Positions 1 to 43,944 of a DNA stretch of 43,944 nt are shown piece by piece. Where the stretch lies: positions 1 to 43,944 of the forward strand of contig JBJOKS010000035.1 in the NCBI GenBank assembly GCA_046045965.1, given 5' to 3'. The DNA comes from Cyanobacteriota bacterium (GTDB lineage Bacteria; Cyanobacteriota; Cyanobacteriia; Cyanobacteriales; Nostocaceae). Below the pieces are notes generated by a model. It searched no databases. It worked only from the letters and a program-made list of their open reading frames with translations, and had not been told where the DNA came from. How positions within the stretch are numbered: the stretch's first letter is position 1; every line of letters starts with the position of its first letter. The translations under genes were made by a program, and so were the position numbers.

Positions 1-160
1 TTTCTATCGCCAGAATTCGTTAGTTGAATTTCTTTGACGAGGAATGGTCGTCTTTATTCTTTCAAAGTATTATCTTGTCTCGGTTCAGTTGTGTGGGCTT
101 CGTTTGCCTCACCTCATTTAATATAGCAACTCTCTGTTTTTGTGTCAACTACTTTTGCAA
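1..160 (-). promoter_or_regulatory. Probable rRNA operon promoter and start of leader, firing off the left edge
   Basis: Minus strand reads TTGACA (148-143), 17 bp, TATATT (125-120), with an A-tract upstream. It shares AAAAGTAGTTGACA...GCTATATT with the right-end promoter. A boxA-like GAACCGAGACAA follows. The 16S gene itself is not in the window. Confidence 0.65.
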
Positions 161-290
161 AATTTTTTTGTTTTTTTTTGAAAATCACTCCAAACCCTTG
201 CTGTCAAAGCTTTTGGGGATATGTTGGCTGTCCTGATCGTTTCAGTGGGTAGAAGAAAAGAGTCAAGGATGAGGAAAATCTTCACCCTTT

Positions 291-375
291 CAGGACTTAT
301 TATGCACAAGTCACGGAGGAAGGAACGAAGGAAAGGACGAAAAGAGGGTGTTAGAGATATTTTGCGTAAGTCCTG
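291..375. mobile_element. MITE-like element with CAGGACTTA...TAAGTCCTG terminal inverted repeats
   Basis: Inverted termini at 291-299 and 367-375. The right part (339-376) matches 42652-42689 at 34/38 nt. Confidence 0.6.
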
Positions 376-545
376 TCCTGTATCAGTTCAGGCACATTAT
401 TCTATATCGCGACTTACGTCTTTTGAGTGCGGTGGCTGTTTTGCTGATGTTGGCAAATTTGTCAAAATATATCTGTAAGCTAGGATCAGTGGGCTTTCAG
501 GAGTGAAGGCTTGCTGGTTAAATATCAAAATAATAGGAAGGATGT

Positions 546-869
546 ATGGATAACAACAACTGGTTGGAACAGTTAATGATGCTGGGTATAGGTACTACAT
601 CATTGGTGGCTGACAAGCTCAAGCAAGTCAGTGATGAGCTTGTTAAGGATGGTAAGCTCAATCCTGAGCAAGCTAAGGTGGTGATGGATGATATTGTGCA
701 GCAATTAAAGTCGGAGCAGGGTAGCTGGGAAGTGCAAATGCAACGACAAATGCGAAATATGATGCAGGATTTGGGGGTGGCGCGTCAGTCAGAGGTGGAT
801 GAACTACGGGGTAGAATTGACCGTTTAGAGCGTCAGGTGCGCGATTTAGAAAATAAGCTTTGGCGCTAG
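546..869 (+). CDS. Phasin-family / PHA-regulator-like coiled-coil protein
   Basis: 107 aa ORF with LGIG...ELVKDGKL and a C-terminal ARQSEVDELRGRIDRLE coiled coil; AGGA upstream. Confidence 0.7.
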   Translation: MDNNNWLEQLMMLGIGTTSLVADKLKQVSDELVKDGKLNPEQAKVVMDDIVQQLKSEQGSWEVQMQRQMRNMMQDLGVARQSEVDELRGRIDRLERQVRDLENKLWR

Positions 870-948
870 AATACCTATTGTGATTTAAACTGATTTGTGT
901 GCTGTCGGTAATCTAATTACCAAGCTACCTATATGGGGAGGGCAAATT

Positions 949-1479
949 TTGAAAGGAATTTTACTCAGCGTGGTGTTCATGCTGGTGTGTGTTGTGGCTT
1001 TAGTATTAGCACAAATGGGTGGTAAACAGGATACTGCCAGTGCTGTTAAATTAACCGAAACACAACCAGCAGCCACTGTTGTCACTGAAGAAAAAAATAC
1101 TCTAGTAGCGAACAACAACACTATGTCTAATGATAATGTCGTAACCACCCCTTCTGGACTAAAATACGTTGAATTAGCAAAGGGGACTGGTGAAACTACT
1201 CCTAAAAAGGGGCAAACGGTTGTGGTTCACTATACTGGTACTTTGGAGGATGGTACTAAGTTTGATAGTTCACGCGATCGCGGCCAACCCTTCAGCTTTA
1301 AAATTGGTGTCGGGAAGGTTATCAAAGGCTGGGATGAAGGACTGAGTACAATGAAAGTGGGCGATCGCCGTCAGTTAATTATTCCCCCTGATTTGGGTTA
1401 TGGTGCGCGTGGTGCTGGTGGTGTAATTCCACCCAATGCTACTTTGATTTTTGATGTGGAATTGTTGGCGATTAGGTAA
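949..1479 (+). CDS. FKBP-type peptidyl-prolyl cis-trans isomerase with N-terminal signal/TM segment
   Basis: [23 protein letters not shown] and [14 protein letters not shown] motifs; TTG start at 949 after GGGGAGG. Confidence 0.93.
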
Positions 1480-1535
1480 AATTTGGTAATGGGTAATAGG
1501 TAATAGGAAAAGCAATCACCAATCACCCATTACCA

Positions 1536-4178
1536 TTAATAATTATTAGGTCTAGCTAAGTTTTTGAATTTTGTAAATTGTGGATCGAATAAAAGTTTCA
1601 CAGTTCCTGTGGGTCCGTTGCGGTGTTTAGCTACTATTACTTCTGCTATTCCCCGATCTGGGGTATCTGGTGAATAATATTCATCGCGGTAAAGCATGAT
1701 TACTAAATCCGCGTCTTGTTCGATGGAGTTATGAACAATGATATTATTGGCTACAAAGTTATGTAAATTGGGAACTGTTAAGTCAAATACTTCTTCTTCT
1801 CCATCTGGGATAATTGAAACAACTTCATCCCAATAAACATCACTGTTGGCAAGGGCAAGTAGCTCATTTGATTGAACAATATTAGCAACTTTTAATGCTC
1901 TTTCTCGACTTAAATTTGCTTTGTATAGTGTAGAACCGCAGTATGATTGTCCCAGGAAAGATTGTATTTCTCTGCTTGTCATCCCAATAGTTTGCATTGC
2001 AGGTACAACATAAGTTTTCCAAACTTCTTTGGGTATTACATCTCTGTTAGGGTTATGAATGCAATTTTCAAGATGTTCAGAGATTTCTTGTAATGAACCT
2101 AATTTGTATTCTCCTACTGCTCCAATCTTTTTAATAAATAGCTCAAGGTCAGGCTTACCAGTAATTGTGACATGATACTGATTTCTACCCTTACCAGGCT
2201 GAGGAATTATTTTCAGTTTTGCATTAATGCCCAATCTTAGTAAAAGTGTTTGAACATCAAATGCTAGTCTTTGACTGCTACTTGAATAATATGCAATAGG
2301 TCTTGGTTTTTTGCCAGCAAGCAATTTTATAGAACCATCTGTACACCACAGATGACGCAGAAAGCAAGCTATTAACTCTTGGGGCTGTGAAAACAAGTCT
2401 TGAGGCACAAACTTTTCGTAAGATCTTAAACCAAAAACTCCGAGAGAGTCTAGCCATTTGGCGATTGGATTTCTAACACTATGAGTTAGCCTTTCTGCTG
2501 CGGACAAATAAACCTGATACGAACCACGTTCAGGTGAAATTCTAGGAATAATTGATTCTCCAAACACTTCTCTTGCCAAGAAAGCAACATTTTCAGCCAA
2601 ATCTATCTCTCTGGACGTGTACTGTATGGCATGACCAGGTAATGTACAACCATCACCTATTAAATGTCCTAATAATGCCACTTCAGAATAAGTCATGGTT
2701 TGTTTACCCGCAATAGGTAAATGTCTTGGTAAACATATATGTTGTTTATGACTTAACTCATCTAGTCTTTTCCAACCATGAATTGTGAGGAATTTGTGAT
2801 TAGCAGTTGCCCTAATTTTTCTTCCTAGTCGAGTTGTTAAGGTAAATACAGGTTTGATACCTGTAGAAAAGGCATTACTCACAATTGCTGTTTCTAGCTT
2901 CATTGTTTTTTCATTTAATGCCCAAACTGAAAAATTAGATTTACCTACTAATTCTTTAATTGGTACTTGTAATCCGGTATCTGTTAATGTGATTAGGCTA
3001 TCACCTGTTAAACAACCAGATTCTCTTAAATCTGACAACATCGGGCGTTTATTGGTGCGTGCTTCTACTCCGCGACTTAACTGAGATAAGGCAATAACTG
3101 GAACTGATAATTCACGGGCTAAACCTTTCAAAGAACGGGTAATTCTCGATAATTCTTGAACGCGATTATCACCTGCACCTTCCATTAATTGCAAGTAATC
3201 TATAACAACTAATCCTAGTTCTGTATTCTGTTGTGCTTGCAGTTTTCGAGCTTGACTCCGCATTTGGTTAACTGTAATGTTCGGAGTGTCGTCAATAAAA
3301 ATTGGCATTTCTGAAAGCATACCAATTGCACGGCTTAAAGGTTCCCATTGGGTTTGGCTAATGCGTCCAGTCCGCAAATAACTACTTTCAATTTGTGCTT
3401 CACTAGCTAATAGTCGCTGTACTAATTGTTCTTTGGACATTTCCAAGCTAAAAACGGCAACTGGCAATTTATAACCAGCGGCAATATTATGAGCTAGGTT
3501 CAAGCAAAACGCGGTTTTCCCCATTGCCGGTCTAGCAGCGACGATAATTAAATCCGAACGTTGGAAACCAGTTGTCATCGCATCTAAATCATAAAAACCG
3601 CAGGGAATACCGGGCAAAGCAATGCCTTCATGTCTTTTTTCAACTTCTTGAAAGGCATTAATTAGGGTATCAGAAATGTGTACTAAACCTGATTGGGGTT
3701 TTTCTTGAGTAACGCTGAAAACTTTTTGTTCTGCTTGGTCAAGAACTATGGGTAATTCTGTTTGTGTCTCGTAACCAAGTTGTACAATTTCGTTACCAGC
3801 TTTGATTAATTGCCGTCGCAGGTGTTTTTCCATTACTAGTCCTGCTAAGGCATCAATGTTGACTGCTGATACTGTACGGTCTATGAGAGTGGCTAATTTA
3901 TTTCTGCCACCAATGCGGGTGAGTTTATCGTTATCAGTCAGCCAACTGGTAAGGGAAAGTAAGTCTGTGGGTTTATTTTGGGCATGAAGAGTGAGGGCGG
4001 CTTGATAGATATCTCTATGGGCGTTAATATAAAATGCTTCGGGAACGAGGCGATCGCGTACTCGTCCTATGGCTTCTGGATCGAGAAGAATACCCCCCAA
4101 AATTGCCTCTTCGGCTTCGATGTTTTGGGGTGGTAAGCGATCGCTACCATCACCTTGAAAACTCAGTTCTTCAGCCAT
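1536..4178 (-). CDS. dnaB: Replicative DNA helicase DnaB (intein-containing)
   Basis: PPQNIEAEEAILG, Walker A AARPAMGKT, IDYLQLM, LSDLRESG|intein|SIEQDAD. Confidence 0.98.
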   Translation of the reverse strand: MAEELSFQGDGSDRLPPQNIEAEEAILGGILLDPEAIGRVRDRLVPEAFYINAHRDIYQAALTLHAQNKPTDLLSLTSWLTDNDKLTRIGGRNKLATLIDRTVSAVNIDALAGLVMEKHLRRQLIKAGNEIVQLGYETQTELPIVLDQAEQKVFSVTQEKPQSGLVHISDTLINAFQEVEKRHEGIALPGIPCGFYDLDAMTTGFQRSDLIIVAARPAMGKTAFCLNLAHNIAAGYKLPVAVFSLEMSKEQLVQRLLASEAQIESSYLRTGRISQTQWEPLSRAIGMLSEMPIFIDDTPNITVNQMRSQARKLQAQQNTELGLVVIDYLQLMEGAGDNRVQELSRITRSLKGLARELSVPVIALSQLSRGVEARTNKRPMLSDLRESGCLTGDSLITLTDTGLQVPIKELVGKSNFSVWALNEKTMKLETAIVSNAFSTGIKPVFTLTTRLGRKIRATANHKFLTIHGWKRLDELSHKQHICLPRHLPIAGKQTMTYSEVALLGHLIGDGCTLPGHAIQYTSREIDLAENVAFLAREVFGESIIPRISPERGSYQVYLSAAERLTHSVRNPIAKWLDSLGVFGLRSYEKFVPQDLFSQPQELIACFLRHLWCTDGSIKLLAGKKPRPIAYYSSSSQRLAFDVQTLLLRLGINAKLKIIPQPGKGRNQYHVTITGKPDLELFIKKIGAVGEYKLGSLQEISEHLENCIHNPNRDVIPKEVWKTYVVPAMQTIGMTSREIQSFLGQSYCGSTLYKANLSRERALKVANIVQSNELLALANSDVYWDEVVSIIPDGEEEVFDLTVPNLHNFVANNIIVHNSIEQDADLVIMLYRDEYYSPDTPDRGIAEVIVAKHRNGPTGTVKLLFDPQFTKFKNLARPNNY
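1728..3014 (-). mobile_element. 429-aa DnaB intein with LAGLIDADG homing endonuclease
   Basis: Starts CLTGDS after RESG and ends VHN before Ser. Block B is TANHKF. Endonuclease motifs are LLGHLIGDGC and FLRHLWCTDGS. Confidence 0.95.
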
Positions 4179-4312
4179 GAGCTTTTGGTTTTGAGCAGGT
4201 TTTAAATATTAGCTGATCTTGGTAGTTTGGAGGTAAAAGGTAAAAGGCAAAAGGCAATACATAATTTTCTTCATTACCCTATAACCTTCTTACCTGTCAC
4301 CTGTCACCTATC

Positions 4313-4771
4313 TTAGCTGGCAACAACTTCAATATCAATTTGTGCTGTTACTTCAGAATGCAGCTTGATTTCGGCTTTATATGTACCCAGGTGGTTAATA
4401 TCAGGGATAGTAATACCACGTTTATCAATTTCTTGACTGGTAGCTGCTTGAATTGCTTCGGCTACATCTTGGGTGGTGACTGTACCGAAAATAGCTTCGT
4501 TTTCACCAACCGACTTGGAGATTTTCAAGCTGGCAATTTTTTCTAGGGCTGCTTTTTGTTCTAGTGCTTGTTGTCTGAGTTCTAGTTGCCGTTGACGTTC
4601 TTGTTCACGACGGCGTTCTACTTGTCTCATAATACCAGGAGTAGCATGAGTAGCTAAACTCTGGGGAATTAGATAATTACGAGCATAGCCGGGTGCTACA
4701 TCTACTAAGTCGCCGGATTTTCCCAGCTTGCTCACATCTTTTGTTAAAACTAACTGCACTCGTTTCGCCAT
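4313..4771 (-). CDS. rplI: 50S ribosomal protein L9
   Basis: [21 protein letters not shown] motif; ATG at 4771 (MAKRVQ). Confidence 0.97.
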
Positions 4772-5106
4772 TGTTTTTCTTTTTTCCTGTAAAATCTCAT
4801 TAACTTGGGTGTCAGCAGGATCGCTTACAAAAGTGTAGCTTGACCTTGAGCGACTTTGTTTATATCCCAAAGACTAAAGATTGTAGCTAATTATGGGGGG
4901 CGATCGCAACACCAGATCCCCAAAAATATTCCCTTAGTCTCAGGATTGATTTCCCTCTCTACAGAAGTTTGAAGTTTTGGTATTTGTGATCAGCATTAAT
5001 ACAATTAACTAAGCTTAAAGGTAAATATACGACATATCACATCTTAGCACATTCAGGATTGATAGTTGATGTTTTATATTATTTGATAATTGCAAGTTTT
5101 AGATTT

Positions 5107-5445
5107 TTAATTACTGAGTGGGGGTGGAAAACGAATATCGGCATTAAACCGAGCAACATTGGCACTTTGATAAATTGGTAAAACATATTCTAAATTTTCA
5201 TGGGGACGGGGAATAATGTGATGGGAAAGTATCTCACCACCATTAACTTTTAAAACAGATTCTAGTCCTGCTGTGACTGCCATTTTAACTTCGCCAACAT
5301 CACCGCGAATTAAGATTGTAATTCTGCCTAAATCTGTGTTTTCATAACCTACAAATGTGATTCTAGCAGCTTTACACATCGCGTCTGTGGCTTCCACTGC
5401 GGCGGGAATGCCGTATACTTCTATCATGCCTAGTGCTAATGTCAA
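5107..5445 (-). CDS. ccmK: BMC-H carboxysome shell protein, CcmK paralog outside the main ccm operon (CcmK6-like)
   Basis: ALGMIEVYG, AVEATDAMCKAA, IRGDVGEV and HIIPRPHENLEYVLPI motifs; TTG start. Confidence 0.88.
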   Translation of the reverse strand: MTLALGMIEVYGIPAAVEATDAMCKAARITFVGYENTDLGRITILIRGDVGEVKMAVTAGLESVLKVNGGEILSHHIIPRPHENLEYVLPIYQSANVARFNADIRFPPPLSN

Positions 5446-5480
5446 TGTTGTTTTACTCCTCTACAAATTTCTATACCAAT

Positions 5481-6092
5481 TTATTGATAATTATCTGGAA
5501 TACCTACAGGTGATAAACCAGCGATCGCTCTCAAATTTTGACAACGAATTAATTCGTTAAAATCTAAACCAAAGCGCCCTTCAATTTTTGCTACTGTCTC
5601 GATGGCAGTTAACAAATGTTGGGCTGCTTCTGCTTCTGAGTAACCCCGTCTTTGGGCAATAAAAACGGCTGTTGTATCGGCTTTTAATAGTGATGCTTGG
5701 GATTGATTTATTCGCCAGATCCGCACACCAGCTAAAGCACTTAATCCCCCAGCAATAATTATACCTACCACATCAGACTGGGCAGCTTCGACTACTCCAC
5801 CTAATAATCCTGCTAAAACCACTCCTTGATAAATGTCTGGTTTTAACCACTTCACCCCCGTTAACCAACTAACTTGATACAGCAGCAATAAATCTCGTTG
5901 TGGCTTAGTCAAACGCCGCCATAAATCGAAATTAATATATATCGGTCGTTCCTGACTCCAGGGTAAGGGAAAAGCGGCATCTATGACCTTTTCCTGGTCT
6001 GGTTTACTGAGGATTTTAGTCATCATACGCCCAGAAGCGGGCATCACATCCAACAAACGGCGAATTTCAATATTTGGTTGCATCATGTCCAT
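5481..6092 (-). CDS. DUF3318-family membrane protein
   Basis: EIRRLLDVMPASGRM N-terminus, two hydrophobic segments, ELIRCQNLRAIAG. Confidence 0.75.
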   Translation of the reverse strand: MDMMQPNIEIRRLLDVMPASGRMMTKILSKPDQEKVIDAAFPLPWSQERPIYINFDLWRRLTKPQRDLLLLYQVSWLTGVKWLKPDIYQGVVLAGLLGGVVEAAQSDVVGIIIAGGLSALAGVRIWRINQSQASLLKADTTAVFIAQRRGYSEAEAAQHLLTAIETVAKIEGRFGLDFNELIRCQNLRAIAGLSPVGIPDNYQ

Positions 6093-6153
6093 TATTAGGC
6101 ATAATAATATATGTATATTAAATTACTACTAAGATTACACTTTTATAATTTAT

Positions 6154-6417
6154 ATGGATATGGATGCTTTTGCTCCCACACCACCAGGATGGACAGATCA
6201 GGCAGTTCACGCTTATGAATTTTGCTGTCCCAAATGTCACTCTAGCAGTAGAGAAGCGGTACAAGTTTGGCTCAATAGGCGATCGCCTGTGACAACTTCA
6301 GATCATCGTCGCAAATGGCAAGAATTTTACTTGTGCCATTGTGGTTGCGCTTGGTGGGGTTGGAGTAGCGATCGCCTGAATGGCGCTGCTGAAGGCAATC
6401 GCAAACCTCCCAGTTAA
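6154..6417 (+). CDS. Conserved hypothetical Cys/Trp-rich (zinc-ribbon-like) protein
   Basis: 87 aa with CCPKC and CHCGC clusters and WWGWSSDR; contains two HIP1 sites. Confidence 0.7.
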   Translation: MDMDAFAPTPPGWTDQAVHAYEFCCPKCHSSSREAVQVWLNRRSPVTTSDHRRKWQEFYLCHCGCAWWGWSSDRLNGAAEGNRKPPS

Positions 6418-6491
6418 CTCATATTGTGATTGTTGAATGAAATACGATCATGAAGACAGCAGGATGCAGGGGGCTAGTAACTGAAAAGAGT

Positions 6492-7178
6492 TTATATTCT
6501 GACTCCTGACTCCTGAATCCTGACTTCTTCTACATAAGCTTTAACTAACAAATCAATGCCAGTAATTGCAGTACCAACTACAACTGCATCAGCCCCTAAA
6601 TCTAATGCTTTTTTGGCCATTTGTGGTGAAGAAATACCACCTTCACAAATTACAAAAGTAGCTAATTTTTCTACTATCTGTGTGAGAAGTTCCCAACCTG
6701 GAGGTGCAAAACTTTTGGTTTCGGCAGTGTACCCAAAAAGAGTAGTACCAACAATATCAGCACCAGCATCTACAGCTAATTTTGCCGCTTCATAAGTATC
6801 CACATCGGCCATGACTGGTTTACCTAATTCTTGATGAATGCGGGTAATTATCTCAGCCAATTTTTCATCACCAGGACGTTTTCTGGTAGTTGCATCTATA
6901 GCAATAATATCTGCTCCGGCTTGAGCGACTGCGACAGCATGATGAAACTGGGGGGTAATGTATACATCAGAACCTGTTATTACTTGTTTCCAAAGTCCGA
7001 TCATTGGTACTTTTACTTTTTCCCGCACGGCTTTGATATGATTGGGTGTGTCAATCCTCACAGCTACTGCACCATTATTAACAGATGCTTGTGCCATTGC
7101 AGCGATCACGTAAGGATCATGTAATGGTGAGTCTACAGGTGCTTGACAGGAAACAATTAGTCCTTTTTGTAAATTCAT
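6492..7178 (-). CDS. nanE: N-acetylmannosamine-6-phosphate 2-epimerase
   Basis: GLIVSCQA, VYITP, IIAIDAT, VGTTLFGYT and VVVGTAIT motifs. Confidence 0.93.
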   Translation of the reverse strand: MNLQKGLIVSCQAPVDSPLHDPYVIAAMAQASVNNGAVAVRIDTPNHIKAVREKVKVPMIGLWKQVITGSDVYITPQFHHAVAVAQAGADIIAIDATTRKRPGDEKLAEIITRIHQELGKPVMADVDTYEAAKLAVDAGADIVGTTLFGYTAETKSFAPPGWELLTQIVEKLATFVICEGGISSPQMAKKALDLGADAVVVGTAITGIDLLVKAYVEEVRIQESGVRI

Positions 7179-7246
7179 TATGTTGAATTTTTAGTATTTG
7201 ATAATGTACCAATTTATCAAATATTCTGACTCCTGACTCCTGACTC

Positions 7247-9211
7247 CTACTTCAATTGTTTTGGTATCGAAACTGTAAAAATTGAACCGATGCCTACAGT
7301 AGATTCTACTTCAATTCGACCCCGATGAAGTTCTACAAGTTGTTTAGTTAAAGCTAAACCAACTCCTGTACCTTCGTAACGACGACGATAGGGTGTATCA
7401 AGTTGTTGAAATTTCTCAAATAGTAGTGGTAACTTCTCTTCTGGTATGCCAATTCCAGTGTCTTCAACTTGAAATATTGCCGTGTTTTCTTCTACCCACA
7501 AGCGTAAAGTGACAGTACCACCTTCTGGGGTAAACTTGATGGCATTAGTCAATAAATTCCAGAGAATTTGTTCTACTCTTCCAGAATCAGCGGTAAAATG
7601 ATCGTGGTTAGGATTAATTTGCAAATCGAGTTTCAGAGTTACTTTTTCGCTGGTTGCTTTTTCTAATAAACAATCTAATATATTTTGTGCTGTCTTCACC
7701 AAAGAAAATTCAGAAATATTTAATACTGTTTTACCAGCCTCAATCTGTGATAAATCAAGGATGTCGTTTATCATTTCTAATAAATGTTCACCGCTGTCAT
7801 GAATAGTTTGTAAATAATCTCGTTGTCGTTGACTTAACTCACCTAAAGGCCAACGTAATAATGTAGAAGACATTCCAATTACATAAGTTAAAGGTGTGAG
7901 TAATTCATGACTAATAGTAGCCAGAAATTCACTTCGCAAACGGTTGGCTGCTTCTGCGGCCAGTAGAGCTTCTCGCAGTGCCATTGTCCGTTCAATTACT
8001 CGTTGTTCTAAAGTTTGTTTTTCTTGCGTCAGAGTTCGCGTAGCTTCTCTCAGAGATCCCATTAAATCATATTGATGAATAGCGATAGCTAACTGTTCGG
8101 CAATTGAGGATAACAAACTTTTTTCACTTTCACTCCAATTCCGGGTAGTATGACATTGATGAGCAATTAATAAACCCCAAAGCTGATCTTCAAAAATAAT
8201 TGGCGCTGCCAATTTAGCCCTGACTTTGATTTTCCTTAAAAAATTCAATAAACAATCTTCTAAGGCATAGGTTTTTTCTACATCATCCACTGCTAAAATA
8301 AAGCCTTGATGATATTTTTCCCAACATCGAGAATTTCGGTTCAGACAATCTTCTTCTTGATAATTTAAAACCGAGGAAATATAATCGGTAGCCAGGGATT
8401 CATAGACTATACAACCTCCATACTGTTGGAAATCTTGTTCTATAAATTGGGCGTTGACTACAGTTGGCGGTGAATATTGACAGTTAGGTGATTTTTGAGT
8501 CTTGGCTGAAGATGAAACAAATTTATAGATGACTAATCTATCTAATTCCAAAAAATCACGTACTTCTGTAATTGCCGTGGCCATAATTACTGGCAAATCT
8601 AGACTTTTACGAATTTGCGTTGTTACCTGATGTAAAAGTCGTTCTTGGGCAATTTGTTTGGTGAGAGCATCTTCTACAGGTTTGCAACTAAAACCCTCGC
8701 TGGGAATGGAAATTTTAGGTGTTTGTACTTCATTGTTAACAATTGGGAGGAGACATTCTAATAACAACAACGTGAACTTACTTTGTAATGTCGCATCATT
8801 AGGAGAAATAACTTGCTGATATTGGGCGATGTTTTGGTAAATGTAAGAATGAGAGTCAAACAAATTTCTTAATTTAGAGATAAAGGCTGCGATCGCTTCG
8901 GCATTAAATGTCAAACTAACATTGAGGGAATCTACGTTAATTTTTTCTTTCTCTGTTCCCGTATTTCCTTCCTCCGCTGCTTCTATGTTACCTAGCAGCA
9001 ACACACTAAATTGCTCAGAAACCACAAGGGTAAACCGTTGATTTTCCCACTCCACGGGAATAAGAATCCGCGCTAACACAGCTTCTGTCAGTATTAAAGC
9101 AGCACTGCCTACTGCTTGAGCCATCTGCTGCAACAATTCCCCAAGCCGATTAAATACAATTAAAGGCAAGGTTCGAGAAAAGCTCAAATCGGGAGAACTA
9201 AGCATTTTCAA
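7247..9211 (-). CDS. cikA: GAF-domain sensor histidine kinase, CikA-like
   Basis: GAF (LDRLVIYKF...LWGLLIAHQC), H-box SHELLTPL, NLLTNAIKFT, DTGIGI and GTGVGL; no C-terminal receiver. Confidence 0.8.
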   Translation of the reverse strand: MKMLSSPDLSFSRTLPLIVFNRLGELLQQMAQAVGSAALILTEAVLARILIPVEWENQRFTLVVSEQFSVLLLGNIEAAEEGNTGTEKEKINVDSLNVSLTFNAEAIAAFISKLRNLFDSHSYIYQNIAQYQQVISPNDATLQSKFTLLLLECLLPIVNNEVQTPKISIPSEGFSCKPVEDALTKQIAQERLLHQVTTQIRKSLDLPVIMATAITEVRDFLELDRLVIYKFVSSSAKTQKSPNCQYSPPTVVNAQFIEQDFQQYGGCIVYESLATDYISSVLNYQEEDCLNRNSRCWEKYHQGFILAVDDVEKTYALEDCLLNFLRKIKVRAKLAAPIIFEDQLWGLLIAHQCHTTRNWSESEKSLLSSIAEQLAIAIHQYDLMGSLREATRTLTQEKQTLEQRVIERTMALREALLAAEAANRLRSEFLATISHELLTPLTYVIGMSSTLLRWPLGELSQRQRDYLQTIHDSGEHLLEMINDILDLSQIEAGKTVLNISEFSLVKTAQNILDCLLEKATSEKVTLKLDLQINPNHDHFTADSGRVEQILWNLLTNAIKFTPEGGTVTLRLWVEENTAIFQVEDTGIGIPEEKLPLLFEKFQQLDTPYRRRYEGTGVGLALTKQLVELHRGRIEVESTVGIGSIFTVSIPKQLK

Positions 9212-9410
9212 AATTCTAATGAGATGGGCTGAATGCCTACTTAGGGCAATGGGTAACTGACAAAGGACAAGGCTAGGCTAAAATCCTTTTTGCTTACTTT
9301 TTTCCAGTACGCTGCGGGTTGACGTAGCCTGTGCGTAGGGTTCTACGGTTTCCTTCCTGGTTTTTTGTGATTGTGTACTAACCAACAGTTTAAGGTAGTA
9401 ATAGAAAATT

Positions 9411-12400
9411 ATGCATCGTATAAGTGCCACACCAGGCGGCTGGGATCAGTCCGAAGGTTTAATTTTTCTAGAACAAACGCCAGCCCCTTTCGTGTTTATT
9501 ACTGCTGCTGATACCGACATTCAAACTTTAGCAGCAGCACTCCCAAAATTACCTGTACAATTTCCTGCGTTAAGAGTTGCCAACCTGCTGCAATTACAGC
9601 AACAAATAAGTATAGATACTTATGGCGAACAAGTGTTAGAACTGGCTCAGGTAATTGTTCTGCGCCTATTAGGAGGAAGTTCCTATTGGGCTTATGGTTT
9701 AGAAGTAGTGCAGGAAATTGTTGAACGTAAGAGTACAACCTTAATTGTAATGCCAGGAGACGACGCTCTTGATCTTGATTTAATCTCCAAATCTACTATT
9801 TCCCCAAAAGTTGTGCAGCAAATATGGCAATACTTTAGAGAAGGTGGTATAGAAAATTTCCTGAACGCACTCCAATTTATTGCTGATATTTCCCTATTAA
9901 CCACATTCAACCCACCACTACCACAACCTATTCCCCGTGTGGGAATGTATAAAGGACAAGGAGCAGAGGAGCAAAGGAGCAGAGGAGAAAATTATTTCCC
10001 AATCCCCAGTCCCCAATCCCCAATCCCCAAAGTAGGTATTTTATTCTACCGCGCTCATTATTTGGCGGGAAATACTCAAGTTATTGACGCTCTATGTGCT
10101 GCTTTGGTACAGAAAAATTTACAACCAGTGCCGGTTTTTGTTTCTTCTTTGCGTGAACCTGGTGTGACTGATGAGTTGATCAAGTTTTTTCAACCTGAAG
10201 ATTCTGAACCTATTAGTCTGTTATTAAATACTACCAGTTTTTCTCTAGCGCGTTTAGAAACGGAAACACCTCAAATCGAACTGTGGGAAAAATTGGATGT
10301 TCCAGTTTTACAAGTTATTCTCTGTGCTAGTTCTGTTGAACAGTGGGAGTCACAGTTACAAGGTTTGACCCCCCGTGATATGGCGATGAACGTGGTGTTA
10401 CCAGAGGTAGACGGGCGCATTATTAGCAGGGCTGTGTCTTTTAAAACTTTACAGACTCGCAATAATGACTTAGAAACTGATGTGGTAGTTTATGAACCAG
10501 TGAGCGATCGCATTGAATTTGTCACCCAACTGGCTGCGAATTGGGTAGGATTACGCCATAAACTACCCCAAGAACGTCGCATAGCCTTAATTTTGGCAAA
10601 TTACCCCAATACTAATGGCCGTCTCGCAAATGGCGTAGGACTGGACACTCCTGCTAGTTGTGTGGAAATTCTCAAAGCTTTACATTTAGCTGGGTATGAG
10701 GTGGGTAATATACCTGCTGATGGTGATGAGTTAATCCAAACGCTAACTGCTGGAGTGACTAATGACCCAGAAGGAAAGGATTGGAAACCTATTTATCAAT
10801 CTGTTTCTGTCCAGGAGTATGCAGGGTATTTTGCAGGTTTACCTGAGACTGTTCAAGGGGAGATCGTTGAGCGTTGGGGTTCTTTTTGGGAAACGAACCG
10901 CCCAGACGCAGAGGACGCAGAGAGAAGAGAGTTTTTACCTATTGCTGGTGTTCAGTTTGGTAATGTGTTTGTGGGTATTCAGCCTTCGCGGGGTTATGAA
11001 AATGATCCGAGTTTAAATTATCATGCACCGGATCTAGAACCAACTCATGATTATTTGGCTTTTTATTTTTGGGTAAGGGAAGTTTTTGGTTGTGATGCGA
11101 TCGTTCATGTGGGAAAACACGGCAATCTAGAATGGCTACCTGGTAAAAGTGTGGCTTTATCAGAAAGTTGTTATCCTGAAGTTGCTTTTGGCGCTATGCC
11201 TCATTTATATCCTTTTATTGTTAATGATCCAGGTGAGGGTTCTCAAGCTAAACGTCGTTCTCAGGCTGTGATTATTGATCATCTTACTCCACCTATGACT
11301 CGCGCTGAGTTATATGGGGCGCTGCAACAGGTGGAAAATTTAATTGATGAATATTACGAAGCTGAAAGTTTAGATCCTTCCCGTTTACCTACTTTACGCG
11401 ATCGCATCCAGGAATTAGTCGTTAAGGAAAATCTCTACAAAGATTTAGGTATCACTGATGCTAAAGATATTGTCAATTTTGAATCTCTAATTTTAAATTC
11501 CCTTGATGGTTATTTATGCGAACTCAAAGAAGCTCAAATTCGCGACGGTTTACACATTTTCGGACAAGTTCCCCAAGGTAAACAACTACGAGATTTAATT
11601 GTAGCGATCGCTCGTATCCCTAACCGTTATTCTATCGGTATTACCCGTGCCATAGCTCAAGATTGGGGTTTAGACATCGACCCTCTGAAAACAGACTTCA
11701 GCAATAAATTCATTTTACCTCAAACCCACTTTGCTCCTTTGCGTCTTTGCGTGAAACTTCATTCCTGTCGTACTCACGGCGATGTTGTCGAACTTTTGGA
11801 AGAGGAAGCGGCTTTTTTAGTCGAACAAATAATACAGGGAACAGGGAACAGGGAACAGGGAACAGTAAAAGAGGTGATGGAGTGGATAAAATCAAAACTT
11901 CTTCCAGCACTGGAAAACACAACCCAAGAAATTACCAACTTACTCAAAGGACTTGATGGTCAATATGTTCCTAGTGCTGCTTCTGGCGCACCGACACGCG
12001 GTAGGCCGGAAGTTCTCCCCACAGGTAAAAATTTCTATGCTGTGGATATTCGCGCTATTCCTACAGAAACTGCTTGGGATGTGGGGAGAAAAGCAGCGGA
12101 AACTCTGATTGAAACTTACACTCAAGAACATGGAGAATATCCAAAAACTCTGGGTTTATCTGTTTGGGGAACTTCTACTATGAGAACCGGAGGTGATGAT
12201 ATTGCTGAAGCTTTAGCTTTATTGGGTGTCCAACCTGTTTGGGATGGTGCTGCAAGAAGGGTTGTAGATTTTGAAATTTTACCTTTATCAATTTTAGGTC
12301 GTCCCCGTGTTGATGTCACTTTACGAATTTCGGGATTTTTCCGTGATGCTTTTCCTAATTTAATTGATCTATTTTCTCAAGCAGTGGCAGCGGTTGCAGC

Positions 12401-13256
12401 TTTAGATGAACCAGCGGAGGAAAACCCTTTAGCAGATGCAGTTCGTCAAGATACTAATTTATGGACCCAACAAGGTTTAAGTGTGGAAACTGCAAATGAG
12501 CGATCGCTTTATCGGGTCTTTGGTTCAAAACCCGGTGCTTACGGTGCTGGACTTCAAGGTTTAATCTCTTCCCAAAATTGGCAAACTGATCAAGACTTAG
12601 CCCAAACTTACATCAACTGGAGTTCCTACGCTTACAAGGAAACAGGAAACGGGGAACAGGGAACAGAGAATAATAATACTGTCACCTCTCAAGAAGTATT
12701 TGTACAAAGATTAAAACAAATGCAAATAGTTCTACATAATCAAGATAATCGAGAACACGATTTACTCGATTCTGATGATTATTATCAATTTCAAGGTGGG
12801 TTAACTGCGGCGGTACGTTCTCTCCAAGGAAAAAACCCCGAAACCTATTTTGGTGATAATTCCAACACTAGTCAGCCAAAAGTCCGCCCACTCAAGGAGG
12901 AAATTGCACGAGTGTACCGTTCTCGTGTGGTTAACCCTAAATGGATAGCGGGAGTCATGCGTCATGGTTATAAAGGCGCTTTTGAAATGGCTGCAACGGT
13001 TGATTTCTTATTTGCCTATGATGCTACGTCTCAATGTGTGGAAGATTATATGTATCAGGGTGTAGTAAATACTTATTTACAAGATCCGGTGGTTTGTGAA
13101 TTTATTCAAGACAAGAACCCTTGGGCTTTGCGTGATATAGCAGAAAGGTTGCTGGAAGCACATCAGCGGGGTTTATGGGCAGATGTACCTAAAGAAACTT
13201 TGGAAAATTTGCGAAATCTAGTACATGAAGCAGAAGGTGCGATCGAAGAAAAATGA
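9411..13256 (+). CDS. cobN: Cobaltochelatase subunit CobN
   Basis: LPEVDGR, NGVGLDTP, HVGKHGNLEWLPGK, LPTGKNFY, RPRVDVTLRISGFFRD and GVMRHGYKGA motifs. Confidence 0.96.
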   Translation: MHRISATPGGWDQSEGLIFLEQTPAPFVFITAADTDIQTLAAALPKLPVQFPALRVANLLQLQQQISIDTYGEQVLELAQVIVLRLLGGSSYWAYGLEVVQEIVERKSTTLIVMPGDDALDLDLISKSTISPKVVQQIWQYFREGGIENFLNALQFIADISLLTTFNPPLPQPIPRVGMYKGQGAEEQRSRGENYFPIPSPQSPIPKVGILFYRAHYLAGNTQVIDALCAALVQKNLQPVPVFVSSLREPGVTDELIKFFQPEDSEPISLLLNTTSFSLARLETETPQIELWEKLDVPVLQVILCASSVEQWESQLQGLTPRDMAMNVVLPEVDGRIISRAVSFKTLQTRNNDLETDVVVYEPVSDRIEFVTQLAANWVGLRHKLPQERRIALILANYPNTNGRLANGVGLDTPASCVEILKALHLAGYEVGNIPADGDELIQTLTAGVTNDPEGKDWKPIYQSVSVQEYAGYFAGLPETVQGEIVERWGSFWETNRPDAEDAERREFLPIAGVQFGNVFVGIQPSRGYENDPSLNYHAPDLEPTHDYLAFYFWVREVFGCDAIVHVGKHGNLEWLPGKSVALSESCYPEVAFGAMPHLYPFIVNDPGEGSQAKRRSQAVIIDHLTPPMTRAELYGALQQVENLIDEYYEAESLDPSRLPTLRDRIQELVVKENLYKDLGITDAKDIVNFESLILNSLDGYLCELKEAQIRDGLHIFGQVPQGKQLRDLIVAIARIPNRYSIGITRAIAQDWGLDIDPLKTDFSNKFILPQTHFAPLRLCVKLHSCRTHGDVVELLEEEAAFLVEQIIQGTGNREQGTVKEVMEWIKSKLLPALENTTQEITNLLKGLDGQYVPSAASGAPTRGRPEVLPTGKNFYAVDIRAIPTETAWDVGRKAAETLIETYTQEHGEYPKTLGLSVWGTSTMRTGGDDIAEALALLGVQPVWDGAARRVVDFEILPLSILGRPRVDVTLRISGFFRDAFPNLIDLFSQAVAAVAALDEPAEENPLADAVRQDTNLWTQQGLSVETANERSLYRVFGSKPGAYGAGLQGLISSQNWQTDQDLAQTYINWSSYAYKETGNGEQGTENNNTVTSQEVFVQRLKQMQIVLHNQDNREHDLLDSDDYYQFQGGLTAAVRSLQGKNPETYFGDNSNTSQPKVRPLKEEIARVYRSRVVNPKWIAGVMRHGYKGAFEMAATVDFLFAYDATSQCVEDYMYQGVVNTYLQDPVVCEFIQDKNPWALRDIAERLLEAHQRGLWADVPKETLENLRNLVHEAEGAIEEK

Positions 13257-13279
13257 CACGATCAGCTACTATATTTCAA

Positions 13280-13304
13280 AAGCGGAAGCTTTTACTCTTC
13301 CGCT
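13280..13304 (+). terminator. Hairpin downstream of cobN
   Basis: AGCGGAAG-loop-CTTCCGCT stem, but no U-tract on the + strand. Confidence 0.35.
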
Positions 13305-13360
13305 CAGACAAAACAGAAAGATTCCCCCTCACTAATTACTGGCCTCCGATAACTTTCAAT

Positions 13361-13494
13361 TATAGCCATGGACAGGGTTGTTAGGACATCAATTGATAAT
13401 GAAACTCCCACTACAAAAGGGTTTTACTCCTGTACGGGCGAACGGACGTTTGCCCCTCCTGACTCCTGACTCCTGACTCCTGAATCCTGCTATA
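13361..13494. mobile_element. MITE-like composite repeat (TATAGC...GCTATA termini) containing a REP-like hairpin and a CTCCTGA tract
   Basis: Short inverted termini; internal GGGCGAACG-GA-CGTTTGCCC hairpin followed by heptamer repeats. Confidence 0.5.
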
Positions 13495-13563
13495 TCTGAT
13501 GGTTTAATCTGGCTTTCCTGCCTACAGCACGCTATGCTGACCCTTTTTGAGCCGTTACAGGTG

Positions 13564-14019
13564 TTAAAGTGGCATTAATGCTCGTTGGCATTTGGGACAG
13601 ACAGCATGAATGGTCAGTTGACAATCAAGGAGGTGAAATCCTTCTTTTTGGGCTGTTTTTGCGCCAATTTTCAAAATAGATTCGTTTTTGAACTCAATTG
13701 TAGTATTGCACTTAACACAAATAAGATGATGGTGGTGATGGGGATAGGGTTGGTTAAGTTCATAATGTTTATGTCCTTCACCTAGCTCTAATTCCCGCAA
13801 AATACCCATCCTGGCCATCAACTTCAAAGTTCTATAGATAGTTGATAGGCTGATACCCTCGCCATCGGTTTCTAGGCGATGATAAAGATCCTCTGCGCTT
13901 AAATGCTCACCCTGGGGAAGTTCTTGAAAAATATGTAGGATTGTTTCTCGTTGGGGAGTTAAACGCCAGCCTCGGTCGTTTAGTTCTGCCTTAAGTGAAC
14001 CAGTTGTGTAGACAGTCAT
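13564..14019 (-). CDS. furA: Ferric uptake regulator FurA
   Basis: GWRLTPQR, HLSAEDLY, STIYRTL, HHHHHLICVKC and CPKC motifs; ATG at 14019. Confidence 0.96.
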   Translation of the reverse strand: MTVYTTGSLKAELNDRGWRLTPQRETILHIFQELPQGEHLSAEDLYHRLETDGEGISLSTIYRTLKLMARMGILRELELGEGHKHYELNQPYPHHHHHLICVKCNTTIEFKNESILKIGAKTAQKEGFHLLDCQLTIHAVCPKCQRALMPL

Positions 14020-14022
14020 ACT

Positions 14023-14105
14023 AAATTTTCTCAACAAAGCCTGTTAATTGAGAATATAACAAATGTTGGGATCGATTTGCAACAATCATGACTTATTGAG
14101 AATAT
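14023..14105 (-). promoter_or_regulatory. Candidate Fur boxes in the furA promoter
   Basis: ATTGAGAATAT repeated at 14047-14057 and 14095-14105, with an inverted ATTTTCTCAA near 14025. Confidence 0.55.
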
Positions 14106-14109
14106 TTGT

Positions 14110-14305
14110 TAGTTGGTAATGGGTAATTGGTAATGGGTAATTGGTAGTTGGTAATTGGTAATGGGTAATGGGTAATTGGTAATGGGTAATTGGTAATTGG
14201 TAATTGGTAATTGGTAATTGGTAATTGGGAAGAAGAAACTCTTGCCTTTTGCCTCTTGCCTCTTGCCTCTTGCCTTCTTACTGTTCCCTGTCACCTGTTC
14301 CCTCA
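14110..14305. repeat. Long STRR heptamer tract (TTGGTAA/TGGGTAA about 16x, then TTGCCTC and CTGTTCC types)
   Basis: Tandem heptamers directly visible between the sigC stop and the furA promoter. Confidence 0.95.
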
Positions 14306-14306
14306 T

Positions 14307-15554
14307 CTAACTTAAAGACTCCAAATAGTCGCGGATCAGGTTACGACGCTTGGGTTGGCGGAGTTTTTGCAATGCTTTGGATTCGATTTGTCGTACTCTT
14401 TCTCGTGAGAGGTCTAAAGCGCGACCTATTTCGGCCAAAGAGTAAGGATGTCCATCGGATAGGCCGAACCGCATCAGAATAACTTCACGTTCACGAGTAG
14501 TTAAATCTGCTAGTAAGTTGTGCAAATCTTTGTGTAAAGATTCACGCATTAACATTTCTTCTGGGGTAACACTATCAGTTTCTAGCAAGTCACCTAACTC
14601 GGTATCTTTATCTTTTCCGACTTTGGTTTCTAGAGAAACCGAACGGGGGACACGCAACAACACTTCCCGCACTTGGGTAGGTGTCATGTCTAATTCAATT
14701 GCTAAGTCTTCTAAAGTTGGAGTCCGACCTTTTTCTTGAGCAATTTTCCGTTGTGCTTTTTTAATTTTGTTGAGTTTTTCTGTAATATGAACAGGTAGAC
14801 GAATTGTCCGGCTAGAGGTAGCGATCGCTCTAGTAATTCCTTGACGTATCCACCAATAAGCATAGGTACTAAAACGATAACCTTTTGTGGGGTCAAATTT
14901 TTCTACGGCTCGTTCTAAACCCAGAGTCCCTTCTTGAACTAAATCTAATAATTCCAAGCCACGATTTTGGTATTTTTTAGCCACAGACACCACAAGACGC
15001 AGGTTAGCCTTGATCATGTGTTCTTTGGCTTGGAGTCCTTGAGATTGAATTGCGTCTAGTTCTTCGACTGTTAACTTAGCAATTTCCGCCCAGCGACGTT
15101 TACCTTCTGATAAAGTCGGCTTGAGATCCACTAAGTCGATACCAGCAGTAGTAGCCCACCTTTCCAAGGAGGGGCGATGTCCTAGTGCAGAAACTAAACG
15201 CTCCTGAACTTCAATTAACCGCAGATAAGGAATAATTACAGTGTCACCTTGTTTGGCTGCGTTAGCAAGCACTATCCGCATCCGCAAATATCGCTGCACT
15301 TTTTGAGCTTCTGAAACTTCTTCATCTCGCCCTAACAAACGTACACGACCAATTTCTTGCAGGTATAAACGTACCAGATCTGTACTGCGACGGTTGTTGT
15401 TAGCAGCTAAGTTATGTGGATCGACAGAAACTATTTCTATATCTTGTAGGTCATCCAGGGACAAATCACCCTCATCATTCAGATCAGAGTTTAATGTGGG
15501 GCTAGACTTTTGAGAATCGTAACCTGCATCTGTGTAGAAAGATGTTGCTGGCAT
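14307..15554 (-). CDS. sigC: Group 2 RNA polymerase sigma factor SigC
   Basis: DLVRLYLQEIG, ANLRLVVSVAKKY, FSTYAYWWIRQ and SRERVRQIE motifs; MPATSFY N-terminus; adjacent to furA. Confidence 0.9.
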   Translation of the reverse strand: MPATSFYTDAGYDSQKSSPTLNSDLNDEGDLSLDDLQDIEIVSVDPHNLAANNNRRSTDLVRLYLQEIGRVRLLGRDEEVSEAQKVQRYLRMRIVLANAAKQGDTVIIPYLRLIEVQERLVSALGHRPSLERWATTAGIDLVDLKPTLSEGKRRWAEIAKLTVEELDAIQSQGLQAKEHMIKANLRLVVSVAKKYQNRGLELLDLVQEGTLGLERAVEKFDPTKGYRFSTYAYWWIRQGITRAIATSSRTIRLPVHITEKLNKIKKAQRKIAQEKGRTPTLEDLAIELDMTPTQVREVLLRVPRSVSLETKVGKDKDTELGDLLETDSVTPEEMLMRESLHKDLHNLLADLTTREREVILMRFGLSDGHPYSLAEIGRALDLSRERVRQIESKALQKLRQPKRRNLIRDYLESLS

Positions 15555-16146
15555 AATGTCTTATTGTGAATGTACTAATAGATTACGGTCAGCTAAAATT
15601 CTGGTCGGTTAATCAACTGTTGTTATTGTTCCCGTAATTCACGCTGAAATAACACAATTGAGTTTTGCAGTACAATTCTTTGCAAAAGTAAAGATTGTAC
15701 TAAGTTGGCAGGGCTGTCTGAAAAGTATGTGGCGAATATAATTCGCTAGTACACCAACAAACTTACCCTGCACGGACTACAACAAAATTTATATCTAGTA
15801 TAAAATTAGTCTTGTTAATCAACTTGTTATGGATACATTTTTACCGGGGTTAATCGGTGAGTGTAGTTTTTTTGATTGAACTCCTAGCCTTTTACAGCTT
15901 TAGCTGGGCAGGAAATAGGAAATGATCTATTCAACAGGGAATTTTTCAGAATCTTACTTGCTATTTTAATAACTAAGTAAAATATATTCCTAGTAATTTT
16001 GCTGTTGATAAACTACATAGTTATATTTACATGGCGGTAAAGGTTGTTTCCTGATGATTTAACAATTTTTTTAGTGATAATTTGGTAATCAGTAGATGTG
16101 AGTTACGAGATAATGCTGATAGCACAGCATGGCACAAGCTGTAACT

Positions 16147-17091
16147 TTATGGTTGATATTCTGGTTTAATATCTCTTAACATTAGTTCGTCAAGGGCTTG
16201 TTGAGGTGTAACTTCAGTTTCCAGTAACCGATAAACTTGCTCAGTAATAGGGATAGTAATATTTTGCTGCTGGGATATTTGCATCAAAACTCGGCAAGTG
16301 TTTACTCCTTCGGCGGTTCCTGGTAAGGTGGCGAGAATTTCTGTCAGCGTTTTCCCACTAGCGAGCTGATAGCCAACTTGGTAATTTCGGCTTAAAGGGC
16401 TGTTGCAGGTTGCTAACAAGTCTCCTAGACCGGATAAACCATAAAATGTTTCCGTTTTTGCGCCAAAAATCTTGCCTATCCGAATTATTTCCGTTAAGCC
16501 ACGAGTTACTAACGCTGCTTTGGCATTAGTTCCTAAATGTAACCCATCACAGACACCAGATGCGATCGCCATTACGTTTTTGAGTGTACCACCTAGTTCT
16601 ACACCTACAGGATCAGGGTTAGTATACACACGAAAACGACTAGATGAAAAGACTTGTTGCACGACTTCGGCAGCAGCAGTATTTTTGCTGGCTACTACGG
16701 TAGCAGCTGGTAATGACTGTGCAATTTCTTCAGATAAATTAGGACCTGAAAGCACAACTACTGAATGCTCAGGAAATTCTGTTTGCCAAATTTGCGAGGG
16801 AGTGGAGGTAGTTTGAGGATCTAAGCCTTTTGTGGCTGTAACAAATATTGTCTCTGGAGACAAGGGAAAAGACTTGACTAATAAGGCTACATCTCTGACA
16901 CCTTTCATGGAGATAGCAGAGAGGACTATTTCCGCATCTTTTAACACTGTCTCCAAAGTTAGTGTTCCCTGACGTGACCATAAATGCACCTGATGACCGT
17001 TTTCCCGCGCTAAATTCGCTAGGGTTGCACCCCAAGCACCTGCACCCAAAATAACAATAGATTTTGAATTTTCGATTTTGTCATTAGTCAT
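16147..17091 (-). CDS. gpsA: NAD(P)H-dependent glycerol-3-phosphate dehydrogenase
   Basis: GAGAWG, LSGPNL, GVELGGTLKNV and GLGDLLATC motifs. Confidence 0.96.
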   Translation of the reverse strand: MTNDKIENSKSIVILGAGAWGATLANLARENGHQVHLWSRQGTLTLETVLKDAEIVLSAISMKGVRDVALLVKSFPLSPETIFVTATKGLDPQTTSTPSQIWQTEFPEHSVVVLSGPNLSEEIAQSLPAATVVASKNTAAAEVVQQVFSSSRFRVYTNPDPVGVELGGTLKNVMAIASGVCDGLHLGTNAKAALVTRGLTEIIRIGKIFGAKTETFYGLSGLGDLLATCNSPLSRNYQVGYQLASGKTLTEILATLPGTAEGVNTCRVLMQISQQQNITIPITEQVYRLLETEVTPQQALDELMLRDIKPEYQP

Positions 17092-17180
17092 TGGTTATTA
17101 GTCATTAGTCATTAGTCATTGGGTTATTTACCTCCCCCTGCTCCCTGCTCCCTACTCCCTGTCCCCTGCTCCCCTGCGTC
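17080..17180. repeat. STRR tracts (TTAGTCA; CCCTGCT-like)
   Basis: Tandem repeats between lipA and gpsA, overlapping the gpsA start. Confidence 0.85.
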
Positions 17181-18050
17181 TTATCTGGGATAGCGTTTCA
17201 TTAATTCCCGGACTTGTTCAGCATGATAGGAGCTTCTTGTCAATGGAGAAGAAACAACTTGTAAAAATCCGATTTCTTCACCATAAGCTTGCCATGCCGC
17301 AAATTGTGCGGGAGTAATAAAATCAGCTACTTGCAGGTGTTTTTGACTGGGTTGGAGATATTGCCCAATAGTCAAAATATCACAATCTACCGCTCGTAAA
17401 TCTTCCATGACTTGGCGAATTTCTGTATCAGTTTCACCTAAACCGACCATGATACCGGATTTGGTGTATGTGCTGGGTGAAATTTGGCGAGTGCGTTGTA
17501 ACAATTCTATTGTCCGTTCATAGTTGCCCTGAGGACGTACTCGACGATACAAGCGGGGGATGGTTTCTGTATTGTGATTGAGTACCTCTGGTGCAGCTTG
17601 AAGAATGATTTCTAGAGCATTCCAATTTCCGCATAAATCAGGAATCAACACCTCTATTGTAGTGTTAGGTGAGACGCTGCGAACTTCGGTAATACACCGG
17701 ACAAACTGAGATGCACCACCATCGGCTAAATCATCCCGATTGACGGAAGTAATCACAACGTGATTAAGCTGCATTCGTCGGACTGCTTCTGCTAGTCGCG
17801 TGGGTTCGGTAGGATCTAGGGGTTGAGGTTTTTTCTCAAAGTCAATATCACAATAAGGACAAGCTCTGGTGCAAGCAGGTCCCATAATTAAAAATGTGGC
17901 GGTTCCAGCATTGAAGCATTCACCAATGTTGGGACATGATGCTTCTTCACAAACCGTATTCAGGGCTAAATCCCGCAAAATTTCTTTAACGTTACCGACG
18001 CGCTCCCATTGAGGCGCTTTTACCCGCAACCAGTCTGGTTTTACAGTCAC
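17181..18050 (-). CDS. lipA: Lipoyl synthase
   Basis: [12 protein letters not shown], radical [11 protein letters not shown] and RSSYHA motifs. Confidence 0.97.
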
Positions 18051-18177
18051 AGTCTACTTTTACCATTGTTTAGTTATACAGATATAATCCTAGCAAGCAA
18101 AGTCATCTGTGGAAGATGAAAGATTTGTAATTTTGTGCTGGTTGTGGTATTATTGTTTTATATTGCCATTTTTGTGG

Positions 18178-18251
18178 CGGGATGTAGCGCAGTTTGGTAG
18201 CGCACTGCGTTCGGGACGCAGGGGCCGCTGGTTCGAATCCAGTCATCCCGA
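18178..18251 (+). tRNA. tRNA-Pro (anticodon CGG)
   Basis: CGGGATG/CATCCCG acceptor stem, CTGCG-TTCGGGA-CGCAG anticodon arm, GGTTCGAATCC T-arm. Confidence 0.97.
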
Positions 18252-18465
18252 TTTTTTTGTCTATTAAGTAATAATACGCGTTGACAGATTGATGTCTGTG
18301 TGGCTAAATTTCCTCATCATTTTTGGTGGAATTGGCTGTGAAACTCTGGAAAGTCTGAAGGTATAAGAACCGGAGTTGTTTATTTCTGGTATGGTTAAGC
18401 GGTTTGTGTTGTTGTTATCAGCACAGGATAATTCACTTTCTTTGGTATAATTTGATCGGAATAGA

Positions 18466-18500
18466 GCGATGTCTGACGGCAAGCCGATCCACGTCTACGC
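18466..18500. repeat. Small dispersed repeat (SDR5-like) inserted in a HIP1 site
   Basis: GCGAT + 27 bp (GTCTGACGGCAAGCCGATCCACGTCTA) + CGC; removing the insert restores GCGATCGC. Confidence 0.6.
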
Positions 18501-18781
18501 ATCTTTGGATGAAGGTAAGGCTGTCATTCGCGTGTGGTTAGATGTTATTTATCAAGAGTTAGCAATGAAACTAAGAAACAATTAAAACTCACCTTCTAAA
18601 TTAGAAGCAATTGTGCTTTAAACTGATATAGTGATTCTATTTGAGTTGTGAATAGAGTCCAGTCGGAAAGCTTTTAGCATGGGCTTCTAATCTGCGGTTG
18701 TGTTCATGAATAATTGAGGATTGCTATACAATTCATTATTGAAATGAGATCGCCATCTTGTTAGCGGGGGGAAATTGTAAA

Positions 18782-20611
18782 ATGAAAGAGATTCGGGGCG
18801 AGGCTAAAACGATTCGTCAACTTCTCAGTGGGAATAAATATTCCATTGACTATTACCAAAGAGAATACAAGTGGCAAACTAAACAGCTTCAAGAACTTTT
18901 GGAAGACCTAGCAGGTAAATTTTTTAATGATTTTGATCCAAGTCATGAACGCCAAGCTGTTGAAAGTTACGGGCATTACTTCCTGGGGTCAATTATTATA
19001 AGTCATAAGGAAATTAAGAAATTCATTATTGATGGACAACAACGACTCACTACCCTATCTCTATTGCTAATTTTTCTGCATAATCTGCAAAAAGATCGTC
19101 CAGACGAAGTAAAACTAAATGACTTAATTTTTTCGGAGAAGTATTCCAAAAAATCTTTCAACTTAGATGTTGAAGAGCGTAATTCTTGCATGGAATCCCT
19201 ATTTAATGAAACCTATTTCGATGAGACAGAACAACCAGAGTCAGTAAAAAATATTGTTGCCCGTTATGCCGATATTAAAGAATATTTCCCAGAAGATTTA
19301 ACTGGAGAGGCTTTACCCTACTTTATTGATTGGCTAATAGAGAATGTCCATATTGTGGAAATTACAGCTTACACCGATGAGGATGCCTATACCATTTTTG
19401 AAACGATGAATGACCGGGGGCTATCTCTTACGCCTACGGATATGCTGAAAGGCTTTTTGCTGGCGAATATCAGCGATGAAGCCAAAAAGGTGCAGGCAAA
19501 TAATCTTTGGAAAAAGCGGGTAAATGAGTTGGTAGATTTGGGTAAAGATGAAGAAACTGATGCCATTAAAACTTGGCTTCGCAGTCAGTACGCCCAGACG
19601 ACTCGTGACCGTAAAAAAGGTGCTGTCCCTAGTGACTTTGAGCGCATCAGTACAGAGTTTCATCGTTGGGTGCGTGACTATAAGCTGAACATCGGACTTA
19701 ACAAAAGCACTGATTTTGTGCGCTTCATAGAGCGAGATTTTACATTTTATACTAATCAATATTTAATCCTGCGGGAAGCCTCAAATTCCTTGCAAGTAGG
19801 ACTGGAGGAGGTTTTCTACAATGCCCAGCATGGTTTTACCCTTCAATATCCCTTGCTGCTTGCACCTCTAAACCCTGACGATGAGCCAGGTATCATTAAC
19901 CAAAAGATTCGGTTAGTGGCAAGTTTTCTTGATATTATGCTCGCTCGAAGGCTGTGGAACTCCCGAAGAATTACCTACGACACGATGCAGTATACTATGT
20001 TTGGGATTATGCTGGAGATTCGAGGCAAAATCCCTGCTCAACTAGCAACTATTCTGCGTCGTAAGTTAGATGGAGAACGAGAAGTTTTTGCTTCTAATGA
20101 CCGACTGACATTGAATCAGCAAAATTACAAAGCTATTTACCAGTTTCTTGCTCGTATCACAGACCATATAGAACGACAATCGGGGCTAAGTTCACGGTAC
20201 AGTGAATACGTCGCCACTGGCAAAAATAAATATGAGATTGAGCATATTTGGGCAGATATGCCTCAACGCCACCTAGATGAATTTCCCAAGCCAATAGATT
20301 TCCAGGAATATCGTAATCGCATTGGGGGACTGTTGCTTTTGCAAAAGTCTTTTAACGCTAGTTATGGTTCTTGGTCATATGATAAAAAATTACCTCATTA
20401 CTACGGGCAGAACCTTTTAGCTAAATCTCTCAACCCTCAATGTTATGAACGTAATCCCAGTTTCTTGGCATACAAAGAACGCTCTGGGCTAAAGTTCCAG
20501 CCCCATGATGAGTTTAAAAAATCTGATTTGGATGCACGGCAAAAGCTTTATCAAAAGATTGCAGAAGAAATTTGGAATCCAGACCGTTTAAACAAATTGG
20601 TTGAGTCTTAA
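18782..20611 (+). CDS. DUF262/DUF1524 GmrSD-family (type IV restriction-like) nuclease
   Basis: YQREYKW, IIDGQQRLTT and IFETMNDRG (DUF262); EIEHIW...RIGGLLLL...FN (HNH-like DUF1524). Confidence 0.88.
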   Translation: MKEIRGEAKTIRQLLSGNKYSIDYYQREYKWQTKQLQELLEDLAGKFFNDFDPSHERQAVESYGHYFLGSIIISHKEIKKFIIDGQQRLTTLSLLLIFLHNLQKDRPDEVKLNDLIFSEKYSKKSFNLDVEERNSCMESLFNETYFDETEQPESVKNIVARYADIKEYFPEDLTGEALPYFIDWLIENVHIVEITAYTDEDAYTIFETMNDRGLSLTPTDMLKGFLLANISDEAKKVQANNLWKKRVNELVDLGKDEETDAIKTWLRSQYAQTTRDRKKGAVPSDFERISTEFHRWVRDYKLNIGLNKSTDFVRFIERDFTFYTNQYLILREASNSLQVGLEEVFYNAQHGFTLQYPLLLAPLNPDDEPGIINQKIRLVASFLDIMLARRLWNSRRITYDTMQYTMFGIMLEIRGKIPAQLATILRRKLDGEREVFASNDRLTLNQQNYKAIYQFLARITDHIERQSGLSSRYSEYVATGKNKYEIEHIWADMPQRHLDEFPKPIDFQEYRNRIGGLLLLQKSFNASYGSWSYDKKLPHYYGQNLLAKSLNPQCYERNPSFLAYKERSGLKFQPHDEFKKSDLDARQKLYQKIAEEIWNPDRLNKLVES

Positions 20612-21019
20612 TTGTAGTGAGTAAGTTGTGGGAAATTTAGCCCAAATAGTCTTATGATGTTCTGGCATCTCCCCCAACGATAAAAAACACATTTGACACC
20701 ACCCACAAAATTAACCCCCACAACCTCAGCTAAAGCCTCAAATTTTTGCCGACAAGGAGGGGGATTAAAACTAAACTTTATACCAACGAGCGATCACAAG
20801 AAAAATTAGATAATACTTGAAAACTAGATTAATACTATAAAAATATTTGATTTATTTTTATTAATCATGAAATAATAGAGCAATTAGTATTAATTTTCTT
20901 GATTTCTATAACCTTTGTTAAAATTATCTAAAAATCACTCTGGTAAACTTATCTAAACCACATGACAGAACAAGAAAAAACTAATCATTATTTTGTTGAC
21001 TAAGCAGGAGACTTAACAT

Positions 21020-22189
21020 TTGAATAATAAATCATCTCGCATGAATGCGGTACAATCGCCAATTATTCCCGTAGTTGGCGAACTAATCAAAAACTCTCCC
21101 GGTACAATATCTTTAGGACAGGGTGTAGTTCACTATAACCCACCAGCGGAAGCAATAGAAATATTACCAAAATTCCTCAATGACTCAACAAACAATCTCT
21201 ACAAAGCTGTTGAAGGTATTCCCCCATTATTAACAGCATTAACAAGCAAATTATCAATATTTAACGGTATTCAAATTAACGATAAAAATTGTATTGTTGT
21301 CACAGCCGGCAGCAATATGGGCTTTATGAATGCCATTTTAGCCATTACTTGTCCAGGTGATGAAATTATCTTAAATGCTCCTTATTATTTCAATCATGAA
21401 ATGGCAATTACAATGGCTGGTTGTCATCCTGTATTAGTAGGAACAGACGAAAATTATCAATTAATTCCTGAATCTATAGAGGCAGCAATTACAGATAAAA
21501 CTCGTGCTGTTGTCACAATTTCACCTAACAATCCCACAGGTGTAGTATATTCAGAAGCAGCATTAAAACAAGTTAATCAAATTTGTCGGCAACGTGGTAT
21601 TTATCATATTAGTGATGAGGCTTATGAATATTTCACTTATGATGGAGTAAAGCACATTTCACCTGGTGCATTTTCAGGAAGTAGTGAATATACAATTTCC
21701 CTTTATAGTCTTTCTAAAGCTTATGGTTTTGCTAGTTGGAGAATTGGCTATATGGTAATTCCTCAACATCTATTAAATGCTGTCAAAAAAGTGCAAGATA
21801 CTATTTTGATTTGTCCTCCGGTTGTCTCTCAGTATGCAGCATTGGGAGCATTACAAGCAAAAGAAAATTATTTAAAAGATAACATTAAAACAATTGCCAA
21901 AACTCGGCAAATAGTGATTGATGCACTCAACCAACTCCAAGGTTTATGTACCATCACACCTGCAAATGGTGCTTTCTATTTTTTCTTAAAAGTACATATC
22001 CAAATGGATGCTTTTGAGTTAGTGAAAAGATTAATTCAAGAACATCAAGTAGCCGTTATTCCTGGAACAACTTTTGGGATGAAAGACGGTTGTTATTTGC
22101 GCGTTGCTTATGGTGCATTGCAACAAGATACAGCAAAAGCAGGAATAGAAAGATTAGTCAAAGGGATGATAATAATTCATAATTCATAA
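21020..22189 (+). CDS. PLP-dependent class I/II aminotransferase
   Basis: SLGQG, SPNNPTG, DEAY and SLSKAYGFASWRIGY motifs. Confidence 0.93.
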   Translation: MNNKSSRMNAVQSPIIPVVGELIKNSPGTISLGQGVVHYNPPAEAIEILPKFLNDSTNNLYKAVEGIPPLLTALTSKLSIFNGIQINDKNCIVVTAGSNMGFMNAILAITCPGDEIILNAPYYFNHEMAITMAGCHPVLVGTDENYQLIPESIEAAITDKTRAVVTISPNNPTGVVYSEAALKQVNQICRQRGIYHISDEAYEYFTYDGVKHISPGAFSGSSEYTISLYSLSKAYGFASWRIGYMVIPQHLLNAVKKVQDTILICPPVVSQYAALGALQAKENYLKDNIKTIAKTRQIVIDALNQLQGLCTITPANGAFYFFLKVHIQMDAFELVKRLIQEHQVAVIPGTTFGMKDGCYLRVAYGALQQDTAKAGIERLVKGMIIIHNS

Positions 22190-22237
22190 TTCATAATTGG
22201 GAATTGAAAAATTTTCCCAATTACGAATCACTAAAAA

Positions 22238-22918
22238 CTAATCCAAATTAAACTCTACCAATTCTGGTAAACCTGGATAAATCATAGTTTTATCTAATGC
22301 GGATAAAATTTGATTATTAGCATTAGTTGAATTTAAACAATTACACACTAATTGGGCAACATCAGCACGATGAATACTACCAACAATACGCGGATCTGCG
22401 GTTAAAATTCCATTTCCTGTGGCTGGTTCTGATTTTAAACCACCAGGACGAATAATTGTATAGTTGAGTCCACTATTGATTAAGTATTGTTCGGCTTGTT
22501 CCTTGAGAATTAAGACTGGTTTGAGTGCTTCTAAAGCTTGGGGAGGCATAGCAACTACACTATCACCGCTACCAATAGATGTTACCAAAATAAACTTCTG
22601 CACTTTTGCTTTGACAGCGGCATCAATTAGGTTTTTGTTACCAATAAAATCAGGTTTGATATCATCTGTAGGTAAACCACCAAGGGTACTAATTACAGCT
22701 TGAATAGGTTCGTTTCCTAAAATTGCCGATTCCACATCATCGACTTTCAAAGCATCTCCTAAAATCGGATGAACACCAATAGCTTCTAATTCCTTAGCAG
22801 CAGTTTCTGTTCTCAGAAGTGCTTTTACTTTCATGTTGTGCGCTGTCAAATATTTAGCGATTTCTTGACCAACACCACGACTAGCCCCGGCTACAAAAAT
22901 GTAAGATGTAGTTGACAT
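22238..22918 (-). CDS. Atypical SDR / NAD(P)H-binding oxidoreductase
   Basis: VAGASRGVG, GNKNLIDAA, TIIRPGGL and IHRADVA motifs. Confidence 0.9.
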   Translation of the reverse strand: MSTTSYIFVAGASRGVGQEIAKYLTAHNMKVKALLRTETAAKELEAIGVHPILGDALKVDDVESAILGNEPIQAVISTLGGLPTDDIKPDFIGNKNLIDAAVKAKVQKFILVTSIGSGDSVVAMPPQALEALKPVLILKEQAEQYLINSGLNYTIIRPGGLKSEPATGNGILTADPRIVGSIHRADVAQLVCNCLNSTNANNQILSALDKTMIYPGLPELVEFNLD

Positions 22919-23029
22919 ATTAATTTTCTCAGATAGATACTTTGGTTACACAAATAATAAATATATCCTGGTTTGCTCAATTTGAGAAATTATCTGTTCA
23001 GAAATTATTTGATCAAAAATTTTGATTTA

Positions 23030-23057
23030 TTGACATACACTCATTCTTTGCTATAAC
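23030..23057 (+). promoter_or_regulatory. Candidate sigma70-type promoter upstream of the WD40 gene
   Basis: TTGACA, 16 bp, TATAAC preceded by TG; the -10 is imperfect. Confidence 0.3.
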
Positions 23058-23291
23058 TGTTCCTAGAGAAACAGTAAGTTGTTGTCTGATTTGGTTAGAA
23101 TCTATGGAAATCATTTAAATATCTATATTCTATCGAATGAGTTGTGTAAATGGCTGATGAATATTCAAGTGTATGTTGAGTATCAACATCAGTTTAAGTT
23201 TGTATTCTATAAGACGGCCAAATTTACTTAATTTTTATTTATCTAGAAGTGATGAAATTGTTTAATTGCATTGGTATAAGTTACCTTAATT

Positions 23292-25112
23292 ATGCAATAT
23301 TGTACCACTATCATGCAGATGGATTGGATTAGTTTACTCAAAGCGCAACAAACGGACTTCCTGCAAAGGGTGAAAAAACCCAAGACAATTGATCTATCTC
23401 TCTTGGAAGGTCAAGTAAAAGGTTGTCACAGTGAAATAATGGTATTTTGGGGCGATTCTTTCGCAAAAATTCGGGAATGTTCCCGTAAACAAGCGGAAAT
23501 TCTCGCCAAAAATCCACCACCCATGCCTCCAGAATATCCTGAACCACCGGACTGGACAATTCCCTTTCCTAAATTTTTTCAAAGTCAAGCGGAAGATTAT
23601 CTTGTGCGTGAACAAATTGTAGATCGGGTAATTACAGAACGCTTGGGTAAATTAGTGAAAAAAGTGCCACAAGACACTTTAGAAAATATGATTTTGGATG
23701 ATGAGGGAAATTTGCGGGGTGAAAGTAAGTTTACTTATGTATTAAGCAATAATTCTCAAATAAGTTTACAAGTTCATGTAGCCGATGGAGAAAGTTTTAA
23801 CGGTATTAAAAAAGACAAAATTCGCTGGTCAGTCACCCAGGAAGATGTGAGAAACCATCAAGTATTAATTTTTCTTTGTTTGTTTTATCCAGGAAATACC
23901 AAATTAGGATATCAGAAGCAAACTGTTATCACTGGTTTTTTACCTACAAATCAATTGCAGTTTTCTGAACCTAAGCTGTATCTTTATCCTAGTAGTTTAT
24001 TGTATGCTGGGGGATTAAATTGGTATTTAGAATCTATCAACGGTAAGAGATATGATTTACATATAAATGAGAATCAAATGATGGTTGAAGTTATTCAGAC
24101 TTTGCCATCAGAACATCCACAAAAACATATCATTGGTGACTGGGAATGTTGGCAAACATTAAAAGGACACACTAGAGGAATTAACTGTTTAGCCTATTCT
24201 ATCAAGGCTTTGACGGTGGAAAATTTGGGGGTTAATAATGTCAAAACTATCCCTATTTTAGCTAGTGGTAGTCGTGGAGAAACAAAATTATGGGATTTAT
24301 CTAAAGGTGAATTAATTGAAACTTTAGCAGAATCTCCTTGGTCGGTTTCTGGTGTGGTAGATGAAGTTAATTCTTTAGCTTTTAGTACCGATGGACAAAC
24401 TTTAGTAAGTGTAGGTGCAGATTCTACTATTAAAATTTGGCATACTGGGGCGTTAGATTTAATTGATATTCTGCATAAACATCAAGGAAATGTACGTTGT
24501 GTTGGCTTTACACCAGATGGTAAAATGTTAGCAACTGGTGGAGATGACAGAAAAATATTGTTTTGGAATTTGCGCGATCGCCTCGTAGAAAATACTTTAT
24601 GTTTAGATGATACTGCTGCCCATTCAATGGTATTAAGTCAAGATGGAAAAATTTTGATTACAGGTAGCTATCGTAAAATCAAAGTTTGGCAATTAACATC
24701 TTCATTCAATAATAAAAACCAGCAAGAAATCAAACAAATACATACCTTAATGGGTCATTCTCATATTGTTAATTCCTTAGCCATAAGTGCTAATGCTAAA
24801 TATTTAGTCAGTGGTAGTCAAGATAAAACTATTAGAGTTTGGAATTTAGTCACTGGGGAATTAATGCACACTCTTAAAAGTCATCGAGAAGGGGTTTATG
24901 CAGTTACTTTGAGTCCTGATGAACAAATTATAGCTAGTGGTAGTGCTGATAAAACTATTAAATTGTGGCATTTAGAAACAGGAGAATTATTAGGAACTTT
25001 TTCCGGTCATGGTAACACAGTTACAGCTTTGACTTTTACTGCTTCTGGGGAAATGTTGGTTAGTGGAAGTTTGGATAAAACTATTAAAATTTGGCAACGA
25101 AGTGAGAATTAA
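23292..25112 (+). CDS. WD40-repeat protein with an uncharacterised N-terminal domain
   Basis: About seven GH...SGS.D.TIK.W repeats in the C-terminal half; the true start may be slightly downstream (MQMDWIS). Confidence 0.9.
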   Translation: MQYCTTIMQMDWISLLKAQQTDFLQRVKKPKTIDLSLLEGQVKGCHSEIMVFWGDSFAKIRECSRKQAEILAKNPPPMPPEYPEPPDWTIPFPKFFQSQAEDYLVREQIVDRVITERLGKLVKKVPQDTLENMILDDEGNLRGESKFTYVLSNNSQISLQVHVADGESFNGIKKDKIRWSVTQEDVRNHQVLIFLCLFYPGNTKLGYQKQTVITGFLPTNQLQFSEPKLYLYPSSLLYAGGLNWYLESINGKRYDLHINENQMMVEVIQTLPSEHPQKHIIGDWECWQTLKGHTRGINCLAYSIKALTVENLGVNNVKTIPILASGSRGETKLWDLSKGELIETLAESPWSVSGVVDEVNSLAFSTDGQTLVSVGADSTIKIWHTGALDLIDILHKHQGNVRCVGFTPDGKMLATGGDDRKILFWNLRDRLVENTLCLDDTAAHSMVLSQDGKILITGSYRKIKVWQLTSSFNNKNQQEIKQIHTLMGHSHIVNSLAISANAKYLVSGSQDKTIRVWNLVTGELMHTLKSHREGVYAVTLSPDEQIIASGSADKTIKLWHLETGELLGTFSGHGNTVTALTFTASGEMLVSGSLDKTIKIWQRSEN

Positions 25113-25238
25113 ATTAAGGAGTCAGGAGTCAGGAGTCAGGAGCCAGGATAAAAGTCTGTCTTAATATTTCTGAATTTTACCAAAGATTTGGTATCTTTCT
25201 CATGGAAAAATGATATAGAATTGGTATAATATTTCTCA

Positions 25239-25430
25239 TTGATAACTATGACTATAACAAAAGAAATCCAAATTACTCTAGATGAGTTTCTGAAATTACC
25301 AGAAACTAAACCAGCATCAGAATTTATTAACGGGGAAATAATACAAAAACCAATACCAGAGGGTGAACATAGTCTACTTCAAACTACTTTACTTCAAGTT
25401 ATCAATACTCAAGCTGAAACACAAAAATAG
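25239..25430 (+). pseudogene. Truncated Uma2 (DUF820) endonuclease, N-terminal part only
   Basis: ITLDEFLKLPETKPASEFINGEIIQKP..EHSLLQ N-terminus; stops before the PD-(D/E)xK core. Confidence 0.85.
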
Positions 25431-25432
25431 CT

Positions 25433-25717
25433 AGTGAAGATCAAGAATTTGTAGGATTATGTGCTGAATTTGCTAGCTTATCTTATCTTCATGAAAATCG
25501 TAATTTGGCTTTAGAAGGTATTACAAATTAGGTCAAAGATATAGTATTAGATATGGAAGTTAATGGTGAAGAAATTCCCGAACCTATAGCAGAAAAAACC
25601 TACAGTGGTAAATTTCAAGTTCGTATTACTCCAGAACTTCATCGTAAACTAGCAATAGAAGCAGCAGAAGAAAATGTCAGTTTGAATCCTTATGTAAGTT
25701 ATAAACTGGGATCTTGA
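25433..25717 (+). pseudogene. hicB: HicB-family antitoxin pseudogene (5'-truncated, internal stop)
   Basis: Manual translation: SEDQEFVGLCAEF...ITN*VKD...IPEPIAEKTYSGKFQVRITPELHRKLAIEAAEENVSLN; TAG at 25529-25531. Confidence 0.85.
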
Positions 25718-25729
25718 AACTGTTTAATG

Positions 25730-25930
25730 TAGGAATGTGGGTGATTTTTTTGGTGTTACAAAGGCTGAAAATATCACCAGTTATCCATTTCAGCGATTTA
25801 CACACAAAAATTGTATCATCACCTTCGACACACCTCGGCAAATCCCCGAAACCCTATATTTTTCGTTGAGGTGTGTGGAATGCTTACCAGGTAAGGGTTT
25901 GAGTTATGTATTTGATGTTAAAAAAATTTA
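25730..25930 (+). other. CRISPR-leader-like sequence with no array
   Basis: TTCGACACACCTC...GAGGTGTGTGGAA inverted repeat (25824-25880) around GAAACCCT..TTTCGTT, followed by TAAGGGTTTGAG. This resembles, from memory, Nostocales CRISPR leaders. Confidence 0.45.
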
Positions 25931-25967
25931 CGTAAGTATTCAGCATTCAGCAAAAGCAAGAATTTTT

Positions 25968-26018
25968 AGTCATCTTCAGATGACTTCTGCTATGAGACTG
26001 GGAATTAATTCCCAGTCT
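25968..26018. repeat. Double-palindrome repeat element
   Basis: AGTCATCT-TC-AGATGACT plus the perfect 24-bp palindrome AGACTGGGAATTAATTCCCAGTCT. Confidence 0.7.
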
Positions 26019-26082
26019 GTTTATGGATTTTACGTTAAGTTGACACCAATGAGCAATCCTAAACCCCTACATTTATCACACA

Positions 26083-28020
26083 CTAACCTAACAAACTTTG
26101 CAGTAAAGGTTTATCAGCATCTAACCTACCAGTTCTCAACCATTCATCCATTTCATCAGGTGCTTTTGCTTGAGTTAATCTTTCTCGTAAATAACCACCT
26201 TCAAGAATTTCCTTCTCTAATAATTCCTGAGAAATTTCCTCTAATAAATCGCGGTTATTTTGTAGAATACTCAAAGCAATGTGATGAGCATTATCCACAA
26301 TTTCCTTCACTTCCCTATCAATTTCTTCCGCAACTTGAGGACTAATTGAACGTCGAGGATTTCCATAACCTTCTAAAAATTGTTGTTGAATTTTCTCAAA
26401 AGCTACGGGTCCAAGTTTATCACTCATACCGTACAAAGTCACATATCTTTCCGCTAAATCTGTGGCTTTTTGAATATCATCAGATGCACCAGTAGAAACT
26501 TTTCTGAAAATGATTTCTTCTGAAGAACGTCCACCTAATAAAGTAGCAATACGTCCTCTTATTTCATCTTCCACCATTAAAAATCTGTCTTCTTCTGGCA
26601 TTTGAATTGTATAACCCAAAGCACCAACACCACGAGGAACAACAGAAATTTTTTCTACTTTACCTGCTCCCGGCATTAATGCACCAACTATAGCATGACC
26701 TACTTCATGATAAGCAACAGTCTTTTTCTCGATTTCATTTAACACACGAGAACGTTTTTCTAAACCTGCTATTAATCGTTCAATAGCTTCATTAAAATCT
26801 GCCATTAAGACAGCTTGACGGTTATTTCTTGCTGCTAATAATGCTGCTTCATTTACTAAATTTGCTAAATCTGCACCAGCAAAACCAGGAGTGCGAGTAG
26901 CGATAATTCCTAAATCAACATCTTCTGCTAATTTGACATTTCTTGCATGAACTTTGAGAATAGCTTCCCTACCAATTTTATCAGGTCTATCTACTACAAT
27001 TTGCCGGTCAAAACGACCAGGACGACGTAAAGCAGGATCGAGAACTTCAGGACGGTTGGTAGCTGCGATGATAATTACACCTGTGTTAGCATCAAAACCA
27101 TCCATTTCTGTTAATAATTGGTTTAATGTTTGCTCTCTTTCATCATTACCACCGACAAAACCACCAGCACCACCGCGAGATTTTCCTAAAGCGTCTAATT
27201 CATCAATGAAAACAATACAGGGTGCTTGTTGTTTTGCTTGTTCAAATAAATCTCTAACTCGTGCAGCACCGACACCTACAAATAATTCAATAAATTCAGA
27301 ACCGGAAATACTGAAGAAAGGTACACCAGCTTCACCAGCGATCGCTTTTGCTAATAATGTTTTACCAGTTCCAGGAGGTCCGACTAATAATACACCTTTG
27401 GGAATTTTTGCTCCTAAGTTGGTGTATTTGGTGGCATTTTTGAGAAAATCAACGATTTCTTCTAATTCGGCTTTTGCTTCATCCACACCTGCAACATCCA
27501 GGAATTTTACCCCCGTGCTACCTTCAGAATAAATCCGCGCTTTGCTTTTACCTACTGTTAATGCTGCCGGTCCAGCACCTTGACGACTCATTAAAAAAGC
27601 CCAAATTCCAAAGAAAATTAATGGAGGTGCAACCCAACTTAATAAAGTACCAATCCAAGCATTTTCATCTGGTGGTGGTGCGGCAAATTCGACATTATGC
27701 TCACGGAGAATTTTGGGTAAATCTAAATCAATTGCAACAGGTGTAGTTCTAAATACTTGTTCTACTGTTTTACCTTCAGAGTCTTGAGTTTTGATAGCAT
27801 ATTCAATGCGATCGCTCCCCACAACAGCTTTCTCTACCTTACCCGCTTGCACCTGAGCAATAAAATCACTATAGGGAACTTGGGATAGACGTGGACCAAA
27901 TAAACTCGGAACTATGAGATTCAGCAACAACAAAATAGTCAATAAAAGTAGGAAGCTACCACCAAACTGCCGGATTTTCGGCGTTTTCATTTGGTTCTTA
28001 TTATTAGTTTCTACAGGCAT
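26083..28020 (-). CDS. ftsH: ATP-dependent zinc metalloprotease FtsH (probably FtsH4 type)
   Basis: Two TM segments, GPPGTGKT, VFIDELD, ALRRPGRFDR and HEVGH. Confidence 0.96.
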   Translation of the reverse strand: MPVETNNKNQMKTPKIRQFGGSFLLLLTILLLLNLIVPSLFGPRLSQVPYSDFIAQVQAGKVEKAVVGSDRIEYAIKTQDSEGKTVEQVFRTTPVAIDLDLPKILREHNVEFAAPPPDENAWIGTLLSWVAPPLIFFGIWAFLMSRQGAGPAALTVGKSKARIYSEGSTGVKFLDVAGVDEAKAELEEIVDFLKNATKYTNLGAKIPKGVLLVGPPGTGKTLLAKAIAGEAGVPFFSISGSEFIELFVGVGAARVRDLFEQAKQQAPCIVFIDELDALGKSRGGAGGFVGGNDEREQTLNQLLTEMDGFDANTGVIIIAATNRPEVLDPALRRPGRFDRQIVVDRPDKIGREAILKVHARNVKLAEDVDLGIIATRTPGFAGADLANLVNEAALLAARNNRQAVLMADFNEAIERLIAGLEKRSRVLNEIEKKTVAYHEVGHAIVGALMPGAGKVEKISVVPRGVGALGYTIQMPEEDRFLMVEDEIRGRIATLLGGRSSEEIIFRKVSTGASDDIQKATDLAERYVTLYGMSDKLGPVAFEKIQQQFLEGYGNPRRSISPQVAEEIDREVKEIVDNAHHIALSILQNNRDLLEEISQELLEKEILEGGYLRERLTQAKAPDEMDEWLRTGRLDADKPLLQSLLG

Positions 28021-28089
28021 TTTCTTTACCTCAATCAAATTTGGTTATGAGTCATTAGTCATTAGTTATTAGTCACCAGTCACCTATTC

Positions 28090-28758
28090 TCAACTTAATA
28101 ACAAAGCAAATAGTCCACATAAAGCAATCCCATCAAACACACCCGCACCCCCAATACTCAACACTCCCGAACTCATAGACTGAATATCTTTGAGATGTAG
28201 CAAATCAGCACCAATTACAGTACCGAGAATACCACCTGCAAAAGCTACAGGAGCCGCATGAGGTGAGGCTATTACCATTGCCGATACAGCCGCAGTGAGG
28301 GGAGCTAACAACGGATTCATTTGAATGCCGATTCCTGGTACTACCCGTGCTGCAAAGTAACTAACAACAGTCACAATGGCGGTAACTAATAAAATTGCCA
28401 GTCCATTTCCCTGCGAAAATTGGTATAATGCCAAAGTTACAGGTATTAATCCACCGCCTAAATTCAGGGCTACTACGGTAGAACTTTGCATTTTCCTTAA
28501 CGGAATACCCCAAAATTCTCTGAACCAAAGTGTGGCAAATTCATCTGTCAACTGTACTGAAGTTTCTAAGCGGTAGATAGGAATATTGATGGTGCTGGTA
28601 ATAATTACTAGCAGCAATAATAAAAAAGCAATGTTAGGAGAAAAACCCAACTTAGCTACAGCAATTTCCACCACATCTACTGCAACAGCAAACCAAATAA
28701 ATGGCAGTAGCAGCAACAAAACCAGAAATAACAGTAATGAAACTGGTAGATAGATCAT
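28090..28758 (-). CDS. DUF1614-family membrane protein
   Basis: STINIP, ALNLGGGLIP, GTVIGADLL and SIGGAGVFDGI motifs; ATG at 28758. Confidence 0.85.
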   Translation of the reverse strand: MIYLPVSLLLFLVLLLLLPFIWFAVAVDVVEIAVAKLGFSPNIAFLLLLLVIITSTINIPIYRLETSVQLTDEFATLWFREFWGIPLRKMQSSTVVALNLGGGLIPVTLALYQFSQGNGLAILLVTAIVTVVSYFAARVVPGIGIQMNPLLAPLTAAVSAMVIASPHAAPVAFAGGILGTVIGADLLHLKDIQSMSSGVLSIGGAGVFDGIALCGLFALLLS

Positions 28759-29003
28759 GGGGATGAGAAAATAGAATGACTTGGGAACCCGAAGCATTAA
28801 TTTCAGTCTTGGAAAAATCTCCAAGTAACTAGGAAATGCTTTTACTCCATCATTGGGGAATCATAAATCTACAGTATGGTTACAGTTACAGGTGTTAGAT
28901 GTGGTCAAGTAAAGTTTTGTATCTGATATCTATTGTAGAGATTGGATAGTGAAGTCTAAATTCGTGTATACCCTACTAAAAAAATGTGTATTACCGCACT
29001 TTT

Positions 29004-29195
29004 ATGAAACATCAACTAGGTTTTTTGCTAAAGCTACTTCTGCTCTCAACTTTAATATCATTTTTGATTAAGTATGCAGGACCGATGTTTTCGATTCCTG
29101 AAACCTCAATAAACGCGCTGATTCTAATTTTGTTGCCTACTGTAATTATGATAACTCTTCTACTTTGGCGAATGCCAGCACAGAAACAAAATTAA
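29004..29195 (+). CDS. Small two-TM hypothetical membrane protein
   Basis: 63 aa, two hydrophobic helices around LIKYAGP. Confidence 0.65.
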   Translation: MKHQLGFLLKLLLLSTLISFLIKYAGPMFSIPETSINALILILLPTVIMITLLLWRMPAQKQN

Positions 29196-29350
29196 AGCAG
29201 CAGTTAGCAGTCAGAAGTCAACTAAAAGCGATGTTTAGAATGAGTTTAGAGGTTTTCAGTTAACCTATCTACCGATTTACCAAACATTCTGATTCCTGAC
29301 TTCTTAATTCTGACTAAAATTTCATCACACCAAGCTTTGGGAGTTAGTCT

Positions 29351-30466
29351 GTGAAACTTGGCCAATGGATCGGCTTAATTGCCTTAGTTCTATCTTTATA
29401 TATATTGTGGCAGTTGCGTGAAGTGCTGTTACTGATATTTGCTGCTGTTGTTTTAGCCACTACCTTGAATTGGTTAGCACGAAGTTTCCAAAACTTGGGA
29501 ATGAAACGTGGATTTGCAGTTTTTTTGTCAGTAACGATCTTTTTTGCTGGTGTGATCGGTTTTTTCTGGTTAATTGTGCCACCTTTTACTCAACAATTTC
29601 AAGAACTCACCTTACGAGTTCCCCAAGGATTTGAGCGCATTAATAGTTGGATTGATGAACAAAGAACTCATATTCCTGAGCAATTAGTACCCTTTATACC
29701 TGATCTTAATGACTTAATTGCTGAAGCACAACCTTTAATTAATAGGGTATTGGGAAACTCTTTTGCTTTTGTTTCTGGTTCTTTGGTAATTGTTCTTAAT
29801 ATTTTATTAGTGCTAGTTTTAACGGGAATGTTTTTAGCTGATCCTGATGCTTATCGGAAAGTATTTGTACGGTTATTTCCCTCATTTTATCGACGAAGAG
29901 TAGAGGGAATTTTAAATCAGTGTGAAATTTCTTTAGAAAGATGGGTGACAGGGGCTTTTATTGCTGTATTGGTAGTGGGTTTGATGAGTTTGGTAGGCTT
30001 GTCAATTTTGGGTGTTAAGGCTGCTTTAGCATTAGGAGTTTTAGCGGGATTTATGAATTTAATTCCCAATTTGGGTCCGACAATGAGTGTAGTTCCAGCA
30101 ATGGCGATCGCTCTTTTAGATTCTCCCTGGAAACCTGTTGCTGTCTTAATTCTCTACTTTTTTATTCAACAAGCTGAGAGTAATTTTATCACGCCGATAG
30201 TTATGGCACATCAGGTATCTTTACTACCAGCAGTAACCTTAATTTCTCAATTATTTTTTGTTACCTTCTTTGGATTTTTAGGATTGTTTTTAGCATTACC
30301 TTTAACTGTTGTCGCTAAAATTTGGGTACAAGAAGTATTAGTTAAAGATGTGTTAGATGAGTGGCGGCATAATCATCAAATAGATGGTGAATTGGTGATG
30401 ATTTCTGAATCCTCTGATATTAACGAAATGCAAGAAATGGAAGTTACAGCAGATGATCAAGAGTAG
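29351..30466 (+). CDS. AI-2E family transporter
   Basis: Multi-TM; LIPNLGP, QQAESNFITP and GFLGLFLALPL motifs. Confidence 0.9.
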   Translation: MKLGQWIGLIALVLSLYILWQLREVLLLIFAAVVLATTLNWLARSFQNLGMKRGFAVFLSVTIFFAGVIGFFWLIVPPFTQQFQELTLRVPQGFERINSWIDEQRTHIPEQLVPFIPDLNDLIAEAQPLINRVLGNSFAFVSGSLVIVLNILLVLVLTGMFLADPDAYRKVFVRLFPSFYRRRVEGILNQCEISLERWVTGAFIAVLVVGLMSLVGLSILGVKAALALGVLAGFMNLIPNLGPTMSVVPAMAIALLDSPWKPVAVLILYFFIQQAESNFITPIVMAHQVSLLPAVTLISQLFFVTFFGFLGLFLALPLTVVAKIWVQEVLVKDVLDEWRHNHQIDGELVMISESSDINEMQEMEVTADDQE

Positions 30467-30545
30467 TTGCAAATAGTATATATGAAAGCGATCATACTTG
30501 ATTTTTATAATCAGCGATCGCTCTTTTTCAAAACCTCTTTATTTT

Positions 30546-32303
30546 CTAATCATGGGTTGTTCCATCTGGCATTATTGCACCAGTAAGATTTGCTTTTTCT
30601 AGGTTTGCACCGCTAATATTTGCATCTTTCAAGTTAGCATTTTCTAGCTTCGCATTACTCAAATTAGCACCACGCAAGTCGGCTGATGTGAAGTTAGTTC
30701 CATCTAATCTTAAATTGTACAGAGATGCACCACAAAGGTTTGCGTTACTCAAATTAGCACCACTGAAATTACCGCTAAGAGTCACACCAACCAAGTTTAC
30801 TCCACTAAGATTTGCTCCACTGAAATTAGCACCATTAAATTTTGCGTTTATTAAATTTGCTCCAGATAGTTCAGCAGCAGTCATATTAGAACTTTCTAGT
30901 TTTGTTTGCATTAAATTTGTATTAGTCAGTTTTGCAGCAGTTAAATTAGCAGAAGATAGATTTGCTTCACTTAAATTAGCAAACAGTAGATTTGCTTGAA
31001 TGAGTTTTGCATAGTTCAAATTTGCCTTAGTTAAATTTGCGCTACTCAAGTTAGCCTGACTTAAATCTGCACCTTCCAGATTAGTAAATTCGAGGTTTGA
31101 ATTTGCTAAATTAGCACCAGTTAAATTTACTTGTGGTAAGTAATAACGAGATAAGTCAGCGTTTGCCAAGGAAGCACCAGGAGCAATTAAATAAGCACCA
31201 GCTTCAGAAATAGCAAAATCTTGAGGTAAGATAGTTTGTAGATTGTAAATAGCTTTTTGGAGAATTACACCTTCAAGATTTGCACCTTCAAAATTTGCTT
31301 CCAAAAGATTAGCATTACTCAAATTAGCGTTATTCAAATCTGATCTAATTAGCTTTGCTTTACTCAAATTTGCTTTACTCAAATTAGCGTCTGTTAAATT
31401 AGCACCGCTCATGTTAATCTGATAAAGATTAACTCCAGTTAGGTTTGCTTTTCTGAGTTTTGCATTTTCTAGACTGACTGAGGTAAGTTTGATATTCTCA
31501 AGATTGGCATTATAAAAATTACCTTCATTCAAGGTACAATCAAATAAGATACTATTACTAATATCTACACCCTGAAGATTTGCACCGTCTAATTTTACAG
31601 AGTGCATTTCAATACCCTGAAGATTAGCATTTTTAAAATTAGCTTGAGTAAATTTGACGCTGCTTATTCTTTTCCCACTCAAATCTACACCAGCTAAATT
31701 AATTCCTGTAAAATCCCGTTCTCCTGCTTTATAAATTTGCCAAAATTCCTCAGCACTAACAGGAATATCCTGATCATCTTCCTCTGCTGCATACATCCTA
31801 TTAACTAACCACATCACCCGCTCAATCTTAAATTCTAAATCATTTAAATTTCTGCTATCTTCCGTTTCCTCAACAACTACATCAACTTCCTTTTCTTCCT
31901 CACTTTCAACAACATCAACATTTTCAACAACAACCGCTTTTTCTATCAACTCACTTTGACTTTTTTGACGTTCTACCCTTTCAAAAAACTGTTTAACAAT
32001 TTCCGCATCATCTATAGTTTTAACCTCAGTTGAATTTTCACAATCCTGTAAATTTTCACTTCCATTATCTGACTCATTTAGACGCTGTTGTAAATCGGCA
32101 ACTTGAGCATTTAAATTGATTATCTCTTGTTGCAAATTTTGAACTTCTACTAATTCAGGTCTATTATTAAAATCCTGTTTCAATTCATCAAAATACTGTT
32201 TTAACCAAGCAATATTTTTGCGTCTTAGTTCCTGTTCCCGTTCAACCTGAGAAATTCGCTCTGCTAAAGATGCTAAATTGAGTTCTGAATTTGAATTAGT
32301 CAT
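30546..32303 (-). CDS. Pentapeptide-repeat protein with N-terminal coiled-coil/acidic region
   Basis: Y..GERDF cap, two long A(N/D)Lxx blocks, terminal GAIMPDG. Confidence 0.92.
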   Translation of the reverse strand: MTNSNSELNLASLAERISQVEREQELRRKNIAWLKQYFDELKQDFNNRPELVEVQNLQQEIINLNAQVADLQQRLNESDNGSENLQDCENSTEVKTIDDAEIVKQFFERVERQKSQSELIEKAVVVENVDVVESEEEKEVDVVVEETEDSRNLNDLEFKIERVMWLVNRMYAAEEDDQDIPVSAEEFWQIYKAGERDFTGINLAGVDLSGKRISSVKFTQANFKNANLQGIEMHSVKLDGANLQGVDISNSILFDCTLNEGNFYNANLENIKLTSVSLENAKLRKANLTGVNLYQINMSGANLTDANLSKANLSKAKLIRSDLNNANLSNANLLEANFEGANLEGVILQKAIYNLQTILPQDFAISEAGAYLIAPGASLANADLSRYYLPQVNLTGANLANSNLEFTNLEGADLSQANLSSANLTKANLNYAKLIQANLLFANLSEANLSSANLTAAKLTNTNLMQTKLESSNMTAAELSGANLINAKFNGANFSGANLSGVNLVGVTLSGNFSGANLSNANLCGASLYNLRLDGTNFTSADLRGANLSNAKLENANLKDANISGANLEKANLTGAIMPDGTTHD

Positions 32304-32501
32304 AAATCTTAACCTCACTTTATTGTAGTACCTGTATTTACAGGTTTCCCAAAAACAAGGTTAAACTAACAGCAGTAATATATAAATTTTTCTAAGTTCT
32401 CTAACCGTATAATCATATTTATTAATGCCAGCCTTGAAAAAATTAATAGATTTTAGATTTCAGAATAAATCCAAAATCCAAAATCTAAAATCTAAAATTA
32501 A

Positions 32502-33608
32502 TTAAGCTGCTTGTGGCTGAACTAAATTTTCAATTCCTTGAACAACGGTAGCTGATTCAATTTTGTCACCCGCTTTGAGCTTATCTAAAATCTCTTTACC
32601 CTCTGTCAGATAGCCAAAAACTGTATAGCGACCATCTAAAAGATTGCGTCCAGCGGGGGTAAGTTCTGGTTCAAAAAGAAAGAAGAAAAATTGAGAAGAA
32701 GCACCATCTACATCACCTTCAGGACGTGCCATTGCTAAAGCACCAAAGGACGAAAAAGGTAAAACCGGCATATCAAGATAACGTCCAGCATCTTCAAGAG
32801 TAATACTGTAGGTTGGTTCTTTTTCCCCTTCTACCAAAATTTCTAAAGGAATAGCCCGATATTTGCCAGTGCTGGGATCAATAAAACCGACTTCTTTACC
32901 TTCTGGATCTCCAGTTTGCAATACATAAGATTCTTCAGAACGGGTAAATTCTAAACCGTTATAAAAACCCCGTTGTACCAAATCGACAAAATTACCAGCA
33001 GTCACAGGGGCGCTGTAACCATCTACTACTACAGTTAAATCCCCTTTGTTTGTTTTAATGGCAATGGTAGCGCGACCTTTGAGTTGAGGTAAATTACTGT
33101 ACTTAGCAGGAACTTCAAAGGGGAATTCTTTCACCATTGACTCTTCTAGCAAGCTAACAAGTTTGAGTAACTTAGCTCTGCCTTCCAGAATAGAGTCTTT
33201 TTGTTTGTTTTTGACTACTTCTTGCAGTTCTGCTATGCCAGATTTTAACTCAGTAATCCAGGCTTCCGCTTGGGGTTGGCGTTCTTGGGGAACGCTTGTT
33301 AAGATTTGGGAGGGTTTATCAAGAATCCGTGATGCTTGGCTAAGGTCGCTGGAAACCGCACCCCATCGCTTATTAGCACGCAGTTGGTTGGAAATATCTT
33401 CTAAACTAGCTTGGAGTTTGCGTACTGGTTTGTTATCGATTGGGAGTGCATAACGTAACAAGGCTTTACCATCGGTGATGGCATTACCAGAAGGTAGGGC
33501 GGCGTGACTAGAGGGAGTCCACCCAGCTGTGCTTATGCCTATAAGTATTATTACCAGCAGTATGGCCTTGAGGCTGTATTTCAGCCAGGATTTTATGAAG
33601 TTAAACAT
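32502..33608 (-). CDS. Cyclophilin-type PPIase (Cyp38/TLP40-like, signal peptide)
   Basis: ALLRYALP, DGYSAPVTAGNFVDLV, QTGDP, SSQFFF and LDGRY motifs. Confidence 0.9.
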   Translation of the reverse strand: MFNFIKSWLKYSLKAILLVIILIGISTAGWTPSSHAALPSGNAITDGKALLRYALPIDNKPVRKLQASLEDISNQLRANKRWGAVSSDLSQASRILDKPSQILTSVPQERQPQAEAWITELKSGIAELQEVVKNKQKDSILEGRAKLLKLVSLLEESMVKEFPFEVPAKYSNLPQLKGRATIAIKTNKGDLTVVVDGYSAPVTAGNFVDLVQRGFYNGLEFTRSEESYVLQTGDPEGKEVGFIDPSTGKYRAIPLEILVEGEKEPTYSITLEDAGRYLDMPVLPFSSFGALAMARPEGDVDGASSQFFFFLFEPELTPAGRNLLDGRYTVFGYLTEGKEILDKLKAGDKIESATVVQGIENLVQPQAA

Positions 33609-33675
33609 GGAATTTCTCAAATGCAGCATCAAATTTTTAACTGGAAGTAACCCATCATTCATCTTCCCATATTGG

Positions 33676-33827
33676 AGGCAGAAGGCAGAAGGCAGGAGGC
33701 AGAAGGCAGAAGTTATTAATTTTGACTTTTGACTTTTGACTTTTGACTTTTGACTTTTGACTTATATTTACCTCCCTATCTCCCTGTTCCCTGTTCCCTG
33801 TTCCTTGTTCCCTGTTCCCTGTTCCCT
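33676..33827. repeat. Three concatenated STRR families (GCAGAAG, TTTTGAC, CCCTGTT)
   Basis: Tandem heptamers in the divergent PPIase/efp intergenic region. Confidence 0.92.
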
Positions 33828-33876
33828 AATTACAGGTACAATAAATGCCGACTGTCTTCCCAAATTTGCAAGTTTC

Positions 33877-34434
33877 ATGATTTCTAGTAACGACTTTCGA
33901 CCCGGTGTTTCTATTGTCCTAGACGGGTCTGTATGGCGAGTAGTTGAATTCCTCCACGTTAAACCAGGCAAAGGTTCTGCTTTTGTGAGAACCAAGCTGA
34001 AAAATGTCCAGAGTGGTAGCGTGGTGGAAAAAACCTTCCGGGCTGGGGAAACTGTACCCCAAGCTACTTTGGAAAAAATCACAATGCAACATACCTATAA
34101 AGAGGGTGAAGAATTCGTCTTTATGGATATGGAAACCTATGAAGAAGGTAGATTAACTACTGCACAAATTGGCGATCGCGTAAAGTACCTCAAAGAAGGT
34201 ATGGAAGTCAACGTTATTCGTTGGGGCGAACAAGTGCTAGAAGTTGAACTACCTAATTCTGTGGTTCTCGAAATTGTGCAAACTGACCCTGGTGTTAAAG
34301 GTGATACCGCCACAGGTGGAACTAAACCAGCAATTGTGGAAACTGGTGCAACCATTATGGTTCCCCTGTTTATTTCTCAAGGTGAACGGATCAAGATAGA
34401 TACCAGAGAAGATAAATATTTAGGCAGGGAATAA
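33877..34434 (+). CDS. efp: Elongation factor P
   Basis: [12 protein letters not shown] and [10 protein letters not shown] motifs; ATG at 33877. Confidence 0.98.
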
Positions 34435-34655
34435 GCCACATTTTTGTGGATATCCCAGATTGTTTTCTAGTCCTTGTCATCCAGCGAGGTAGGAGAAATG
34501 AACAATTTCCCGTAATACCTGGAAATAAAACCAAATTTCTCGGTATTACCTCCTAAATGGGAAAAATGAACAACATTTAGCCCTCTTCAAGTGTATTGAT
34601 CACTCTCCGTCATCTGGTATCCATGATTCAACTACTTATTCCGTTGCCACACTTA

Positions 34656-34749
34656 ATACCAATTTGAAAAATGATTGCGACGCATGGAAAGATGAAAACC
34701 TTATATAGTAAGACTTTCATAATCCAAAATCCAAAATCCAAAATGGTAT
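34656..34749. mobile_element. MITE-like repeat with ATACCA...TGGTAT termini and an internal AAAATCC tract
   Basis: ATACCAATTT / AAATGGTAT inverted ends flanked by TA. Confidence 0.45.
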
Positions 34750-34788
34750 AAGATTCTGATTTATGGTTAGGTCGAGGTAAAAAATACT

Positions 34789-35325
34789 GTGCCATTAGAC
34801 TTTAATGAAATCCGCCAACTATTAGCAACTATTGCACAAACGGATATTACCGAAGTAATGCTCAAAAGTGATGATTTTGAGCTAACAGTGCGTAAAGGTA
34901 CAAACAATTCTGTACTGTCGGTAGGTCAAGCAACGCTAGGCGGTACGGTAGGTTCGGGATTGACATCGGTTTCACCAGCGGGAAACCAGACAGCACCCAC
35001 ACAACTACCAGAAGCAGCAACAAGCCGTGATAATTCTACTGCTGGAGGGCAATCACCTTTGGCGGTGAATGCGTCTTCAGCTAGGTTAGTAGAGGTGCAG
35101 TCCCCGATGGTAGGAACTTTTTATCGCGCACCTGCACCTGGTGAAGCGCCATTTGTGGAAGTGGGCGATCGCGTTAAAATTAATCAATCAGTCTGCATTA
35201 TCGAAGCAATGAAACTGATGAATGAAATCGAAGCCGAAGTCTCTGGACAGGTTATGGAAATTCTCGTTCAAAATGGTGAACCTGTAGAATATGGTCAACC
35301 TTTGATGCGAATTAATCCCGATTAA
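34789..35325 (+). CDS. accB: Acetyl-CoA carboxylase biotin carboxyl carrier protein
   Basis: SPMVGTFY and EAMKLMNEI biotinylation motif; GTG start after GAGG. Confidence 0.97.
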
Positions 35326-35485
35326 GTATTGTAAAAATATGATGGCATGAGTCTTTGTTAAAACTCTAAAATACTTACAGGTTTGTAATAGTTGCTTTAC
35401 TACCTTTAGAGTTTTTAAGAAGATTTAGTCAGTTGTCCTTTGTCAGTTGTCAGTTGCAACGAAAAATCATCAACCACTGACTACT

Positions 35486-35558
35486 GTACGGGCGAAGCAT
35501 TCGGCCAACCAATTATCAATTTTTGTCACAGGCTATTTTCCCAATGCTTCGCCCCTAC
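35486..35558. repeat. REP-like inverted repeat (GTAG/CTAC family)
   Basis: GGGCGAAGCATT...AATGCTTCGCCC-CTAC, embedded in a GACTACT tract between convergent genes. Confidence 0.7.
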
Positions 35559-35574
35559 GACTACTGACTACTGA

Positions 35575-36189
35575 CTAAAGAGGATAATTTTCGTTAAAGC
35601 TTTTACGAGTTAGTGGTTGTTCTATTTCCACACCTTCACCACCTAAAACTTCCAACGGCTTACCGTTCACGTCAATGTACACCTTGGCGTTAGGATTTAA
35701 AGTAGTAGCAGTGTAGACAACTTGACCAACACGACCAACCATTGAGGAACTACCACCACCACTGGTAAAATCTTCTGAGAGATTAACGTGGACTTCATTA
35801 TTCTCAGCTTTCAAACCTAGTAGTTTTGTCCCTTGAGGAATGGTTGTAGACTCTGTACCTTCAGTTGGACCGGCTAACAAAGTTTCAAAAGCAGCTTCTA
35901 AAGCTTGGTTAGGTTGTGCAGCAGCAATTTTTATCGGTTGAGGAACCAACTCAAAGCTTTTTTCTGTTGGTTTGAGCCAATATATATTAGCAGTTTCTTC
36001 TTTCCCCGGCTGGGTAGTTAATGGCTGTTGTGGTTGTTTAATGCTTTGAGAAGGGTCTCCTGGTGTGGGAGTCTCAGGAGTTTGGGAAGTCAACCAAGCT
36101 ACCCCACCACTGACTGCTACAACCGCAGCTGAGACCGCCGCTATTACACCTGAAGAAATATTACGGTTAGTTCTTTGTTGCTCATTCAT
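35575..36189 (-). CDS. GerMN-domain protein
   Basis: N-terminal TM; LLAGPT, TTIPQGTKLL, VNLSEDF and QVVYTAT motifs. Confidence 0.85.
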   Translation of the reverse strand: MNEQQRTNRNISSGVIAAVSAAVVAVSGGVAWLTSQTPETPTPGDPSQSIKQPQQPLTTQPGKEETANIYWLKPTEKSFELVPQPIKIAAAQPNQALEAAFETLLAGPTEGTESTTIPQGTKLLGLKAENNEVHVNLSEDFTSGGGSSSMVGRVGQVVYTATTLNPNAKVYIDVNGKPLEVLGGEGVEIEQPLTRKSFNENYPL

Positions 36190-36650
36190 ATATAAAACCT
36201 GCTTGACAAAGGGCTGAAATAGTGTTGATTAGAGGAGCAGCCTGGTTAAAGACGATAGGGATGCTTGTTGAGTTTCTTAAAATCTAGAGATGCCTTAATG
36301 TGTGAGATTCTGCTAACTTAATGCTGCTGAATTTTTATTTTGCCTGTTTCAGCAATTTGTTGTAATTATGCACCCATAGTAACTTTATCTCATCTTTAAT
36401 TTTAGGTTGACAATTCTAGTCCGTCACCTCAACTTTAATGTAAATATAATCAATTCTTGAAATACGGATACTAAGCGGTTGGACAGCAAGGTATTTAATA
36501 CCTTCTTTTTTGTGAAATTCAATATCCATAAGTATGAAGTAGCTAACCTTATCTGTGCTTTTGCTGACTCCTTGAATCTGCTCTTTAATATCTTAATCAA
36601 TTTCTCAATGACAATTTCCTGAAATCGGTGAATATGTACACAATTTCAAT

Positions 36651-37148
36651 TTACAAATCTGGATGAGAGAGAAGATAAACCCTTGCTAATATAGCTTCAT
36701 TCCACTGAACTACCCACCACCAAGCCACCATACACCCCCAAGCACGGCTAGGAAGGTGGGCTTTTGGTGCTGTTAAATTACAATCAATATCTTTGTAATT
36801 TAACCATTTTCCTGATTGTCTCCATCCTATTTGTTCACAAAAAGCTTTCCAAGTTTGTTGGTAATCCTTTTGTGTTCCTGCTAAACTTTGATAAATCTGT
36901 TTCTGGACAGAAAAACCGAATTGACCATTGCTGTATTTTACCCACAATTTATCAATTATCAACAGATTTTTAATGGGAAAATTTTTAATATCTTCTAATC
37001 CTAAAACACCTTCTTTTTCTCTTGCTGCTATTTTCAGCATTAGTCTTGCTGTTTCATAGTCTGCTTCTTTCCAGTTACCTGCTGATAATAATTTATCTAG
37101 TTTTTCATAGTCAATATCTGTTGCTGAAAGTGATTTATTTATATTCAT
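36651..37148 (-). CDS. Stand-alone GUN4-domain protein
   Basis: WKEADYET, IDKLWVKYSNGQFGFSVQKQI and APKAHLP motifs. Confidence 0.85.
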   Translation of the reverse strand: MNINKSLSATDIDYEKLDKLLSAGNWKEADYETARLMLKIAAREKEGVLGLEDIKNFPIKNLLIIDKLWVKYSNGQFGFSVQKQIYQSLAGTQKDYQQTWKAFCEQIGWRQSGKWLNYKDIDCNLTAPKAHLPSRAWGCMVAWWWVVQWNEAILARVYLLSHPDL

Positions 37149-37194
37149 AAAATTGGAGATTCTTGCTTTAAATTTATCAAAATTTTGCTGATCA

Positions 37195-37215
37195 GGGTGG
37201 GTATCTTACCCACCC
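37195..37215 (-). terminator. Hairpin after proS (terminator or REP-like)
   Basis: GGGTGGGTA-TCT-TACCCACCC. Confidence 0.45.
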
Positions 37216-37230
37216 CACCTGAGTTTAATT

Positions 37231-39039
37231 TTATCCTTCTATCGCCTCTTTAACCCATTGTTTGAGGGTATTTACAACTTCCTCAATGGCAATTTCTTGA
37301 GATTCACGGTTTGCCCGTTTTACTACTTCAACTTTACCATTAGCGATCGCTCTACCTGTAACTATTCTAAAAGGAATGCCAATTAAATCAGCATCTTTAA
37401 ATTTTACACCTGCTCGTTCATTGCGGTCATCCAGCAAGGTTTCGACACCTGCTTTATTTAGTTCTGTGTAGAGTTTCTCAGCTATTTCTACCTGTTGTGT
37501 GTCGTTGACATTGGGAATGGAAATAATAGCGTGATAAGGTGCGATCGCTACTGGCCAAATTATCCCATCTTTATCATAAGATTGCTCAACCGCAGACTGT
37601 GCTAAACGTGATACACCTACACCATAACAACCCATCACCAAAGGTTTTTCTTCCCCTTGTTCATTCGTATAAGTTGCACCCATCGCTTGAGAGTATTTTG
37701 TACCGAGTTGGAAAATGTGACCGGCTTCGATACCTCTAGCTGTTTGTAGAGTTTGGGTTGGATCATGAAGAGAGCGATCGCCTACTTTTGCTTTCCGAAT
37801 ATCTACTACTAATTCAGGTAACTTAAATTGCTCATCCCAATTTGCACCAACAACATGAAAACCGCTGTCATTTGCACCAGTGACAAAATTCTTTAACTCC
37901 ACAGCAGTTTGATCAACCAACCGCAAAAACTGAGAATTTACCTGCTTACTTCCCGCAATATAATCATCACCTAAATCTGGAGAAATATAACCCAAAGGTA
38001 AAGATTTTGCTGCCCAGGTTGCAATTATTTCATTAGTGGGTACACTCAGAGAAAGAATAGTTTTAGCACCAAAATTATCAGCTAACTTAGTCAACTCATT
38101 TTGTAATTTGACTTCATTAACTTCCTGATCACCGCGAATATTCACCAACACCAAAACAGTCAAACCATTATCATAAACAATTTGATATAAAACGTTTTTG
38201 ACAATTTGGGTAGGAGAACAGTTTAAGAATTTACAGAGTTTTTCAATTGTATCAGTTCCCGGAGTTTCCCGTTTTTCAAAAGTAGTAAAAGCTGAAATTT
38301 CCGCATCCGCAGGTAAAGAAACAGCCTTTTCTACATTCGCTGCATATTTCCCATCTTCAGTGTAGAGAACTTCATCTTCACCCGCATCTGCTAACACCAT
38401 AAACTCTGTCGAACCAGAACCACCGATCGCACCAGAGTCAGCTTCCACCGCACGAAAAGCCAAACCAGAACGGCGTAGCATATTACTGTATGCTTGGTAC
38501 ATATCCTGGTAAGTTTTCTTTAAACTTTCCTCATCAGCATGGAAAGAATAACCATCCTTCATGATAAATTCTCTACCCCGCATTAAACCAAAACGAGGAC
38601 GAATTTCATCACGAAATTTAGTTTGAATTTGATATAAATGTACTGGCAATTGCCGATAGGAACGAATCATATCACGAGCAACTGTTGTAATTACTTCCTC
38701 ATGAGTAGGACCTAAACCTAATTGTTGTTCTCTTCTATCAACGAGGGAAAACATAATCCCCTCAGCTTTAGTATAAGTATCCCATCTTCCCGACTCCTTC
38801 CATAACTCAGAAGGTTGTAACTGAGGTAACAAACATTCTTGTGCGCCGGTGGTGTTCATTTCCTCCCGTACAATTTGGGAAACCTTCTGTAAAACTCGCC
38901 ACATTAAAGGAAGATAAGCATAGACACCGCTACCGATGCGACGGATATAACCTGCGCGAAGTAAGAGTTTATGACTGGGAATTTCCGCATCTGCTGGCTC
39001 ATCCCGGAGTGTAACAAATAACATTTGTGATAGTCGCAT
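37231..39039 (-). CDS. proS: Proline--tRNA ligase
   Basis: [35 protein letters not shown] and MGCYGVG motifs. Confidence 0.98.
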
Positions 39040-39277
39040 CGTTTTTTCCTTTATTGCTAATTTGTTTATAAAGCAGATGACAGTAAATCAATCGCAACTA
39101 TATAAACATCTATAATTGCCTAACACTTCTAATTTTGTCCTACTTTTTGCATCTTTGGAGTCACCATAACAGTTACACTGCAATTGGTATGACCTCAGCT
39201 AAAAGCAGAAACAGAATATATATTCTATAAGGCAATTTTCTATAAGGCAATTTGCGGCCTTTGCAAGCATCGGATAA

Positions 39278-39362
39278 CGGAGAGGGGGGGATTCGAACCC
39301 CCGTTGAGTTGCCCCAAAACGCATTTCGAGTGCGTCACCATCAACCACTCGGACACCTCTCC
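39278..39362 (-). tRNA. tRNA-Ser (anticodon CGA)
   Basis: Minus strand GGAGAGG acceptor, ACGCA-CTCGAAA-TGCGT anticodon arm, long variable arm, GGTTCGAATCC. Confidence 0.96.
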
Positions 39363-39438
39363 AAACATTTATTCACACAATTAACAGAATTGGTTGAACA
39401 AAGGTCTTGATATTATAGCATATTCATTGATTAATTTA

Positions 39439-41796
39439 CTACAAATCTGAAGATTTATTTTCTGTGACTTGGATAAAAGCTTCAAAATCACCATTAGGAG
39501 TCCATTGAATTGCACCATCTTTACCTGTGAAGAACAGTTTAGTTTGTCCTTTGCTGATAGAGTCTAGAGTTTTTTGATCAAGGTTATTATCAGATGCGAT
39601 AGCTACCTGTGGTTGCAATGCTTTTACCAAATCCTGTAAAGATTCTGATGGACACCAAAGCACTTGCGGAGATGACAAATCACCGGTTTTAATTAACTGT
39701 GCTATTTGTTGAGACGTGATACTACCTACTAATAACCAATTTTGTCCAAAAAGCTGCAATTTTAAAATCGGTAATTTCTCATTGATGAATTGTCCAATTA
39801 TAGCACCAGTATTAATAGTTTGACCTAATGCTAAAGGCTGATAAATTCCTTGATATTTTTGCAGTTTTTGTTGAATTGCTTGAGTTTCAATATTATTTTC
39901 TTGTTGAGAAGCATAAGCATAAAAATTATTAATACGTAAATTTTCCATAATTTCTAGCCAAGCATCATTTTCATTACCTAAAAACTTGCTAGAAATTGCC
40001 CAATCAATTTGATTAATACCTTGTTGTTGTAGAAAAGGTAAAATAGTGAAACGTCCTGTACCTTCATCACCGCTATTAATTAAAGTCACTTTTCCTTGAT
40101 CTTGAATTACCAAAACTGGCTCATTATCAGTAGCTAATAATGTGATGCGTAACAAATTATTGGTAGAATGCCAAACAGGAATTATCACTAAAACCACAGC
40201 CATTAAACCCGCAAACCACCATCTTTTTTGCCACCAACGTACCAACCTAGTAGAGATGATTAATCCATAAATTACCAGCATTTGCCAAATAGATATACTA
40301 CCCACAGCAACCGAACTTCCTGGTAGATTAGCAAAAAATTCTGCTAATTGAATTAACCAATGAGTTGGATAGTATAAAAAACTTGCTAAAGTGCTGCCTA
40401 AATCTGGTAAAATTAAACTTGCCAAACCGCTAATCATACCACCGATACTAATCACAGAAATTAAAGGAGTAGTGATAATATTTAATGGCACACTGTAAAC
40501 AGCAACCACACTAAAAATATGTAAAAGTAGAGGCAAAGTCCAAATTGTAGCAGCAAGAGGAACAGAAATTAAAGAAGCTATAGAAGGTGGCAACCAATCC
40601 AAACGTTTAGTTATCGGTGTTGCTGTAACAACTAACCCCAAAGTTGCCAAAAAACTGAGTTGAAAACCTAAATCCCAAATCCAACCAGGATTAAATAACA
40701 ATAATAAAGTAGCAGCTAATAATAAAGATCCTAATTGTTGAACTTTCCTTTCCAAAGCCAAACCAATTAATGCTGCAAAACCCATAATTACTGCTCTCAG
40801 AATTGCTGCTTGAAACCCTGCTAAACATAAGAAAGCAATTAAACCCAACGCACCACAAATAATCTGCGTTCCCTTTTTTGCTCGCCTAGTTAGTTGTAAG
40901 ATTACACCCAAAATTAAAGAAGTTTGAAAACCAGAAGCAGCTAAAGCATGAGCTAATCCTACCTTTACAAATAAATCACGAATATCATAAGGTAAATCTA
41001 CAGCTTTACTACCCAAAACCATCGCACTAACTAAAGGACCTTCAGGAACACCCAACCAACGAACTTGCGATCGCACAATTTGTTCCCGAATCTTCCACCA
41101 TCCCCATTTTCTATCTTCATCAATAAAATTGATCTGTTTACCAACCAACCCCGCAAAAGTACCTTCCTGCTTCAAATACTTCTGAAAATCAAAAGCACCA
41201 GGATTTGAGGCTGTTTTAGGTTTATATAACATCCCAGTCACAGCAATTTGTTGACCAGGATATAAACCAGTAGACTGAAGAATAGGCACAGTCACATATA
41301 ATTTACCCGTCACCCCTTTTGGTAAACTTGCCGGACCTTGGTCATTTTTTACCTCATCTAGCTGAGTCGCATTCAGCCAAAATTGACCCCTTTGACTGCG
41401 AGTTAAACGGGGAGTATCTGCAACTTCCCCACGCACAATTACTAACTGTTCTTGATTACTATTATTTTCACTAGAAACAAACTGACTAATATCTTTAAGT
41501 CCTGGTTGTGGTATCCGGAATTGAAAATACAAAGTTGCCAACAAACCCACTAAGCCAGCTATCAACCATACTCTAGGATGAGGAGTAATTAATGGAATAT
41601 TAGCCCCAGCCTTTCCTTTAGTGATAGACTTTTCTCGTTTTAGAGCAAATTGTCGCAGACTAATGTAACTGGGACGAAAACAAATTGCTGCTAATATCCC
41701 CAGTCCCAAAATCCATGCACCACCCCAAGGAACAGCCGTTAACAGCAACCCTAAAATATAAAATAGACAAATAATAACGCCACTACTCTGCATCAT
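39439..41796 (-). CDS. comEC: ComEC/Rec2 competence protein
   Basis: NPGAFDF, GLAHALAASGFQ and GFQLSFLAT motifs; multi-TM. Confidence 0.92.
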   Translation of the reverse strand: MMQSSGVIICLFYILGLLLTAVPWGGAWILGLGILAAICFRPSYISLRQFALKREKSITKGKAGANIPLITPHPRVWLIAGLVGLLATLYFQFRIPQPGLKDISQFVSSENNSNQEQLVIVRGEVADTPRLTRSQRGQFWLNATQLDEVKNDQGPASLPKGVTGKLYVTVPILQSTGLYPGQQIAVTGMLYKPKTASNPGAFDFQKYLKQEGTFAGLVGKQINFIDEDRKWGWWKIREQIVRSQVRWLGVPEGPLVSAMVLGSKAVDLPYDIRDLFVKVGLAHALAASGFQTSLILGVILQLTRRAKKGTQIICGALGLIAFLCLAGFQAAILRAVIMGFAALIGLALERKVQQLGSLLLAATLLLLFNPGWIWDLGFQLSFLATLGLVVTATPITKRLDWLPPSIASLISVPLAATIWTLPLLLHIFSVVAVYSVPLNIITTPLISVISIGGMISGLASLILPDLGSTLASFLYYPTHWLIQLAEFFANLPGSSVAVGSISIWQMLVIYGLIISTRLVRWWQKRWWFAGLMAVVLVIIPVWHSTNNLLRITLLATDNEPVLVIQDQGKVTLINSGDEGTGRFTILPFLQQQGINQIDWAISSKFLGNENDAWLEIMENLRINNFYAYASQQENNIETQAIQQKLQKYQGIYQPLALGQTINTGAIIGQFINEKLPILKLQLFGQNWLLVGSITSQQIAQLIKTGDLSSPQVLWCPSESLQDLVKALQPQVAIASDNNLDQKTLDSISKGQTKLFFTGKDGAIQWTPNGDFEAFIQVTENKSSDL

Positions 41797-41885
41797 AAAA
41801 ATTTAATTGCCAAAGCACCCAGTGAATAAAATTCATATATAAACAAACCTATATAAACAAATCTACTTTAGTTAAACAAATAATT

Positions 41886-41917
41886 GTAGGTTGGGTTAAG
41901 CGACAGCGCAACCCAAC
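41886..41917. repeat. GTAG-type REP-like hairpin
   Basis: GTAG-GTTGGGTT-AAGCGACAGCGC-AACCCAAC. Confidence 0.65.
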
Positions 41918-41946
41918 AAAATATATAAAGTGGAGAAACACCAACC

Positions 41947-42432
41947 TTACAAAGATATACCTAAATTAAATCCTAATACAGCATGAACAAACAAAATTAA
42001 CAGTGCTGTACTTCCCAAATAAGCATGAACCACCCGCAAACCTGCTTTATCGCCAAAAAATCCACTCAGAGAAATTGCACCATTAACCAACAACAGCAAC
42101 AGTACAATAGAACCAGTCCAAAAATGAGGACTTTCAAACAGTGGTTTATGCTGCATCACCAAAGACAACACACCACCTGTATAACCACCCGCCAAGAATA
42201 CAAATAACCAAGGTGCTAACTGACGATGGGCGCTTCTACTTTTAACAGCAGCATCCTTATCTGTATCTTGCAGTAGTTTACCTCGCCAACCAGACACACC
42301 GACAAAACTACCCACGACCAAAATCACAATACCCATCATCACCGGATGTCCCCAATGTACAACAGGTTCAGGAACACCCAAAGAACGAAACCAAGCCGCA
42401 ATAGGTTCTAAAGCTTCATTTATATTTATCAT
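41947..42432 (-). CDS. DUF4079 family membrane protein
   Basis: HWGHP, HRQLAP, ESPHFWTG and HAYLG; four His-bearing TM segments. Confidence 0.85.
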   Translation of the reverse strand: MININEALEPIAAWFRSLGVPEPVVHWGHPVMMGIVILVVGSFVGVSGWRGKLLQDTDKDAAVKSRSAHRQLAPWLFVFLAGGYTGGVLSLVMQHKPLFESPHFWTGSIVLLLLLVNGAISLSGFFGDKAGLRVVHAYLGSTALLILFVHAVLGFNLGISL

Positions 42433-42600
42433 CTGACACACACCATTATTTTTGTCACGAACAGCAACTCCCCCAAAAAGGAGGAGTTACAAAAATTTAC
42501 ACTTTGCTTATTCTATCTCGTTACAAGGCTCTGCCTGGTAACGAATATCTAGATGCTCTGCATCTTCGTAAACAAGAATTAAGCAGCAGCAAAAGAAAAA

Positions 42601-42688
42601 TGAACCCCGTTCGCGCAGCGTCCCGTTAGGGATAGAAACAAAGGACACGAAGAAAAGAGGGTTTCAGAGATATTGTCCGTAAGTCCTG
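42601..42688. repeat. Partial MITE copy with nested small dispersed repeat
   Basis: Ends in CGTAAGTCCTG like element 291-375 and contains GTTCGCGCAGCGTCCCGTTAGGGA. Confidence 0.55.
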
Positions 42689-42704
42689 TTAAATAGGAGA
42701 TTTA

Positions 42705-43742
42705 TTACCGAAATAACGAGAGAATTACCCAAATTGCATAAGAAGCAATTGGAATCCAGAACAGCAAGTCAATAATATAACGGTAATCGAATTGATCTAC
42801 TGGCTTGGAAACTAATTCTTGAGGCATTTTTGGTACAACAGGTGCTAAAACAGATGGCTGTATAACTGGTTGTGAATTTTTCAACAACGGGAAACCCAGC
42901 TTTTCCCTTTGCTCAACATATAAATGAGCCACTTTCCTCGCCAAATGCCGAATCCTCGTAATGTAGCGCGTCCGTTCCGTCACCGAAATTACACCGCGTG
43001 CATCCAGCAAATTAAACGTATGGGAACACTTAATCACATAATCCATGCTAGGTAACACCAGTCCCCTTTCTGTAAGTTGGGATGCTTCCTGCTCATATAT
43101 ATTGAACAAATTCAGCAACATCTCAGGATTCGACGCTTCAAAGTTATAAGTACACTGCTCAATCTCACCCTGAAGATGAACATCACCATAAGTAATGTTT
43201 TCCGTCCACTGGATCTTAGTAATAGCCTCCACTTGTTGAAGGTACATAACTAGTCGCTCCAACCCATAAGTAATCTCAATGGAAACAGGACGGCAATCAA
43301 TACCCCCGCACTGTTGGAAATAAGTAAACTGGGTAATTTCCATCCCATCTAACCACACTTCCCAACCAGTACCCCAAGCCCCCACCGTTGCATCTTCCCA
43401 ATTATCCTCCACAAACCGCACATCATGGTCTTCTGGACGAATACCCAAAGCCCTCAAAGAATCAAGATAAATTTCTTGGATATTATCTGGTGAAGGTTTA
43501 ATCAGAACTTGATATTGATAATAATGTTGAAACCGATTCGGGTTTTCCCCATAGCGCCCATCTGTAGGACGACGACAAGGTTCAACGTAAGCCACCGCCC
43601 AAGGTTCTGGACCCAAAGCCCTTAAAAAAGTATGGGGGTTCTTAGTTCCTGCTCCCTTCTCCATGTCATAAGGTTGAGCAATCAAGCAACCACGCTCACC
43701 CCAAAACTGATGTAAAACCGCTATTACTGACTGAAAATTCAC
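42705..43742 (-). CDS. glyQ: Glycine--tRNA ligase alpha subunit with C-terminal extension
   Basis: [35 protein letters not shown] and [11 protein letters not shown] motifs; the core ends at LGFPLLK. Confidence 0.98.
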
Positions 43743-43839
43743 TATCTACTCTTCCTATGAGTCAACAACGCCTACACCATTGTTGCCTAAACCCAGTATT
43801 CTGAGCAGCTTCCAGCCATTAAAAAAATTTTCCCCAAAA

Positions 43840-43944
43840 ACTTTGAAAAAGTAGTTGACATTCAAAAGGAGGTTCGCTATATTGAATAAGTGCCTGAGAG
43901 AGAGCCGCGAGAGAGCGGGACTCGGAGGGACACCGAACCTTGAA
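43840..43944 (+). promoter_or_regulatory. rRNA operon promoter with boxB hairpin and boxA, firing off the right edge
   Basis: TTGACA (43855-60), 17 bp, TATATT (43878-83); GTG.CT..GAG..CCGC/GCGG..CTC..AG.CAC hairpin; GAACCTTGAA boxA at the very end. Confidence 0.8.

Follow-up and report, generated by a model that had tools for sequence, protein, structure and literature searches.

A C-terminal linker and hydrophobic helix common to GlyQ and SerRS within one family of cyanobacteria, a candidate CAAD-independent tail anchor

The glyQ Locus and Its Extended Product

The window analyzed here is a stretch of 43,944 nucleotides from a cyanobacterial genome (G000, 92% complete). Towards its end it carries an elongated gene for the alpha subunit of glycyl-tRNA synthetase (GlyQ), followed on the same strand by a terminator-like hairpin and a DUF4079 gene:

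42705-43742, minus strand: GlyQ open reading frame, 345 aa (ORF call and translation)
42879..43742, minus strand: GlyQ catalytic core, aa 1-288, GTG start (TIGR00388 and PF02091)
42879..42914, minus strand: normal GlyQ end peptide, 12 residues, aa 277-288 (also in tail-less relatives and solved chain 8ie2_B)
42786..42878, minus strand: Pro/Gln/Val-rich linker, aa 289-319, predicted disordered (coil, pLDDT <50)
42708..42785, minus strand: C-terminal helix, aa 320-345, with hydrophobic core aa 323-344, candidate transmembrane anchor (AF2, hydropathy and dN/dS)
42702..42707, minus strand: two TAA stop codons (sequence)
42468..42486, minus strand: terminator-like hairpin downstream of glyQ (consensus scan; alignment with G001 and G002)
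41947..42441, minus strand: DUF4079 gene, downstream neighbor of glyQ (PF13301)

The TIGR00388 glyQ model matches aa 1-288 with 530 bits against a cut-off of 361, which places the protein among the GlyRS alpha subunits, and tRNA-synt_2e (PF02091, aa 3-280) is the sole Pfam domain in it. A preliminary description of this DNA had proposed that the GlyQ frame continues past its normal end into a linker and a hydrophobic tail, and the end of the TIGR00388 match at residue 288 bears this out; its account of the tail was otherwise right and omitted only the seven residues DQFDYRY between linker and hydrophobic part. The extension (aa 289-345) measures 57 aa and consists of a 31-aa linker and a 26-aa end piece with Arg as the last residue. 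Alignments to solved GlyQ chains reach mostly to aa 277-292, and to 308 for one fused enzyme. A tblastn search found a single glyQ in G000, so the sole copy bears the tail.

Hydropathy was read from the Kyte-Doolittle scale only. The best 19-residue window scores 2.12 (aa 326-344), versus 0.84 in the GlyQ core, and by hydropathy alone the protein has a single C-terminal hydrophobic helix and none elsewhere, which is the anatomy of a tail-anchored protein. The AF2 model (12 sequences) is poor overall, with a mean pLDDT of 42.9, and was read locally; it gives coil through the linker and a helix at 320-344 with block means of 67-81, its best-scored part. The helix contains a Pro, a Ser and a Tyr, and the alignment of tails has invariant positions P-I-x2-Y-x2-W-x3-S. 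Its summed insertion score is -0.14 in the G000 GlyQ and ranges from -1.7 to +0.4 across copies (simplified scale). Net charge directly before the helix is 0 to +2, which is compatible with a cytoplasmic N-terminus and no more.

In the alignment with the tail-less same-genus relatives G001 and G002, a stretch related to the hairpin is present, at which the tail allele has its right edge; the DUF4079 gene follows glyQ in G001, G002 and also G003. Just past the stop codons, at about 42590-42700, lies a short dispersed repeat with dozens of genomic matches at 75-90% identity. Two further neighbors within 5 kb of glyQ, a tRNA-Ser(CGA) at 39277-39363 and a 602-aa ORF in the 37231-39363 region that resembles a prolyl-tRNA synthetase, are probably there by coincidence.

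The Tail Is Not an Assembly Artefact

The GlyQ tail is real rather than an assembly error, since three runs not flagged as the possible source (X3, X4 and X5) yielded contigs that span it entirely and without gaps; this speaks against the sequencing error considered in the preliminary description. The X3 contig (DNA) covers 42454-43276 with 12 differing letters, none of them inside the tail among the differences listed. The X4 contig (42608-43143) joins core and tail with 0 differences and comes from an RNA library, which is no proof of transcription or translation; that of X5 (DNA, 42619-42921) likewise shows 0 differences. Run X6 left the tail uncovered. Beside its tailed contig, X5 also yielded contigs that skip the tail (42445-42876 and 42590-42870), so that this sample holds both tailed and tail-less glyQ ends, perhaps from different organisms. 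When the stop codons of 2434 long frames in the genome were read through, 169 gave at least 50 aa and none gave a 50-80 aa extension ending in a window with KD >=1.9. Since no comparable ending occurred among these frames, the tail is more than chance.

Distribution Across the Family

Of the 389 family genomes searched, 50 gave a match to the tail DNA at E <=0.01, many of them weak, and 45 a match to the tail profile. Dropping two weak matches with no synthetase end ahead of them (G112 and G193) left 43 genomes, and the other 346 show no tail copy. Two 17-residue matches (L174 and L175) and weak tail-DNA matches were also dropped, and G292, whose gene is truncated close to the end of a contig, was counted as intact. 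The 43 genomes hold 44 tail copies, 27 on GlyQ (17 intact, 10 broken) and 17 on seryl-tRNA synthetase (SerRS; 11 intact, 6 broken), the latter a host that the preliminary description had missed, as it had the breakage of more than a third of all copies. The 28 intact copies occur in 7 genera, and two further genera hold broken copies only; named records with the tail include Trichormus (Trichormus sp. NMC-1, on GlyQ), Nostoc (Nostoc favosum CHAB 5714, on SerRS) and Dolichospermum (Dolichospermum planctonicum NIES-80, on SerRS). Every intact copy (28/28) has a KD19 of 1.85-2.42, and linker length varies from 24 to 36 aa.

Within the genus of the source genome, G003 has the tail DNA with one extra base (+1 frameshift) ahead of the helix, and G001 and G002 are tail-less and end in NAVS-stop. 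Likewise, among the 30 best glyQ loci from 61 genomes the tail is intact in the source genome alone. The preliminary description had regarded a tail absent or frame-disrupted in all close relatives as evidence against it; the three same-genus relatives (3/3) indeed lack an intact tail, yet the intact copies extend over seven genera. An order-wide sample of 401 genomes, 373 of them outside the family, gave one weak, stop-containing match (G431, E 4e-4), which was dropped. Among the families searched, the tail is thus confined to one.

A library of 1.84 billion proteins returned 3 matches, all C-terminal pieces of GlyQ or SerRS, and a search of longer proteins gave 3 matches with the class II synthetase domain PF00587, two of them also with PF02403, among 8000 candidates scored. 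In the family genomes and these libraries we found neither a host other than GlyQ and SerRS nor a stand-alone form of the tail; both libraries mask tails behind tail-less representatives, and other hosts are possible. A protein search with the tail region returned nothing, the cluster representatives being shorter (301 aa) and likely masking tailed members, and the ESM Atlas gave no usable match. None of the named records seen in clusters of tailed GlyQ mentions a tail, so that annotation conceals it. The literature searched, mostly outside subscription papers, yielded no report of a GlyQ or SerRS tail, and an earlier mention is possible. The tail module shared by GlyQ and SerRS in this family is real and, as far as searched, undescribed.

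The Same Tail on SerRS

On SerRS the tail is again C-terminal and follows a junction peptide like that of GlyQ. TIGR00414 confirmed the SerRS identity of two tailed copies. In the tailed SerRS of genus g82, YFQQGEKLGFPSL stands ahead of the linker, parallel to the GlyQ junction, and 9 of the 10 tail-less SerRS fetched end in YLGRE[VI]L-stop. The corresponding end peptide is native to GlyQ, as it is kept in tail-less relatives and in the solved chain 8ie2_B of another bacterium. Therefore, glyQ was most likely the donor of the module and serS the recipient. The SerRS copies stand apart from the GlyQ copies in the tail tree, and one transfer would thus suffice.

The tenth tail-less SerRS, from G313 (L206), ends in YFQQGEKL-stop, apparently a scar left by deletion of the tail; the GlyQ tail of the same genome is intact. 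In G264 the GlyQ tail is intact and that of SerRS broken. No genome has both tails intact, but as fewer than one such genome is expected by chance if g82 comprises about 140 genomes (a guessed size), we do not claim mutual exclusion.

Selection on Helix and Linker

For the 26 helix codons of the intact copies, the codon model gave an omega of 0.53 (p 0.005 against 1). The SerRS helix alone had an omega of 0.35 (p 0.007), the GlyQ helix alone 0.67 (p 0.16, not significant) and the GlyQ helix of genus g82 0.85 (p 0.7). The linker is at about 1 (0.9-1.7) and the enzyme cores are at 0.06-0.08. The helix is under weak purifying selection and the linker evolves neutrally, with the proviso that the set of intact copies is by definition a selected one.

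The tail tree was also used for a neutral simulation. The 18-column core of the helix, which was picked after viewing the alignment and omits a conserved Asp, contains 0 D/E/K/R/N/Q/H states versus 5.0-5.7 expected (P <=0.008), and there are five invariant columns versus about 1.2 expected. Extra states by codon position number 20/9/22, second positions changing least. For minimum hydrophobicity the excess over the simulated values is not clear (P 0.04-0.15). Compared with the 60 bases past the stop, the tail has diverged about 2-3 times less in 5 of 6 groups. The chemistry of the helix is thus constrained, which is clearer for SerRS than for GlyQ; the linker is constrained only in staying open.

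These data bear directly on the main rival to a CAAD-independent anchor, namely that the tail is a tolerated, nearly neutral extension, formerly useful or never so, that is now decaying and may be membrane-sticky without anything depending on it. It would account for the 16 broken copies among 44, the neutral linker, the GlyQ helix omega that does not differ from 1 and the absence of the tail from most relatives; moreover, when the helix core was simulated neutrally, 7.5-14 of 28 tips held a stop, which is of the same order as the broken share. It accounts poorly for a core without charged or strongly polar residues, for the conserved second codon positions and for the omega of the SerRS helix. 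Differences in linker length are multiples of three, whereas the flanks show 1-, 2-, 4- and 11-base gaps, an argument that is partly circular, and persistence on a second essential gene would be hard to explain by drift alone. Taken together, we regard neutral decay as unlikely.

Breakage and Spread of the Tail Allele

Eight single-lesion events, one of them from a metagenome contig, all fall ahead of the helix (P about 0.01 relative to mutational opportunity, in a post hoc test with events grouped by eye). One serS codon varies among genomes and reads CAA, CGG, CCA, TAA, TAC or TCA. The TCA and TAC junctions (L038 and L039; G273 and G245) sit among TAA copies on a weakly supported tree, which hints that the tail was reopened there. 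The breakage pattern suggests an optional trait, but decay fits it as well.

Tailed genes do not group together in the glyQ tree but are dispersed among tail-less genes that share a common short end such as NAVS, NTVS or DTVS. Tailed and tail-less serS alleles of g82 rejoin at flanks that are 93-98% identical. Synonymous divergence of the tail is 2-5 times below that of the cores of the same genes, and the correlation between tail and core distances is 0.73 (rho, n=24) across genera and 0.21 within g82 (n=17). This pattern fits recombination that swaps 3' alleles, mainly between kin; vertical inheritance with many losses may explain it too. All of these are single-gene trees with weak deep nodes.

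Low synonymous divergence could also mean that what is conserved is DNA or RNA, such as a repeat or a structured element, with the open frame being incidental. The same low divergence fits recent allele exchange, though, the folding z-score is -1.59, there is no Rfam match at gathering level, the tail is single copy in the genome, and second codon positions are the most conserved. As a variant, the conserved product could be a separate 40-aa protein. The preliminary description had considered a fusion to a 40-aa ORF starting MPQELV, but its internal Met is missing in the other 17 alignment rows and no stand-alone form turned up. Either version seems very improbable to us.

Relation to CAAD and Pmp3

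According to PMC4893482, CAAD consists of two transmembrane helices and a C-terminal coiled coil, anchors ValRS to thylakoids and is dispensable for catalysis. It was found there in seven class I synthetases (ValRS, IleRS, LeuRS, GluRS, ArgRS, MetRS and CysRS) among 279 genomes and in none of the class II or oligomeric enzymes (PMC4893482).

The tail is not CAAD. It has one helix followed by a stop and gave no PF14159 match at E <=10, while the same model recovers 3 true CAAD in this genome. All 18 members compared (18/18) were without any Pfam match, PF14159 included. The remark in the preliminary description that SYAIW loosely recalls the GYxxW of CAAD does not hold up either, as hhalign of the helix against CAAD gave a probability of 1.7% over 9 columns, with a CAAD alignment that is shallow and mostly Curt1-type.

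A resemblance to the second helix of Pmp3/YqaE (PF01679) is seen in the spacing W/Y-I-P-x3-Y/H-x2-W-V-I and extends ungapped over 17 columns (hhalign E 0.007); the D-x4-I-P spacing and the Y-x2-W motif recur in CAAD as well. The helix could accordingly be a remnant of CAAD/Curt1, or of the second helix of Pmp3/YqaE, and hence no new domain. The match to Pmp3 is not significant (hhalign probability 5.6%), however, and the first Pmp3 helix is absent from the tail. Neither family gave a Pfam match, one of the genome's own Pmp3 ranks 17th of 5013 scored matches to the helix profile (E 6), the CAAD motifs sought did not show up under that profile, and no donor DNA was found in the genome. We consider a remnant origin unsupported and improbable; that the tail was born de novo is possible. 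The two next-best matches of the helix profile in this genome look like chance, the better one being antisense to another ORF.

Some matches to these families merit separate mention. A Pmp3 match inside a 370-aa open frame (G039:C39:30960-31100) is a possible fusion. Genus g82 has extra CAAD matches in frames of about 200-750 aa, neither Curt1- nor ValRS-sized, some of which may be CAAD fusions (among others, G216:C30:280221-280472, G245:C2:873046-873294, G313:C120:5665-5880 and G303:C200:780-1028).

Candidate Membrane Anchoring of GlyRS and SerRS

Bacterial tail-anchored proteins have a soluble N-terminal domain, a linker and one C-terminal hydrophobic helix with almost nothing after it, and tailed GlyQ is built alike. 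We think that the tail is probably a dispensable, CAAD-independent single-helix tail anchor for two oligomeric class II synthetases. The independent single-helix anchor put forward in the preliminary description fits what was found, with a tail kept across genera, a helix under selection and a helix predicted at aa 320-344, and it stands as a candidate. In the literature searched we found no example of a tail-anchored synthetase.

In the proposed mechanism the soluble GlyQ core would be made first, then a flexible linker of 24-36 residues and finally a single hydrophobic helix some 22 residues long, which no more than one or two residues follow. Insertion of this helix would be post-translational, leaving the enzyme on the cytoplasmic face, and the GlyRS complex would charge tRNA beside a membrane. 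Each oligomer would carry two anchors on flexible linkers. The likeliest membrane would be the thylakoid, solely by analogy with CAAD-ValRS. At least once, a copy of the module, along with the final GlyQ codons, would have passed from the 3' end of glyQ to that of serS. The tail would be an optional allele, with tailed and tail-less 3' ends coexisting among close relatives, and stops or frameshifts preceding the helix often disable it. We infer membrane insertion, the membrane concerned, the benefit, the direction of transfer and horizontal spread from these sequence patterns.

SerRS is a dimer. GlyRS is a hetero-oligomer (PMC4893482), and with both hosts being oligomers the helix might be selected for something other than simple anchoring: it could bind a partner, pair with the helix of the other subunit or mark the enzyme for a membrane protease that tunes its level. 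The invariance of P, I, Y, W and S goes beyond the specificity that a plain anchor requires, and CAAD itself binds ATP synthase according to the same source. The length, terminal position and lack of charge are traits of a tail anchor, though, and no partner gene was identified; a FemAB-type transferase does not track the tail. We judge such a role to be quite unlikely. A link to tRNA-dependent transferases was rejected likewise, FemAB (PF02388) being present in 2/18 genomes with an intact tail versus 6/22 others (one with a broken tail). This family is patchy (8/40 genomes); G000 has one such gene (L217, 355 aa, G000:C2:211339-212226) between two overlapping ORFs, while a search of this genome, which is 92% complete, found no PF09924.

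A candidate anchor on GlyQ and SerRS shares several features with the CAAD synthetases. In both, a housekeeping enzyme without a paralog found gains a hydrophobic module with a patchy spread, and the module occurs on several synthetases and may pass between them, as PMC4893482 suggests for CAAD. Unlike CAAD, the tail of GlyQ and SerRS is one helix, strictly C-terminal, often broken and has no stand-alone homolog found, and its hosts are class II and oligomeric, the group without CAAD in that survey. The tail does not replace CAAD-ValRS, as the ValRS of G000 also carries CAAD and the genome has both; CAAD matches in frames of about 1000 aa occur in at least 23 of 44 genomes searched, these frames being putative ValRS. 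According to PMC4893482, GlyRS and SerRS were soluble in Anabaena PCC 7120, a strain that may or may not carry the tail. ValRS has been placed in heterocyst honeycomb membranes (PMC11500504). A membrane-linked class II synthetase domain has precedent in LysX (LysRS-MprF) and ErdS (AspRS-DUF2156), which are tied to membrane chemistry (PMC9437257). Those are fusions to a lipid aminoacyl transferase, however, whereas tailed GlyQ is without a second catalytic domain of the MprF/DUF2156 kind.

The 2016 survey (PMC4893482) reports CAAD in monomeric class I enzymes only, and proposes that oligomers are hard to anchor. As a bolder scenario, which we hold tentatively and at somewhat less than even odds, filamentous cyanobacteria may have invented membrane anchoring of synthetases twice, the second time without CAAD: a cassette of one helix, which possibly arose de novo at the 3' end of glyQ, would move between strains and genera by allele exchange, would have jumped to serS, would be switched off (perhaps on) by single mutations ahead of the helix, and would place the Gly and Ser class II oligomers at the thylakoid, next to CAAD-ValRS. 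Close relatives hold tailed, broken and tail-less alleles, and the 57-residue piece is removable; the reason why some cyanobacteria tether synthetases to membranes is therefore directly testable. If true, the presence of an unrelated anchor on a pair of class II oligomers would mean repeated selection for membrane-side tRNA charging and would lift the limit proposed for oligomers.
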